Positions 1 through 64,000 of a DNA stretch of 64,000 nucleotides are shown piece after piece; positions within the stretch are counted from its first letter, which is position 1; each line of letters begins with the position of its first letter. The translations under genes and the position numbers were made by a program. The stretch is from Rickettsiales bacterium (GTDB taxonomy: Bacteria; Pseudomonadota; Alphaproteobacteria; Rickettsiales; UBA8987): NCBI GenBank assembly GCA_020630095.1, contig JAHDCD010000001.1, positions 133,698 to 197,697 on the forward strand, read 5' to 3'. The notes beneath the pieces were generated by a model that did no database searches, was not told the origin of the DNA, and saw only the letters and a program-made list of their open reading frames with translations.

Positions 1-336
1 CGTACGTTGCTTAGCATCAAAACGCGCTGAAAAAGATTGATCAATTATTTTAGCATCTAAAATTGAGATGGGCTTGCCTTGTGAGTGAAAGTTTAGGCCT
101 TCGCGTATTTGGTATTCATCCCATTTATCATTTTTTAAAGTGAAATCTACAACTTGCCCTTTTGCATGAACGCCAGCATCGGTTCTACCGGCTACTGTAG
201 TTTTTGGCTTTTCATTGGTTAACTTGTAAAGAGCATCTTCTAAAATTTCTTGAACAGTTGGTGCATCGTCTTGAATTTGGTAGCCACTTAAGTTAGTGCC
301 ATCGTACTCTAGAGTTATTTTAAACTTACTTGCCAT
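1..336 (-). CDS. truA: tRNA pseudouridine synthase A (TruA), N-terminal part; gene runs off the left edge
   Basis: Not in ORF track (edge-truncated). Manual minus-strand translation from ATG at 336: MASKFKITLEYDGTNLSGYQIQDDAPTVQEILEDALYKLTNEKPKTTVAGRTDAGVHAKGQVVDF... GRTDAGVHA is the TruA catalytic-Asp motif. Overlaps the rnpA stop by 11 nt. Confidence 0.85.
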   Translation of the reverse strand, partial: MASKFKITLEYDGTNLSGYQIQDDAPTVQEILEDALYKLTNEKPKTTVAGRTDAGVHAKGQVVDFTLKNDKWDEYQIREGLNFHSQGKPISILDAKIIDQSFSARFDAKQRT

Positions 337-658
337 TGTTAACTTGATTTAATGCCCATACAAAATCTTTCTTTAGGGCTTCGTACTCTCGATTTAAGGT
401 GTTTGGTGTGGCGATAAAATTATATAAAATGTTTTCTTTTTTATATTTATCAAATACTTCGCTTAATATTGCGCGGTAACGGCGTTTAACTAGGTTCCTG
501 TCAACTGCGCGTTTAGATATTTTCTTAGAAACAGTTAGTCCGTAAAGGGCAGGGCCTTCGTAATTTACGTGAACTAATAGTAATCCCTTAGACTTAATTA
601 ATATGCCTTCTTTCCTTAATCTGCGGAAGTGATGTAGGGATGTTATTGTATTTTTCAT
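326..658 (-). CDS. rnpA: Ribonuclease P protein component
   Basis: ORF 326..685. Basic core GLTVSKKISKRAVDRNLVKRRYRAIL is typical of RnpA. ATG at 658 (MKNTITSL...) is preferred over the TTG at 685. No room for rpmH upstream. Confidence 0.85.
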   Translation of the reverse strand: MKNTITSLHHFRRLRKEGILIKSKGLLLVHVNYEGPALYGLTVSKKISKRAVDRNLVKRRYRAILSEVFDKYKKENILYNFIATPNTLNREYEALKKDFVWALNQVNNGK

Positions 659-747
659 TTTCAATGGTCGCACGGGCTTGCCCAAGTTGTTCGCTACGCT
701 CCAACCCTTCGGGTGCAGTATGCACTTCTTAGGCCCTTCGCTCCCGA

Positions 748-1668
748 TTATCCTCTAACTTCAACGTAAGTTTCGTTATAAAGTTCGTTCATAAACTTTT
801 CGCCTTCACGTTTCATTTTTTGTAATAGGATTTTTTCCTTAACCTTATTTTTAGTTAAATTTGAAGAAAGATTTTTAACCTCGCCGATTCTAATTAGGCG
901 GTAAGCGTCTAAGTCATTATCATATACTGGACGTGTAGTGGTATTTCTAGCAACGTTGCCAACGATATCTTTTAATTTTTTACTTAAACGTTCTTCGTTA
1001 ATAAACCCTAGACGGCCACCTTTTGGAGCGGTAGGGCTTTCAGAAAATTCTTTAGCAATTCTCATGAATTTTGTAGAAGTATCGGCTTTTTTATATAATT
1101 CGTTTACGATTAATTTTGTGTCTTCCTTAGTGCCAGATACTGTAATAAGTATTTCAAATACTTCGATTTCTCTACCTGTTATCTCGCTTTTTAATTCGTT
1201 ATATCTAGCGTTAACTTCATCATCAGATACGCTTACTAAAGGGCGAACTTTTGCCGCTAGAATTTTTTGCCATAAAACTTGAGCGCGTAAATTATCTAAT
1301 GTTGCAGCTAGTGATACGTTTTCTTTAACTAATGTTTCAGCAAACTCTTGGGGAGTTTTTCTGTTCATTTTTGCTAATTCAGCAAAGGCATTATTAACTT
1401 CTGCATCTTTTATAGAAACATTAAATTGATTAGCGAATTTCTTTTGTAACTTCTCATTAATTAGGTTTTGTAAGGCTTTATCGGCAATTTCTTGTCTGGC
1501 ACTTAAAGTATCCGGTTTGCCAGAAGACTTAACCATAAGCTCTATTCTTTTATCAAGAGTGGCAGAAGATATTGCCTCTTCACCCACCTTGGCAACAATA
1601 TCTGCTGTGCCTGCGTAAACGCTTAGGCTTAAAAATAAAATAGAAATTGATGTTAATGTTTTAATCAT
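748..1668 (-). CDS. Periplasmic SurA-like chaperone with parvulin-type PPIase-like domain
   Basis: 306 aa with signal peptide MIKTLTSISILFLSLSVYAG. SurA_N-like helical region followed by a parvulin-like segment (FMRIAKEFSESPTAPKGGRLGFI). Confidence 0.6.
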   Translation of the reverse strand: MIKTLTSISILFLSLSVYAGTADIVAKVGEEAISSATLDKRIELMVKSSGKPDTLSARQEIADKALQNLINEKLQKKFANQFNVSIKDAEVNNAFAELAKMNRKTPQEFAETLVKENVSLAATLDNLRAQVLWQKILAAKVRPLVSVSDDEVNARYNELKSEITGREIEVFEILITVSGTKEDTKLIVNELYKKADTSTKFMRIAKEFSESPTAPKGGRLGFINEERLSKKLKDIVGNVARNTTTRPVYDNDLDAYRLIRIGEVKNLSSNLTKNKVKEKILLQKMKREGEKFMNELYNETYVEVRG

Positions 1669-1688
1669 GGTTTTTGTTTAAATCGTAC

Positions 1689-1718
1689 TTGACTTATTAC
1701 TTGTTTTAGTGCTATATA
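1689..1718 (+). promoter_or_regulatory. Putative sigma70-type promoter of rpmB
   Basis: TTGACT (1689-1694), 18-nt spacer, TATATA (1713-1718). GAGG Shine-Dalgarno at 1733 before ATG 1743. Confidence 0.4.
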
Positions 1719-1742
1719 CCTTCTCAATTTATTGAGGTCAAC

Positions 1743-2042
1743 ATGTCAAGAATTTGCGATTTAACAGATAAGAAAGCACAAAGCGGTAACAACGTATCGC
1801 ACTCTAACCGTAAGTCTAGAAGAAAATTTAAAGTTAACTTACATAGAGTTAGCTTATTTTCAGAAGCTTTAGGCGCACGCGTGCCATTAAAACTTGCTGC
1901 ATCTACGTTAAGAACCATTGACTTCAAAGGCGGTCTAGATAGTTTCTTAGTTAACACTAAAAATAACAAACTGTCGGGCAATGCAATCAAGCTTAAAAAG
2001 AAAATTCAAAAAGCAATCACTGAAAAAGAAGTTACTAACTAG
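1743..2042 (+). CDS. rpmB: 50S ribosomal protein L28
   Basis: 99 aa. MSRICDLTDKKAQSGNNVSHSNRKSRRKFKVNLH is the L28 signature; long alphaproteobacterial form. Confidence 0.95.
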   Translation: MSRICDLTDKKAQSGNNVSHSNRKSRRKFKVNLHRVSLFSEALGARVPLKLAASTLRTIDFKGGLDSFLVNTKNNKLSGNAIKLKKKIQKAITEKEVTN

Positions 2043-2517
2043 TCTTCTTTCTATTTTTATTTTATCTAGTTTTTCTAGCGCTAATGCGGAAGAGTCTAAT
2101 TATGCCAATATGAAGGCATCTGAGGCTAATTTGCGTGTTGGGCCGGGGTTACAATATGACGTTTATTTTAAGTTATCTAAGGCTGATGTTCCGCTTAAAG
2201 TAGTGGATGAATTTGAGCACTGGCGCAAAGTTGAAGATTTTGACGGCGACCAAGGTTGGGTTCATAAAGCGCTTTTAAATAAGAAAAGAACTGGTGTAAT
2301 TACTAATGTTGGTACAACAACCCCATACGTAAGTATTTATGAAGAGCCGTTATTTGATGCTGAAATTTTAGCTAATCTGGAATCTGGTGTGATTATTTCA
2401 ATTGAAGAATGTGCTGAGAGCTTTTGTTTAATTTCAAAAGAGCATGATGATAATATCTATCAAGGTTGGTTACCAAAATCTAATATTTGGGGTGTGGATA
2501 CTGCTGAAGTATTTTAG
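1981..2517 (+). CDS. Secreted bacterial SH3-domain protein (DUF1058-like)
   Basis: Signal peptide ending SSANA/EE. ANLRVGPGLQYDV...GDQGWVHKALL matches the SH3b pattern. The listed ATG overlaps rpmB by 62 nt, so the true start is uncertain. Confidence 0.6.
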   Translation: MQSSLKRKFKKQSLKKKLLTSLLSIFILSSFSSANAEESNYANMKASEANLRVGPGLQYDVYFKLSKADVPLKVVDEFEHWRKVEDFDGDQGWVHKALLNKKRTGVITNVGTTTPYVSIYEEPLFDAEILANLESGVIISIEECAESFCLISKEHDDNIYQGWLPKSNIWGVDTAEVF

Positions 2518-2518
2518 T

Positions 2519-5500
2519 TTATCCAACTTCTAAAGTTTGATCTTGAGTCTCTACTCTAGCTGGTAGATCGCCATATTTTTCTTGAATTTCTTTTCCATTA
2601 TATGATGCGGCGAACCCTTTCCCTGTTTTTGTGTCTTCTGGGGAAATAACGGTTTCTACTTTTGCTTTATTGCCAACTATTGGCTGAGCGATAACAACCA
2701 TTTTTCCGTTCTCTTGAGTTTCTATCGGGTAAACGACTTTATGTTGTTCGGCTAAATCTTCATTAACTGTAAATGTTATAGATCCATCTTCATTTAAATT
2801 AACATGATCAGGGTGATAAAACACCACGGCATCCCCTGTAGGCTCTATTTTGCCATTTTTTCTGGCGCAAACATATTTAGTTTCACTATCTCGACTTTTA
2901 TCGGAGTTGTATTCTTTTATTGCATCCGCTTTTTGTTGTGTATTTGTGTTATCTTTAATACCAATTTTATCGCCTAAAGAGGTGCTTTTATATGTATCTG
3001 GCGCAGATGCTACAGGAGTTGGTGCATCTCTTCCTTCTTGTTCATTGCCCTCGATTGCGGATTCAATTGTATTTGGTGCGTTAAGCTCCTTGTCTGTTTC
3101 GGGTTCTTCTTCAATAGAATTATTTTTGCTAAGAATTTGCTCTCTATTTATACCTAGCTTCTTGGCTAATTTACTTTGAAGCTTTTCTAAAATATCTGGT
3201 TCGTAGATAGTTTCTTCCAATTTATTATCTAGGAAAGTATATGCTAATTCTTTTGATTCGTCCTCATTCTTACCTAGTTCTTTATATGTATTTACTAAGC
3301 TATCGAAGTTGTTTTTAAGATTTTCGTTAACTACCCTTAAGGCAATTTCATCTATTTTTTCTTCAAATCGTTCAATTCTTTCATCAAGTTGCCTTTTTTT
3401 ATCGTCTAAACTTGTCCAACCCCATTGAGTTGTTCCATGTAAGCTTTCTCTGCCTTTATCGGCTATTTTTTCTTTTATATCGTCTTTTCTTGCTTCAAGT
3501 TTTATTACTTTTTCTTCAAGCCTATTGGATTTTTTTTCTATATGTTTTTCTAATTTCTTTTGCGTTTTCTTTATCTCTTCTAAGGTGTCAACTGTGGTAT
3601 CAACTAATTTTTTAATGCCACCACCTTCACCGCGTAGGGTATCAAACTTGCCTTCTGTAAAGAAGTCATCTAATACGTCGCGAGTTGTATCGGCTTCTTG
3701 TGCTGTAGATATAACTTGTAAAACTTCTTTATAATCTTCTTCAAGTTCAGCTTGATCAATTCCAGAGTGAGATACTATATTTTCTAAAGTGTCCTTTGCG
3801 TATTGAATTGATTCTTCGGTATAGTTTTCGGCAACAAATTGGCTCTGTTCTAAATAGATACCTAGTGCGATGATATTCTTTTTATTACCATCTATTGCGC
3901 CTTTTCTTAATGGGCCGTCTTTAAATGTTCCGTTAAGTAGGTCGGACATTTGTTTATGAACGCCTATGTGAATTTTATTGCTTACCTTGAAGTCATAGTT
4001 ATTTTCATCCCAAGATCTTTCTAGCTTAATGCTTCTTGGGTAATATTCTCTTTCAGGCTCGTTATCTTCTAACTCAAGTTCATCACCGCCATCTATTGCT
4101 GGTGTAATATTTTCTGGATTATCTATAGAGCTTTCTGCTTTATCTAATGTGTCTAGATAAGGAGTTTCTTTATCTATAAATTTATTAAGTACTTTAGACC
4201 CAAGTTGAGTAAGTGCTGGAGCGGATAGGGTAAAGGCGCTGTAAGCGGCTAATGTTGCTGGGTATATTATAGGTGCTCCAAGTGTAGAACTTACTATACT
4301 TGCAGTTGCGCTGGTAAGTCCAAGTAGAGCTAGAGCTTCTCTTGGGGCTGTTTTAGGTCCCCATATTTTCGTTACGGCTATATCTATAGCTCTTTTTGTT
4401 TCGGCAAATCTTTCTTTAGGGCTTTTTCTATGAACATTCTCAGCAGTTAGTGTATCAACGTCTATATCCTCTGCATCTGCTGGAGTAGTTTCTTCTGTAG
4501 GTATCCCTGTAGTTTCGTTTGAATTTGCTTCAAGAGATTTGGAGGGTTTTCTTTTTTGACTTTCCTCTGGCGCGGGTGCGGGTGGAGCTGTAAGGGGTGT
4601 TATGGGCGCAGTAATAGGTTTTGTTTTTTGGTCGGGTAACTTCTCTATTTCGTCCTCTGCTTTTATAGCTGCAGGGGTAGCTTGCTCGTTAGCAAGTAGA
4701 TTCTCATTAACAACATTAAGTACCGCCTGAGATAAAGCTAATTCTTGCTCTTTTGATATACCATTTACGCTGAATGCACCAATAGCAGACATTACATCAA
4801 TATATTGAGCTATAGGTTTAAGTAACAATTCTATTTCTTTGGCTTTAGGAACATTATCATCATCAAATAGTTTTAATATTTGATTAGATATATTTTTTAT
4901 TTCTGTCTGTTTACCTGTTACATCTAGTGTTGAGCTTGTTGTAAATATGGTTAGTTCTTTTTTTTCCTCTTCTAATGCAGGCTCTTCTGTAAGAGGTTTA
5001 TCTTTTTTATTAAAAGGATTAAACTTTGAAAAGAAACTAGATTTATTGGGCTTAGTAATTTTATCAGGTTTTTCTGGGGCTTCATCAACTTCAAAAAAAG
5101 ATTTTTTTGGTAAAAACTTCGAAAGATGCTTTCCATCCGCATGATCAAATACGGCTTTTGCTTCTTCAGGAGATACAGTTTTAGGTTTGTTGGGTGATTC
5201 GTATTCAACGATTGGAAACTCACTACTTTTATACCTATCAGATGATAATGGTCTTCCGTCAATAAGGAGTCTATAGCTTTTATCTAATCCTGCTTCATCA
5301 ACGGCTTGATTGTAAAAAATTGATAAAACTTTTGTTAAATCAATATTATCGTTACTTAGTTCAATTATATTTCCAGTTCTATTTTTTAAGTTTTCTTTTA
5401 GCTTAGTTAATGTTTCTTCATATCTAATTCGTTTTGTTTGATCACCTTGGTTGTTTTCAAGGTCATCAGCAGCGATGTAAAACTCTTTTATAGTTTGATT

Positions 5501-5602
5501 AAGGCTAATTGCGTAATATGAAGCATCGCTTTGAGAAATGTCGCTAGAGAATGTAATGATGGTATCATTATATTCTGTTATGTTTGAATTATCTTCTGCC
5601 AT
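2519..5602 (-). CDS. Large acidic coiled-coil ORFan protein (1027 aa) with central bilobed hydrophobic segment
   Basis: Long uninterrupted ORF. Pro-rich linker PITAPITPLTAPPAPAPEE. Two adjacent hydrophobic helices at about residues 423-468 (4199..4336). Long Glu/Lys-rich heptad-like stretches. No recognisable enzymatic motif. Confidence 0.7.
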   Translation of the reverse strand: MAEDNSNITEYNDTIITFSSDISQSDASYYAISLNQTIKEFYIAADDLENNQGDQTKRIRYEETLTKLKENLKNRTGNIIELSNDNIDLTKVLSIFYNQAVDEAGLDKSYRLLIDGRPLSSDRYKSSEFPIVEYESPNKPKTVSPEEAKAVFDHADGKHLSKFLPKKSFFEVDEAPEKPDKITKPNKSSFFSKFNPFNKKDKPLTEEPALEEEKKELTIFTTSSTLDVTGKQTEIKNISNQILKLFDDDNVPKAKEIELLLKPIAQYIDVMSAIGAFSVNGISKEQELALSQAVLNVVNENLLANEQATPAAIKAEDEIEKLPDQKTKPITAPITPLTAPPAPAPEESQKRKPSKSLEANSNETTGIPTEETTPADAEDIDVDTLTAENVHRKSPKERFAETKRAIDIAVTKIWGPKTAPREALALLGLTSATASIVSSTLGAPIIYPATLAAYSAFTLSAPALTQLGSKVLNKFIDKETPYLDTLDKAESSIDNPENITPAIDGGDELELEDNEPEREYYPRSIKLERSWDENNYDFKVSNKIHIGVHKQMSDLLNGTFKDGPLRKGAIDGNKKNIIALGIYLEQSQFVAENYTEESIQYAKDTLENIVSHSGIDQAELEEDYKEVLQVISTAQEADTTRDVLDDFFTEGKFDTLRGEGGGIKKLVDTTVDTLEEIKKTQKKLEKHIEKKSNRLEEKVIKLEARKDDIKEKIADKGRESLHGTTQWGWTSLDDKKRQLDERIERFEEKIDEIALRVVNENLKNNFDSLVNTYKELGKNEDESKELAYTFLDNKLEETIYEPDILEKLQSKLAKKLGINREQILSKNNSIEEEPETDKELNAPNTIESAIEGNEQEGRDAPTPVASAPDTYKSTSLGDKIGIKDNTNTQQKADAIKEYNSDKSRDSETKYVCARKNGKIEPTGDAVVFYHPDHVNLNEDGSITFTVNEDLAEQHKVVYPIETQENGKMVVIAQPIVGNKAKVETVISPEDTKTGKGFAASYNGKEIQEKYGDLPARVETQDQTLEVG

Positions 5603-5620
5603 ATATCACTCAACACTTTA

Positions 5621-5653
5621 AGTTTAAATGGCAAAGGTTAACAAAAGGTTAAC
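5621..5653 (-). promoter_or_regulatory. CtrA-type box (TTAA-N7-TTAAC) plus -10-like hexamer upstream of the 1027-aa ORFan
   Basis: Plus strand 5638-5653 is TTAAcaaaaggTTAAC (GTTAAC at both halves). In gene orientation, 11 nt then TAAACT (5626-5621), then 18 nt to ATG 5602. Confidence 0.5.
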
Positions 5654-5686
5654 TTGAAGTAGAAATGTTAACTAAAAATAGGGTTT

Positions 5687-7513
5687 TTAGGCCGCTTCTT
5701 CGCTGTTCTTTTCTTCCTCTGTTGAGTTTTTCTTTTCTAGTAGCTCGCGTGCTTTAAGGCTTAGTTGAACGTTAAGCTCGCGTAGTTGTTTATCGTCAAC
5801 TAGGGCAGGGGCATTCATAAGTAAGTCTTGCGCCTTTTGATTCATAGGGAATGCAATAACTTCGCGGATATTAGGTTCATCACAAAGTAGCATTACAATT
5901 CTGTCGATACCTGGGGCAATACCACCATGTGGAGGAGCGCCAAACTTGAATGCGCGGATCATGCCGCCGAATTTCTCGTCAACAAAGGCTTCGTCGTAGC
6001 CAACAATGCCAAATGCTTTGTACATAATTTCTGGCTTGTGGTTACGAATTGCGCCAGATGAAAGTTCGATTCCGTTACAAACAATATCATACTGGTATGC
6101 TTTTATGGCAAGTAGATCTTCATCTGTTTTTGCGTTTTCTAGCACTTCCATTTCGCCTTGAGGCATTGAGAATGGGTTGTGTGAGAAGTCTATTTTGCCT
6201 TCGTCTTCATTATATTCGAAGTAAGGGAAGTCTACTACCCAGCAGAATTTGAATTCATTTTCATTTATTAAATCTAGGTCGTTCGCAAGTTCAACACGAA
6301 CCTTGCCCGCTAATTCTGCGGCGAAAAGTTCTGCACCAGCGGAGAAGAATACAGCATCGCCTGCGCCAGCGTTAGCTGTTTGCTTAATTTGTTCAATGCG
6401 GTCGGCATCTAAGTTGTTAGCAATAGGGCCTTTGCCATTGCCTTCTTCGTCGAAGTTAATGTAGCCCAAACCTTTTGCGCCGTGGCTTTGTGCGAATTCG
6501 ATTTTCTTATCGAAGAAGCTTCTTGCCTTTGTGCCGCATTTTGGTGCTGGAATTGCACGGACAACTTGCCCCGCTTCAACTGTTTTAGCGAATATGCCGA
6601 AGCCTGAGCCACGGAATATTTCGGATACGTCCGTTATCTCTAAATCGTAGCGTAAATCTGGCTTGTCCGAGCCGTATTTTAGCATTGCATCATCGTATGT
6701 GATGCGTGGGAATGGAGTTGACGTTACTTTTTTATCGGTGAATTTTGTGAATATGTGATTCATTAAATTCTCAGTTATTTCAAATACTTCATCTTGCGTT
6801 ACGAAGCTCATCTCCATATCTAGCTGGTAGAATTCACCAGGGGAGCGGTCTGCTCTAGCGTCTTCATCGCGGAAGCAAGGGGCAATTTGGAAATAGCGGT
6901 CGAAACCTGATACCATTAATAATTGCTTAAATTGCTGAGGGGCTTGCGGTAGTGCGTAGAAATGCCCAGGGTGGACACGGCTTGGCACTAAATAATCACG
7001 TGCGCCTTCTGGCGAGCTTGCTGTTAATATTGGCGTTTGGAATTCGTTAAAATTTGCATCCGTCATGTATCGGCGGATTTCGCTAATTACATTAGACCTT
7101 AGTAATATGTTCTTGTGTAGCTTGTCTTTTCTTAAATCTAAGAAGCGGTATTTTAGGCGCGTAGATTCAGGAAATTCTTTATCTGAATTTACTTCTAGCG
7201 GTAAAACATCTGCCGCAGATTCTAGCGTTATAGATGTTGCTTTAATTTCTATTTCACCAGTTGCTAAATTTTTATTAACGGCTTCATCTGCACGGGCGAT
7301 AACTTCGCCTTCAACTGTAATTACGCTTTCGTAACGGATGTTAATATCTTCCTCGGTTACAATTTGCGTGATGCCGTAATGGTCGCGTAAATCGATGAAG
7401 AAAACGCCGCCATGGTCACGCTTACGGTGAACCCAGCCGGAAAGCTTTACGCTCTCGCCGATATCGGCTTTGTTTAGTTGGTTACAGGTATGTGATCTAT
7501 AAGGATTAGTCAT
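5687..7513 (-). CDS. aspS: Aspartate--tRNA ligase
   Basis: 608 aa. OB-fold N-terminus ([22 protein letters not shown]). Class II motifs ([29 protein letters not shown]). Short Glu/Lys-rich C-terminal tail. Confidence 0.95.
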
Positions 7514-7598
7514 TGCGGTAATTGTTTACTTATTCATGCGGTTTTATTCAAGAAAAACCTTGCATAAGATGAGATTTTTGTACTATATATGTTGCACT

Positions 7599-8141
7599 AT
7601 GTCTTTAACTATTAAACAGAAAGAAGTTGCAGTTTGGTTAGTTGATAATACTACCCTTACTTTTGAACAAATTGCCGAATTTTGTAATCTACACCCTGTA
7701 GAGGTGCGTGGTATTGCTGATGGTGAGGTTGCAGCTAACTTTATGGGTGCTAACCCTGTTGGGCAAAAAATGATCTCTCTGGAGAATCTTGAAGATGCTC
7801 AAAAGGATAAAAATGTTGCACTTAAATTATTACCTGAGTTTGCGGCATATTTAAAATCTAATGAGAAGAAAACTTCTCGCTATACTCCGATTGCTCGTAG
7901 GCAGGATAAGCCAGATGCAATCTTATGGTTATTAAAGAAATATCCGACTATTAATGATTCGCAAATTTCGAAGTTAATAGGTACTACTAAGAAAACTATT
8001 ACTTCTATTCGTGATAAATCTCATAGTAAGTATCAGCAGTTAAAGCCTAAAGATCCTGTATTATTAGGTCTTTGTGGTCAGTCTGCGCTTAATATTGTTG
8101 CTGAAAAATTAGAAAAAGCGGCTGATAAAGAGTCTGCTTAA
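7599..8141 (+). CDS. trcR: DUF1013-family cell-cycle transcriptional regulator (TrcR-like)
   Basis: VAVWLVDNTTLTFEQIAEFCNLHPVEVRGIADGE matches the alphaproteobacterial DUF1013 N-terminus. ATG at 7599 is preferred over the ORF-track start at 7536. TTGCAT (7560) and TATATA (7584) lie 9 nt before the ATG. Confidence 0.7.
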   Translation: MSLTIKQKEVAVWLVDNTTLTFEQIAEFCNLHPVEVRGIADGEVAANFMGANPVGQKMISLENLEDAQKDKNVALKLLPEFAAYLKSNEKKTSRYTPIARRQDKPDAILWLLKKYPTINDSQISKLIGTTKKTITSIRDKSHSKYQQLKPKDPVLLGLCGQSALNIVAEKLEKAADKESA

Positions 8142-8148
8142 TCTATTT

Positions 8149-9291
8149 TTATTCTATAATTTCTGAAATACGTTTTCCGGTGGCTAATGATTGAGTCCAA
8201 CCTAGGAAGCCATTGCCTGAGCAAATGTAAGTATCTTCTTGTAATTGCTTGATAATTGGTTGTCCGTTGGGGGTGAAGGGGCGAAGGCATGCCCATTCTT
8301 CAGATTCATTGATATTGCTCTCTAGTTGTGGAAAAAGTTTAAGAGTTTGTTGTTTTAATAGTTTTATACGGCTTGGAGTGATATCGTAATTAAAGCCATT
8401 AAATTCACCTGTTCCAGCCGCGCGTAGTCGGTTGCCAAGTCTTGTGTAAACAATTTTTGTATCTTCATCCATTAAACTTCCCGAAATGCAGTTTTCATCT
8501 TTAATCGGTACTGTAATGCTATAGCCCTTAGTTGGGTATATGGGTAGTCTAAGCCTAAGTTGTTTTGCTAAATTATAAGAGTTTGCACCTGCGGCGATAA
8601 TGATTTTTTCATTATTATTTGGCTTGGTAATTTTGTACTCAGCATCAAATACAAATTTTACACCTTTCTTTTGTAGTAAAGACTTAAGCTCTGTGCAGAA
8701 AACGCGGGAATTGCCAATTTCATCTTGAGGGTGGTAAATACTACCTGCGATATCTTTTTTAACAGATTTGTTATACTCGTAAAATTCTGATTTATTTAAA
8801 CTTTCGTAATTTACGCCTGCGTTCTTGGAGTAATTTTTGAATTTCTCTAAGTCTTTGACGTTTTTAAATATATGATAAATTCCGCTTTGTTTAAATTCAA
8901 AATCAAATGGGAATTTTTCTTCTTTAAATAGCTCTTTGGTTTCAAAGCCTAGTTTTAAAATTTCTTTTATATTTTGCCTTTTTTTGTAAGGTAAGGCATT
9001 TATTGCATATTTAAATAACCAAGGTAATTGTCCGTTCTTGAAGGATGGGCGAATAAGCAGAGGTGCATCTTCTTTGCCAAGCCAGCTTATGCCTTTTAAT
9101 ATATTACCTAATGATGATATAGGGCCGACATCGCTATATGAAAGCTGACAGCCATTTTGGAAGGTGCATTCGCCAGCAGGGTGCGGTTGCCTGTCAATTA
9201 CTGTTATATTATTATAATTTTTTTTATGGATGAAATACGCGGCAGAAAGTCCAATAATTCCTGAGCCAATTATGGTGATTTTATTATCCAC
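8149..9291 (-). CDS. FAD-dependent oxidoreductase, D-amino-acid dehydrogenase (DadA)-like
   Basis: N-terminal GxGxxG (IIGSGIIGLSAAYF). PIYPTKGYSITVP and LRPFTPNGQPII resemble DadA-family motifs. Confidence 0.7.
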   Translation of the reverse strand: MDNKITIIGSGIIGLSAAYFIHKKNYNNITVIDRQPHPAGECTFQNGCQLSYSDVGPISSLGNILKGISWLGKEDAPLLIRPSFKNGQLPWLFKYAINALPYKKRQNIKEILKLGFETKELFKEEKFPFDFEFKQSGIYHIFKNVKDLEKFKNYSKNAGVNYESLNKSEFYEYNKSVKKDIAGSIYHPQDEIGNSRVFCTELKSLLQKKGVKFVFDAEYKITKPNNNEKIIIAAGANSYNLAKQLRLRLPIYPTKGYSITVPIKDENCISGSLMDEDTKIVYTRLGNRLRAAGTGEFNGFNYDITPSRIKLLKQQTLKLFPQLESNINESEEWACLRPFTPNGQPIIKQLQEDTYICSGNGFLGWTQSLATGKRISEIIE

Positions 9292-9330
9292 GGAATAAGG
9301 ATAGGGATTATATAGAATCTAGCAAATAGA

Positions 9331-9843
9331 TTATCTTGTTGGTGTGGTTACTGGTTTAGCTGAAGCGCTTGGAGTTACTGGTTTAGCTTCTGCACTTGGT
9401 ACAGGAGTTGCTCTAGGGGGAACTGGTTCAGCTTGAAAGGGTGTTGCTTTATCTAACTTTACCTTTCCACGCTCGCCTTTTTTTAGTTCTTGTATAGCTA
9501 TTTCATCTAATTCAAGTTGTGCAGGTAATTTAAAAATTGAGTCTTTTTGTCCTGTTTCTTGCTCTCTGGCTGATGCTTGAATTAAAGCTGCTAGACCTGT
9601 TGCTAATTCATCTGCTGATGGCTTTCTTTCTTTGTGTAAAGATTTTAGAGGTTTGTTCTTTTCTTTATCCTCTGTTAATGGAGTTATAGATTCTTGATAT
9701 TTTACTCTATCCATTCGAGATTCTTGATCTCGTGAAAGGACGCCATTACCATAAAAATGGTGTTGTTGTGTTTTATCTTCAGGTTTGTTAAGAAGTTTTT
9801 CTAAAATTTCACTAAAAATATTATTATTTTTATTATCTGCCAT
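9331..9843 (-). CDS. ORFan protein (170 aa), Pro/Thr/Ala-rich repeated C-terminus
   Basis: ORF with the box promoter. C-terminus KPVTPSASAKPVTTP is encoded by a duplicated gttactggtttagct segment (9344-9387). Confidence 0.6.
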   Translation of the reverse strand: MADNKNNNIFSEILEKLLNKPEDKTQQHHFYGNGVLSRDQESRMDRVKYQESITPLTEDKEKNKPLKSLHKERKPSADELATGLAALIQASAREQETGQKDSIFKLPAQLELDEIAIQELKKGERGKVKLDKATPFQAEPVPPRATPVPSAEAKPVTPSASAKPVTTPTR

Positions 9844-9850
9844 TGATTGA

Positions 9851-9883
9851 ATTGTAGCAGAGAAAGTTTAATAAAAAGTTAAC
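9851..9883 (-). promoter_or_regulatory. CtrA-type box plus -10, predicted leaderless promoter of ORF 9331..9843
   Basis: Plus strand 9868-9883 is TTAAtaaaaagTTAAC. In gene orientation: proximal TTAA, 11 nt, TACAAT (9856-9851), 7 nt, ATG 9843. No Shine-Dalgarno. Confidence 0.55.
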
Positions 9884-9919
9884 GTAATTATATAGGGCCT
9901 TAGTAGTGTAAAGCTTAAA

Positions 9920-11347
9920 TTAAACGGCAGTACCGCCAACAGTAAGTTTGTCAATCAGCATAGATGGTTGGCCTACGCCTACAGGAACACCTTGACCATC
10001 TTTACCGCAAGTGCCAATACCATGGTCTAGCTCTAGGTCGTTACCGATAGATTTGATTTTCTTCATAACGTCAGGGCCGTTACCAATTAATGTTGCGCCT
10101 TTTACTGGGTGAGTAATTTTACCATCCTCAATCATATAAGTTTCTTGGGCAGAAAATACGAATTTACCAGAGGTAATATCTACCTGACCGCCACCAAAGT
10201 TAACAGCGTAAATACCGCGTTTAGTATTTGCTATCATGTCGGAAACATTGTCGTTACCGGCTAGCATGTAAGTGTTTGTCATTCTAGGCATTGGCTGGTG
10301 TTGGTAGCTTTCGCGGCGTCCGTTACCAGTTGGTTTTACACCCATTAGCCTTGCATTTAGCCTATCTTGCATGAAGCCAGTTAATATACCGTCTTCAATT
10401 AATATGTTATTTGCTGAGGCTGTGCCTTCGTCGTCTACAGTTATTGAACCACGGCGATCTGGCATTGTGCCGTTATCAACTACAGTTACGCCTTTTGAGG
10501 CAACTTGTTTGCCCATTTGGTCGTGGAATATAGATGTTTTCTTGCGGTTGAAGTCGCCTTCTAAGCCGTGACCTACAGCTTCATGTAACATTACACCAGG
10601 CCAGCCATTGCCTAAGATTACAGTCATTTCACCTGCAGGTGATGGTTTGGCCTCTAGATTTACTAGTGCTTGACGAAGTGCTTCGTCAGCTGCTTTTTGC
10701 CAATTGTCGCGCGTTACGAAAGTATCTAATTTTGCTCTACCGCCACAGCCGTATGAGCCAGTTTCTTTTACGCCGTCCTTTTCTACTACAACGGAAATGT
10801 TCATACGAACTAATGGGCGGATATCACCAGTTTCAAAGCCACCTGCTCGGATGATTTTAACTGCTTGCCATTCGCCACCGATAGAACAGCTAACTTGTTT
10901 TACGCGCTCATCTTTTGTGCGCAAGTAATCGTCAATTTCTTTTAAAATATCTACTTTGGCATCAAATGAATATGATGAAATTGGGTTGTCAGGTACATAT
11001 AGCGGGGCAGGCGCTTGACTTGGGTTGCCAACTAAATCTTCAACGCCATTATGGCCACCTTTTACTGAGCGGACAGTTTCTGCCGCGTTACGCATTGATT
11101 GCTCAGTTATGTTAGATGAATGTGCATAGCCAGAAAGTTCGCCCATTACGGAGCGTAAGCCGAAGCCTTGTGTGGTGTTGTATGTTGCGTTTTTTAATAC
11201 GCTGTCATCAAATCCTAAACCTTCGGTTTGGGTGTATTCAAGGAACATCTCGCCATCGTCGAAGCCATCTAGCACATTGTTGGTAATTTTATGCACAGTG
11301 TCGGGTGAAATGTTTTTGTAAAAAATATTATCTAAAATTTCTTTCAT
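9920..11347 (-). CDS. tldD: Metalloprotease TldD
   Basis: HEAVGHGLEGDF zinc motif and TldD/PmbA-family length. ATG at 11347 (MKEILDN) is preferred because it abuts the stop of the upstream gene. Confidence 0.9.
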   Translation of the reverse strand: MKEILDNIFYKNISPDTVHKITNNVLDGFDDGEMFLEYTQTEGLGFDDSVLKNATYNTTQGFGLRSVMGELSGYAHSSNITEQSMRNAAETVRSVKGGHNGVEDLVGNPSQAPAPLYVPDNPISSYSFDAKVDILKEIDDYLRTKDERVKQVSCSIGGEWQAVKIIRAGGFETGDIRPLVRMNISVVVEKDGVKETGSYGCGGRAKLDTFVTRDNWQKAADEALRQALVNLEAKPSPAGEMTVILGNGWPGVMLHEAVGHGLEGDFNRKKTSIFHDQMGKQVASKGVTVVDNGTMPDRRGSITVDDEGTASANNILIEDGILTGFMQDRLNARLMGVKPTGNGRRESYQHQPMPRMTNTYMLAGNDNVSDMIANTKRGIYAVNFGGGQVDITSGKFVFSAQETYMIEDGKITHPVKGATLIGNGPDVMKKIKSIGNDLELDHGIGTCGKDGQGVPVGVGQPSMLIDKLTVGGTAV

Positions 11348-11349
11348 AA

Positions 11350-11988
11350 TTAAAATGTGAGCTTTAGTAAGCCCCACCAGTTAATATTTTGTATAGGAGT
11401 AAACTCGGATGTGCTAGAGTTTTTTACTTTAACTGCGTAGTGGTTAAGGATTTTTCTGAATTTCTTCAATTCTTTGTTTAACTCTAGTTTAGAAGCTTCT
11501 TGTTTAAGTTCTTGAATTTTATTGGATAAATCTTCTTTTTCTAAAATGGCTATGTTCGGGTAGTAGCTACACATGCGATACAGATTTATATAGCCATGTA
11601 ATAGTGTTAATTGATCATTCTTGGATGATATTATTTTAAGAATATTGCCGTATTTTTTAGAGCAGAAACCTTCGAAGTCAGTTTGGTCTTTAAAAGGTTT
11701 TTCGTCTAAAAAGCGTTCATGAGTATCTATTATTTCTAGTAGTAAAGAATAGTCTTTTTCAGTGAAAGTATCCTTCATTTTTTCTATTACATCATGTTTT
11801 TTAATAAGCCCTTCGGTAATTGCTTCGCGCCACCATTGGTAGCGTATCATCCCTATCATTTCTTCAGATGTTTTGTGAGGGATTTGTTCTATCTCATTTA
11901 AAAATAAGCATAAAGCTTCTGATCGTTTTCTTTGTGAGGGTTGTAAGAATAGGCTCCAAATATAATAATCGTAATGGGTATTTTTCAT
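11350..11988 (-). CDS. Squalene/phytoene-synthase-family protein (NDUFAF6-like)
   Basis: ALCLFLNEIEQIPHKTSEEMIGMIRYQWWREAI resembles the alphaproteobacterial ...FNLEIARI...RLQWWRDAL pattern. Shorter than typical members. Confidence 0.5.
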   Translation of the reverse strand: MKNTHYDYYIWSLFLQPSQRKRSEALCLFLNEIEQIPHKTSEEMIGMIRYQWWREAITEGLIKKHDVIEKMKDTFTEKDYSLLLEIIDTHERFLDEKPFKDQTDFEGFCSKKYGNILKIISSKNDQLTLLHGYINLYRMCSYYPNIAILEKEDLSNKIQELKQEASKLELNKELKKFRKILNHYAVKVKNSSTSEFTPIQNINWWGLLKLTF

Positions 11989-11997
11989 TAGATTAGC

Positions 11998-12225
11998 CTA
12001 AAAAACTTTGAACATAGTGTACATGCCGCCTAAAATTAAACCTATAGAGGTAAGTGCAACCGTTAAGATTCTGTTGTTAATCTCGTGTTTAAGGATTTCT
12101 AGGTCTTTTTTTGTAGAAACACCATCGCCGATATCAGTTATTACATCAACTACTTTTTCAGTAAAGGTATTCCCTTTTACAAGATGCTCAACCGCTGCAT
12201 ATGTATCAAGAATGTGTGTGTTCAT
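11998..12225 (-). CDS. Small membrane-anchored protein (75 aa, C-terminal TM)
   Basis: C-terminal TM ILTVALTSIGLILGGMYTMF. Promoter TTGATT (12261-12256), 17 nt, TATCAT (12238-12233), 7 nt, ATG 12225. Confidence 0.5.
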   Translation of the reverse strand: MNTHILDTYAAVEHLVKGNTFTEKVVDVITDIGDGVSTKKDLEILKHEINNRILTVALTSIGLILGGMYTMFKVF

Positions 12226-12263
12226 TTAATAAATGATAGAGTAAAACTTTATAAAAATCAAGT

Positions 12264-13262
12264 TTATAAGATAATCCAGCTAGCGAGTCCTAGGAAGATA
12301 AAGAATGCGGAAATGTCAGTTATTGTGGTTACAAATACTGAGCTTGCGATTGCTGGGTCTACGCCCATTTTTGATAAGATAAGTGGTGTTAAACCGCCAG
12401 CTAAAGCTGCGAGTATTAGGGCTAGTATCATGGATATGCCGAATACTACTGATAGCATAACATCTGAGTAGAATGCATAACTTGCGCAGAATACTATAAA
12501 GGCAAATATAACGCCATTAATTAGGCCTGTTATAATCTCGCGTTTGATCATTTCAGGGGAGTTTTCTATATCTAACTCCTTGGTTGCTAATGCACGAATT
12601 GCTACTGTAAGCGTTTGCATACCTGCGTTACCAGCCATAGATGCTACGATTGGCATTAGTACTGCTAATGCTACTAGGCGGTCGATATCTGCTTCGAAGA
12701 TTTTAATTACTAATGATGCCGCAATTGCGGTAAGTAAGTTAATTAACAACCAGCTAAAGCGACCTTTTGCTTTTTCGAATGGAGCAGCATCTATATCAGA
12801 TTCTTCACCTACACCGGCCATTAATAGTAAATCTTCTTCGGCTTCATCTTCAGCGATTTCAGCGATATTATCTAGCGTTACAACGCCTAGTACATCATTA
12901 TTATTAGAAACTACCGTTGCAGAGATTAGGCCTTTTTCTTGGAACTCGTATACTAGGTCCTCTTGGTCTGTTTCAGCGGATACTTTGGTTATCTCAGTAT
13001 TCATTATAGTTGAGATATTTTCTTTACGCTCCGAGCGGAGAATTCTTGAAAGCAGTACAGTACCTACCGGTTTTTGGTCTGAATTTAAAACTAGAATATC
13101 ATGAAAATCATCTGAGATATTTTTGTTAGAGCGAAGATAGTCAATTGTTTCACCAACGGTCCAGCCTAGTCCGACAGAGATAAAATCTTTCGTCATAATA
13201 GAACCTGCGGTATTTTCTAAATACGCGTTTAGGTTCTGCTTATTTATAGGCTCAGCCTTCAT
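12264..13262 (-). CDS. mgtE: Magnesium transporter MgtE (short form lacking the N-domain)
   Basis: Tandem CBS region followed by the MgtE membrane domain (LMPIVASMAGNAGMQTLTVAIRAL). 332 aa versus about 450 typical. Confidence 0.85.
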   Translation of the reverse strand: MKAEPINKQNLNAYLENTAGSIMTKDFISVGLGWTVGETIDYLRSNKNISDDFHDILVLNSDQKPVGTVLLSRILRSERKENISTIMNTEITKVSAETDQEDLVYEFQEKGLISATVVSNNNDVLGVVTLDNIAEIAEDEAEEDLLLMAGVGEESDIDAAPFEKAKGRFSWLLINLLTAIAASLVIKIFEADIDRLVALAVLMPIVASMAGNAGMQTLTVAIRALATKELDIENSPEMIKREIITGLINGVIFAFIVFCASYAFYSDVMLSVVFGISMILALILAALAGGLTPLILSKMGVDPAIASSVFVTTITDISAFFIFLGLASWIIL

Positions 13263-13298
13263 ATAAAATGAAGGAATATAAGGGTTTAGTTGTTTTTG

Positions 13299-13574
13299 CT
13301 AGTTTAAAATATCTTCCATAAGAAGAAATTCTTCCATTGACTGAGGTTCGGATGATGAGATTTCAGAAGGAAGGTTATAAGATAGTGCTATGCCTATAAA
13401 AGTGATCGCGAATGTTGCGACAGCAGCTCTACGTATAAAGAAAAATAGATTGTTTGAAGTTTTATCTTTATTTTTTTGCTGTAGAGATGCCGCAATGATA
13501 CGATCTTCAAGTCCAGCTTTCGCAGGCTCAAACTTACGTTTTTTCAATAGTTTATTTAACGAATTATCGTCCAT
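13299..13574 (-). CDS. Putative single-pass anti-sigma factor
   Basis: 91 aa with one TM (AAVATFAITFIGIALSY). Lies immediately downstream of the ECF sigma gene. Confidence 0.4.
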   Translation of the reverse strand: MDDNSLNKLLKKRKFEPAKAGLEDRIIAASLQQKNKDKTSNNLFFFIRRAAVATFAITFIGIALSYNLPSEISSSEPQSMEEFLLMEDILN

Positions 13575-13599
13575 ATATTATATTAGTACTGTTTAAAAT

Positions 13600-14157
13600 C
13601 TAATTCCCTTCGCCTTGCGCGACTAATTCTTTTAATTTTTTCTTTGCTCTCATTAATAGGCTTTCTAAGGCTTTTACGCCAACGCCTACAACATCGGCGG
13701 CTTCCTTATTTGAAAGTCCTTCATAAAAAGTTAAGTTTATAGCAAGTGCCTGATTTTCAGGAAGGGTTGCTATCATATCTTCAATTTGTCCTTGTAAAGT
13801 TTCCTTCTCAATGTCAACTGAGGTGTCAGCAAACTGTACATCTTCCATCATTGGAAGGGGCTTTTTCTTCTTAATATAATCTAAGCACATATTAGATACA
13901 ACTCGATAGAACCAAGTGGTAAATTTTGCAGCTTTTTCAGGGTTGTATATAGCCTTCTTGCTCCATAACTTTAGGAATGCTTCTTGGGTGATTTCTTCGG
14001 AAATATCTGGATCGCGAACGTAGCGATAGCATAGTGAATAGAACTTCTGAGAGTGGCGCTGAATAAGCATGGCAAAAGCAGGGTGGTTATCCTCTTCTTG
14101 AGCTAATTTGATTAGCTCTTCGTCTTTTAATTCGCTTATGTTGTTAGTTTTAGCCAC
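13600..14157 (-). CDS. ECF-type RNA polymerase sigma-70 factor
   Basis: 185 aa. Region 2 (YRYVRDPDISEEITQEAFLKLW) and region 4 HTH (LSNKEAADVVGVGVKALESLLMRAKKKL). GTG start. Confidence 0.85.
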   Translation of the reverse strand: MAKTNNISELKDEELIKLAQEEDNHPAFAMLIQRHSQKFYSLCYRYVRDPDISEEITQEAFLKLWSKKAIYNPEKAAKFTTWFYRVVSNMCLDYIKKKKPLPMMEDVQFADTSVDIEKETLQGQIEDMIATLPENQALAINLTFYEGLSNKEAADVVGVGVKALESLLMRAKKKLKELVAQGEGN

Positions 14158-14201
14158 TTTATGACTTTACTAACAGTTTTTTTGTAAATAAAACTAAAAA
14201 T

Positions 14202-16022
14202 ATGTCTTTATTTGGTGACCCACTCAAAAAAACTAGTTTTCCTGCAGCTAACAATAGTGCGGCGGGGCAGCAGGTTGCCGAAAATAATTCGGAATTAAAA
14301 GATCAAGAACCTAATGCGAGTGTTAAAAATGCTAAGTCAGATTATGCATCGCTTGGTGAGCAGTTAGTTAAGCAAAATCTTATTACTCCGGATCAATTGG
14401 AAATTGCTAAGAAAGTGCAGCGCGAAACTGGTGGTGCGCAAATGATTGGTAATATTCTGGTAGAGATGGGCTTCATTACGGAGCATACTTTATCGGAAGT
14501 TTTAAGTACCGATAAAGGGATTGATACTTTTGACCCTTCAAATTCAATAGTAGACCCTGATATTGTTAAGCTTGTGCCTAAGGAGCTTGCAATGAACTTT
14601 AGGGCGGTGCCGATATCATCTGAAGATAATAAGATATATCTGGCGATGGTAGATATATATGATGTTGTTGCGCTTGATCGCTTGAAGATGCATCTGCCGG
14701 CGGAAAGTAAGATTGTGCCAATGCAATGTTCGCAAGCGGCACTTTCTGATCTGATTGATAATTACTATGAGTATGAATTATCGATTGATGGTATTTTGCG
14801 CGAGATTGAGCATTTGAATCGTGATGAGCTTGTTAAGCAGGCGTCTAACGAACAAAGTTACGTTAACCCAACGGTGCGTTTATTGGATGCGATTTTAATT
14901 GATGCGATTAGGCAAGGCGCATCGGATATTCACTTTGAGCCGGAGGGGGTTTTCGTAAGAGTTAGGTATCGTATTGATGGGCATTTAGTGCTTATCCGTT
15001 CATTCCATATTGATTATTGGAGTGCGGTGGTTGTGCGTATTAAGATTATTTCAGGCATGAATATTGCTGAAACTAGATTGCCTCAGGATGGTAGAATAGG
15101 GTATCAAGTATTGGGTCGCGAGATCGACTTCCGTGTATCTACTCAGCCAACTATTGATGGTGAGAACGTGGTAATGCGTATTCTTGATAAGAAGAATTCC
15201 TTATTGCCAATGGCTAAGCTTGGTTTAAGTAAAAAGAATATTGAGCGCTTGCAAAAAGCGATGAGTAAGCCGGAAGGAATTGTGGTTGTAACTGGTCCTA
15301 CTGGTTCTGGTAAAACGACAACTCTATATTCAATTCTTTCAGAAATTAATGATCTTTCGATTAATATTATGACCTTGGAGGATCCGGTAGAGTATCGCTT
15401 GCCGATGATTAGACAGTCTAATATTAGAGCGCAAGGTGGTATGGATTTCGCTGGTGGTATTAAGGCGGCGTTAAGGCAGGATCCGGACGTGATATTTGTA
15501 GGTGAGGTGCGTGATAATGAAACGGCAACGCTTGCTATGCGTGCTTCGATGACTGGTCATAAAGTATTTACATCACTGCATACAAATGATGCAATTGGTG
15601 CGATAACACGTTTAATCGATATTGGTTGTAATCCGCGTGTATTATCAGAAAATATTGTTGCAGTAATTGCGCAAAGGTTAATTAGAAAGCTTTGTGATAA
15701 TTGTAAAGCTACGCGTGATTCCACAATTAAAGAAAGGCAAATTCTTGGTGATGATGTGCAAACTGTTTATGCTCCTGAAGGTTGTAAAGAATGTGGCGGG
15801 CGTGGTTATAAAGGGCGTTTAGCGGTTACAGAAATTATCTTAATTGATGAGCATTTAACAGAGATGATTGGTAGTCAGGCATCTAAAGGGCAGATGATGA
15901 AATATATTAAAGAGAATACGGGCTTTATTTCTATGGCTTTAGATGGTTTGCAGAAGGTGCGTGATGGTGTAACTGATATTAAAGAGTTAGCGCGTTGTGT
16001 AGATATTACCGACAGGATGTAG
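14202..16022 (+). CDS. GspE/PilB-family secretion or type IV pilus assembly ATPase
   Basis: T2SSE_N-like N-terminus. Walker A GPTGSGKTTT, Walker B/Asp box DPDVIFVGEVRD, His box GHKVFTSLHTND, tetracysteine CDNCK...CKECGGRG. No other T2SS or T4P genes nearby. Confidence 0.9.
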   Translation: MSLFGDPLKKTSFPAANNSAAGQQVAENNSELKDQEPNASVKNAKSDYASLGEQLVKQNLITPDQLEIAKKVQRETGGAQMIGNILVEMGFITEHTLSEVLSTDKGIDTFDPSNSIVDPDIVKLVPKELAMNFRAVPISSEDNKIYLAMVDIYDVVALDRLKMHLPAESKIVPMQCSQAALSDLIDNYYEYELSIDGILREIEHLNRDELVKQASNEQSYVNPTVRLLDAILIDAIRQGASDIHFEPEGVFVRVRYRIDGHLVLIRSFHIDYWSAVVVRIKIISGMNIAETRLPQDGRIGYQVLGREIDFRVSTQPTIDGENVVMRILDKKNSLLPMAKLGLSKKNIERLQKAMSKPEGIVVVTGPTGSGKTTTLYSILSEINDLSINIMTLEDPVEYRLPMIRQSNIRAQGGMDFAGGIKAALRQDPDVIFVGEVRDNETATLAMRASMTGHKVFTSLHTNDAIGAITRLIDIGCNPRVLSENIVAVIAQRLIRKLCDNCKATRDSTIKERQILGDDVQTVYAPEGCKECGGRGYKGRLAVTEIILIDEHLTEMIGSQASKGQMMKYIKENTGFISMALDGLQKVRDGVTDIKELARCVDITDRM

Positions 16023-17024
16023 ATGAAAAAGAATGTTATATTTATGGGGAGTCCTGATTTTGCGGTGCCAGCGTTGCAGGCTCTTATTGATGATTCCGGT
16101 ATAGAGGTTATTGCGTGTTTTTCTCAGCCGCCGCGTGAGGCTAATAGGGGGAAGAAAATCACTAAAACGCCTATTCATAAATTAGCAGAGGCGAATGATA
16201 TTGAAGTTCACACGCCTGTGAAGCTTAAAAACGTCATTCCTGCGTCTTATTTTGAATCTTTTAAGCATACGCAGGATGCGTCATTCGCCGACTTGATCGG
16301 CGAATCTAGAAATTGGACTATGGATTCGCCGATCAAGTCGGCGAATGACAAGTTAATTATTAAGGGTAATGTCACTTATATAAACTTGGTTGAATCTATG
16401 AAGCCGGATTTTATTTGTGTTGCGGCATATGGTTTAATATTACCAAAGAGCTTTTTAGACATTGCACCTTGTTTGAATATTCATCCATCTAAGTTGCCAA
16501 GATGGCGCGGTGCTGCGCCTATTCAGCGTACTATTATGGCAGGTGATACAGAAACTTCATGTTGTATTATGGATATGGATGTTGGATTAGATACTGGCGA
16601 TATTTTAATCGAAGAGGATTATAATATTCCGGCGAATTATACGGCGGGTGAATTGCATGATTACATGGCAAGTAAAGGTGGTGAGCTTTTATTAAAGGTA
16701 ATTGAAGGTTATAAAAATATTACTCCGCGTAAGCAATCGGAGCAGGGAGTTACGTATGCCCATAAAATTAAAAAATCTGATACTGAATTGAAGCTAGATG
16801 AGATTACGGCAGATGAAGCTAGAAATTTAATATTAGGTTTATCGCCGTATCCTGCGGCATGGGTTATGCATAATGAAAAACGTTTAAAGATATTAGCGTT
16901 ATCAAGTGAAGATGAAGGGGTTTCATTAGACTGTAAAGTTGGTTCTATTTATCCATCTTTAGTTCAGCCAGAGGGTAAAAAGCCAATGGATATAAAGGCT
17001 TATCTTAACGGCTTGCGTAGTTAA
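16023..17024 (+). CDS. fmt: Methionyl-tRNA formyltransferase carrying a 39-codon palindromic-element insertion
   Basis: FMGSPDFAVPALQAL..., AAYGLILPK, HPSKLPRWRGAAPIQRTIMAGD. The ATG directly follows the TAG of the ATPase gene. Confidence 0.9.
   Translation: MKKNVIFMGSPDFAVPALQALIDDSGIEVIACFSQPPREANRGKKITKTPIHKLAEANDIEVHTPVKLKNVIPASYFESFKHTQDASFADLIGESRNWTMDSPIKSANDKLIIKGNVTYINLVESMKPDFICVAAYGLILPKSFLDIAPCLNIHPSKLPRWRGAAPIQRTIMAGDTETSCCIMDMDVGLDTGDILIEEDYNIPANYTAGELHDYMASKGGELLLKVIEGYKNITPRKQSEQGVTYAHKIKKSDTELKLDEITADEARNLILGLSPYPAAWVMHNEKRLKILALSSEDEGVSLDCKVGSIYPSLVQPEGKKPMDIKAYLNGLRS
16233..16349. repeat. RPE-like palindromic elements (47 + 70 nt) inserted in frame in fmt
   Basis: 16233-16279: gtcattcctgcgt...acgcaggatgc. 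16280-16349: perfect 27-bp arms gtcattcgccgacttgatcggcgaatc / gattcgccgatcaagtcggcgaatgac. Total 117 nt = 39 codons. Confidence 0.8.
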
Positions 17025-17038
17025 ATTTTTGCGCCATT

Positions 17039-19240
17039 ATGGATCGGATATCCATGAATTCATTAGTAGAAAAATTAAATCAGGCGCAGGCGGATGCGGT
17101 ACTTAATATTGACGGGCCTTCGTTAGTGCTTGCTGGTGCAGGTACTGGTAAAACGCGAGTGCTTACATCTAAAATAGCGAATATTTTAAGTAATGAAAAA
17201 GCGTACCCATCGCAAATTCTTGCTGTTACCTTTACCAATAAAGCTGCGCGTGAAATGAATGAGCGTATTCATTCCCTAGTGGGTGATGTTGCGGCTGGAT
17301 TATGGATAGGTACTTTTCATTCGCTTTCGCTTCGTATTATTAACAAAAATTTAGGTGAACTTGGTTTTGAATCGGGTTTTTCAATTGTGGATTCGGCGGA
17401 TAGTTTACGCGTTGTTAAAGATATAATGGCCGCCGGTGGTTGGGATACGAAAAAGCATGCACCTAAGCTTGTTGCGGGTGTAATATCTTCATGGAAAGAT
17501 TTAGCATTAACACCGAATAAAGTGCCAGCAGAAGATCCGTATAAGGAGTATTTGGATATTTATACGAAGTATCAGGCGCGCTTAAAGCAGGGTAATGCTA
17601 TGGATTTTGGCGATTTACTATTGCATGCGGTTAGCTTGCTGCAGAAGAATCCTGAAATATTTAAATATTATAATAATAAGTTTCGTTATGTGTTGGTTGA
17701 TGAGTATCAAGATACCAACGTAGCGCAATATTTGTGGTTACGTTTATTAACTGCACCTAAGCCGGACCAATATGGCGAGTTAAAATCTAATATCACTTGC
17801 GTTGGCGATGATGACCAGGCAATTTATGGTTGGCGTGGCGCTCAGGTGGAAAATATATTACGTTTTGAGAAAGATTTTGAGGGTGCGCAGGTTACGCGCT
17901 TGGAAGAGAATTATCGCTCAACACCGTATATTTTAGATTGCGCTGATGCCGTGATATCTAATAATTCCAATAGATTGGGTAAAAAGCTTTATTCTCAGTA
18001 TAAAGATGGTGAGAAGGTGCGTATATTATCTGTTTGGGATGATAGGTCTGAGGCGCGATATATTGCTGATGAAATTTCGCGTGTGGATGAGTTTAAGGAA
18101 ACAGCGGTTTTAGTTAGGTCATCTTCGCAGACTCGTTTGTTTGAGGAGCAGTTTTTAGCAAAGCAAATTCCATATCAAGTTATTGGTGGTTTGCGCTTCT
18201 ATGAGCGCGCAGAAATTAAGGATGCGATTGCGTATATCCGCTCTATCATTACTCCGGGGAATGATCTTGCTTTTGAGCGTATTATTAATACTCCAAAACG
18301 CGGTATTGGTGGTAAAACAGTTGATAAAATTCGTTTAAATGCGCAAGCTAATGAGTTCCGCGGGCAGATATCTGTTCAGCAATCTGTGCTTGAAATGGCT
18401 AATGCTAAGGCGCTACGCGGTAAAGGTGCTGAAGAGCTTAAATTTACGATATCTAAGTTTGAAAATTGGCGTAAAGATTTTAAATCTAAACCGCATGCTG
18501 AAGTGGTGGATAATATCTTAAAAGGTGTTGGTTATATTAATATGCTACGTCAAGAGCGTACTGAAGAGGCTAACGGGCGCATTGAAAATTTAAATGAACT
18601 TATTAAGGCGCTCGAAGAGTTTGATGATATTCATCATTTCTTAGATCATGTTGCGCTAGTTTCTGATGCGGACACTTTGGAGGATAGAGATTTAGTTTCC
18701 GTAATGACCATTCATGCGGCGAAAGGTTTGGAATTTAATAATGTTTATCTACCGGGTTGGGAAGAGGGGAATTTTCCTTCGCAACGTGCCATTGATGATG
18801 GTGGTAAAAATAGTTTAGAAGAGGAGCGTCGTTTAGCTTATGTGGCAATAACTCGAGCGCGTAAATCTTTGATGATATCTTATGCCTCTAATCGTTTTGT
18901 ATTTGGTTCGGTTATGTCTAGTATGCCATCGCGCTTTATAAAAGAGCTTGATGAAAGTGCTTGCGAAGTAATTGAAGGTGCGGGCGGTATAGATTTGAAT
19001 GCCTCAAACAGGTTGGTTTCTAATTTAGAAGTTGGCGCGATGAATAGAATGTCCGATTCATCTAGGGGGTCATCTTATAATGAGGCATCTTCTGCCGGTG
19101 CATTTAATATTGGCTCGCGCGTGTTCCATCAGAAATTTGGTTATGGCTTAGTTACGGATGTTCAAGGAAATAATATCCGCGTTAGCTTTGATAGCGCTGG
19201 TTCAAAATTATTAGTTAAAGATTATCTTAAACGTGCTTAA
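17039..19240 (+). CDS. uvrD: ATP-dependent DNA helicase, UvrD/PcrA/Rep family
   Basis: Walker A AGAGTGKT, VDEYQDTN, helicase motifs through TIHAAKGLEFN and VAITRA. C-terminal FGYGLV Tudor-like tail. Confidence 0.9.
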   Translation: MDRISMNSLVEKLNQAQADAVLNIDGPSLVLAGAGTGKTRVLTSKIANILSNEKAYPSQILAVTFTNKAAREMNERIHSLVGDVAAGLWIGTFHSLSLRIINKNLGELGFESGFSIVDSADSLRVVKDIMAAGGWDTKKHAPKLVAGVISSWKDLALTPNKVPAEDPYKEYLDIYTKYQARLKQGNAMDFGDLLLHAVSLLQKNPEIFKYYNNKFRYVLVDEYQDTNVAQYLWLRLLTAPKPDQYGELKSNITCVGDDDQAIYGWRGAQVENILRFEKDFEGAQVTRLEENYRSTPYILDCADAVISNNSNRLGKKLYSQYKDGEKVRILSVWDDRSEARYIADEISRVDEFKETAVLVRSSSQTRLFEEQFLAKQIPYQVIGGLRFYERAEIKDAIAYIRSIITPGNDLAFERIINTPKRGIGGKTVDKIRLNAQANEFRGQISVQQSVLEMANAKALRGKGAEELKFTISKFENWRKDFKSKPHAEVVDNILKGVGYINMLRQERTEEANGRIENLNELIKALEEFDDIHHFLDHVALVSDADTLEDRDLVSVMTIHAAKGLEFNNVYLPGWEEGNFPSQRAIDDGGKNSLEEERRLAYVAITRARKSLMISYASNRFVFGSVMSSMPSRFIKELDESACEVIEGAGGIDLNASNRLVSNLEVGAMNRMSDSSRGSSYNEASSAGAFNIGSRVFHQKFGYGLVTDVQGNNIRVSFDSAGSKLLVKDYLKRA

Positions 19241-19251
19241 TAAATATAATT

Positions 19252-19809
19252 CTAAACAGTCATAATGTCGGCTTCTTTTTCTTTATAAATCTCATCAGCT
19301 TTAGCTATGATAGCATCGGTTAGTTTTTGAGCCTCGTCTGATTCAGAGTGCATTTCATCTTCAGTTAGGTCGCCGTCATTTTTTCCTTTCTTAATGGCAT
19401 CCATTAAGTCTTTACGAATGTTACGGATAGAGATTTTACAATCTTCTAAAAAGCCACTACCCATTTTTACAAGCTCTTTACGACGCTCTTCGGTAAGGTC
19501 AGGAATTGGTAAGCGAACTAGCTCGCCAGAGGTTGCAGGGTTTAAGCCTAGGTTTGAATCTAGGACGGCTTTTTCAACTGCTTGTACATTGCCCTTATCC
19601 CAAACTTGTACGTTAATACAACGTGGTTCAGGAACGGAAATTGTTGCAACTTGGCTAAGTGGCATCATTGAGCCGTAAACATTTACCTTTAAATTATCAA
19701 CTAGACCAGCAGATGCTCTACCTGTACGTAAACCGGCAAGGTTGCTTTTGAACGCATCTAGTGATTTGTTCATTCTGTCTTCAAAATCTTTATGGTTTAG
19801 TATTGGCAT
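19252..19809 (-). CDS. frr: Ribosome recycling factor
   Basis: 185 aa. LAGLRTGRASAGLVDNLKVNVYGS... is the canonical RRF pattern. Confidence 0.95.
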   Translation of the reverse strand: MPILNHKDFEDRMNKSLDAFKSNLAGLRTGRASAGLVDNLKVNVYGSMMPLSQVATISVPEPRCINVQVWDKGNVQAVEKAVLDSNLGLNPATSGELVRLPIPDLTEERRKELVKMGSGFLEDCKISIRNIRKDLMDAIKKGKNDGDLTEDEMHSESDEAQKLTDAIIAKADEIYKEKEADIMTV

Positions 19810-19858
19810 GATGTTTTATTTTCTGGAAGTGTGTTTTTATATTATTAATTAAAATATT

Positions 19859-20572
19859 CTACTTAATCAAAGTAAAATTACCTTCGCCATTTACGGCTTT
19901 ACCGAATGCGCCTTTATCGCGGATGCTAAATACGGATATTGGCATGTTATTATCGCGGGCGATTGCGATTGCTGCGCCGTCCATAACTTTTAAGTTTTTT
20001 TCTAGTACAGTTTTATAATCTACTTCTCCATAGCGCTTAGCATCTGGATTAGTTTTTGGGTCGCTACAATATACGCCATCAACTTGCGTGCCTTTTAATA
20101 GCATTTCACAGTTAAGTTCAACTGCACGAAGTGCGGCGGCTGAATCTGTTGTGAAATATGGGTTACCTGTACCTGCGGCGCAGATAATAATTCTACCGCG
20201 CTCCATGTGGCGTTTAGCGCGGCGACGAATAAATGGTTCGCAAACGGCATTCATAGTAATGGCTGAAAGAACGCGCGTTTCAACGTCCATTTTTTCTAAA
20301 GTATTTTGCAGAGCTATTGCATTCATAACAGTTGCTAGCATTCCCATGTAGTCTGCTGAGGCTCTGTCCATCCCTGCTTTTGCCATGGTTTGACCGCGAA
20401 AAATATTTCCACCGCCAACTACAATTGCTACTTCGTTGCCGGCATCTTTTACGGCTTTAATTTCTTCGCATATTATTTTTAATGTTGATAATGAATGGCC
20501 GAAGTCATCGTCACCCATTAAAGATTCGCCAGATAGTTTAAGTAGCACACGTTTCATAATAATTCTAGTCAT
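19859..20572 (-). CDS. pyrH: UMP kinase
   Basis: [35 protein letters not shown]. An alternative ATG lies at 20557. Confidence 0.95.
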
Positions 20573-20642
20573 GTCATTCCCGCGAAGGCGGGAATCTCAT
20601 AACAAGATTTTCAAGGGAGATTCCCGCCTTCGCGGGAATGAC
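20573..20642. repeat. RPE-like 70-nt palindromic element (intergenic, pyrH/serC)
   Basis: Perfect 24-bp arms gtcattcccgcgaaggcgggaatc / gattcccgccttcgcgggaatgac around a 22-nt loop. This is the source of the spurious SFPRRRES...RLRGNDN ORF 20436..20657. Confidence 0.85.
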
Positions 20643-20653
20643 AACATCTATCT

Positions 20654-21829
20654 TTAAGCAGCCTTACTTTCAGCTTCTGCTTTGATTTCTTCAAATGCCC
20701 ATTTTATCCAAGGCATAAGTGCTTCAATATCTGATGTTTCAACTGTTGCGCCACCCCAAATACGTAAGCCGGCAGGGGCATCGCGGTAAGCACCAATGTC
20801 GTAGGCTACGCCTTCAGCATCAAGAGCTTTAACAATTTGTTTTGCCTTAGCTTGCTGCTCTTCAACCGGTAAATTTGTATACCAGTCATCAGTTATTTTT
20901 AAGCAGATAGATGTTGTTGAGCGTTCATTCTCATTTTCTGCCAAAAATCCTAACCAATCAGAATTATCTGCAACAAAATCTTCAACGGCTTTTAAGTTTG
21001 CCGTTGAGCGTTTTATTAAGCCTTGTAAGCCGCCTTCGCTTTCTGCCCAGTTGCAGAAATCTAGCGCGTCTTCAACACATAGCATTGAAGGTGTGTTAAT
21101 TGTTGATCCCTCAAAAATACTTGCGTTTAATTTGCCACCTTTAGTTAAGCGGAAAATTTTTGGAAGAGGGCGGTCAGGTGCATAGCTTTCTAACCTTTCA
21201 ACTGCGCGCGGTGAAAGAATTAATATTCCATGCGCAGCTTCTGAGCCCATAACTTTCTGCCAAGAATATGTTAATACATCAATTTTGCTCCAGTCAATAT
21301 CCTGAGCTAACACACCAGATGTTGCATCGCAAATGGTTATGCCTTCGCGGTCGTTTGCTATCCAGTCTAGGTTAGGGCATTTAACACCAGATGTTGTACC
21401 GTTTAATGTGAATACGATATCACGCGTTTTTGTATCAACTTCTGCAAAGTTTGGTAGCACACCATAATCAGCTACGACAGTTTCTAAATTATCCAATTTT
21501 AATTGCTTCGCGGCATCCGTTACCCATGCTGAGCCAAAGCTTTCCCATGCAAGTACTGTAGTTGGTTTACAACCAAGCATTGACCACATTGCCATTTCTA
21601 CTGCGCCAGTATCCGATGCGGGAACAACACCTAAATGGTAACCCTCAGGTAGTTGTAATAATGCTTTTTGCTTTTCGATAACTTCTTTAAGTTTTTTCTT
21701 ACCGATTGATGACCTGTGAGATCTACCAAGGGCGGCATCACTTAATGCGTTCAAACTCCAGTTTGGACGTTTAGAAGTTGGACCAGATGAAAAGTTTGGA
21801 TTATTAGGTTTTACCGAAGGTTTAGACAT
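20654..21829 (-). CDS. serC: Phosphoserine aminotransferase (alphaproteobacterial long type)
   Basis: 391 aa. N-terminus [17 protein letters not shown] and a class V aminotransferase fold pattern. Confidence 0.85.
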
Positions 21830-21883
21830 GCAGTAATATTTAACAAGATGCCTAAATTATGCAATTATTCTTTATAATTAATT

Positions 21884-22148
21884 CAATTTTCTCAAATATA
21901 GAAAATCTTTTAAGTGTATAAATTTGAAAAAATAATATTTTAAGGGTGTTTTAGGTAGGAAATCCTTATATTTCAATGTATCGCGTTATATTTAAGGCAA
22001 AATAAGTATAAAAAAATGGTAAAAAACGTTCATTTTTTTACGTTTTTTAAGCAAAAACCTGAATTTTTATTGAGGAGATTTACTTTTTGAAGGTGGATTA
22101 ACGATGTAATTAAAATATATAGCCGAGTTTATTTACTGGAAGAGGGGA
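21884..22148. repeat. Dispersed ~260-bp non-coding repeat, copy R1
   Basis: Collinear blocks shared with 52541..52797: aattttc..aatatagaaaat, aaaaaataatattt, cttatatttcaat, tataaaaaatggt, aaaaaacgttca...cgttttttaa, acgatgt, ggaag. Confidence 0.6.
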
Positions 22149-22150
22149 AT

Positions 22151-22417
22151 TATAGTCTTTTCTAATTTGCAAAATAGTCATTTTGTAAATTATTGTTGGT
22201 TAAGTAGATTTCCTTAACAGTCAATCTACTTAACATTCGCCGCGCTACGCTTGCGCAACATAAGGGCGTGCTAGCCCTTATGTTGATAGTAAAACAATTA
22301 ATTTCCTGCGGAAATCTAATTAGTTTACTATAGGTTCATTGCTTCGCAATGCAAAACCAGCTCAAGTTGGTTTTGATAGTAAATCCCAATTTATTACATA
22401 AATTAGAATTTACTATA
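22151..22417 (+). repeat. MITE-like hairpin-array element, long copy (U_L)
   Basis: Outer end tatagtcttttctaattt, inner end ttagaatttactata. Contains at least 7 consecutive stem-loops. Inverted homologue of 22970..23078. Confidence 0.6.
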
Positions 22418-22873
22418 TTACCTTGGTAATGTAGGGGGGCTAACCTCATTCTTAATCAATTTTAGATCAATACTTTTTCCACCAACCTCAGGTTTAGGTC
22501 TTTGATGAGCATCAGCTCTAATACTACCTAATACTATACTTAAATGATCCATAGAAGTTAACTCTTCACGAATCTGGGTTAAAGTTTCTGAAACTTTTTG
22601 AACTATAGGTACCCCCGCTTTTTCTAGGTTTTTAAGATCAGATAATTTAAATTCCAGTTTTAGATGTTTTTCGCCAATATTTTGATAATCAATACCTAGT
22701 GGCTCGAGCTCCTCTTCAACGATGGCTATACTTTCTTCGTTTTCAAATTCAAAAACAAAGGTATCACCACCATTAAGTTCCATAGCCCTATCTTTTGCCC
22801 ATTGTGGAACGATAACTTTTGAGGATAAAAAGGCTTCTTGTGCATCAGTAGAGAATATTTGAGCTTCTGTCAT
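22418..22873 (-). CDS. Acidic ORFan protein (151 aa)
   Basis: ORF with a box promoter, bracketed by the inverted U elements. No recognisable motif. Confidence 0.6.
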   Translation of the reverse strand: MTEAQIFSTDAQEAFLSSKVIVPQWAKDRAMELNGGDTFVFEFENEESIAIVEEELEPLGIDYQNIGEKHLKLEFKLSDLKNLEKAGVPIVQKVSETLTQIREELTSMDHLSIVLGSIRADAHQRPKPEVGGKSIDLKLIKNEVSPPTLPR

Positions 22874-22880
22874 ATAAAAA

Positions 22881-22913
22881 ACCCTACAATATAATAATTA
22901 AAAAAACGTTAAC
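22881..22913 (-). promoter_or_regulatory. CtrA-type box plus -10, predicted leaderless promoter of ORF 22418..22873
   Basis: Plus strand 22898-22913 is TTAAaaaaacgTTAAC. In gene orientation: TTAA, 11 nt, TAGGGT (22886-22881), 7 nt, ATG 22873. Confidence 0.5.
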
Positions 22914-22950
22914 AAAAAAGGCGGCTCTAAATTAATAAAGCCGCCTTTTG
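22914..22950 (-). terminator. Rho-independent terminator of groESL
   Basis: Minus strand reads aaaaggcggc-tttattaatttaga-gccgcctttttt followed by a T run. It sits directly before the next gene's box. Confidence 0.6.
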
Positions 22951-22969
22951 ATAATTAGGTTCTTTAAAG

Positions 22970-23078
22970 TATAGTAAATTCTAATTTACTATCAGAATAA
23001 GCTTGAGCTTATTCTGCGCCGCGAAGCGAGCGAGCCTAATTTACACGCCAACCGGCGTGTAAATTATAAAAGACTATA
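22970..23078 (-). repeat. MITE-like hairpin-array element, short copy (U_R)
   Basis: Minus strand reads tatagtcttttataattt-[acacgcc ggtt ggcgtgt]-...-[agaataag ctcaag cttattct]-gatagtaaattagaatttactata. Starts 6 nt after the groEL stop. Confidence 0.6.
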
Positions 23079-23084
23079 GACTTA

Positions 23085-24764
<1,680 letters not shown>

Positions 24765-24776
24765 TTATGTTATTAT

Positions 24777-25049
24777 TTATGCTACTTTAGCAATAATATC
24801 TGATTGGTTAAAAATTAAGTGCTCTGTACCTTCAATATCAATTTCAGTACCACCCCATTTAGCGATTAATACTGTGTCGCCTTCTTTAACGTTCATAGGC
24901 TCATCTTTTGTGCCCTCGCCAACAGCTGTAACAATAGCTTTGTTTGGCTTTTCTTTTGCGTTATCTGGAATGATAATGCCAGATGCTGTTTTAGTCTCTT
25001 CAGCTTCTCTTTTTACTAATACGCGGTTGCCTAATGGAATTACTTTCAT
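24777..25049 (-). CDS. groS: Co-chaperonin GroES
   Basis: 90 aa. PLGNRVLVKREAEETKTASGIIIPD mobile-loop pattern. AGGAG Shine-Dalgarno. Confidence 0.95.
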   Translation of the reverse strand: MKVIPLGNRVLVKREAEETKTASGIIIPDNAKEKPNKAIVTAVGEGTKDEPMNVKEGDTVLIAKWGGTEIDIEGTEHLIFNQSDIIAKVA

Positions 25050-25084
25050 GTTTTTCTCCTAATTTTTTCCTTTAATATAAAAAA

Positions 25085-25116
25085 TTAACGTTATGTTAAC
25101 AAAGGTAATCTACTAT
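25085..25116 (+). promoter_or_regulatory. CtrA-type box plus -10 oriented toward the autotransporter gene; overlaps the groES promoter
   Basis: 25085-25100 is TTAAcgttatgTTAAC, then 11 nt, then TACTAT (25111-25116). On the other strand TTGTTA-17-TATATT forms a sigma70-like groES promoter overlapping the box. Confidence 0.45.
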
Positions 25117-25194
25117 GTAATAAGTAATATATAGTGAGATATACCTTTTGGTGTGGCAATAATATGGGTTATTAATGGCTTAATTTCAAGTGTG

Positions 25195-28017
25195 ATGAAT
25201 AAATTTTTTATAAAAATCCTTAGTTTAATTTGTGTGGTTTCTATTATTTTAACCACAAGCCCCGAGTTTGGAAGGGCGAACGAGTATTTTGACTACGATA
25301 CTGTTAGTAGAAATAATACTAATCCTAGGCTTATTCAAGCTGCGGCATATGGTAATATTGCAATTGTAGAGCAAGAGTTGTTGGCAGGTGCAAATGTTAA
25401 TATGATAGGTGTGTCGGGTACAACGGCATTAATGCAGGCTGCGTATAATAACGACTTTGAAATGACTGAGTTTTTAATTCAGTCGGGTGCTAGCCTTGAC
25501 CAACGTGATAGAAATCAACGTACGGCGGCGGAATATGCGGCGGCGGCTGACAATGTGCGTATGATAGAGCTTTTAGGTGCGTATGGTGCGGATATTGATA
25601 AATTTATAGTAGGAAAAACAGATTATGGCAGTTTATTATATACAACATTAGGTGTTGTAGCTGTTTTAGCGGCTGCGGGTGCTTTAGGTACAGATGGAGA
25701 GCCGGAAGATTCTACTGGCGGTGGTGGTACAACGCCAACTGTTCCTACGCCAGACCCAGGAACTGGCGGTTCAACGCCAACTGGGAATGTGGTTATTCCC
25801 GTTGCTCCGGAATCTGGAACGGCCTCAACATTTGAAGACACTGAATATGGAACTTCTGGTGCGCATGCCATTGTAAATGCCTCAGCAGCTTATGCGCGTG
25901 GTTATGATGGCTCTGTATTTACTCGTGATGCTGATGGTGCAAACCCTGTATTGGATGCATCTAAGGCTGTTAGGGTTGCGGTAATTGATGGTGGCATTGA
26001 TATTCATCATACAGATTTAGACGATAATTTAGCTACAACAGGCGCTAGGTGTTTAACATCGGGGTGCTTTGGTGATGGTGATGCTAGTGCATCCGAAGAT
26101 AATCATGGTACATTAGTTTCTTCATTAATTTTAGGTGAAGATAATAATTCCGGTGCAATGGGTATTGCGCCTGATGCAAAATTAATTCCTATCAATGCAA
26201 TTACGGCGGGTGGCTCAACTTCACGTGCGTTTGCTCATGCGGTGGGTAATGGCGCAGATATTATTAATAATAGTTGGGGTATTACAGATTTAGCTGGTAG
26301 AGAGGTGTATATTGCTGGCAATTCTACCGCAGCGGATGCTCAAGCCGCATTTAGTGGTGAAAATCAATTTAATGGTATTACGGATGGCGTTAACAATGGC
26401 TCTGTATTTGTATTTGCTACAGGTAATAGTGGTAATTCTGAACCGAATATAGTTGCTGGCTTACCTTTCTATTTTAATGGTGCGGCTAATAATGGTATCA
26501 ATACTTCAAATGTAGATTTACGTAATAATTGGATTGCAGTTGGTGCGTATAGCGCATCTGGTACGAATAATTTAGCATCGTTCTCTAATGCTTGCGGTGT
26601 GGCTAAAGATTGGTGTTTAGTTGCCCCTGGTTCTAGCTTAACGGGTGCGGCTAATGGTGGTGCAACTACTGGGTCATCGGCTACAACATCTGAAACTGGT
26701 ACAAGTTTTGCGGCGCCTGTAGTTTCTGGTGCATTGGCAGTTGTAATGGGTGCGTTCCCGCATTTATCAACTGAGCAGGCGGCTAGTATTTTGTTACAAA
26801 CGGCTACAGATTTAGGTCCGGCGGGTGTTGATGAATTTACGGGGCATGGTTTATTAAATTTAGATTCTGCAACTACACCAGGTGGTTCATTTGTTGTACC
26901 TACGGGCGGTAGTGCAGGTGTTTCACAATTTAGTGCAACGGGTACGGGGTTGGCATTTGGTAGAGCTTCAGCCAGTGCAGTTGGTTCGGAGAACAAGTTA
27001 ATGGTTATAGATTACCTTGGGCGTAATACATATATTGATGTGAATGATTTTACTTCATCTAGCAATGAGCGCTCAGAAAGCGTGAATGATTTATATAATA
27101 AATTCTCTAACAATCCTGATATTGAATTTAACGATGGTAAAACGGAATTTACATTAACAACGCGTTTACAGAATCGTGATGAGCTTGATAGATTTTCAGA
27201 GGAAGATTTACAAGGTTTCCAATATAAAGAGCAATTAAACAAGAAGACTAAGGTGGGTTTTGCCTATAACATGCCAGTTGATAATTCTGGCATTGGTTTG
27301 AATCAGTCTGATAATATACTTAGTTTAGCTGAGAAAGGGTATTCAGCTTCAATTGAAGGGCAGGGCTATAAGTTAGGTTTATTCAATGGGGAGTCACTTG
27401 ATAATGAAGATATTAAGTCTTCAGGTATTTATGTGGAGCAGGATATTGCTAAAAATATTTCATTCATTGGTGGTATTATTAATGAAGAGAATAGTTTTGT
27501 AGGTAATGCATCTTCTGGTGCATTGGAAGTTGGTGAGGATAATATTACTGCATTTTATGGTTTGAAAGGTGGTTATGATTATTCACCGAATCTTTCATTT
27601 AACGCGGAAGCTATTTTAGCTAATACGGAGCTTTCGGATGCTCCAACGAGTTCATTGGTTAATGGTGCTAGTGACATTATGTCGTCGTCATTCAAGCTTG
27701 GTGCGGCGTATAATGGTTTATTTAAAGCTAATGATAATTTCTCTTTAAACATTGCTCAGCCGTTAAAGGTAGAGCAGGGTACGCTTAATATTGCTACGCC
27801 AACATCTATTTCGGCTGATGGTTCTATTGGTTATGAGAATGATAATTTAAACTTAGCTTCAGATGCTAGGCAGGTGGATTTAGGTTTTGATTATAACCTA
27901 AACTTTGGTCTTGGTACTTCATTAAAAGCGGGTGCTATATTAAAAATGAATCCTAATCATTCATCGGATTACGAGAATGAATCGACAGGCTTCATAAGAT
28001 TGCAGCATAATTTCTAG
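25195..28017 (+). CDS. Ankyrin-repeat / subtilisin-like (S8) serine protease autotransporter
   Basis: Signal peptide MNKFFIKILSLICVVSIILT. About 3 ANK repeats (25321..25602), then a hydrophobic helix and a Gly/Thr/Pro linker. S8 triad contexts VAVIDGGID, HGTLVSS, GTSFAAPVVSG. C-terminal beta-barrel ending LQHNF. The ORF extends to a GTG at 25153. Confidence 0.8.
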   Translation: MNKFFIKILSLICVVSIILTTSPEFGRANEYFDYDTVSRNNTNPRLIQAAAYGNIAIVEQELLAGANVNMIGVSGTTALMQAAYNNDFEMTEFLIQSGASLDQRDRNQRTAAEYAAAADNVRMIELLGAYGADIDKFIVGKTDYGSLLYTTLGVVAVLAAAGALGTDGEPEDSTGGGGTTPTVPTPDPGTGGSTPTGNVVIPVAPESGTASTFEDTEYGTSGAHAIVNASAAYARGYDGSVFTRDADGANPVLDASKAVRVAVIDGGIDIHHTDLDDNLATTGARCLTSGCFGDGDASASEDNHGTLVSSLILGEDNNSGAMGIAPDAKLIPINAITAGGSTSRAFAHAVGNGADIINNSWGITDLAGREVYIAGNSTAADAQAAFSGENQFNGITDGVNNGSVFVFATGNSGNSEPNIVAGLPFYFNGAANNGINTSNVDLRNNWIAVGAYSASGTNNLASFSNACGVAKDWCLVAPGSSLTGAANGGATTGSSATTSETGTSFAAPVVSGALAVVMGAFPHLSTEQAASILLQTATDLGPAGVDEFTGHGLLNLDSATTPGGSFVVPTGGSAGVSQFSATGTGLAFGRASASAVGSENKLMVIDYLGRNTYIDVNDFTSSSNERSESVNDLYNKFSNNPDIEFNDGKTEFTLTTRLQNRDELDRFSEEDLQGFQYKEQLNKKTKVGFAYNMPVDNSGIGLNQSDNILSLAEKGYSASIEGQGYKLGLFNGESLDNEDIKSSGIYVEQDIAKNISFIGGIINEENSFVGNASSGALEVGEDNITAFYGLKGGYDYSPNLSFNAEAILANTELSDAPTSSLVNGASDIMSSSFKLGAAYNGLFKANDNFSLNIAQPLKVEQGTLNIATPTSISADGSIGYENDNLNLASDARQVDLGFDYNLNFGLGTSLKAGAILKMNPNHSSDYENESTGFIRLQHNF

Positions 28018-28030
28018 AATATTTTATAAA

Positions 28031-28223
28031 GCGAACGAATGTGAGTGGTGGGGGCAGAGGGCCTTAGCGGCTATGCCGCCATTTAATAATACAAGTACAT
28101 CTGTACCTAATACGAACGAATGTGAGTGGTAGGGGCAGAGGGCCTTAGCGGCTATGCCGCCATTTAATAATACAAGTACATCTGTACCTAATACGAACGA
28201 ATGTGAGTGGTAGGGGCAGAGGG
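28031..28223. repeat. 81-bp tandem repeat re-copying the 3' end of tRNA-Met
   Basis: Units begin at 28032, 28113 and 28194 (period 81). Each contains tggt(a/g)ggggcagaggg, the complement of the tRNA 3' end CCCTCTGCCCCTACCA, plus the same 65-nt spacer with hairpin gcggc-tat-gccgc. Confidence 0.85.
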
Positions 28224-28284
28224 ACTTGAACCCCCGACAAAGACGTTATGAGCGTCCTGCTCTAACCAACTGAGCTATGCCCCT
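28208..28284 (-). tRNA. tRNA-Met (anticodon CAT; elongator type, or possibly tRNA-Ile2)
   Basis: Manual cloverleaf: AGGGGCA-TA-GCTC-AGTTGGTTA-GAGC-A-GGACG-CTCATAA-CGTCT-TTGTC-GGGGG-TTCAAGT-CCCTC-TGCCCCT-A-CCA, 77 nt. Confidence 0.85.
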
Positions 28285-28341
28285 ACAGGTTAGATGTAAA
28301 GTTTATAATTAATTGTTTCTTATGCATCAAGTGTTTTAAAC

Positions 28342-28373
28342 TTAATAATTTCTTAACGAACTTTTATTATAAT
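28342..28373 (+). promoter_or_regulatory. CtrA-type box plus -10, predicted leaderless promoter of ORF 28380..29339
   Basis: TTAAtaatttcTTAAC (28342-28357); TATAAT (28368-28373) lies 11 nt after the proximal TTAA; then 6 nt to GTG 28380. Confidence 0.5.
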
Positions 28374-28379
28374 ATAATC

Positions 28380-29339
28380 GTGGTTCAATTTTATGAATTA
28401 AATAGAGAAGGGCGCCTAGAATTGGTTGATTCAAAGAAGGATTTCAATCGAGGTGATAACGTGCTTTTATACCTTGGCCCTATAGAGGCTAGTTCAGATA
28501 ATAAAAATCAGCATATAGGAGGGATTAAGGTACTAAGGGATATTATAGGTGAGGATGTTATAAATAGCAGGGGGCTTAGATTGGTGTCTTTTCCTTATGA
28601 AGATATTAGTCAAAATAGTCTAAATTTTAACTGCTATAGGATGGAAAGAGATTCTTATTGTTCATTAGAGGCAAAAGAGTTGTTTGAGGCTTTACAATCT
28701 ATGACAGAATTCGGAAGCTCAGTTTCAATTGCAGCGCACAGTTATGGTACATCGTTTTTTGCTCAAATGGTTAATGGAAATAGATTTAAGCAAGGTGAGG
28801 GTTTAGAGGTAATACCAAGAATTTTTACTGGTACTGTAGTTCAATTAGGGCATGTGGAGCAAATGAAGGGTGATACTTTAGCAATGTATGGTATGAATGA
28901 TAAGGTGCTTGAGAATAGAGGTGTTTATCTAGATTCATATTTCAATATGGATACAGAGCTTGAAATATTAGATAAGGGCAATTCTGTTATGGTTGCAGGA
29001 ATGATTCCTACGAAAATTAATTTCTTTCGAGGAGGTGGGGGTGATTTGCGATATGAGAAGCATAAAGGGCTTAAAGATCATGAGGCGCATATTTTACCTG
29101 CGTATGTCTCTGCTGGAGCGGGTTGTGAGTTAGAAGTTGGTAACCCTGTAGAAACACCAATAAGCTATGCGTATAAGAATGCTTTAATTAATATGGTTCT
29201 AGGGCGGAGCCTTTCAGTGGATTCGTTGGCTTATTCAGATTTTCATTCTAAGTCACCTGAAAAGGCTGTTCCATCAGTTTATGCCCAACAAATGGAGTTG
29301 AGGGTGATGCAGGCTGTGGATAGAATGAATGGTATATAG
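28380..29339 (+). CDS. ORFan protein with possible alpha/beta-hydrolase (lipase/esterase) nucleophile motif
   Basis: 319 aa. AAHSYGTSF resembles a G/A-x-S-x-G nucleophile elbow. Later candidate Asp (GMNDKV) and His (KDHEAH). GTG start. Confidence 0.45.
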   Translation: MVQFYELNREGRLELVDSKKDFNRGDNVLLYLGPIEASSDNKNQHIGGIKVLRDIIGEDVINSRGLRLVSFPYEDISQNSLNFNCYRMERDSYCSLEAKELFEALQSMTEFGSSVSIAAHSYGTSFFAQMVNGNRFKQGEGLEVIPRIFTGTVVQLGHVEQMKGDTLAMYGMNDKVLENRGVYLDSYFNMDTELEILDKGNSVMVAGMIPTKINFFRGGGGDLRYEKHKGLKDHEAHILPAYVSAGAGCELEVGNPVETPISYAYKNALINMVLGRSLSVDSLAYSDFHSKSPEKAVPSVYAQQMELRVMQAVDRMNGI

Positions 29340-29427
29340 AATATTATAACATTCTACATAAACATTGTATAATATATATTATGTTAAATAAGATGTTTGG
29401 GTTGAATTGGTATAACTATTATATATA

Positions 29428-30153
29428 TTAGTCACTTAATGCAGAGATTGCATCTTTTACGCTAAATTTATTTTCATAAATGGCACGGCCAGAAATTACA
29501 CCTTCAACGCCTGACGATTTTATTTTAGCTACTTCTTTAAGGTCTGGAAGTGATGAAATTCCACCAGATGCGATTATTGGAATATCTGCTGCTTCTGCGA
29601 GTGCTTTTGTTGATTCTGTATTAACACCAGCCATTGCACCATCGCGTGCAATATCTGTATATATAATTGCGGCGATGCCGAAGCCTTGATATTCTTTGGC
29701 TAGTTCTATAACATCTATGCCTGAGTCTTCAGCCCAACCATCTGTTGCAACTTTGCCATCTTTAGCATCTAAGCCCAAAATTATTTTATTGCCGTATTCT
29801 TTACAAATTTCTTTAGTAAGTTCTTTATTTTTAACGGCGATTGTACCTAGTATTACGCGCGATACGCCTGCATCTAGCCAGCGTTTAACATCGTTTTTTG
29901 AGCGTATGCCACCACCTAGTTGAACTGGCATTTTTACCGCGCCTATTATAGATTTAACGGATTCTTCATTAATTGCTTTACCTTCAAATGCGCCGTTAAG
30001 GTCTACAACGTGTAAATATTGAGCGCCCTCTTCTTCAAACTGCAACGCTTGATCTTTAGGAGAGTTGGAGAAAATCGTAGCTTTATCCATCTCGCCTTGG
30101 TATAATCGTACGCAATTGCCGTCCTTTAAATCTATTGCTGGGTAAAAATTCAT
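29428..30153 (-). CDS. hisA: ProFAR isomerase HisA
   Basis: MNFYPAIDLKDGNCVRLYQG..., LHVVDLNGA, GGGIRS, SGRAIYE. Confidence 0.9.
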   Translation of the reverse strand: MNFYPAIDLKDGNCVRLYQGEMDKATIFSNSPKDQALQFEEEGAQYLHVVDLNGAFEGKAINEESVKSIIGAVKMPVQLGGGIRSKNDVKRWLDAGVSRVILGTIAVKNKELTKEICKEYGNKIILGLDAKDGKVATDGWAEDSGIDVIELAKEYQGFGIAAIIYTDIARDGAMAGVNTESTKALAEAADIPIIASGGISSLPDLKEVAKIKSSGVEGVISGRAIYENKFSVKDAISALSD

Positions 30154-31279
30154 GAAACTCTTACTAATAATAACGGGCTCTATTGCAAGTGTTAAGTGTT
30201 TTGAGCTTATATCTATTCTTAAAAAGAAAGGTGTGGATGTTACCTGCGTGCTTACAAAAGGCGGTGCGGAATTTATACAGCCGCTTAGTTTAGCCTCTTT
30301 AACGGGTAATAAAGTTTACTCGGATCTATTTGATTTAACTGATGAAACTGAGATGGGCCATATACGCTTAGCACGTGATTTTGATAAAATATTAGTGTGT
30401 CCTGCTTCGGCGGACTTTATGGCTAAGGTGGCTAACGGGCTTTGTAATGATTTAGCTTCAACTATTATATCTGCAACGGATACACCTGTTATATTTGCAC
30501 CGGCGATGAACGTTGAAATGTGGGCTAATAAGGCGAATAAGCGCAATATTGAGCAATTAAAGGAAGATGGTTTTGAGATAATTGAACCAGCATCTGGCGA
30601 GCTTGCATGCGGTGAATATGGTGCAGGTAGACTAGCAGAAATTAATGATATTATAGATTATTTACAAGGCGCTCAGCCATTATTAGGTAAGAAAGTTGTT
30701 ATTACTTATGGCGCAACGTTAGAGCCTTTGGATAATGTGCGCTATATATCTAATTATTCATCAGGTAAGCAAGGTTTGGCGATAATTGATTCATTAAAAA
30801 ATGCAGGTGCTGAGGTAATTGGAATTACTGGTGGGACTACGCAAGGCATGCATGATAAAGTTATGGAGTCACTTCCCGCAGATGTATTTATTTCATGTGC
30901 GGCGGTGTGCGATTATAAGCCTGAGAAGAAAATTGATGGTAAGATTAAAAAGACTGCTGAGAATCATTTGGATTTACGCTTAATTAAGAATCCGGATATT
31001 TTAAATAATGTTTCAAATAATTCAGGTGATAAACGCCCTGCTATTGTGGTTGGTTTTGCCGCGGAAGATGGTGATTTAGAAAAGAATGCGCTTGATAAAT
31101 ATGAGCGCAAAAATTGTGATATTTTAGTTGGTAACCATGTTAATGGTGGTAAAATTTTTGGTGCAGATGTTACGTCTGGTATAATTTTTAGCGATACTAA
31201 TAAGAATTTCGACAATATTACTAAAAAGCAACTAGCTGATTTACTTACAGAAGAGATATGTCAAAAAATTGGGAAATAG
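30152..31279 (+). CDS. coaBC: Bifunctional phosphopantothenoylcysteine decarboxylase / phosphopantothenate--cysteine ligase
   Basis: N-terminal flavoprotein domain (LIITGSIASVKC, PASADFMAKVANGLCNDL). CoaB half (ISNYSSGKQG, AAVCDYKP). Confidence 0.9.
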   Translation: MKLLLIITGSIASVKCFELISILKKKGVDVTCVLTKGGAEFIQPLSLASLTGNKVYSDLFDLTDETEMGHIRLARDFDKILVCPASADFMAKVANGLCNDLASTIISATDTPVIFAPAMNVEMWANKANKRNIEQLKEDGFEIIEPASGELACGEYGAGRLAEINDIIDYLQGAQPLLGKKVVITYGATLEPLDNVRYISNYSSGKQGLAIIDSLKNAGAEVIGITGGTTQGMHDKVMESLPADVFISCAAVCDYKPEKKIDGKIKKTAENHLDLRLIKNPDILNNVSNNSGDKRPAIVVGFAAEDGDLEKNALDKYERKNCDILVGNHVNGGKIFGADVTSGIIFSDTNKNFDNITKKQLADLLTEEICQKIGK

Positions 31280-32433
31280 AAACTAAGCAATTACGCTCTG
31301 GCTTAAACCGCACTAACCATGGTGAAACATCTGAAGCTATATTTTTAAACTCAGGCTTTTGCTATGATAATATTGAAACTGCAGAAGCACGCTTCGATGG
31401 CTCACAACCTGGTTTTGTATATTCGCGTTATAGCAACCCTACTCTACGCAGCTTAGAGGAGCGCTTAATTGAGTTGGAGGAAAGTGCTGAAGAGGCTTGT
31501 GTTGTAGGCTCAGGGATGGCGGCAGTTAATGCTGCTATATTAAGTAAGCTTAAGGCTGGTGATCATATAATTGCTTCGAAGGTTTTATTTGGTTCTTGTC
31601 ATTACATTATTAACGAGGTTTTGCCGCGCTTAGGTTTTGAAGTAACCTTGGTTGATGGTAAAAATTTAGATGAATGGGAGGCGGCATTTAAGCCTAATAC
31701 GTCTTTAGTATTTATTGAAACTCCTGCTAACCCTACGTTAGAACTTATTGATATTGAAGCCGTAGCAAATTTATGTAAAAAGAATGATGCCTTCTTTTTG
31801 GTGGATAATATTTTTGCAACTATGCTTTATCAAAAGCCGTTAACGCTTGGTGCAGATGCTGTTATATACTCACTTACTAAGCATATTGATGGTCAAGGTA
31901 GAACGCTTGGTGGAGTTGTGCTTGGTAGCAAAGAGTATATTCAAGAAACGGTTCTGCCATTTTATAGGCACACAGGCCCTGCCCTTTCGCCATTCAATGC
32001 GTGGGTGGTTTTAAAGGCACTTGAAACATTTAAACTTCGTGTTGATAAAATGACTGACAATGCTGAAGCTGTAGCAAATGCGCTGGCAAAATCAGATAAG
32101 ATTGAGAGGGTGATTTATCCATCGGCCAAGCATCATCCGCAAGCGGATATTGTAGAAAAGCAAATGGAGCGCGGTTCTAATATGATTGCCTTCTATGTTA
32201 AAGGTGGTAAGGAAGCTGCATTTAAGTTTGTAAATAACTTGCAGGTTATTGATATATCTAATAATTTAGGTGATGCGCGTTCATTAATTACCCACCCTGC
32301 AACTACTACGCACTCTAACATTCCAGAAGCTGATAGAAACGCTATAGGAATAACAGGTTCATTATTGCGCCTTTCAGTTGGCTTAGAAAATGCTGATGAT
32401 CTAGTTAAAGATATTGAAAAGGCCCTACTCTAA
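31258..32433 (+). CDS. metZ: O-succinylhomoserine sulfhydrylase (Cys/Met PLP family)
   Basis: 391 aa. TKQLRSGLNRTNHGETSEAIFLNSGF, PLP-lysine context YSLTKHIDGQG, LRLSVGLE. Confidence 0.85.
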   Translation: MSKNWEIETKQLRSGLNRTNHGETSEAIFLNSGFCYDNIETAEARFDGSQPGFVYSRYSNPTLRSLEERLIELEESAEEACVVGSGMAAVNAAILSKLKAGDHIIASKVLFGSCHYIINEVLPRLGFEVTLVDGKNLDEWEAAFKPNTSLVFIETPANPTLELIDIEAVANLCKKNDAFFLVDNIFATMLYQKPLTLGADAVIYSLTKHIDGQGRTLGGVVLGSKEYIQETVLPFYRHTGPALSPFNAWVVLKALETFKLRVDKMTDNAEAVANALAKSDKIERVIYPSAKHHPQADIVEKQMERGSNMIAFYVKGGKEAAFKFVNNLQVIDISNNLGDARSLITHPATTTHSNIPEADRNAIGITGSLLRLSVGLENADDLVKDIEKALL

Positions 32434-33075
32434 AATTTCGGTAGGAGCTTCGATGATATCTTGAGCAATAGCCTCAATAGCTTCTTGAGTGGGCTCAATA
32501 TTAGCGCTTTCAGTTTGTTTCATTTCAAAAGTAAGAGGGTCAATATAAACAGTTGGTTCTTCTTTTACTTCACTTATAATTGCACCAGATTGAATTTCTT
32601 CAACGATCTCAACTTTTGGCTTTGTAGTTTTTTGTGATACACCTTCAAAGAAAGAGTGGAATTCATCGTTTGTAAAGCAACCTTCTTTTCCTATGTGGAA
32701 TGCGCAGGTAAGAGTTACAGTTGTACCTTCATGTGCAATATCTTTACCTTCAGGGTTAATTACATTGCGTAAAACTATAAGGTCAATCTTATCATCTAAG
32801 TAAATGCGTTTACGGCTGAATTTTGAAATTGTGCTACGGATTTTATTTAAACCGAATGAGTTATAAGTGGTAAAACCTTTAGCGTCCGTGCTTAAGAAGC
32901 TATCAAAATCAATTTCAACTTCGGTATCTAATTTTGCATATTTCTTTGCAGAGCTTTTAAATTGAGAGATACGTTTTTCAGCATCTGGTCCTGTTAAGCG
33001 TTCAATTTCTGAATCTGAAATTGCATGAGCTGATGTTGCGATTGATAATATTAAAATTGATATTAGTTTTTTCAT
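32425..33075 (-). CDS. Secreted hypothetical protein (216 aa)
   Basis: Signal peptide [18 protein letters not shown]. The start overlaps the mfd stop by 4 nt. Confidence 0.6.
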   Translation of the reverse strand: MKKLISILILSIATSAHAISDSEIERLTGPDAEKRISQFKSSAKKYAKLDTEVEIDFDSFLSTDAKGFTTYNSFGLNKIRSTISKFSRKRIYLDDKIDLIVLRNVINPEGKDIAHEGTTVTLTCAFHIGKEGCFTNDEFHSFFEGVSQKTTKPKVEIVEEIQSGAIISEVKEEPTVYIDPLTFEMKQTESANIEPTQEAIEAIAQDIIEAPTEILE

Positions 33076-36000
33076 AGCTCTTTTATTACTTCGTTAAGAT
33101 AGTTAACCCTTTCATCAGTATTTAAAGATTTGGCGGTATATTCAACAAAAACCTTTTGATCTGGGTGGATTTTTAATTTAAAATTATCATTTCCGCCAGC
33201 TAATTGCATAATTTTAACAGGGTCTTTGGGGGTATCTTCATGGAATCTTATTAAAATTCCTTTTTCTGATAGGGTAACTTTGTCGATGTTATGCTTGTAG
33301 CATTCTCTTTTTATTTCAATGGTTTTAAGTAGGTAGTTAACCTCTGCTGGTAAACTGCCGAACCTGTCAACTAGCTCAATGCGCATATTTTCTATTTCTT
33401 CTATAGTCTCTAAATTGGCAATTTTTCTATATAGACTTAAACGAAGGGTTAAATCTTCGATAAAATCTTGTGGAATCATAACTGAAGCGCCAATATTTAT
33501 ATCAGGCACGTAGTCATGATCGTTAGATTGCTCTTCTTTATTAAGTTGAATATTTTGAATCGCTTCGCGCAGCATCTGTTGATAAAGCTCAATACCAACC
33601 TCTTTAACATTACCAGATTGCTCATCGCCTAGTAAGTTACCGAAGCCACGGATATCCATGTCGTGCGAGGCTAAAGTGAAACCGGCGCCAAGAGTGTCCA
33701 TTTTTTGCATAACCTCTAAGCGCTTCAAGGCATTTTCGGTTATTTTCTTGCGTGTTGGTAATGTTAAATATGCGAATGCGCGGGTTTTGCTACGCCCTAC
33801 TCGCCCTCTAATTTGATATAACTGCGCAAGGCCGTACATATCCGCCTTGTGGATGATAATTGTATTTGCAGATGGGATATCAATACCAGATTCAATAATG
33901 GTAGTGGATAATAGAATATCATAGCCACCATCGTGGAATTTATTCATTATATCATCAAGCTCGGTAGAGCCCATTTGTCCATGAGCGCGGGCGAACTTTA
34001 ATTCAGGTAATTCTTCTTTTAAGAAGGTTTCGATATCATCAAGATCAGAAATTCTAGGTGCAACATAGAAGCTTTTTCCGCCCCTGTAATATTCGCGCAT
34101 TAGTGCTTCTTTGATAATTAATTTATCGAACGGCATTACGAAGGTTCTTATAGGTAGTCTATCAACTGGTGCGGTGGCAAGTAATGAAAGCTCACGTATG
34201 CCAGCTAAAGATAATTGTAATGTACGTGGTATTGGGGTTGCACTCATTGCCAATACATGACACTCTGCACGGAATTCTTTTAAGCGTTCTTTTTGTTTTA
34301 CGCCAAAACGTTGTTCTTCATCAATAATTACTAGGCCAAGATTTTTAAATTCTACATCTTTTGCAAGTAGTGCATGCGTGCCGATAACGATATCTACTTC
34401 GCCACGGGTTATAGCTTCCTTGGTGGCTTTAAGTTCTTTTGCGGTAACTAACCTTGAAAGTACGCCAATTTTTATTCCTAGCCCGTCAAAACGTTCTTTG
34501 AAGTTTAAAAAGTGCTGACGTGCTAATAATGTTGTTGGTGCAATTAGGCATACTTGCGCTTTATTTGAAGCAAATACAATGGCTGCTGCGCCACGCATAG
34601 CAACTTCAGTTTTACCAAAGCCAACATCACCACAGATTAACCTATCCATTGGTTTTCCTTGGGTTAAGTCATCTATTATGTCTTCTGCGGCGTTTAATTG
34701 GTCTTCCGTTTCGGAATATGGGAATTTTTCAATAAACTGATTATATAATTCAGGCTCAGGGTTAAATACTGGCGCGGTACGAGTTGCGCGTTTTGCGGCA
34801 ATAATAAGTAAGGCATCGGCAATTTGTTTAATGCGCTTCTTTAATTTAGATGTTCTATTTTGCCAGTTGGCAGAGCCTAACCTATCTAGTTCAACGCCAT
34901 CTTCTGAGCCGAAGCGTTTAATGGTGTCTATATTTTCTACTGGTACATAGAATTTATCTCCGCCGTAATATTCTAAGTATATGAAGTCGTGCGTTAAACC
35001 GCCAACTTCCATTGTTTCTAATGATATAAAGCGCCCTATTCCATGGTCTTTATGAACTACTAATTCATTTGGTGTTAAAGAGCCTGCTTCTTGGATGAAT
35101 TTTCTATTGTTGCGCTTTTTAGTGGTAATGCGTGAAGCTTTTTCGCCTATTAAATCTTTTTCAGAAACTATAAAAATATCATTGCTAGAAAAGCCATGTT
35201 CTAATGGAAATATGCCTAGTCCAACTTTGCCATCTTTACGTTTTAATTTTGAGGTATCGTTAATATCTTCAATGTTCGTATGAGCAATATCGAACTGGTT
35301 TAATAAGGTAGATATGCGCTCTTTTGTGCCATTGGAGTTACAGGCTATAATGGAATTTTTAGTTTTAAGGTCTTGGGCGATATCAGAATAAAATAGCTCA
35401 AATGCATGTACACCTTTTGCTTTGGATAGGTTGAAATAATCTGGCGCAGTCTTTAATTCGTCATTGCGAGCGTTAGCGAAGCAATCCAGTGATCGCTGTT
35501 CTTGGCTAGATTTCTGGATTGCTTCGTCACTTTGTTCCTCGCAATGACTTGTTAAATTATATAACTCATCTGCTGGTAGTGGATTATATTTTGATTCAAA
35601 CATTCCTTTTGAGGCTGTTTCGGCATCAAAACTGCGAGATTCAAAGTAATCTTTTATTTGTTCGGTACGTTCGGCGATAGATTGTTCAACGAATGGCGAG
35701 AAATAAACAGGGGCATCAATATAATCTGTTATGCTTGCCATGCCGTTATAGAATAATGGTAACCAATGTTCAAAGCCGGCATATTTGCGCCCTTCGGATA
35801 TTGCTTCAAACAGGCTGTCGTCTGATGTTACGGCAAAAGCTTCGCGATAATTAGTTTTGAAGTTTTCTATATTTTCTTCTCTAAATAATGCTTCAGAGGC
35901 GGGTATTATTTCTAAGCTATCAAGTTTAGAGTTTGGTGTAGTTATTTGAGTTATAAGGTCAAATTGACGTATAGATTCTAAGTTGTCGCCGAAGAAATCT

Positions 36001-36506
36001 AAGCGAAACCCTGTTTCAGAGCCCATAGGTACAATATCTATAATTGAGCCGCGTAAGGCAAATTCGCCATTGTCAGATGCTGTGCCAGTATTGATATAGC
36101 CGTTATCAACTAAGAATCTGGAGAACTCGTTATGGTTTATTACATCGCCTAAATTTAAGATTTTAGTTGCAGATTGTATTGCATCTACAGGTGGAAGCTT
36201 TTGTGTGTAAGCATTAACTGAGGTTATAACTAATTTACTTTTATTCTTAGAATTAATGATACTAGAAAGGGCTTTTAAGCGCTTGGATATAATATCATTT
36301 GAAGGTGAAATACGATCGTAGGGAATGCAATCCCATGCTGGGATCGTAATAACATCATATTCTGGTAAGAAGAACTGAGCTTGCTTTGCAGCGAGTTCAG
36401 CTTTTGTATCGTCAAGGCATACTAATATTGCTGACTCTGAAGATTTTATAGAGTTTTTTGTAATAAAAGTTGCAGGCGCAACGGAATTATTTATATTAAT
36501 AAGCAA
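33072..36506 (-). CDS. mfd: Transcription-repair coupling factor Mfd carrying a palindromic-element insertion
   Basis: 1144 aa. CarD-like RID ([12 protein letters not shown]), Walker [22 protein letters not shown], and TRG-region helicase motifs. Confidence 0.95.
35460..35548. repeat. RPE-like palindromic element inside the mfd reading frame
   Basis: Outer arms gtcattgcgag / ctcgcaatgac. Inner arms gcgaagcaatccag / ctggattgcttcg. Translated within Mfd as ...[31 protein letters not shown]... Confidence 0.8.
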
Positions 36507-36530
36507 TTATAGACGGGAGTCTTTTAAAAC

Positions 36531-37037
36531 ATGAGAACATTATTAGCAATTCTATTATTATCATTTTTCACGCCATTAGCTTCTGCTCAAGAAAATTTAG
36601 AGTCTAAAGAGTGGCAAGATTACATGGTGGTTGAAAACCAAGAAGGTGAATTCCAAAATTTAGCATATGAATATGCGGACAAAAATATTCTTTTATTTTT
36701 CTGGGCGGAATGGTGTCATTACTGTCGTAAAACATTACCTTCAATTAATAGGTTAGCTAAAGAGTTTGAAGCGAAATACCCTAACTTTATCGTTATGCCT
36801 GTATCTATTAGTCAAAAAGGTATTGGGCCAGCTAAAAAGTACTTTAAAAGAAATGGTTTTAATAATTTAAAGCCTTACCACGATACTAACAATGCGCTAT
36901 TTGCGCGTTATGGTGGTAGAGGTGTGCCTTACGCGGCGCTACTTTCTAAAGGTAAGTTAATTCAAAAGATTTCTGGTCAGCAAGATTATGATGGTTCAGT
37001 TATGCGTGAATTAATCGCAAATATTGCTAAAAAGTAA
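36531..37037 (+). CDS. Periplasmic TlpA-like thiol:disulfide oxidoreductase (thioredoxin fold)
   Basis: Signal peptide; CxxC motif in FWAEWCHYCRK. Confidence 0.7.
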   Translation: MRTLLAILLLSFFTPLASAQENLESKEWQDYMVVENQEGEFQNLAYEYADKNILLFFWAEWCHYCRKTLPSINRLAKEFEAKYPNFIVMPVSISQKGIGPAKKYFKRNGFNNLKPYHDTNNALFARYGGRGVPYAALLSKGKLIQKISGQQDYDGSVMRELIANIAKK

Positions 37038-37060
37038 TCTTCATATTATAATGCTCGCAA

Positions 37061-37942
37061 ATGAGCAATCAGTATAAAATTATAGCGTTCTACAAGTTTG
37101 TAGAAATTTTAAATTATGAAGAATTTAAAGAGCCTATTAAGGCGGCTATGGTTGAGCGTGGAATCAAAGGTACAATCCTTTTAGCGCGTGAAGGTGTTAA
37201 TGCTACTATTGCGGGTTCATCGGCTGAAGTGGATGATTTCTGGGAGTTCCTTAGTAATTTTGATGAACGCTTGGATGGCGGTTATAATTTTAAAACATCA
37301 TATTCAGAATTTCAGCCATTTGAGCGTACTAAAGTTCGTTTGAAGAAGGAAATTGTGCGCATGGGTTTAGAGAATTTGCCAGTTAAGTCTGGTGAGTATT
37401 TAAAGGGAGAAGATTGGGATAATATGATTATGAAGCCTGAAACTATCACCATTGACACGCGCAATGATTACGAGGTTATGATGGGTAGTTTTGAAGGGGC
37501 GGTTAATCCTGAAACTAAAGACTTTAGGTCTTTCCCGAAATGGGCGGATGACCATTTGAAAGATACCCCTAAGGATACGCCAATTGCGATGTTTTGCACT
37601 GGTGGTATTAGGTGCGAGAAGTCTACATCTTATTTAAAGCATAAAGGTTTTAAAAATGTGTACCATTTAGATGGTGGTATTTTGCAATATCTTGAAGATA
37701 AGCGCGATGAAGGCAAAGAGCATTTATGGAATGGCGATTGCTTTGTATTTGATGACAGGGTTGCCGTTAACGAAAGTTTAGAGCCTTCCCCTGCTCCGTT
37801 ATGTAAAGATTGCGGTCAGCCGGTTACGGGTGATGATATTCGTTGGGGCGATGTTGAACTACGTAAAGAAAGGCATAATCAGAAGGGTATGGTTTGCTTA
37901 CAATGTGCACCTGAATTATACTTGAAGAAGGAATCTAGTTAA
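37061..37942 (+). CDS. trhO: Rhodanese-domain tRNA uridine(34) hydroxylase (UPF0176/YceA family)
   Basis: IIAFYKF...GTILLAREGVNATIAGS and the rhodanese active-site loop CTGGIRCEKS. Confidence 0.8.
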   Translation: MSNQYKIIAFYKFVEILNYEEFKEPIKAAMVERGIKGTILLAREGVNATIAGSSAEVDDFWEFLSNFDERLDGGYNFKTSYSEFQPFERTKVRLKKEIVRMGLENLPVKSGEYLKGEDWDNMIMKPETITIDTRNDYEVMMGSFEGAVNPETKDFRSFPKWADDHLKDTPKDTPIAMFCTGGIRCEKSTSYLKHKGFKNVYHLDGGILQYLEDKRDEGKEHLWNGDCFVFDDRVAVNESLEPSPAPLCKDCGQPVTGDDIRWGDVELRKERHNQKGMVCLQCAPELYLKKESS

Positions 37943-39019
37943 TGTCTATTGATCTATATAAATCACAAATTGAAGAGGCTTTAGCTATGCTAGAGCAGTA
38001 TCTTTGACCTTGATAAATTAAATACAGAGTTTGCTGAGTTAGAGCAAAAAGCTAATGCACCAACTTTGTGGGATAACCCTACTGAAGCGCAAAAAATTAT
38101 GCTTAAAAAATCTGCTATAGAAAAGCAGATAAATTCTATAACGGATATCAAGCAAGGCTTGAATGATTACATTGAACTTACTGAAATTGCTGAAGGTGAT
38201 GAGCTAAAAGAGATTGAGGAATCTTTGAGCGATTTAGCTATTGAAGCTAATAAGGCAAAGATTGAAGCTTTATTTTCAGGCGAAGCTGATTCAAGCGATT
38301 GCTTTATTGAGATTCATGCAGGTGCAGGCGGTACAGAAAGTTGCGATTGGGCAGAAATGCTGTTGAGGCAATATTTACGTTGGTGTGAAAAGCATGAGTT
38401 TAAAACGGAAATTATAGATGAGCTTGTAGGCGATGAAGCTGGTATAAAATCGGTAACATTTTCTGCATCAGGTTTTAATGCCTATGGCTGGGCTAAAACG
38501 GAAAGTGGAGTACATCGGCTAGTACGCATAAGTCCGTTTGATAGTGCTGGTAAAAGGCATACATCGTTTGCATCTGTTTGGGTGTACCCAAAGATTGATG
38601 ATAATATCGAGATTGAAATTGATATGAGCGAGGTGCGCATTGATACTTATCGTGCATCTGGCGCGGGTGGTCAGCATGTTAATAAAACAGATTCCGCGGT
38701 GCGTTTAACGCATGAACCTACGGGTATTGTTGCGCAGTGTCAGAATGGTCGTTCACAGCATAAAAACAAGGCGGAGGCTATGCGTATTTTAAAGTCTCGT
38801 CTTTATGAGCTTGAGTTACGCAAACGTAATGAAGAAGCTGATGCCGCAAATGCCGATAAAACTGAAATTGGTTGGGGTAATCAGATACGCTCTTACGTTT
38901 TGCACCCGTATCAGATGGTTAAGGATTTACGCACTAAAGTTGAAACTGGTAATACATCTGCCGTACTAGATGGCGATTTGGACGAGTTTATTATGGCTAG
39001 CCTTTCTCAGAAGATTTAG
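37942..39019 (+). CDS. prfB: Peptide chain release factor 2, programmed +1 frameshift
   Basis: Frame 0 runs ATG 37942 ... TAT CTT TGA (CTT 38002-38004, TGA 38005-38007). After a +1 shift, GAC at 38006 continues as DLDKLNTEFAELEQKANAPTLWDNP... SPF and GGQ (ASGAGGQHVNKTDSAV) are present. Confidence 0.92.
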
Positions 39020-40136
39020 ATTCATCTGTTAGTTTAGAATCTAGTTCTTTTGAGTATTTAACACCTAGGTTTTTTAATTTTTCTGCACGGGCTACAAGAT
39101 TACCCTTACCTGTGGAAAGTTGATTAATTGCCTTTTCATAAGATGTTCTGGCATTATCTAAGCCTTTCTCTACTCCTAAAATACTTTCGGAGAATAAAAC
39201 AAACTTATCGTACATGAAACCGGCTTGTTGCGCGATTTCCATAGCGTTCTTGTTTTGCTGGTCGATGCGCCAGAATGATGCGATAGTTTTTAGCGCTATC
39301 ATTAACGTTGATGGGCAAGTTATTGCGACTTTTTTATCCCATGCAAAGCTATGTAGGTCTTTATCAGTTTGCATAGCTAAGGAGTATGCACCTTCGATAG
39401 GTACAAACATTAATACAAAGTCTGGAGTGCCTTCCATGCCATCCGCTTCGGAATATTTTTTCTTTTCTAAGCCTTTAACCTGCTCCTTTAATGCTGTTAG
39501 AAAACTATTTAATTTAAGTTGTTGTTCTACGTCTGTTTCTACGGATGTATATTCTTCGTAGTGTTTTAAGTTAATTTTAGAATCTACGATAATATGCTTA
39601 TTCTCAGGTAGTTTAATAATAACGTCTGGTTTTAAATGACCACCGGTATCGGAATGTTTTAAACTCATATCCTCACCTTGGGTGATATAATCCTCGCCTT
39701 TGCGTAGGCCAGATTCTTCTAATATCTTCTCTAGTATAACCTCTCCCCAAGTACCCTGTACTTGAACATCACCTTTTAGCGCGGTGGTTAAGTCGCTAGC
39801 TTGTTTAGTTATTTTTTCGTTAGCTTTAATGATATTCTGTATCTCTCCTTTTAAGTGCATTACATCCTTGCCTTGAGTCTGGAAGGAGTCTTTTACTAAT
39901 TTATCAAAATCTTGAATGCGTTGGTTTAATGGCGTTAGCATTGCACCTAAGCGCTCGCCAGATATTTTATCTAGTGATTCAGATTTTTTATCTAATGATT
40001 TTTGAGCATATTGCTCAAGTTCTGAGCGGAATAAGGCGATTTGATTATCCGCTGAAAATGACTTTACGAAGTACCCGATAACTAGGCCAAGTATAAGGCA
40101 AATTACGGGAATTAATGTGGGTAAATATTCTTGCAT
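38997..40136 (-). CDS. rmuC: DNA recombination protein RmuC
   Basis: 379 aa. N-terminal TM, coiled coil, RmuC nuclease-like C-terminal domain (PDFVLMFVPIEGAY). Confidence 0.8.
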   Translation of the reverse strand: MQEYLPTLIPVICLILGLVIGYFVKSFSADNQIALFRSELEQYAQKSLDKKSESLDKISGERLGAMLTPLNQRIQDFDKLVKDSFQTQGKDVMHLKGEIQNIIKANEKITKQASDLTTALKGDVQVQGTWGEVILEKILEESGLRKGEDYITQGEDMSLKHSDTGGHLKPDVIIKLPENKHIIVDSKINLKHYEEYTSVETDVEQQLKLNSFLTALKEQVKGLEKKKYSEADGMEGTPDFVLMFVPIEGAYSLAMQTDKDLHSFAWDKKVAITCPSTLMIALKTIASFWRIDQQNKNAMEIAQQAGFMYDKFVLFSESILGVEKGLDNARTSYEKAINQLSTGKGNLVARAEKLKNLGVKYSKELDSKLTDESKSSEKG

Positions 40137-40210
40137 ATTTTTCTTAGAAGGTTATTCAAAGTTACAGGGTATTAAGTAAATATCCACTTAAAACAAACAG
40201 GAGTAAAATT

Positions 40211-40603
40211 ATGAAAAAATTATTTTTAGCATTAGTATTAACTACAGGTTTAGTATCTACAGCAGAAGCTAGAGACTTCAATGGTGATGGCATTATTACA
40301 GTTGAAGAGGCTAAACAATTCAGAGCAAATTATGACACTGATGGTGATGGCAAGCTTTCTAAAACTGAAAGAGCGCCTTTAAGAGAAAAAGCTAAGGAAA
40401 GACGTTCTGTAGTTAGAGATAAATTTGATGCAGATGGTTCTGGTAAGCTTAATAAAGAGGAGAGAAAAGCGGCTAGAGAATATAGAAAAGAAAACCGCCC
40501 TAAATTAAGCGATGAACTTAGAGAAAAAACTAAGGAAAGACGTGCTAAGCGTAAAGATAAACGAAAAGAACGCAGAGCTCAAAGGCGTGGTAATGTTAAC
40601 TAG
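40211..40603 (+). CDS. Secreted EF-hand-like calcium-binding protein
   Basis: Signal peptide. Three DxDxDG-type loops (DFNGDGIITVEE, DTDGDGKLSKTE, DADGSGKLNKEE). Arg/Lys-rich tail. Confidence 0.65.
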   Translation: MKKLFLALVLTTGLVSTAEARDFNGDGIITVEEAKQFRANYDTDGDGKLSKTERAPLREKAKERRSVVRDKFDADGSGKLNKEERKAAREYRKENRPKLSDELREKTKERRAKRKDKRKERRAQRRGNVN

Positions 40604-40621
40604 TTTTAGTTAAATATATTT

Positions 40622-40651
40622 AAAAAGGCGGCTTATTAGTCGCCTTTTTTA
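40622..40651 (+). terminator. Rho-independent terminator
   Basis: aaaaaggcg-gcttattagt-cgccttttttatt. Confidence 0.7.
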
Positions 40652-40900
40652 TTAAACCTAAACAAAGAGCAAAATATACGAGTGGTAACAATCTGTAGGA
40701 AAATCCTATTACTGTGTTGCGATGAATACCTGTTAAATTTGCTGTTGTACATGTAACTGCTTATTTCCTATAACTCTTTAAATACTGGTTCTTCACCATC
40801 AAAATTGCCTTCTAATAACCCTGAATGGAATTGGTTATTAGATGATTCCCAATTCTTCATCTCTGTTATAAATTAACCCTAAAACAACTTGTATTAGGTG

Positions 40901-42577
40901 TCAGGTCCTAATTCTATCTTTATTTAAATCAAAATAGACTCTAGTACCTTCACCTTTTGAGGATTTAATTTTTAACTCAGAGCCATGCAATTCAACAAAG
41001 ACCTTACACATAGGTAAGCCTAAACCTGTACCGCCTTTAGCAAGTTCAGAATGTACCTGACCAAAGGTAGATAACGCCTTTGGAATATCGGCTTCATCCA
41101 TACCTATACCGGTATCAGAAACCATTATACGAATCTTTCCATTCTCTCTTCTATAAATATCTAACTTAATTATTCCTTCAGATGGCGTATATTTATCTGC
41201 ATTAGAAATTAAATTAATTAGAACCTGTTTAATCCTACGAGAATCTACTTTAACTTTAGGTAAATCGGGCTCAATTTCATCGATAATTCTAGCTTTATCT
41301 TTAGAGTCATTATTAGTAAAGCTACCTAAAGATTCATGCACAATATCGTTTAAATCAACGATAGATTCTTGAATATCAAGCTTACCAGCCTCCCCCTTGG
41401 AAAATTCCAATATATCTGTAACTAAACTTAATAAATGATGCCCCGAATCATTTATATCAATAATCCGCTCTTCTTGCTTTTCATTGATATCACCAAAGAA
41501 CCTACCTTTAAGCATATCTGAAAAACCTATTATAGCATTTAAAGGAGTCCTAAGTTCGTGACTCATATTAGCTAAAAATTCACTCTTTGACTGACTAGCG
41601 GCAATTGCACCTAGCTCGGCTTTTTTAGCTTCTTCAGTTTTTCTATTTAGAATTAAAGCAAATAAACCAATAATTGCTGCAAATAACGCAAATATAAGGA
41701 AAAATAGAATATCTAACATTCTGTTTTCACGCCACTCGGAATAAATATCACCATCATCAACGAATATTGCAACATCAACACCTATCGATTCAATATTTTG
41801 CAATGCAATCACCCCCTCTTCAATTGCAAACGGGTTTGCGATTGCTTTTGCCAAGCCGCCTTTTTCAAAAAGATGCTTAGTTTGCTTAATTATATTAGGA
41901 TTCTCAATTGTAGATATAAGTGCATTCGTATTCTTACGCATTAAGTGAATTTTTTTACTTTCAAAGCTTGAATCAATAGATTTAAAGAAATCAAATATAT
42001 AGGAAGCATCAACAAATGTTGCAACTACACCATTAAATGAACCGTCCACACCTATAGACTCGCGCGAGAGAACAAAATAAACCTTCCCGCCAGCCTCATA
42101 TAAAAAGATTTCCAATTTATTTTCATAAGACTCAACATGATTTGAAAAGAACGGATATTTTGCTACAGAAGCATTGTATTTCAAGCCAATTTCATCACCA
42201 GTTTTCTCAAAGAAAGACTTAACAAGCCCTTCTTCATTAATAACCATCAATGCCGCTATTTGTGGTATTTCTTCACTCCACATTTTTAGGCTATTTTGAA
42301 CATCTAGATAGATTGTATTGCCAAAAAGCTCATTAACATATTGTTTTTGCTGAACTCTCTTTAGTGTCATATCCGAGGCCAAAAGGATGATCTCAATATG
42401 ATCTGACGTCATATTAGTAATCTGTGAAACCTCACGATTACCCTCAGATGCCGCTTCATTATAACCTGCTGAGGCACGAAAAATAACAAACAATAAATTG
42501 ATTAATAAAATAAAAATCAGCGCTATAATAATAACGCTCGATGTTTGTTTAGAAGTTATTTTAATAAATTTTAGCAC
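40901..42577 (-). CDS. Sensor histidine kinase (periplasmic Cache-like domain, intact catalytic core)
   Basis: Two TM segments flank a ~270-aa sensor domain. H-box SHELRTPLNAI, N-box NLISNADKYT, DTGIGM, GGTGLGL. Confidence 0.85.
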   Translation of the reverse strand: MLKFIKITSKQTSSVIIIALIFILLINLLFVIFRASAGYNEAASEGNREVSQITNMTSDHIEIILLASDMTLKRVQQKQYVNELFGNTIYLDVQNSLKMWSEEIPQIAALMVINEEGLVKSFFEKTGDEIGLKYNASVAKYPFFSNHVESYENKLEIFLYEAGGKVYFVLSRESIGVDGSFNGVVATFVDASYIFDFFKSIDSSFESKKIHLMRKNTNALISTIENPNIIKQTKHLFEKGGLAKAIANPFAIEEGVIALQNIESIGVDVAIFVDDGDIYSEWRENRMLDILFFLIFALFAAIIGLFALILNRKTEEAKKAELGAIAASQSKSEFLANMSHELRTPLNAIIGFSDMLKGRFFGDINEKQEERIIDINDSGHHLLSLVTDILEFSKGEAGKLDIQESIVDLNDIVHESLGSFTNNDSKDKARIIDEIEPDLPKVKVDSRRIKQVLINLISNADKYTPSEGIIKLDIYRRENGKIRIMVSDTGIGMDEADIPKALSTFGQVHSELAKGGTGLGLPMCKVFVELHGSELKIKSSKGEGTRVYFDLNKDRIRT

Positions 42578-42583
42578 TTACTC

Positions 42584-43324
42584 CTAAGCTATCACTCCAG
42601 TAACACAACTCCAGTAGTTTTTTGGTAAGCTTTTTTGAATCTTTAAAGCATCTAGCTGATTATCAAAAATAGCAAAGCACGTAGCACCTGAACCAGACAT
42701 TCCATAACGCTTGTTTTTAGATAGTAAATTCAATAAATTTTCTATCTCAGGTTCAACTTCACATGCAAATTTAGTTAAATGATTCTCACCTTCTAACTCG
42801 CTCAATCTAACTTTTTTAAAAACATCTACAGTAGATACATGAACATTCGGATTAACTAATAAAATATAGCACTTAATAAACTCATCTAACAATTTAATTT
42901 GCTCACCTATTCCACTGAATATTAAAGGCTTTGAATATACACATGCCGGAACATCCGCCCCTAGCTCTAATCCAATTTCACAAAGCTCTTTTTTACTTAA
43001 GTTTAAATTATATTGCTTATTAAACCAATTAAGCGCTACCGCGGCATCCGCCGAACCACCGCCTAATCCTGCACCTACAGGTATATTTTTCTTTAAATTA
43101 TAGGTGGTTTTAGCTTTTATATTAAACTTAGATTTCATCAAGAATATAGCCTTATCAACTATATTATCCTCAATATGACCACCCTGCCCGTTATCTCCAA
43201 CAAAGAATTCTATCTCATCATATAAATCAGAGGCAAATACGCACAAGCTCTCGAGTTCATGATAACCATTTGGTAATTTCCCACGAATATATAGGTTAAG
43301 GTTTATTTTTGCGTGAGCTTTCAC
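42584..43324 (-). CDS. ispE: 4-diphosphocytidyl-2-C-methyl-D-erythritol kinase
   Basis: KINLNLYIRGKLPNGYHELES and GHMP motif PVGAGLGGGSADAA. Confidence 0.85.
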   Translation of the reverse strand: MKAHAKINLNLYIRGKLPNGYHELESLCVFASDLYDEIEFFVGDNGQGGHIEDNIVDKAIFLMKSKFNIKAKTTYNLKKNIPVGAGLGGGSADAAVALNWFNKQYNLNLSKKELCEIGLELGADVPACVYSKPLIFSGIGEQIKLLDEFIKCYILLVNPNVHVSTVDVFKKVRLSELEGENHLTKFACEVEPEIENLLNLLSKNKRYGMSGSGATCFAIFDNQLDALKIQKSLPKNYWSCVTGVIA

Positions 43325-43360
43325 TTTACTTTTTAAACTACAATATTAACTATACTAGCT

Positions 43361-45115
43361 ATGCCAATTTATAATGCACCATTAGATGACTTTAAATTCG
43401 CCCTTAATGAATGGATAGGGATAGAGAAATATTCTCATATCAAAGGATATGAGGACGCATCTATCATGGAACCTTTAATGGAAGAAGGTGCGCGCTACTG
43501 CGAAGAGGTGCTTTTCCCAATCAACCAATCCGGTGACGAAGAAGGTTTAAAATTAGAAAGTGGTAAAGTTACGCTACCTAACGGCTTTGTAGACGCTTAT
43601 AAAACTTATGTTGAATCTGGCTGGCCATCATTTGCCTGCGTTGAAGAATATGGGGGGCAGGGTCTACCCAACCTATACAACACACCATTCATGGAAATGG
43701 TATGCTCATCAAACTTATCATTTGGTTTACTACCTGGTTTATCGCATGGCGCATACTCAGCATTAAATATATTTGGCAATCAAGACCAAAAAGAAAAATA
43801 CCTAACTAAGTTAATTTCCGGCGAATGGACTGGCATAATGTGCTTAACCGAACCCGGCGCAGGAACGGACTTAGGCTTAATGACCACAAAAGCAGAACCT
43901 CAAGATGATGGTACATATAAAATTACCGGTTCAAAAATATTTATATCATTTGGTGAACATGATGCCGCAGAAAATATAGTACACTTAGTACTAGCACGCT
44001 TACCGGATGCCCCAGAAGGTGTGCGCGGTATATCTTTGTTCGTAACAACCCGTAACGAATTTGATGATAATGGTGTAACCGGTGAACGTAGAAAAGAAAT
44101 TGAATGCGGTGCAATTGAACATAAAATGGGCATCCATGCATCACCAACATGTGTAATGAATTACGATGGCGCATTTGCTAGGCTTGTTGGTGAGCCTAAT
44201 AAAGGCTTAAAAGCAATGTTCGTAATGATGAACGAGGCACGCCTACTTGTTGGTTTGCAAGGCTTGGGGATATCTGAAGTAGCATACCAGAATGCATTAG
44301 CCTACGCTGAAGAGCGTTTACAAGGTCGCGCACTAAAAGGCGCAGTGCTTCCAAACAAAAAGGCAGACCCTATAACGGCTCACCCAGATGTACGTAGAAT
44401 GTTACTTACTATGCGCTCGTTAGTTGAAGGGAATCGTATCCTAGCAATGTGGACATATTTAAACATTGATATCGCCCACCATGCAACGGACGAAAAAGAA
44501 AAACAAAAAGCGGATGATTTTGTGCAATTCATAACGCCTGTGGTAAAATCATTCCTAACAGAAATGGGCACTTACGTTGCCAACCTAGCAATTCAAGTGC
44601 ATGGCGGTTATGGCTATATTAAGGAATATGGCGTAGAGCAATATTTGCGCGATTGTAGAATTACCGAAATTTACGAAGGTACAAACGGCGTACAAGCGCT
44701 TGACCTTGTAGGTAGAAAATTACCTGCAAATACAGGAAGGTACTTAAGAGGCTTCACCCATGAGATTGATCAATTTATCTCTGACAATAGAGATGACGAA
44801 AACATGGCTGAGTTTACTAAGCCATTATACCAAGTATTAAAGTCGCTTCAGCAAGCATCTTTATGGATTGCACAAAAAGGTATGGCAAATCCAGATGAGG
44901 CCGCTGGTGCATCGTCTGACTATTTACGTTTAGTAGCCCTTACCGCGCTTGCATATATTTGGGCTAAATCGGCAAAAATATCTTTGGATAAGAAGGATCA
45001 AGATTTCTACGCAACAAAAATCAAAACCGCGAGGTTCTATATGCATAAAATCTTACCTGAACATTTCTCATTATTAGCTAAGCTAACTTCTGGTGTTAAG
45101 TATTTAGAGTTATAA
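43361..45115 (+). CDS. Long-form acyl-CoA dehydrogenase family protein
   Basis: 584 aa. CLTEPGAGTDLG and YEGTNGVQALDLVGRKL, plus a C-terminal extension domain. Confidence 0.85.
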   Translation: MPIYNAPLDDFKFALNEWIGIEKYSHIKGYEDASIMEPLMEEGARYCEEVLFPINQSGDEEGLKLESGKVTLPNGFVDAYKTYVESGWPSFACVEEYGGQGLPNLYNTPFMEMVCSSNLSFGLLPGLSHGAYSALNIFGNQDQKEKYLTKLISGEWTGIMCLTEPGAGTDLGLMTTKAEPQDDGTYKITGSKIFISFGEHDAAENIVHLVLARLPDAPEGVRGISLFVTTRNEFDDNGVTGERRKEIECGAIEHKMGIHASPTCVMNYDGAFARLVGEPNKGLKAMFVMMNEARLLVGLQGLGISEVAYQNALAYAEERLQGRALKGAVLPNKKADPITAHPDVRRMLLTMRSLVEGNRILAMWTYLNIDIAHHATDEKEKQKADDFVQFITPVVKSFLTEMGTYVANLAIQVHGGYGYIKEYGVEQYLRDCRITEIYEGTNGVQALDLVGRKLPANTGRYLRGFTHEIDQFISDNRDDENMAEFTKPLYQVLKSLQQASLWIAQKGMANPDEAAGASSDYLRLVALTALAYIWAKSAKISLDKKDQDFYATKIKTARFYMHKILPEHFSLLAKLTSGVKYLEL

Positions 45116-45119
45116 ATTG

Positions 45120-45151
45120 TTAACGCTTTGTTAACTAACTTTTGCTAATAT
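45120..45151 (+). promoter_or_regulatory. CtrA-type box plus -10, predicted leaderless promoter of ORF 45158..45433
   Basis: TTAAcgctttgTTAAC (45120-45135); TAATAT (45146-45151) lies 11 nt after the proximal TTAA; then 6 nt to ATG 45158. Confidence 0.55.
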
Positions 45152-45157
45152 GCATCG

Positions 45158-45433
45158 ATGAGTACAAAAGACATATTAGTTTCTGTGGTTGCTGTTATTC
45201 CGCCATTAATTGTAGCTTTAGAGCTGAGTAATGCCCTTGATAAGGATGGAAAATCAAATGCACCTCATATCCCAGAGGCCAAAGTTCAAACGGCAAGTGA
45301 AAAAGAAATTGCCGTCATGAAAGAGAGGGAGAGGTCTTTTGAAGAAGCTGTTGAAAAGCAAAGAGAAAAATGGCAAGATAGAGAGTCTAAAAGTAGCAAT
45401 TCAGCAGGCGCTCCATCGGGTTTTGGCAGATAA
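45158..45433 (+). CDS. ORFan membrane-anchored protein (91 aa)
   Basis: N-terminal TM ILVSVVAVIPPLIVAL followed by a charged tail. Has the box promoter. Confidence 0.55.
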   Translation: MSTKDILVSVVAVIPPLIVALELSNALDKDGKSNAPHIPEAKVQTASEKEIAVMKERERSFEEAVEKQREKWQDRESKSSNSAGAPSGFGR

Positions 45434-45471
45434 TTTGTAATATTTTTTTATAATCATAAGAATAATAGTTT

Positions 45472-46047
45472 ATGAGAAATTTAATTCTTACACTAATTTT
45501 ATTATTAACCCCTTTGAAATCTGAAGCAGTAAATATTAAGAAAGCCTATTTTGCCGCGGGCTGTTTCTGGTGTATCCAACCTGTATACGATAGCCTAGAT
45601 GGCGTAATTGAAACATCTGTTGGTTATGCAGGCATTACCGGTAACGAAACAGTAGAGGCAAATTATAAAAATATAACAACAGGCACTTCAGGCTACCTAG
45701 AAGCTATTGAGGTAACCTACAATCCAAGCGAAGTTTCATACTCAACTTTATTAGAAAATCTTTGGCTTAATATAGACCCTTACGATAAATATGGGCAATT
45801 CGCCGATAAAGGAGAGCAGTATCAAAGTGCTATAATTTATAATACCGAGCAAGAAAAGGTAGAAGCCTTAGAATCTGCTAAGAAGTTAGAAATTGCTGAT
45901 TACGAAACTAGGATTTTAGAATTTAAGAGCTTCTTTGATGCCGAAGAATATCATCAAGACTATTATAAAAAGAATCCAATGCGCTACAATATGTACAAGT
46001 ATGGTTCCGGCCGCCTACAACGCTTAAAACAATTATGGAATAAATAA
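45472..46047 (+). CDS. msrA: Peptide-methionine (S)-S-oxide reductase MsrA (exported form)
   Basis: Signal peptide, GCFWC active site, EYHQDYY. Confidence 0.9.
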   Translation: MRNLILTLILLLTPLKSEAVNIKKAYFAAGCFWCIQPVYDSLDGVIETSVGYAGITGNETVEANYKNITTGTSGYLEAIEVTYNPSEVSYSTLLENLWLNIDPYDKYGQFADKGEQYQSAIIYNTEQEKVEALESAKKLEIADYETRILEFKSFFDAEEYHQDYYKKNPMRYNMYKYGSGRLQRLKQLWNK

Positions 46048-46566
46048 TTACTCAGCCTCTTTAAACTCTAAAGCAACGCCGTTGGTACAAAAACGTTTAC
46101 CCGTTGAATGCTTAGGGCCATCGTCAAATACATGACCTAAATGCGCGCCACATGTGGCACAATGAAATTCAACCCTTTCATAACCTAATTTAAAATCTAC
46201 TGAAGTATTAACTGAACCTTCTATAGCATCATCAAAAGATGGCCAACCAGTGCCGGAGTCAAACTTAGTTCCAGACTCAAACAAATGCTCACCACACGCG
46301 GCACAATTATAATGCCCCGTTCTTTTCTCCTCATTTAATGGTGAAGTGAATGCACGCTCAGTTCCCTGTTCAAACATAACTTCATAAGCCTGAGGTGATA
46401 GTTTATCTTTATACTTTTCAGATCCTGTCATTTTTATAAACCTATTTCCCGCTTCAGTTTCTACATAGCCAGTTTTTATAACCTTAATTTTCTCTTCCTT
46501 TTGAAAAAAGAAAAAGTACGAAAACCCGCTTGCAATAAGCACTATTATAATAAATATTAATTTCAT
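46048..46566 (-). CDS. msrB: Peptide-methionine (R)-S-oxide reductase MsrB (membrane-anchored)
   Basis: N-terminal TM. Zinc CxxC pairs (CAACGEHLF, CATCGAHLGHVFDDGP). RFCTNG active-site Cys context. Confidence 0.9.
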   Translation of the reverse strand: MKLIFIIIVLIASGFSYFFFFQKEEKIKVIKTGYVETEAGNRFIKMTGSEKYKDKLSPQAYEVMFEQGTERAFTSPLNEEKRTGHYNCAACGEHLFESGTKFDSGTGWPSFDDAIEGSVNTSVDFKLGYERVEFHCATCGAHLGHVFDDGPKHSTGKRFCTNGVALEFKEAE

Positions 46567-46581
46567 TAATTTTTAACTATC

Positions 46582-47427
46582 ATGATAATAGACGGTAAGG
46601 CAATATCTAATAAGCTAATTAGCAATCTTGAGAAGGAAGTTGCAACTCTACCTTCAAAACCCGGCTTAGCTGTTGTTCTTGTAGGCGAAGACCCTGCAAG
46701 TAAGGTTTACGTATCTAATAAAATTAAGAAAACCGAAAAAATTGGTATGAATAGCTTTGGCCACTTTATGCCAGAATCTACCACAGAAGAAGATTTACTA
46801 GCTAAAGTAGATGAGCTAAATAAAGACGATTCTGTACACGGCATTTTAGTGCAATTACCACTACCTAAGCACATCAAAGAAGAAGCTATTATAGACAGAG
46901 TATCTCCGGAAAAAGATGTTGATGGCTTCCACGTTGTAAATTCTGGTAAACTATTCTGCGGACTAACAAATACCGCACTTGTACCATGTACGCCATCTGG
47001 CTGTGTAATACTTGCCAAAGAAGCCTTAGGCGATAATTTATCTGGTAACCATGTTGTGGTTATTGGTCGCTCAAATATTGTTGGTAAGCCAGCTGCACAA
47101 CTATTCCTTCAAGAAAATTGCACTGTAACGATTGCTCATTCAAGAACACGCAACTTAGAAGAAATCTGTAAACAAGCAGATATTCTAGTACCTGCAATCG
47201 GTAGAGCAAACTTTATCGGCATAGAACATGTAAAACAAGGCGCCACAATTATTGATGTAGGCATTAACCGCAACGAAGAAGGCAAACTATGCGGGGACGT
47301 TAACTTTGAAGAAGTAAAAGATATCGCAAGTCATATATCCCCCGTACCAGGTGGAGTTGGCCCAATGACTATCGCTTGTTTATTGAAAAATACAGTTAGA
47401 GCTTATAGAAATATTAATAATGTCTGA
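46582..47427 (+). CDS. folD: Bifunctional methylenetetrahydrofolate dehydrogenase/cyclohydrolase
   Basis: VLVGEDPASKVYV, GILVQLPLP, VVIGRSNIVGKP, PVPGGVGPMT. Confidence 0.95.
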   Translation: MIIDGKAISNKLISNLEKEVATLPSKPGLAVVLVGEDPASKVYVSNKIKKTEKIGMNSFGHFMPESTTEEDLLAKVDELNKDDSVHGILVQLPLPKHIKEEAIIDRVSPEKDVDGFHVVNSGKLFCGLTNTALVPCTPSGCVILAKEALGDNLSGNHVVVIGRSNIVGKPAAQLFLQENCTVTIAHSRTRNLEEICKQADILVPAIGRANFIGIEHVKQGATIIDVGINRNEEGKLCGDVNFEEVKDIASHISPVPGGVGPMTIACLLKNTVRAYRNINNV

Positions 47428-48034
47428 CGAAAAGAAAAAATACTCTACCTCAGATGTACTAGAAAATCTTGTAATTGAAACTAAGCAGCAAGATAAAGTT
47501 TCAATTGGCGAGCTTAAAATGCTCTTAAAGGATAGAGGGTTCGATATCTTAATGATAATCGCTGCACTACCAATGTGCATACCTATTCCTGTACCTCCAG
47601 GTTACACAACATTCTTTTCAATCCCTTTATTTATATTCGCATGGCAAATGTTAATGGGATCACGCAGTGTATGGTTACCCAAATGGATAAATAAAAAAGA
47701 AATTAAACGTACTACAGCCGGTTTGCTGGTAGAAAAAGCCAGCCCTAGCCTTCGCTTTATTGAGCGCTTCTCAAGGCCTCGGGCGTTATGGATGCTTAGT
47801 AAACAAACAAGGCGAATACTGGGATTCATAGTAATGGTACTAACAGTATCTATTGCCCTACCCTTACCACTAACAAACCTGCTTCCGGCATGGGGCATAG
47901 TAATTATGTGCATAGGCTCTTTAAACCGCGATGGCTTACTAAGCTTAATCGGGGTACTTATTGGAATTGCAGGCGTGGCCGTTACCCTTTTGGTCCTTTA
48001 TGGTGGCGTTGAGTTAATAAATTCAATTTTTTAA
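47420..48034 (+). CDS. exoD: ExoD-family exopolysaccharide synthesis membrane protein
   Basis: SIGELKMLLKDRGFDILMIIAALPMCIPIPVPPGYTT and the multi-TM ExoD pattern. Confidence 0.75.
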   Translation: MSDEKKKYSTSDVLENLVIETKQQDKVSIGELKMLLKDRGFDILMIIAALPMCIPIPVPPGYTTFFSIPLFIFAWQMLMGSRSVWLPKWINKKEIKRTTAGLLVEKASPSLRFIERFSRPRALWMLSKQTRRILGFIVMVLTVSIALPLPLTNLLPAWGIVIMCIGSLNRDGLLSLIGVLIGIAGVAVTLLVLYGGVELINSIF

Positions 48035-48062
48035 CGTTTTTTTAACAATTTTATAAGATAAT
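48031..48062 (+). promoter_or_regulatory. CtrA-type box plus -10, predicted leaderless promoter of ORF 48069..49355
   Basis: TTAAcgtttttTTAAC (48031-48046; the first TTAA contains the exoD stop codon); GATAAT (48057-48062) lies 11 nt after the proximal TTAA; then 6 nt to ATG 48069. Confidence 0.55.
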
Positions 48063-48068
48063 AAGCCT

Positions 48069-49355
48069 ATGTCTAACTACACAGATATAAGCAAGCTAAA
48101 GTTAATTCCTTTAAGAGGTGCCTTTCCAGAAAATGTACTAAAACTTACTTGGAATGAAATTCTTCAAACCTTTAATCCAACTCTATCTACTGAAAATTTT
48201 CAAGCCAGAGCTAAGGATAATAATGACATGGTTGACCTAGAAGCCTTAGTTATAGATATTAATGGTCGTGAAATAAACATATTTAAGAGAGCAAAGAGTG
48301 ATCCTCAAATTCAAGGTATTAACGAAAATCAAGTAATTATTTACATTACAGAATCTGATAGAGATCATATTTTAGAGAACACACACTCTGTAGAAAACTT
48401 TACTAGAATAGACTTTTCGGGGAAAAGAGGAAAGGTAACTGAGGGTATGCATTCACTTAAAAATGCCATTAGAGAGCAAATTCCTGAACAAAGAAATGAA
48501 TCCCCAATCTATACATTTAAAGAGGAAGGGCAAGCAACGAAAAAACTAAGAAAATTTAAATTTAAATTTGAAGGAAAAATTTACAACTATTACAATACAC
48601 AGGCTCAAGATAAAGAAACTTTATTTGCTAATGCTCACTTTGAAGCTGAACAGGCTAACGAAATAGAAGGAAAAATAGCCGAAATAGATTCACCTAAAGA
48701 AAGCAATGGTAAGAAAAGCGAGGCTTCACATAACGATGAAAAAATTATTCCGGCTTCAAAAATAATAAAACAACCCCAAAAAGTACGTTTTCACTTCTTA
48801 AATATCCTTGCGAATAGTGCAATTAAAAGAGATAGCGAGGGCGTGAAAAATCCAGATTATGGCTCAGGAAAATATTCTCAATGTTATTTTATTACCAATG
48901 AAGGAGCACAAATAGCCTTTACCGCTAAATTAAATCAAACAAAAAGGGCTTTAATATACATAAAAGAAAGTCAACAAAGCGATTTCCTTTCTCTCTATGA
49001 AGCTTATGAAGAGGCCTTCACAAAAGAGGGAGATGGCATAAGGAAAGAAAATGCAAATAGACGTAAGTATAATCTTAACCCTGAAAACGCCGATGAAAAA
49101 ACACTTATCACGGATGAAGAAAAAATAGCACGATGTAAAAGGGCTGGAATGAATGGCTTACTAGGAGAAATAGATAAAGAGGCAACTTCAGCATATAAAA
49201 AAACCAATGATATCCGCGACATACCGAGCAACAGTAAACCTAAGTTGCAAAAAGAGGGTGTTCAAATAGTCGCCAAAGCACCGGCAAAACCCTCTCAACA
49301 GCCAACAAGAGTTGTTGAAGCTCCAAAAACTGAAAATCAACTACAACAAGGCTAA
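48069..49355 (+). CDS. Lys/Glu-rich ORFan protein (428 aa)
   Basis: Long ORF with the box promoter. No signal peptide or recognisable motif. Confidence 0.65.
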   Translation: MSNYTDISKLKLIPLRGAFPENVLKLTWNEILQTFNPTLSTENFQARAKDNNDMVDLEALVIDINGREINIFKRAKSDPQIQGINENQVIIYITESDRDHILENTHSVENFTRIDFSGKRGKVTEGMHSLKNAIREQIPEQRNESPIYTFKEEGQATKKLRKFKFKFEGKIYNYYNTQAQDKETLFANAHFEAEQANEIEGKIAEIDSPKESNGKKSEASHNDEKIIPASKIIKQPQKVRFHFLNILANSAIKRDSEGVKNPDYGSGKYSQCYFITNEGAQIAFTAKLNQTKRALIYIKESQQSDFLSLYEAYEEAFTKEGDGIRKENANRRKYNLNPENADEKTLITDEEKIARCKRAGMNGLLGEIDKEATSAYKKTNDIRDIPSNSKPKLQKEGVQIVAKAPAKPSQQPTRVVEAPKTENQLQQG

Positions 49356-49385
49356 TATCTTAGAGTTTTCGAATTATTTTTTAAA

Positions 49386-49401
49386 TTAACTTAAAGTTAA
49401 C
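49386..49401. promoter_or_regulatory. Orphan CtrA-type box
   Basis: TTAActtaaagTTAAC. No good -10 at the N11 position in either direction. Followed by hairpin tgtac-aaa-gtaca (49422-49434). Confidence 0.3.
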
Positions 49402-49530
49402 TAATTACAACCTAAGCGTGCTTGTACAAAGTACAGTTTTAAGTTATATACTTAAAGCTTTTTAATTTTTTATAAAACCAAAAAAGTAACCAAGTTTTTT
49501 TATTATTTTAACCACTTAGGGGTATCGGTT

Positions 49531-49731
49531 ATGAAAAGGGTAATTATGTTAACGGCACTAGCGTGCCTTGTTCAGTCTTGCACAGATGCGGATTCGTATC
49601 AGCAATCACTTAATCCAAATTATACAATTGTGGAATCTTATCCACAGAACGTATATTATGTTTCTGAAGAGGAGCGTTTATTCAATTCTCAAGCAGATGA
49701 AATGCAATTAAGTTACTATAATTGGTATTAA
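49531..49731 (+). CDS. Small lipoprotein (66 aa)
   Basis: Lipobox LVQS/C after the signal peptide MKRVIMLTALAC. GGGG Shine-Dalgarno. Confidence 0.55.
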   Translation: MKRVIMLTALACLVQSCTDADSYQQSLNPNYTIVESYPQNVYYVSEEERLFNSQADEMQLSYYNWY

Positions 49732-49789
49732 TACACTAATTATAAAAAAACTTCTTGCGAAGTACCGCTTGGATATACTATAAAACTGA

Positions 49790-49822
49790 AATCCGTTTTG
49801 TATGACGGATTATTATATTTTT
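49790..49822 (+). terminator. Possible terminator hairpin
   Basis: atccgt-tttgtatg-acggat followed by tattatattttt. Confidence 0.35.
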
Positions 49823-50033
49823 AATGCGGGTAGTTGGCTGCCCCGCCGCGAGTAGCGGCAATTAAATAATCACTCAGCCATTTATACAATGAGTGTTATT
49901 TTATTTTTTAAATTATCTCTACGGAATAATTTATTAACGCGGGTAGTTGGCTGAGTGCCCCGCGCCGTACAGGCGCAATCGAATAGTTCGAGCACTCAGA
50001 CAACTTTTTGTTGTTTTATATTATCTTAAATGC
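49823..50033 (+). repeat. Two pseudo-copies of the tRNA-Ser 5' end with embedded GC hairpins
   Basis: aatgcgggtagttggctg at 49823 and aacgcgggtagttggctgagtg at 49936 copy the tRNA 5' flank plus positions 1-12 and 1-16. Each continues with cccc-hairpin-aa (gccgc gagta gcggc / gcgcc gtaca ggcgc). Confidence 0.8.
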
Positions 50034-50123
50034 GGGTAGTTGGCTGAGTGGTCGAAAGCACTAGTCTTGAAAACTAGCGAGGGGGCAACTCCTCCGGGGG
50101 TTCGAATCCCTCACTGCCCGCCA
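50034..50123 (+). tRNA. tRNA-Ser (anticodon TGA)
   Basis: GGGTAGT acceptor stem, D arm GCT/AGC, anticodon arm CTAGT-CTTGAAA-ACTAG, long variable arm GAGG...CCTC, T arm GGGGG-TTCGAAT-CCCTC, ACTGCCC-G-CCA. 90 nt. Confidence 0.9.
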
Positions 50124-50297
50124 TTTTCTCTTCCACTAACATCCTATAAAGTCCATTAAATCCTTGTATATCAACGGCTACATCATTTTCTCTGTCCATA
50201 GAGGTTTACTATTGTCCAGTGACATCTAGTATAAATGAGGGGTAAAATGGAGGGGTAAAATTACCCACTATATTTTTTACCCTTCATTTATTAGAAA

Positions 50298-50876
50298 ATG
50301 AAGCTAACGGACATTAAAATAAAATCTATTAAACCACCTATAGATAAAGCAAAGGAATCTTATGTAGATGGAGACGGCTTGCGTTTGATTGTAACTAACA
50401 AAGGCGGTAAATACTGGGAGTTTCGATATACCTACAACAACAAGCCAGACTCGCTTAATCTTGGTAAATATCCACATATTAGCCTTGCAGATGCACGAGA
50501 GAAGCGAAATGAGTTTAAAAAGCAGCTTGCTCACGGTGTAGACATTAAAGCCAATATTAGACAAGAGAAGCAATCTAAAGCTCTATCTGATGCTATTACC
50601 TTTGAAGTTATCGCTAGAGAGTGGCACGAGAAGAAACGCGAAGAATGGACAGAAAGGCACTCTAAATACGTTCTAAGACGCTTAGAAGCCGATTTATTCC
50701 CTGCTATTGGTTCAATGCCCATTAATACAATTACTACCGTAGACTTCTTAAACGCTCTTAGGGTAGTAGAAAAGCGAGGTGCATACGATATTACAAAGCG
50801 TATGCGTCAGACAGGTGGGCAGATATTCCGCTACGCTGTTGCAACTGGTAGAGCCGAGCGAGATAGCCAACTGTAA
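50298..50876 (+). pseudogene. Truncated P4/CP4-57-type tyrosine integrase (N-terminal arm-binding and core-binding part only)
   Basis: LTDIKIKSIKPP...DGDGLRLIVTNKGGKYWEFRY (DUF4102-like) and the SAM-like region up to ATGRAERD, then SQL-stop. The catalytic domain is absent. Lies 175 nt downstream of tRNA-Ser. Confidence 0.8.
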
Positions 50877-50954
50877 TACCAAGGGGGCTTGCCCCGTGGA
50901 TCGTTTACTATAATATTTGTTGCATCTCGTTACTATCAGTTTTAGGAGTTTATT

Positions 50955-51383
50955 ATGAAGAAAATTTTATTACCAATTTTTGTATTACTATTATTACCGG
51001 CATTTTCTAAGGCGGAAGCTATAGATATTTCTGGTGTATACTGGAATAAAGAGAAGGATGCACAAATATCTATTTATCCGAAAGAAGATGGTAAATTTTA
51101 TGGTTCAATTGTTTGGAATAAAACTCCAAAGAAAAGAGATGTTAATAACCCAGACCCCAATTTGCGTGATAGACCTGTTAGAGGTTTAGAGATTTTAAGC
51201 GGTTTTGAATATAACCCTAAAAATGGCAAATGGATTAATGGTAAGATTTATGATCCTAAGAAAGGAAAAACCTACAAATGTAAAATGTGGTTTAAAGATG
51301 GCAAGTCTAACGTGCTTAATATCCGTGGTTACATGGGCATTTCTTTAATTGGACGTACAAGTCAGTTCTATAAAATTAAGTAA
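50955..51383 (+). CDS. Secreted DUF2147-family protein
   Basis: Signal peptide. GKIYDPKKGKTYKCKMWF...LNIRGYMGISLIGRT is the DUF2147 pattern. Confidence 0.75.
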   Translation: MKKILLPIFVLLLLPAFSKAEAIDISGVYWNKEKDAQISIYPKEDGKFYGSIVWNKTPKKRDVNNPDPNLRDRPVRGLEILSGFEYNPKNGKWINGKIYDPKKGKTYKCKMWFKDGKSNVLNIRGYMGISLIGRTSQFYKIK

Positions 51384-51384
51384 A

Positions 51385-52011
51385 TTGAAATTAGGTTTAT
51401 ACATAGTTGTCGTATTGAGCAGTTTAGCGCTGTTTTACTTCTACCCTGAAGTTGACCTAAAGCTTTCGCAATTTATTTATAATAAATTAGATGGGTTTTT
51501 GCCTGAAACCTTTCCGATTACTTTGGTAAGTTATATATTGTGGGGAGTTATATTGCTCTTCTTACTTATTGTACCAACTTATATGGCCTATAAATATAGT
51601 TGGAAGATATTATTAATACCAATTTTAACTGTTTTTATAATTCATATTATTCCTGAATATGCTTTTAAACAGCAGTGGGAGCGCCCTCGTCCGGTTGAGG
51701 TAATACAGTTTGGTGGCGATGAGTTATTTGAATCTATTTACGAAGTTGAAGCTGGTATAAAAGTTCCGGAGACTATTAAGTCTGAGTCTAATAATTCTTT
51801 TATATCTCGTCATACTTTAGCGGCAGCTTACGTTGTGATTATATTTGGTGGCTTCACGCCAATTGGAAGCTTTTTGCTTTTGTTAGTTATTCTATCTAGG
51901 CTTGTTACGGGGAATCATTTTATTTCAGATTGCATTTTTGCGGTTCTTTTAATATACCCTCTTACATTCGCGGATATGCGTAAAAGAATTAATAAAGAAA
52001 ACACAGAATAA
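51385..52011 (+). CDS. PAP2-family membrane phosphatase
   Basis: KQQWERPRP (Kx6RP), SRHT, and SRLVTGNHFISD (SRx5Hx3D). TTG start at 51385 just after the upstream stop; the ORF track starts at 51349. Confidence 0.7.
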   Translation: MKLGLYIVVVLSSLALFYFYPEVDLKLSQFIYNKLDGFLPETFPITLVSYILWGVILLFLLIVPTYMAYKYSWKILLIPILTVFIIHIIPEYAFKQQWERPRPVEVIQFGGDELFESIYEVEAGIKVPETIKSESNNSFISRHTLAAAYVVIIFGGFTPIGSFLLLLVILSRLVTGNHFISDCIFAVLLIYPLTFADMRKRINKENTE

Positions 52012-52013
52012 AA

Positions 52014-52538
52014 ATGAATATAGATAAAATCTCAATTGGTAAAAATGCACCTTCAGACGTTAACGTAGTTATCGAAATTCCTCAGAATGCTCCGGGTGTT
52101 AAATATGAAGTAGATAAAGACTCAGGCGCTGTTTTTGTGGACAGATTCCTTTCTGCGCCAATGTTTTACCCATGTAATTATGGTTTTATTCCTAATACTC
52201 TTTCTGGAGATGGTGACCCTGTAGATGTTCTTGTGGTTGCTCCTTATGAGATTGCTGTTGGTGCGGTTCTTCGTTCGCGCCCTATTGGTGTATTGGTTAT
52301 GGAAGATGAAGATGGTCAGGATGAAAAGATTCTTGCTGTTCCAGCTGATAAAATGACTCCGCTTTATAAAGATGTTAAGTCTTATAAAGATTTACCGCCA
52401 CTTTTAATTGAACAAATTACTCACTTCTTTGAGCGCTATAAAGATTTAGAGAAGAATAAATGGGTTAAAGTTAAAGAATGGGGTAATGCTGAAGATGCTG
52501 AAAAGATGATTCTTGAAGGTATCGCCCGCGCTAAATAG
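52014..52538 (+). CDS. ppa: Inorganic pyrophosphatase
   Basis: 174 aa. NVVIEIPQN, YPCNYGFIP, DGDPVDVLV. Confidence 0.95.
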   Translation: MNIDKISIGKNAPSDVNVVIEIPQNAPGVKYEVDKDSGAVFVDRFLSAPMFYPCNYGFIPNTLSGDGDPVDVLVVAPYEIAVGAVLRSRPIGVLVMEDEDGQDEKILAVPADKMTPLYKDVKSYKDLPPLLIEQITHFFERYKDLEKNKWVKVKEWGNAEDAEKMILEGIARAK

Positions 52539-52540
52539 TT

Positions 52541-52797
52541 GAATTTTCCAGAATATAGAAAATTTATTTTATTCTAAAAATTTTAAAAAATAATATTTAG
52601 AGGCTGGAATCTAAAAAAATCTTTATATTTCAATAGACCTTAGGATTTATCCTATAAAAAATGGTTTAAAAAACGTTCAAAAATGGGCGTTTTTTAACAA
52701 AAAATGACGATTTTTTTAATAAAATCATACATTCCTTTTTGGTTATTCACGATGTTGAGTTGATATTATCACGTAGAATATACTCCGGAAGTGATGT
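52541..52797. repeat. Dispersed ~260-bp non-coding repeat, copy R2
   Basis: Same ordered sequence blocks as 21884..22148, in direct orientation. Contains the conserved hairpin aaaaaacg...cgtttttt. Confidence 0.6.
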
Positions 52798-52798
52798 A

Positions 52799-53527
52799 TT
52801 AATTGCTCTTCTTGGCGTTTTGTTTAAGTAGAACTTTTGAGGTGAAATAGCCTTTTTCTTTAGTTTCTGAAATGGTCTTTTTATTTACGCTTTTTTCTTT
52901 CGTTGAATCTGATTTGCGCTTATAGGTATTTTCCTTTGCTGTTATAATATAGCCGCCTTTAGATTCTGAAATTTTATCATTTAATTCAATGGTTAAGGTG
53001 AATTTCTTAACGCCTTTTCCGGATTTATATTTCTTGCCATAAATCATAATATGCAATGCGTTACGTGCTGGAATTGACCTTTGAGGATATTGTTCTTGCA
53101 GTTCTTGTAAGTCTGATTCAGCTTCTTCAATGGTTTTGTAGATATAACCGGATTCAACTTTACGTAATATGGGGTGAAGCCAGTCTGGGTGTTGCTTGCT
53201 GGTATCGTAACGCTTCATTGGGTGGATAGATAGTTTTGCTTCAAGTTTTTTTACTTTAAAGCCCCATTTTTTATCTTTTAATGGCGCTATATCAATAGTG
53301 GCGTAATTACCGTAAAAGCCTTTTTGAGACTCTTCTTTTGTTACGTTATATTCTTTTATCCAGATTATTAGGGTATCTTCATCTTCTGTGTTTAGCTTAG
53401 ATGTTATGAAGCGTTTGCGAATGTCCAGCAATGTGTTTTTGGCATCTTGTTTGCTTAGAAAACTATATCTATTTTCTACTATGGCGGCAATTTTAGGATG
53501 CTTTATGTAGGCGTAAACTGGTTTCAT
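52799..53527 (-). CDS. Lys-rich ORFan protein (~242 aa)
   Basis: ORF 52799..53539. ATG at 53527 (MKPVYAY) is preferred over the TTG at 53539. Has the box promoter. Confidence 0.6.
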   Translation of the reverse strand: MKPVYAYIKHPKIAAIVENRYSFLSKQDAKNTLLDIRKRFITSKLNTEDEDTLIIWIKEYNVTKEESQKGFYGNYATIDIAPLKDKKWGFKVKKLEAKLSIHPMKRYDTSKQHPDWLHPILRKVESGYIYKTIEEAESDLQELQEQYPQRSIPARNALHIMIYGKKYKSGKGVKKFTLTIELNDKISESKGGYIITAKENTYKRKSDSTKEKSVNKKTISETKEKGYFTSKVLLKQNAKKSN

Positions 53528-53535
53528 GCAGTTTA

Positions 53536-53568
53536 ACAATATTAGGTATAATTTAATAAAAGGTTAAG
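53536..53568 (-). promoter_or_regulatory. CtrA-type box (near-perfect) plus -10 for ORF 52799..53527
   Basis: Plus strand 53553-53568 is TTAAtaaaaggTTAAg. In gene orientation: TTAA, 11 nt, TATTGT (53541-53536), 8 nt, ATG 53527. Confidence 0.45.
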
Positions 53569-53638
53569 AAAATTAAGAAATAGCACCTCCCCCGTGAGGG
53601 GAAGATGCTACCAAAAAAATGAAAATAAGGCTGTGTGG

Positions 53639-54127
53639 TTAGTTTCTAACTAGGTCAGTACTAAGCACTGGAAGCTTAAAAATTAATTTATAAGTTCCAT
53701 TAGCCTTTTTTATAACGCTAAAACCCTCAATCTCTACTGCGTACAGAAGAATATCCAATAATATGGAAAGCTCTGTAATCTCAATAGAGTGAGTTCTACC
53801 TTCAGTTTCGTAATGAAAGCGAACGGATCGTATTTGTTGTACGATGGGTTCTTCATTATTAACCTTAACAAAGGCCGACGAGGCGTTATCCTTGAGCAGA
53901 AGCCCGATTACGTTCTCGTTGTCGGTTTGAGTTATCTTGATTGAATCAAGACCTTCTTCCATCTCGAAAGATTGGAAGTAGAAAAACTTCCCCGATGTTG
54001 TTTCAATGCGAATAAGAGGCTCTCCCTCAAATGCATTGGTTGCGGTAGTTGTGGCGTTGGCGTTATTTGTGGCGACTCCGAAAAGTGCCACGATAATGGC
54101 TGCTGCGAACGAGTTATTCAATTTCAT
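53639..54127 (-). CDS. Secreted ORFan protein (162 aa)
   Basis: Signal peptide MKLNNSFAAAIIVALFGVATNNANA. No other motif. Confidence 0.6.
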   Translation of the reverse strand: MKLNNSFAAAIIVALFGVATNNANATTTATNAFEGEPLIRIETTSGKFFYFQSFEMEEGLDSIKITQTDNENVIGLLLKDNASSAFVKVNNEEPIVQQIRSVRFHYETEGRTHSIEITELSILLDILLYAVEIEGFSVIKKANGTYKLIFKLPVLSTDLVRN

Positions 54128-54253
54128 TATACTTGTTTTGGTGTGTGTTTGTTGTTGTTATGAATTGTTTTACAACGGTTTACACGAACAAGCGAGAATC
54201 CACAACGGAGACTCACTTAAGTGAAAACGTTGTGAAAACAAGGTTAAGCCCCC

Positions 54254-54285
54254 ATTATATCATATTGTGGTTAAGAAATAGTTAA
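54254..54285 (-). promoter_or_regulatory. CtrA-type box plus TATAAT; long-leader promoter of ORF 53639..54127
   Basis: Minus strand reads TTAActatttcTTAAC (54285->54270), 11 nt, TATAAT (54259->54254). About 120-nt leader with a hairpin and a CA-rich tract. Confidence 0.5.
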
Positions 54286-54289
54286 GAAA

Positions 54290-54322
54290 AAAAACGCCCT
54301 CCAGAAAGGGGAGGACGTTTTC
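54290..54322 (-). terminator. Rho-independent terminator downstream of pepA
   Basis: Minus strand reads aaaacgtcctcccc-tttctg-gagggcg followed by tttttttt. Confidence 0.6.
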
Positions 54323-54607
54323 GGTCTGTATTTTTAAGTTCTTTTTATCGAACAGCGCAATTAAGGCAGGTTACAGAAAACCAATTCCTTCCTAGTTAGG
54401 GTAAACTATTACAGGAAGAAAATCCTTAGCCACTACAGCTATCGTACCAATGACGATAATGGGGCCAAGGATTGTACTGGCTGCTAGGCACAAAATAAAA
54501 AACCATGCACAAAACCTTAGGTTTGATAAATAATTCCCAAACCATAGATGGATAAAGCGAAATGAACCTTTATTATACCCTAAAAAGGTTGATATAGGGT
54601 TAACTTA

Positions 54608-56113
54608 TTACTTTTCGTAATAGTCGCGTACCATGCGGTCAATTAAGCGTACGCCATAGCCGGATGCTCCCCAAGGGTAAACATCTTCGCCCTTTTCTTT
54701 CCATTCAACGCCGGCGATATCTAAATGCGCCCAAGGTACATCATTTACGAAGCGTTGTAAGAATTGCGCTGCAGTGATTGAGCCGCCGCCATAGCCGTTA
54801 GAAATATTCTGTACGTCTGCGGTTTTAGAGTCGATCATTTTATCGTACTCATCACCCATTGGTAAGCGCCATGTGCGTTCCCCTGAATCTTGTCCCGCTT
54901 TGGTGATGTTTTCTGATAGTTCATCGTTATTTGAGAATAAACCAGAGTAATGATTAGCTAATGATACTACGATTGCGCCGGTTAGAGTTGCAAAGTCTAT
55001 CATGAATTTTGGCTTATATTTATCCTGCGTATACCAAAGGGCATCAGCAAGGACTAGTCTACCTTCGGCATCGGTGTTTAATATCTCGATAGTTTGACCG
55101 GACATTGATTTTACAACGTCCGATGGGCGAGAAGCGTTACCATCTGGCATATTTTCAACTAATCCGATAACGCCGATAGCGTTAACTTTAGCTTTACGTG
55201 ATGCTAGTGCCTTCATAATGCCGCATACCACGCCGGAGCCTGCCATGTCGTATTTCATATCTTCCATGCCTTTAGATGGTTTTAGTGAAATTCCGCCGGT
55301 ATCGAAAGTTACGCCTTTACCAACGAATGCAAGTGGAGCATCGTTTTTAGGGCCGTTTTCATATTTCATTATAACTAGTTGAGACTCTTTAGTTGAGCCC
55401 ATACCTACGGATAATAATGAGCCCATGCCTAGTTTACGCATTTCGCGCTCGCCTAGTACTTCAACTTTTACGCCTAGTCCGCGTAGTTCAGCCTTTACTA
55501 TATCAGAGTAATGTTCTGGGTATAAAATGTTAGGTGGCTCAGAAACTACATCACGCGTTAGGAATACACCTTCATTTACGGCGTGTTGGTCTTGGAATAT
55601 ACTCTCAGCTTCTTCATTATCTTGTGTGAAGAAGTTTAATGACGTTACGGTATTTTCTTTATCATCTAATTTTTTAGTGAAATACTTATTGAATTTATAT
55701 GAACCTAATTCTGCACCAGATGCTGCGTAAGCAGATATTTTAGCTGAAGAGATTCCATTTATAGATACATCACCTAAAGCTGTTACGTTTTCTAGTTTTT
55801 TACCGTTGGCGCATTGTGCAATTTTGCCACCTAGTTTCTCGGCATCTAGTAATGAGAATTTTTCGTCATCTTTTTTATGCGTGCCAATCAGTACAATTAA
55901 GCCATTTTTGGGGGTGTATATGTCTAATTTACCGCCGAATTTGGCTTTAAACTCACGATTTTTAATGGCTGATGTGATAATTCCGTCATTATCGCCGTCA
56001 ATCTTTTGTAAGCCTGAGGGTAATTCTGATACATCTTCTACTAAAATATAAGATGCTGATTTATCTTCATTATTTGGTTTGTAATCTTTTATGTTCTGTA
56101 GCGTAATCTTCAT
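54608..56113 (-). CDS. pepA: Leucyl aminopeptidase (M17)
   Basis: VGKGVTFDTGG, NTDAEGRLVLAD, DIAG. ATG at 56113 (MKITLQ) is preferred; the ORF extends to 56134. Confidence 0.92.
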   Translation of the reverse strand: MKITLQNIKDYKPNNEDKSASYILVEDVSELPSGLQKIDGDNDGIITSAIKNREFKAKFGGKLDIYTPKNGLIVLIGTHKKDDEKFSLLDAEKLGGKIAQCANGKKLENVTALGDVSINGISSAKISAYAASGAELGSYKFNKYFTKKLDDKENTVTSLNFFTQDNEEAESIFQDQHAVNEGVFLTRDVVSEPPNILYPEHYSDIVKAELRGLGVKVEVLGEREMRKLGMGSLLSVGMGSTKESQLVIMKYENGPKNDAPLAFVGKGVTFDTGGISLKPSKGMEDMKYDMAGSGVVCGIMKALASRKAKVNAIGVIGLVENMPDGNASRPSDVVKSMSGQTIEILNTDAEGRLVLADALWYTQDKYKPKFMIDFATLTGAIVVSLANHYSGLFSNNDELSENITKAGQDSGERTWRLPMGDEYDKMIDSKTADVQNISNGYGGGSITAAQFLQRFVNDVPWAHLDIAGVEWKEKGEDVYPWGASGYGVRLIDRMVRDYYEK

Positions 56114-56279
56114 AAGACAACACTTAAGCCCCATTTATTGAAATAATCAAGTGAGAAAAAATTAAATATTAATTATTTTAACGGTTGACAATGGGGGCGC
56201 TGTAGCCAATGCTTTCTAGGCCCTCGCACTGGTGCGGAGCATATATTTTCAACTAATAAACATAATCTAAGGAGATAAA

Positions 56280-57455
56280 ATGTTAAAAAAATTATTACTT
56301 ACTACAGCTATTGCTACTATTGCAGTATCTGCTTCTGCTGGTGAGAGAGATAGCTCTTTCGGTACGCACACAGGTTCACACCTAAATAACGACTTCCACT
56401 CTGGAACTGGTTTCTTTAACGGCGGTATCAGAGGTGGTTCTTCTGCTTCAGCTCAAGCTGAAACTTGGAATGCTTCTTACGAAACTCAAGAAGTTGCTAC
56501 AACTACTTCTTACGAAGCTCCTGTAGCTGCTACAACGTACACTACAACTACTACAGCATCTGCTTCAACTGGTTCTTTTGGTTCTTCTAACCAAGGTCCT
56601 GTTAATGCAAGAGCTGGTGAGTGTTTCGCTAAAATTAAAACTCCAGAAGTAACTAAAGTTGTTAAAGAGCAAGTTCTTGCTACTGAAGCTTCTGAGTCTG
56701 TTTCAATTATTCCTGCACAGTACGAATATGTTGAGCAAGAAATCGTTGTTAAAGAAGCGTCTGAAGAGTTAATCACTATTCCTGCTACTTACACAACTGT
56801 TACTGAAGAAATCGTTGTTCAGCCAGCTCGTGAAGAGTTAGTTACTGTTCCTGCTCAATACGAAACTATTTCTGAGCAAGTATTAGTTCGTCCTGAAACT
56901 ACACAGTGGAAGAAAGGTCGTGGCCCATTAGAAAAAGCTAATGAAATCACTGGTGAAATCATGTGCTTAGTTACTACTCCAGCTCAGTACAAAACTGTTA
57001 CTAGAAAAGTAGTATCTTCTCCAGCTACAACTCAAGCTCGTGTAATCCCAGCTCAAACTAAGACTATCACTAAGCAAGTTGTTGCTGAGCCAGCAAGAGT
57101 TGAAACTCGTGTAATCCCAGCTCAAACTAAGACTGTTAAAACACAAGTTCTAGTACAACCTGCACAAGAAGTTCGTACTCCAATCGAGCCTCAGTACAAA
57201 GAAGTACTTAAGACTGTTGTTGTTCAGCCTGGTGGTTTAGAGTGGAAGCAAATTCTATGTGAAACTAACACTACTGCTGGTGTTGTTAGAAAGATCCAGA
57301 ATGCTTTAGCTAACAAAGGTTACTACAAAGGACCAATTGATGGTATCTATGGTTCTCAAACTACAAATGCTGCTGCTAACTTCCAGCAAGATAACGGCAT
57401 GAGTGGTAACGGTATCACTTTTGAAACTTTAGAATTATTGGGTGTTAGCATCTAG
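56280..57455 (+). CDS. Secreted repeat protein with C-terminal peptidoglycan-binding domain
   Basis: Signal peptide. Repeated xPAQYxTVxxxVVVxPA modules, including an exact 27-nt duplication (57039 and 57108; 23-aa period). C-terminal PG_binding_1-like KGYYKGPIDGIYGSQTTNAAANFQQDNG. Confidence 0.7.
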   Translation: MLKKLLLTTAIATIAVSASAGERDSSFGTHTGSHLNNDFHSGTGFFNGGIRGGSSASAQAETWNASYETQEVATTTSYEAPVAATTYTTTTTASASTGSFGSSNQGPVNARAGECFAKIKTPEVTKVVKEQVLATEASESVSIIPAQYEYVEQEIVVKEASEELITIPATYTTVTEEIVVQPAREELVTVPAQYETISEQVLVRPETTQWKKGRGPLEKANEITGEIMCLVTTPAQYKTVTRKVVSSPATTQARVIPAQTKTITKQVVAEPARVETRVIPAQTKTVKTQVLVQPAQEVRTPIEPQYKEVLKTVVVQPGGLEWKQILCETNTTAGVVRKIQNALANKGYYKGPIDGIYGSQTTNAAANFQQDNGMSGNGITFETLELLGVSI

Positions 57456-57480
57456 TTTCTTCTGAAACTTAAACTTAAGA

Positions 57481-57507
57481 GCCCAGTAAATTTACTGGGC
57501 TTTTTTG
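57481..57507 (+). terminator. Rho-independent terminator
   Basis: gcccagtaaa-tttactgggc followed by ttttttg. Confidence 0.75.
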
Positions 57508-57604
57508 TATCTGCTGAGATGTTTTATGTTTATGTTGATGTTTGTGTGAGTTTTTTTCTTGAAACTCTAAACCCTTACAGCTAGAACCTAACATCTAACA
57601 GTTT

Positions 57605-57678
57605 GGCCCGGTAGCAAAGTGGTAATGCAGGGGATTGCAAATCCTCGATCGTCGGTTCGATTCCGTCCCGGGCCTCCA
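57605..57678 (+). tRNA. tRNA-Cys (anticodon GCA)
   Basis: GGCCCGG acceptor stem, 3-bp D stem, anticodon arm GGGGA-TTGCAAA-TCCTC, T arm GTCGG-TTCGATT-CCGTC (one U-U mismatch), CCGGGCC-T-CCA. 74 nt. Confidence 0.8.
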
Positions 57679-57952
57679 TAAGGATTAGTTTTCCTTTATA
57701 TATTTTATCAGATTTTCATTTGATTGCGACTGCTCGCCGCGGGGCGTCGGTTCGATTTCGTCCCGGGCCTCCATAAGGATTAGTTTTCCTTTATATATTT
57801 TATCAGATTTTCATTTGATTGCGACTGCTCGCCGCGGGGCGTCGGTTCGATTTCGTCCCGGGCCTCCATTTTCTTTCTTTTGAAGTTTTTAATATATCGG
57901 CTTGTATAGCAGTTGTTTCTAGTGGGCGTTGGTTTGAGTTCGTCCTGAGTCT
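57650..57952 (+). repeat. 95-bp tandem repeat re-copying the 3' end of tRNA-Cys
   Basis: cgtcggttcgatt(c/t)cgtcccgggcctcca occurs at 57650 (the real tRNA), 57745 and 57840, with an identical 66-nt spacer. A degenerate fourth copy lies at 57924-57952. Confidence 0.85.
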
Positions 57953-58013
57953 TTTAAGTTAATTTTTTAAGGGGTTATTTAGCTATTATGGCTACTTGCT
58001 GCGTCTAATGGTT

Positions 58014-58319
58014 TTAAATAGTTGATGTTTGTCTGTCTATGTCCCATTCACCTAAGCCTGTAATCTCTGGTGCTCTCATATTGGAGGCTTGACCGTCATA
58101 TAAATCTGTATTTATTTCTAAAAGGGTATCGATGTCTTTTTGTATTTCATCTAATTCAGATAATTCGCACTGCTCAATTCTTTCTATTAAATCTTCATAT
58201 GCGGAAATATCATCTTCAGAGACTTTGCCGTCAGCTAATAATTCTAATAGAGGTTGCCTGATTTCGATTTTAGCTACCTCTATTTTTGCTAGTTCGGCCG
58301 TTGAGGGTTCGTAATTCAT
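58014..58319 (-). CDS. Acidic ORFan protein (101 aa)
   Basis: ORF with the box promoter. Asp/Glu-rich, no motif. Confidence 0.55.
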   Translation of the reverse strand: MNYEPSTAELAKIEVAKIEIRQPLLELLADGKVSEDDISAYEDLIERIEQCELSELDEIQKDIDTLLEINTDLYDGQASNMRAPEITGLGEWDIDRQTSTI

Positions 58320-58325
58320 AAGTTA

Positions 58326-58358
58326 ATTATACAAGTAGTTTATTAAAATAAGGTTAAT
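58326..58358 (-). promoter_or_regulatory. CtrA-type box (near-perfect) plus TATAAT, predicted leaderless promoter of ORF 58014..58319
   Basis: Plus strand 58343-58358 is TTAAaataaggTTAAt and overlaps the zapE stop codon. In gene orientation: TTAA, 11 nt, TATAAT (58331-58326), 6 nt, ATG 58319. Confidence 0.5.
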
Positions 58359-59430
58359 TATTTAGCATTTCATTTAATCGTGATAATGTACGTTTGAATT
58401 CGAAGGATAGTTTGCCTTCTTCTTTGTAGATGTCTTTTAAATCTACTTCGCTTGAGATAAGTATTTCTACTTTTGCTTCATAAGCTACATCAATAAAATT
58501 AATGAAGCGACGAACTAGATTGGTATTATCTATCGATAATTGCTTTAAATTGCTTAAAAAAATTATGTTATATTTCTCGCATATTTTTTTATAATCAGCG
58601 GCGGATAAATTACGTTCGCATAATTCATTAAAATTAGTCCAAAGTAGATTTTCGTAAGTACGCTCAAATACCACGCCGCGCGTTTCGGATACTTTTACAG
58701 ATTCCTTATAGGGTATTTTAGAATTTGTTAGGCGCTTAAATACGTCAAATAGAAACTCCCTGCCCTCTAGGCGCTCACCGATGAATAATTTGTCAGTCGG
58801 TTTTTTATTCTTTTTGCGATAATCAGATTCGCTTTGAAGAGCTAAGACATCATTCTTTTCTTTTAAAAGTTCAATGAAGGGTAGGAAGCGGGTTCTGTTT
58901 AAGCCGTCTTTGTATAATTCATCTGGTACGCGGTTGGAGGTTGCTACCATTACTATGCCATGTTTATAGAGCTTCTTAAATAGACGCCCTAGAATCATAG
59001 CATCGGCTATATCTGTTACTTGGAATTCATCAAAACAGATAAGTAAGTAGCGCTTTGCCAGCATTTTAGCGACCTTTTTAAGGTCTTTTTCTATGCGCAA
59101 TTGTGCGTGTATCATTTCCATGAATTCGTGGAAGTGGATGCGTACTTTATTTTCTATATCTATGCTGTCGTAGAAGATATCCATTAGCATAGACTTACCG
59201 CGTCCTACATCACCCCAGATATATAGACCGTGTGGTTGTTGCAGGTGGAAAAAGCGATTGAGTAAAGAGCCTTTCTTCTTATTATAGGGTATAAGTTCCT
59301 CGCCCAGAGTAACTAGTTTTTCTAATACTCTTATTTGATGAGGGTCTTCGTGAAGCTCACCTGAGCGTACTTTATTTAGATATTTCTCAAGCACTATGAT
59401 TGTAATACGAACAAAGGCAGATTTAAGCAA
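58354..59430 (-). CDS. zapE: AFG1-like ATPase / cell division protein ZapE
   Basis: Walker A GDVGRGKSMLMD and Walker B LICFDEFQV. An alternative GTG start lies at 59394. Confidence 0.8.
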   Translation of the reverse strand: MLKSAFVRITIIVLEKYLNKVRSGELHEDPHQIRVLEKLVTLGEELIPYNKKKGSLLNRFFHLQQPHGLYIWGDVGRGKSMLMDIFYDSIDIENKVRIHFHEFMEMIHAQLRIEKDLKKVAKMLAKRYLLICFDEFQVTDIADAMILGRLFKKLYKHGIVMVATSNRVPDELYKDGLNRTRFLPFIELLKEKNDVLALQSESDYRKKNKKPTDKLFIGERLEGREFLFDVFKRLTNSKIPYKESVKVSETRGVVFERTYENLLWTNFNELCERNLSAADYKKICEKYNIIFLSNLKQLSIDNTNLVRRFINFIDVAYEAKVEILISSEVDLKDIYKEEGKLSFEFKRTLSRLNEMLNN

Positions 59431-60181
59431 TTACTTAAATGATAATGCTAATCCTGTATTTGTTCCAACTATGGGTGCGTTACATGATGCGCATCTTTCG
59501 TTGGTGGAAAAGGCTAAAGAATTTTCTAATAATATATTGGTTTCGATATTTGTTAACCCGCTACAGTTTAATAATGAAGGGGATTTAAAGCATTACCCAA
59601 GAACTGAAGGTGAGGATATAGCAAAGCTTGAGGAGCAAGGTTTAGCGAAAGCCGTTTTTATACCGTCTGTTGATGAGCTATATGAGAATAATGTAGATAA
59701 TTTTGAGGTGAATATTAACCCTAAAATTGGCAAGGTTTTATGCGGTGCTCATCGTGATGGGCATTTTGAAGGTGTGTGTAAAGTGTTGATGGTTTTTAAT
59801 GATTTAATTAAGCCATCAAATTTAATATTAGGCGCTAAAGATTACCAGCAACTCTTTGTAATCAGTAGGTTGTTTGAAGAGTTTAACTTTAACACTGAAG
59901 TTATTGGCGCGCCATTGATGCGTGAAGATGATGGGCTTGCAATGTCTAGCCGTAATTTACGCTTAACTGATAATGGGCGCAAGATTGCGCCTGAGATTTA
60001 TAGATCTTTAACTAATATAGCATCGGATAAATTAACTATAGAGAGTGAGGCTAAGCGTTTAACTGAACTTGGTTTTGAAATTGATTATTTTGAAGTGCGT
60101 AATTTAAGTGGTAAACAAAATAGGATTTTCATTGCAGCGTTTATTGATGGAGTTAGGTTGATAGATAATTTAGAGATATGA
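59396..60181 (+). CDS. panC: Pantoate--beta-alanine ligase
   Basis: FVPTMGALHDAHLSLV, GAKDYQQ, MSSRN. Confidence 0.92.
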   Translation: MIVIRTKADLSNYLNDNANPVFVPTMGALHDAHLSLVEKAKEFSNNILVSIFVNPLQFNNEGDLKHYPRTEGEDIAKLEEQGLAKAVFIPSVDELYENNVDNFEVNINPKIGKVLCGAHRDGHFEGVCKVLMVFNDLIKPSNLILGAKDYQQLFVISRLFEEFNFNTEVIGAPLMREDDGLAMSSRNLRLTDNGRKIAPEIYRSLTNIASDKLTIESEAKRLTELGFEIDYFEVRNLSGKQNRIFIAAFIDGVRLIDNLEI

Positions 60182-61233
60182 TTAATAATTTAGCTAAAAA
60201 TATACTTCATAAACTTGAACCGGAGAAGGCTCATAATACATCTATTTGGGCGCTGAGGAATGATTTATATATTAAGCCTAAGGCCCAAGAATTTGCTAAT
60301 TTAGAAACGCAAGTTTTTGGAATTAACTTTAAGAACCCTGTAGGGTTTGCCGCGGGGTATGATAAGAACGCGGAAGTTATAAAATCTATCCATAATTTTG
60401 GCTTTGGCTTTACTGAGGTTGGTACATGTACGCCGTTGGCACAGGCTGGTAATGCGAAGCCGCGTATATTTAGATTAACTGAAGATAGAGCGATTATTAA
60501 TCGCTTAGGGTTTAACAATAAAGGTGCAGATTACTTTATTAAACAATTAGTTAACCGCGCAGATACTGGCATAGTTGGCGCTAATATTGGTAAAAATAAA
60601 GATACTGAAGACCCGTTTGCTGATTATGATATTATGCTTAAGAAGGTGTGGGGTTTATCTGATTATATTACGATTAATATATCTTCTCCGAATACGCCGA
60701 ACTTGCGCGATATTCAAAAAAAGGAGTATATTGAAGAGTTTTTAGGCAATATAAAAGCAGCGCGTAAGAAGTTGCAGGATAAAACAGGCGAGAACTACCC
60801 TATTCTATTAAAGGTTGCACCAGATGTTGAGGAAAAAGAAATTAAAAATATCGCAAACGCATCAATTAAGGCGGAGTTAGACGGTTTGATTATATCTAAT
60901 ACTACAATTTCGCGCGATAATATTACTATGGATATTGATGAGCAGGGTGGGCTTTCAGGTGCGCCTTTACTGGATAAATCTACAGAGGTTCTAAAGGAGT
61001 TTTATAAAATTACTCGTGGCTCTAATGTTAAACTTATTGGTGTTGGAGGGGTGGACTCGGCGCAAAATGCTTATGCTAAGATAAAAGCAGGAGCTAGTTT
61101 GGTGCAGGTTTACACGGGCTTTATTTATAAAGGCGTTAATATTGCTAATGAGATTAAAGTGGGTTTATCTGAATTGGTAGAGAAAGATGGCTTTAGGAGT
61201 GTTGAAAATGCCGTGGGTGTGGATTTAGATTAA
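60178..61233 (+). CDS. pyrD: Dihydroorotate dehydrogenase (quinone), class 2
   Basis: GFGFTEVGTCTP, NISSPNTPNLR, GVGGV...GASLVQVYTG. Confidence 0.92.
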   Translation: MINNLAKNILHKLEPEKAHNTSIWALRNDLYIKPKAQEFANLETQVFGINFKNPVGFAAGYDKNAEVIKSIHNFGFGFTEVGTCTPLAQAGNAKPRIFRLTEDRAIINRLGFNNKGADYFIKQLVNRADTGIVGANIGKNKDTEDPFADYDIMLKKVWGLSDYITINISSPNTPNLRDIQKKEYIEEFLGNIKAARKKLQDKTGENYPILLKVAPDVEEKEIKNIANASIKAELDGLIISNTTISRDNITMDIDEQGGLSGAPLLDKSTEVLKEFYKITRGSNVKLIGVGGVDSAQNAYAKIKAGASLVQVYTGFIYKGVNIANEIKVGLSELVEKDGFRSVENAVGVDLD

Positions 61234-61271
61234 AATTGACTTAAGTCTATATTCTTCAATTATCTTAATCA

Positions 61272-63248
61272 ATGCATGTAGCTGAAAATATTAACATTCT
61301 ATATGGTCTTATTTTGGGGCTGATGCTACTTTGCGTATTCTTAATTCTTTCTAAAAGGAAATTAAAGAAATCTTCTAATCAAATATCGACTGATAAAAAT
61401 GATCTTAATGAAAAGGTTAGCTTGTTAAGCCAAGAGTCTGAATTAAAAGGATCTTTGATAGATATATTTGACAATATATCTAAGCCGATATGGGTATTTT
61501 CTGCTAATGGAAATATTATCTATTGTAACTCAGCCTATGCAGATTTGGTGGAAGAGGATGAGGAAGAGATTTTTGCAAAGAAGATTAACTTATGTAATGA
61601 GTATAAGGTTGAGGATAAGCCCGTTAGAACTCATATTATTTCACATGGTAAGCGTAACTTTTATGAGCTTACAAAGAGTAAGAAAGGGGAGTTTTTTATC
61701 GGTATTGCTCAAGATGTTACGGAAGTTGAGCGTGAGTTAGCTAATTTAAAATATAATATGGCAGTGCAGAATGACCTGCTAGATAGCTCCGCAAGTGGAA
61801 TTGCAATATATGATTCAAATCAGAATTTAACTTATAATAATAGTTCATTTACTAAGCTATTTTCGCTGGATGATAGTTTTTTAAATAGAAATCCAGCATT
61901 CGGCGAGGTTTTGGAGAATCTGCGTACGAAGTCTATGTTACCAGAGCAAGCGAATTTTGGGCAGTTTAAGCAAGAAGCGCTTGAGATGTTTGAAAATCTA
62001 ATTGGTAAGCATGAGGAGTTTTATTACCTACCGGATGGGCGCGTATTGCGTATTATTGTATTGCCACATCAGAGTGGTGGCTTGTTATTCTCTTATGAGG
62101 ATATGACCAACCAGATAACGCTGGAGCAGTCTTATAATACGTTACTTTCGGTACAGAAATCTACGATTGATAATTTGGCGGAGGGTGTTGCGGTGATTGG
62201 CGAAGATGGGCGCTTACAATTCGCTAACCCTACTTTCCGTAAAATGTGGGGGTTTGAGCGTGAATTTTTAGATTCTAAACCGCATGTTAACGAGGTTTCA
62301 GAGCAGGCGCGTGATAAGTTTAAGAGTGATAAGGATTATATTATTTCTAATAATATAATCATGAAATCCATCTCGGAACATACACCTGCTACAGGTAGCG
62401 TTAGGCTGGCGGATGGAAGTTTATATGAATGGGCGGCGATTCCTCTGCCGGATGGCGCGATATTGCTTACCTTTGTGGATTTAACGGATTCAGCGATGCT
62501 TGAGCAAGCGTTGCGTGCGGAGAAAAAAGCATTGGAAGATGTTCATAAAGTTAAGATTAATTTCCTTACCAACGTATCTAATGAATTGCGTTCTCCGTTG
62601 ACATCTATTAAAGGATTCTCGGAATTGTTGAAGGCGAATTACTTTGGTGATCTTAATGAAAAACAGGGTGAATATGTTGAGGATATTTATCAATCTTCAT
62701 TGCGTTTAGCATCTATGATTGATGATATTTTAGATGTTACTTATTTAGAGGCGGGTAGCTTGCTTTATGAAGAGTATGACTTTAGTGCGAGCAAGGTATT
62801 TGAGAAAGTATTTGCTAGAACTGAGGAACGTGCGGAAGAAAGTAAAATTAATTTAACGCGCAATAAGTTTACCGAAAATGTGGTGCTTAATGGTGATCAA
62901 AAACATTATAAACAGGCGTTAAATAGTTTCTTTGTTTATGCGTTAAAGCTTGTTCCACATAAGGGTAAAATGGATATTGGACAATCTATCGACGATGAGA
63001 AATATCATATATCGATAAAGTTAGATTATAGCCAAGGGGATTTGTCTAGACTTTCTGAGCTGAAACACTTCAATGATGAGGACTTTATGGGCTCTGACCT
63101 TAATTTAATCATTGCAAAGAAGTTCATAGAAATTCATAAAGGCGTATTGCAGGTTGATGAAGAAAAGGATGGTATGCTTGAATTAGGGCTTTCTTTTATA
63201 GTCAATGAGCATCAAAAGCTATTAGAGTTCGAAAAAGATCAAGGTTAG
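61272..63248 (+). CDS. DivL-like PAS-domain pseudo-histidine kinase (H-box His replaced by Asn, degenerate ATP-binding boxes)
   Basis: N-terminal TM and PAS-like repeats. H-box FLTNVSNELRSPLTSIKGF with AAT (Asn) at 62580-62582 where His is expected. N-box QALNSFFVYALK lacks both Asn residues. G1 and G2 boxes are degenerate (LDYSQGD, GSDLNL). Confidence 0.75.
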   Translation: MHVAENINILYGLILGLMLLCVFLILSKRKLKKSSNQISTDKNDLNEKVSLLSQESELKGSLIDIFDNISKPIWVFSANGNIIYCNSAYADLVEEDEEEIFAKKINLCNEYKVEDKPVRTHIISHGKRNFYELTKSKKGEFFIGIAQDVTEVERELANLKYNMAVQNDLLDSSASGIAIYDSNQNLTYNNSSFTKLFSLDDSFLNRNPAFGEVLENLRTKSMLPEQANFGQFKQEALEMFENLIGKHEEFYYLPDGRVLRIIVLPHQSGGLLFSYEDMTNQITLEQSYNTLLSVQKSTIDNLAEGVAVIGEDGRLQFANPTFRKMWGFEREFLDSKPHVNEVSEQARDKFKSDKDYIISNNIIMKSISEHTPATGSVRLADGSLYEWAAIPLPDGAILLTFVDLTDSAMLEQALRAEKKALEDVHKVKINFLTNVSNELRSPLTSIKGFSELLKANYFGDLNEKQGEYVEDIYQSSLRLASMIDDILDVTYLEAGSLLYEEYDFSASKVFEKVFARTEERAEESKINLTRNKFTENVVLNGDQKHYKQALNSFFVYALKLVPHKGKMDIGQSIDDEKYHISIKLDYSQGDLSRLSELKHFNDEDFMGSDLNLIIAKKFIEIHKGVLQVDEEKDGMLELGLSFIVNEHQKLLEFEKDQG

Positions 63249-63250
63249 TA

Positions 63251-64000
63251 ATGAAGTTAGCAACGTATAATATTAATTCAGTTCGTTTAAGGATTGAAAG
63301 GGTTATTCATATTTTAGAAAAATTAGATTTAGATGTTCTGTGTTTGCAGGAAACTAAATGTGAAGATTCTGAGTTCCCTAAAGAAGCTTTCAAAAAAGCA
63401 GGTTATGAGCATTTAGCTATTCGTGGTGAAAAAGCTTATAATGGTGTTGCTATAGTTTCTAGGTTACCAATTAAAGAGAAAAAGGTTTTTAATTTTGTAA
63501 ACCATCATGCGCGCCATGTTTGCGCTAATATTGATGGTATAGATATCCATAATTTTTATGTTCCTGCTGGTGGGATGATTCCAGACAGATTTAGTAATGA
63601 GAAGTTTGAGCATAAACTAAATTATGTTGATGCGTGCGTTGATCATTTTTCTAATAAGAAAAATTCTAGCAATGCAATTATATTAGGTGACCTTAATATT
63701 GCGCCTTATGAGCATGATGTTTGGAGCTCTAAACAGTTGCGTGATGAGGTTTCACACACGGCTATTGAGCGTGAAAAGCTTGATAATTTCAAAAAAGCCG
63801 GAGGATTTGTGGATATCGCTCGTAAATTTATTGACGAGAATGAAAAAATATATTCATGGTGGAGTTATAGAAATCGTGATTGGCGTAAGTCTAACCGCGG
63901 AAGACGCTTGGATCATATCTGGACTTCTGCTAATATAGCTAATGATGTGAAGAGTTATAACGTATATAAAGATTTGCGTGATCCGCTATTTGGCGGTGAA
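63251..64000 (+). CDS. xthA: Exodeoxyribonuclease III, N-terminal about 250 aa (runs off the right edge)
   Basis: Manual translation from ATG 63251: MKLATYNINSVRLRIERVIHILEKLDLDVLCLQETKCEDSEFP...ILGDLNIAP...WWSYRNRDWRKSNRGRRLDHIW. Confidence 0.9.
   Translation, partial: MKLATYNINSVRLRIERVIHILEKLDLDVLCLQETKCEDSEFPKEAFKKAGYEHLAIRGEKAYNGVAIVSRLPIKEKKVFNFVNHHARHVCANIDGIDIHNFYVPAGGMIPDRFSNEKFEHKLNYVDACVDHFSNKKNSSNAIILGDLNIAPYEHDVWSSKQLRDEVSHTAIEREKLDNFKKAGGFVDIARKFIDENEKIYSWWSYRNRDWRKSNRGRRLDHIWTSANIANDVKSYNVYKDLRDPLFGGE

Follow-up and report, generated by a model that had tools for sequence, protein, structure and literature searches.

A probable DivL orthologue with asparagine in place of the hallmark tyrosine and a degenerate ATP-binding domain

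The window considered here is a stretch of 64,000 nucleotides from a Rickettsiales bacterium. It contains an open reading frame at 61272..63248 (+) that begins with ATG, runs for 658 codons without interruption and reads FLTNVSNELRSPLTSIKGF. The local gene order is panC-pyrD-divL-xth, whereas the nearest homologues have ahcY-divL-tsaE. The features of the gene and its product, in the order of their first nucleotide, are the following.

61230..61244, + strand: CtrA-type box TTAAAATTGACTTAA (TTAA-N7-TTAA), overlapping the pyrD stop codon
61272..63248, + strand: probable divL orthologue, 658 aa, with a TM helix, three PAS domains, DHp and a degenerate CA domain
61281..61364, + strand: N-terminal hydrophobic helix, aa 4-31 (helix in AlphaFold2; sequence ILYGLILGLMLLCVFLIL)
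61449..61751, + strand: PAS-1, about aa 60-160 (Pfam PAS at 65-107; PAS fold in AlphaFold2)
61752..62147, + strand: PAS-2, about aa 161-292 (Pfam PAS_7 at 171-285, 3.6e-26)
62148..62483, + strand: PAS-3, about aa 293-404 (Pfam PAS_4 and PAS_8 at 298-406)
62484..62762, + strand: DHp (HisKA) two-helix hairpin, aa 405-497 (HisKA at aa 429-495, 6.5e-17)
62580..62582, + strand: AAT codon of Asn437, aligned with Tyr550 of DivL and with the phospho-acceptor His of HisKA kinases
62763..63206, + strand: degenerate CA (ATP-binding-like) domain, aa 498-645, without a Pfam HATPase_c match
62937..62939, + strand: TAT codon of Tyr556, in place of an N-box Asn found in 115/119 homologues
63024..63041, + strand: G1 box remnant DYSQGD (family DxGxG; G587S), from the homologue alignment
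63090..63107, + strand: G2 box remnant GSDLNL (family GxGLGL; G609D, G611N), from the homologue alignment

Pfam assigns PAS_7, PAS_8, PAS_4 and HisKA to the product, which makes three PAS domains in all. It gives no HATPase_c match even at E<=1; PF02518 is present in all of the homologues listed. The AlphaFold2 model of the whole protein is confident across all domains (mean pLDDT 88.5). It predicts the TM helix, the three PAS domains, a DHp with helices at aa 405-454 and 463-494, and an alpha/beta fold for the CA domain at a pLDDT of about 90. This is the DHp/CA structure prediction that a preliminary description of the locus had proposed. The CA domain is recognisable by structure despite falling below the Pfam HATPase_c threshold. 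In the model, the N-terminal helix is a probable membrane anchor. The DHp is presumed to be the module for dimerisation and for docking of DivK~P.

Caulobacter DivL is related to the histidine kinases but is kinase-dead, and forms a dimer anchored in the membrane. It switches the bifunctional CckA, and hence CtrA, between kinase and phosphatase modes via PAS-to-PAS contacts. With its DHp helix it senses the response regulator DivK, which docks there in phosphorylated form. The Caulobacter crescentus protein (CC_3484; PDB 4q20) is the top PDB sequence match of the window's protein (2e-17). When a profile of the query's family is used the first solved-structure match is DivL as well (5.8e-61), whereas DivL comes only 11th when the window's intact kinase is the query. 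Both the architecture over the full length and the PAS_7 domains agree with the DivL family, with E values as low as 1e-138. No model specific to DivL exists in NCBIfam, where the matches are generic kinases below their cut-offs. The preliminary description spoke of a DivL-like pseudo-histidine kinase. Its pseudokinase reading stands, but mere likeness does not do the protein justice: going by sequence, it is a DivL orthologue and not a mere analogue. It has in common with Caulobacter DivL the N-terminal anchor, tandem PAS domains, the DHp, the CA fold and a non-phosphorylatable H-box residue, as well as the VSxELR[ST]PLT context of the H-box and residues R553/T557/D595. The folds match with a target-normalised TM-score of about 0.74. 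The differences are an Asn in place of Tyr550, the gene neighbourhood, and three PAS domains against four. The absent one appears to be the N-terminal PAS-A, because homologues of roughly 800 aa align from about residue 170-200.

The AAT codon is codon 437 and lies within KINFLTNVSNELRSPLTSIKGF. That it occupies the phospho-acceptor position of the H-box, as first described, is borne out by the HisKA match and by the sequence alignment to 4q20, where N437 faces Tyr550. Both the phospho-acceptor His of an active HisKA/HATPase_c kinase and the hallmark Tyr of DivL (SYELR motif) are absent; the residue that is there is nonetheless one that cannot be phosphorylated. The preliminary description took this to be a His replaced by Asn. 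We argue that the change is Tyr to Asn, because the 119 nearest relatives carry Tyr and the family profile matches DivL. The DivL signature VSYELR[ST]PLT is carried by 119/119 of the closest homologues. The description had also considered that relatives might carry His, which does not apply since they carry Tyr. The codon change is TAT/TAC to AAT, one transversion. One can imagine a scenario where an active HisKA kinase unrelated to DivL independently exchanged its His for Asn, and His-to-Asn HisKA proteins do exist outside DivL (L009, GLVSNELRTPLT, and L010, SVTNELRTPLT, both high-GC). This does not fit a protein whose nearest homologues all have Tyr, whose architecture and PAS_7 domains match the DivL family, and whose top solved-structure match is DivL. 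We reject an independent origin as highly improbable.

The Asn was described as unusual, and it is. Of the 264 other members of the family, 255 have Tyr at position 437 and 5 have His; Phe, Cys, Asp and Ser are each present in a single member. Asn is confined to the window's DivL, 1 of the 265 members examined. A full-length search of 5.8 billion proteins returned no relative that shares the Asn. Every homologue there has Tyr, and none is a close relative, the best being 43% identical. No other Asn appeared among 1.84 billion representatives, which were searched exhaustively. Metagenome contigs, scanned with a degenerate DNA pattern for FLxx[V/I/M]SNELR[S/T]PLT[S/T]I, yielded no DivL; the matches were two unrelated high-GC HisKA proteins.

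A residue that no relative has, and that is one base from Tyr or His, could be a sequencing or assembly artefact at 62580, with TAT or CAT read as AAT. The preliminary description named this danger. The independently produced Logan assembly of run SRR14415274 agrees over 2674 bp (L008) with window 60018-62691 at 100% identity and has the AAT codon too, with the same reads as the deposited genome as a possible source. The independent changes N556Y, G587S, G609D and G611N show the same loss of constraint, and these cannot be one error. An artefact therefore has very little probability and is rejected. We conclude that the Asn is real and rare, yet within the known pattern of DivL variants. That pattern is wider than the preliminary description allowed when it named DivL with Tyr as the only well-known precedent. 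Magnetospirillum magneticum has a natural DivL orthologue with a non-phosphorylatable Ala at the Tyr550 site, where the window's DivL has Asn; the same paper calls the CA domain of DivL dispensable (Childers et al. 2014, PMC4211667). Rhodobacterales have long DivLs whose HK and CA domains are degenerate, as well as short DivLs that are PAS-only (PMC9430884).

The nucleotide-binding boxes have decayed along with the Tyr. The N-box reads KQALNSFFVYALK. The preliminary description held that both of its Asn residues are lacking, which the alignment confirms: N552 of the family is Ser and N556 is Tyr, and these positions are Asn in 110/119 and 115/119 homologues respectively. There is an Asn at 551, one residue off the N-box register. 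N-box Asn coordinates Mg-ATP in active HATPase_c kinases. The G1 and G2 boxes were likewise called degenerate, and they are, through G587S in the first and G609D and G611N in the second. The HGG of the family is HKG here. The intact N, G1 and G2 boxes of an active kinase are thus absent, and we predict from the box substitutions that ATP binding is absent as well. Caulobacter DivL retains the H, N, G1, F and G2 motifs bar the Tyr (PMC4211667), whereas the N, G1 and G2 boxes of the window's DivL are broken. Of 20 family-conserved columns in the CA domain 9 are kept, and its mean identity to the family, 0.21, is the lowest of 120.

The other domains have fared differently. Set against the family median, identity comes to 0.82 in the DHp and 0.72 in each PAS domain, but 0.45 in the CA domain. 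PAS-1 is the least conserved PAS domain (5/10 family-conserved columns kept) and PAS-2 the best-conserved sensor domain (44/54); PAS-3 keeps 22/25 and the DHp 37/42. It does not make sense to regard such a gene as a pseudogene in the making without remaining function. The loss of the hallmark residue and catalytic boxes, together with the lowest identity to the family, would be expected of one. A 658-codon frame without interruption, 103/121 conserved columns kept over PAS-2, PAS-3 and DHp together, and a confident AlphaFold2 model in all domains would not. We reject this and give it next to no credence.

The DivK~P interface of DivL includes R553, T557 and D595 (PMC4211667), within a docking surface formed by DHp helix 1 and the output helix. 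These are R440, T444 and D482 in the window's DivL, identical in the 4q20 alignment. The same alignment has three docking-surface positions that differ from Caulobacter: Y562 is Phe, H579 is Tyr and A601 is Thr. Tyr is the family consensus at the H579 position (EYV). At the A601 position the family consensus is Ala (DLASIEAG), and the Thr is specific to the window's DivL.

It is worth considering whether this gene is a diverged divL paralogue, with a canonical Tyr DivL elsewhere doing the standard job while the window's copy drifts or takes on a new role. The gene lies outside the conserved ahcY-divL-tsaE neighbourhood of its nearest homologues, its product is the most divergent family member in every domain, and only 64 kb of the genome is visible. 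However, no second copy is seen within the 64-kb window. The uniform divergence of PAS and DHp (0.72 to 0.82) fits a long branch for the whole organism, in which AspS of the window, too, reaches no more than 72% identity to its closest homologue (the named AspS homologues come from MAGs labelled Rickettsiales or Rickettsiaceae), and the CA domain alone is disproportionately decayed. We consider a paralogue unlikely.

The preliminary description noted that the gene co-occurs with TrcR and CtrA-type boxes, and this holds up. The TrcR frame (7536..8141) matches Pfam PF06242 at 7.8e-50. Intergenic TTAA-N7-TTAA sites number 12, against 2.2 +/- 1.5 in dinucleotide shuffles, with 12 or more in 0/1000. 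Over the whole window the count is 15 against 9.4 expected, which is not significant, so only the test restricted to intergenic DNA is significant. The box at 61230..61244 is 28 nt upstream of the divL ATG. CtrA would presumably bind there, which suggests that divL may be under feedback control by CtrA. The comparison kinase at 40901..42577 is intact, as described before. Its H-box is of the PleC/DivJ/CckA type, none of its N, G1 and G2 boxes is degenerate, and Pfam assigns it HATPase_c. We infer the pathway from the CtrA-type boxes and TrcR only, because no divK, cckA, chpT or ctrA is visible within the 64-kb window. The partners CckA, DivK and CtrA, and the direction of signalling, are accordingly our presumption.

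Kinase activity is not what DivL is needed for elsewhere. According to the literature, DivL has no kinase or phosphatase activity and binds ATP weakly, and published work finds that it requires neither phosphorylation nor the CA domain. The regulation of CckA depends on PAS domains B to D of DivL (bioRxiv 10.1101/323444). DivK~P-specific binding persists in Y550F DivL, and Y550H causes growth and morphology defects in Caulobacter, which means that the residue is not neutral there (PMC4211667). Against this background we argue, with considerable confidence, that the gene is the divL orthologue of an uncultured alphaproteobacterium of low GC content, and that its product keeps a DivL-like role without phosphochemistry. 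In this lineage Asn would have taken the place of the hallmark Tyr, and the residues with which the CA domain binds ATP would have decayed, while the fold of that domain was retained along with the DHp and the PAS domains. The protein would most likely work as DivL does elsewhere, with no phosphochemistry of any kind. Its PAS domains would signal to CckA. Its DHp would dimerise and probably still dock DivK~P, and its CA domain would be a structural remnant without nucleotide binding.

A DivL at an early stage of losing its DHp-CA, following loss of DivK, is a possible but less probable alternative. It would act on CckA through its PAS domains only, and in giving up the Tyr and the ATP pocket it would have started on the way to a short DivL made of PAS domains alone. 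There is a published trajectory of this kind in Rhodobacterales, from DivK loss through the degenerate long DivLs of Oceanicella and Albimonas to short DivL (PMC9430884). The presence of DHp-CA in DivL correlates with the presence of DivK, and in the DivK-less cluster B divL is controlled by CtrA (PMC2877005), which the CtrA box upstream of the window's divL resembles; lineages that lack DivK have CtrA boxes upstream of divL (PMC9430884, PMC2877005), as is the case here. The hallmark Tyr and the CA boxes are both lost. As in the long DivLs of Oceanicella actignis and Albimonas pacifica and the short DivLs of Rhodobacterales, the catalytic module has decayed and the PAS domains are kept. However, DivLs of the Oceanicella/Albimonas type belong to Rhodobacterales without DivK, whereas the DHp of the window's DivL is well conserved. 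It is, in relative terms, better conserved than the PAS domains and keeps the docking residues R440, T444 and D482, and the window also has a kinase whose H-box is of the PleC/DivJ/CckA type. Dimerisation alone could account for the conservation of the DHp. The decay of the CA domain is independent of the Rhodobacterales DivLs, because the nearest homologues (P0002, P0006) have intact boxes.

The reading of a DivL role kept without phosphochemistry has a stronger form, which we put forward as doubtful. The window's DivL may be a natural 'minimal' pseudokinase that has lost the Tyr and the nucleotide pocket and strongly conserves the DHp docking helix. If it kept DivK~P sensing and CckA control, then Tyr550 and nucleotide binding would not be needed for phospho-specific recognition of DivK. 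The Asn side chain might be a substitute hydrogen-bond partner of the phospho-aspartate. It would also follow that a DivL/DivK-type polarity module exists in a Rickettsiales-like, possibly host-associated lineage. To our knowledge, the classical members of the Rickettsiales retain only CckA-CtrA.

DivL is the classic example of how a bacterial histidine kinase can be turned into a sensor and scaffold. An orthologue with Asn for Tyr550, a dismantled ATP pocket and intact DHp and PAS domains would be independent evolutionary support for the kinase-independent model. Y550N together with the N-, G1- and G2-box changes makes a ready-made allele for the roles of the Tyr and of residual ATP binding. 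Taken with other decayed CA domains of the family, it would mean that the catalytic module of DivL has been eroded repeatedly outside Rhodobacterales as well. DivL is already known to be kinase-independent, with Ala and degenerate variants, so a DivL with Asn is rare but unsurprising and not a new kind of system.

A last comparison concerns the kinase core. RetS signals via protein-protein contact with GacS rather than through a phosphorelay of its own. The DHp-CA of RetS of Pseudomonas aeruginosa (PDB 6dk7, 6dk8, 7n0e) is among the best structural matches of the window's DHp-CA, and the co-complex entry 7n0e illustrates its contact with another kinase, GacS. In Foldseek, the target-normalised TM-score of the DHp-CA is about 0.75 against the kinase cores of RetS, GacS and DivL. 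RetS is of an unrelated lineage with another sensor architecture, and the likeness does not go beyond the generic kinase core. The matches of the full-length model in Foldseek have low TM-scores and are mostly phytochromes and multi-domain PAS kinases of a generic kind, and of the structural matches those of the DHp-CA alone are informative.

The preliminary description took the gene at 61272..63248 for a DivL-like pseudo-histidine kinase whose phospho-acceptor His had become Asn. The observation holds in all its details and the pseudokinase interpretation is supported, with one correction. The protein is a DivL orthologue in which Tyr, not His, became Asn. It was compared with an intact kinase from the same window.

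61272..63248 (+): divL, uninterrupted ORF, 658 aa; codon 437 is AAT (62580-62582), within KINFLTNVSNELRSPLTSIKGF
40901..42577 (-): comparison HisKA kinase; active-type H-box, intact N, G1 and G2 boxes, Pfam HATPase_c match

Both H-boxes read as they had been described. Pfam finds three PAS-type domains in DivL (PAS_7, PAS_8 and PAS_4) and a HisKA domain at aa 429-495 (6.5e-17), with no HATPase_c even at E<=1. NCBIfam, which has no DivL model, gives just sub-threshold generic-kinase matches. The best PDB sequence match is Caulobacter DivL (4q20, 2e-17), with Asn437 opposite Tyr550 in VSYELRTPLT. This match is specific, because DivL ranks just 11th for the comparison kinase. A search of 5.8 billion proteins found homologues by the hundred that are full-length and share the PAS_7/HisKA architecture. 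The best non-self match has 43% identity, and for AspS the best reaches 72%; no close relative of the source organism is available. Those of the nearest AspS relatives that carry a name are MAGs with the label Rickettsiales or Rickettsiaceae. The preliminary description had allowed that relatives might carry His. When the 119 listed homologues were aligned with MAFFT, every one had Tyr at this position, in the motif VSYELR[S/T]PLT. A profile built from 110 family sequences has DivL 4q20 as its top match (5.8e-61), so the family is DivL and our protein a divergent orthologue. The substitution is therefore Tyr to Asn rather than His to Asn, and takes one transversion (TAT/TAC to AAT).

The Asn was called unusual, and it is. 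Adding 150 representatives, taken from 1.84 billion cluster representatives by exhaustive search, brings the family to 264 other members. Tyr is found in 255 and His in 5, with Phe, Cys, Asp and Ser in one homologue each (P0194, P0204, P0197 and P0178). Asn occurs in our protein alone, one of 265. The His-bearing members retrieved with the DivL query (P0138, P0191, P0200, P0211 and P0259) may be DivL orthologues proper, with a reverted or an ancestral His, or else neighbouring kinases that are active. A prior exception to the Tyr rule is the Ala of Magnetospirillum magneticum DivL (PMC4211667). A metagenome contig collection was scanned with a degenerate DNA pattern for FLxx[V/I/M]SNELR[S/T]PLT[S/T]I, and no second Asn-DivL was found in it. 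The two matches are unrelated high-GC HisKA proteins that lack the DivL architecture and have Asn at the phospho-acceptor (SVTNELRTPLTSM and GLVSNELRTPLTTM).

Contig L009, 522..1823 (+): Asn-bearing HisKA protein
Contig L010, 6435..7412 (+): Asn-bearing HisKA protein; N, G1 and G2 boxes intact
Contig L010, 7409..8140: putative response-regulator-like gene, downstream of and overlapping the HisKA gene

The L010 protein is apparently an ATP-competent His-to-Asn kinase.

One can imagine that the Asn is an artefact, from an error at its codon. SRA run SRR14415274 has a Logan assembly, in which a 2674 bp contig (L008, reached via the adjacent PyrD protein) is 100% identical to 60018-62691, AAT included. 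Its reads may be the same as those of the deposited genome, so this identity excludes an assembly or polishing error but would not catch an error in shared reads. Four independent substitutions in the CA boxes point the same way as the Asn, and a single error cannot produce them.

The CA boxes are as degenerate as had been claimed. The family consensus is KQILFNLLSNAIK / DxGxG / GxGLGL / HGG, while our protein has KQALNSFFVYALK / DYSQG / GSDLNL / HKG. Both N-box Asn residues are gone (N552 to Ser, N556 to Tyr), and G587, G609 and G611 are replaced by Ser, Asp and Asn. The N556 position is the Mg-ATP-coordinating Asn of active kinases. We scored columns conserved in at least 90% of 109 homologues, and took the ratio of our protein's mean identity to the family median. 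It keeps 5 of 10 such columns in PAS-1, 44 of 54 in PAS-2 and 22 of 25 in PAS-3 (ratio 0.72 in each), 37 of 42 in the DHp (0.82) and 9 of 20 in the CA (0.45). The mean CA identity of 0.21, against a median of 0.46, is the lowest among 120 sequences, so the relaxation is specific to the CA domain. If anything, the DHp is more constrained than the sensor domains.

The fold itself seems to have survived. In an AlphaFold2 model (110-sequence alignment, mean pLDDT 88.5), a TM-like helix (aa 4-31) is followed by three PAS folds and a DHp hairpin (405-454 and 463-494), and the alpha/beta CA fold (502-643, pLDDT about 90) is complete. In a Foldseek search of the PDB its DHp-CA core matches RetS, GacS and DivL 4q20 with target-normalised TM-scores of 0.62 to 0.77. 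Thus the model has the CA kept as a fold with its ligand-binding residues gone.

This decay has parallels. Roughly a quarter of the homologues have an imperfect G2, and it goes further in a few Tyr-bearing ones (P0004, P0007, P0009, P0037, P0084 and P0090); in P0004 and P0007 the ATP-lid is mostly deleted and G2 is DTGLEL. These are independent events. The boxes are intact in the nearest relatives of our protein, P0002 and P0006, so its own decay is independent too. Judged from sequence, CA erosion is recurrent in the DivL family outside the Rhodobacterales, and our protein lies at its extreme end.

Such a protein could still work. DivL has no autokinase or phosphatase activity and binds ATP weakly, and its essential functions are independent of DHp phosphorylation and of the CA domain (PMC4211667). 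DivK~P docks on the DHp, where R553, T557, Y562, H579 and A601 affect binding or signalling, and a Y550F mutant still binds it specifically (PMC4211667). To regulate CckA, DivL uses its PAS domains B to D, which act through the PAS-B of CckA; the PAS-A of DivL can be dispensed with in vitro (bioRxiv 10.1101/323444). Our protein keeps three PAS domains, and its R440, T444 and D482 correspond to Caulobacter R553, T557 and D595. From these likenesses we infer a phosphochemistry-free DivL. Its PAS domains would toggle CckA, its DHp would dimerise and probably dock DivK~P, and its CA would be a vestigial structural domain. The main rival is that it could be at the start of a path from DivK loss to a short PAS-only DivL. 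The Rhodobacterales took this path, by way of long DivLs whose HK and CA domains are degenerate (PMC9430884; PMC2877005). The strong DHp conservation speaks against it, but is not decisive because dimerisation needs the DHp too. Kinase-independent function, a non-Tyr (Ala) DivL, degenerate catalytic modules and truncated DivLs are already published. Our protein is at most a point variant of DivL and is not surprising, but is useful to the field as a natural allele.

The gene also has other neighbours than in its nearest homologues. There divL follows ahcY at a distance of 6 to 8 nt, and the cluster ahcY-divL-tsaE-APH-NTP_transferase is conserved.

Contig L005, 4686..8492: divL
Contig L006, 2860..6684: divL
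Contig L007, 137..3961: divL

In the window divL has instead moved into the order panC-pyrD-divL-xth, with panC and pyrD upstream of it and xth downstream. A Tyr-bearing second copy may lie elsewhere in the genome, beyond the 64 kb.

The TrcR and CtrA-type boxes of the preliminary description are both present, TrcR at 7536..8141 (PF06242, 7.8e-50). TTAA-N7-TTAA is not significantly enriched over the whole window (15 vs 9.4 expected; GC content about 37%). Between genes there are 12 against 2.2 +/- 1.5 expected, a count reached in 0 of 1000 dinucleotide shuffles.

Intergenic TTAA-N7-TTAA, 15-nt sites starting at 5638, 9868, 22898, 25085, 28342, 45120, 48031, 49386, 53553, 54271, 58343 and 61230

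Genes downstream include aspS, groEL (23085..24746), an ankyrin-subtilase gene and divL, whose box (61230-61244) is 28 nt 5' of the ATG. This enrichment supports a CtrA-type regulon in the source organism and suggests one of sizeable extent. CtrA would then probably feed back on divL transcription.

Other genes of the window deserve mention.

25153..28017 (+): 954-aa protein, N-terminal ankyrin repeats and subtilase (Peptidase_S8)
40211..40603 (+): 130-aa EF-hand protein, adjoining the comparison kinase
14202..16022 (+): PilB/GspE-type ATPase, type IV pilus or type II secretion
2519..5602 (-): 1027-aa orphan ORF, no Pfam match at 1e-6 or NCBIfam match at 1e-10
42584..43324 (-): ispE, 246 aa, spanning about the first 195 of 294 profile positions

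The ankyrin-subtilase pairing is eukaryote-like and typical of host-associated bacteria, and EF-hand proteins are uncommon in bacteria. Together they hint at host association. At its N-terminus the ATPase carries an MshE-related c-di-GMP-binding motif (NF053729, 1.8e-14), so pilus assembly may be under c-di-GMP control in an organism that would also have a CtrA-type regulon. The short ispE may come from truncation of the gene, from a frameshift or from a wrongly set start.
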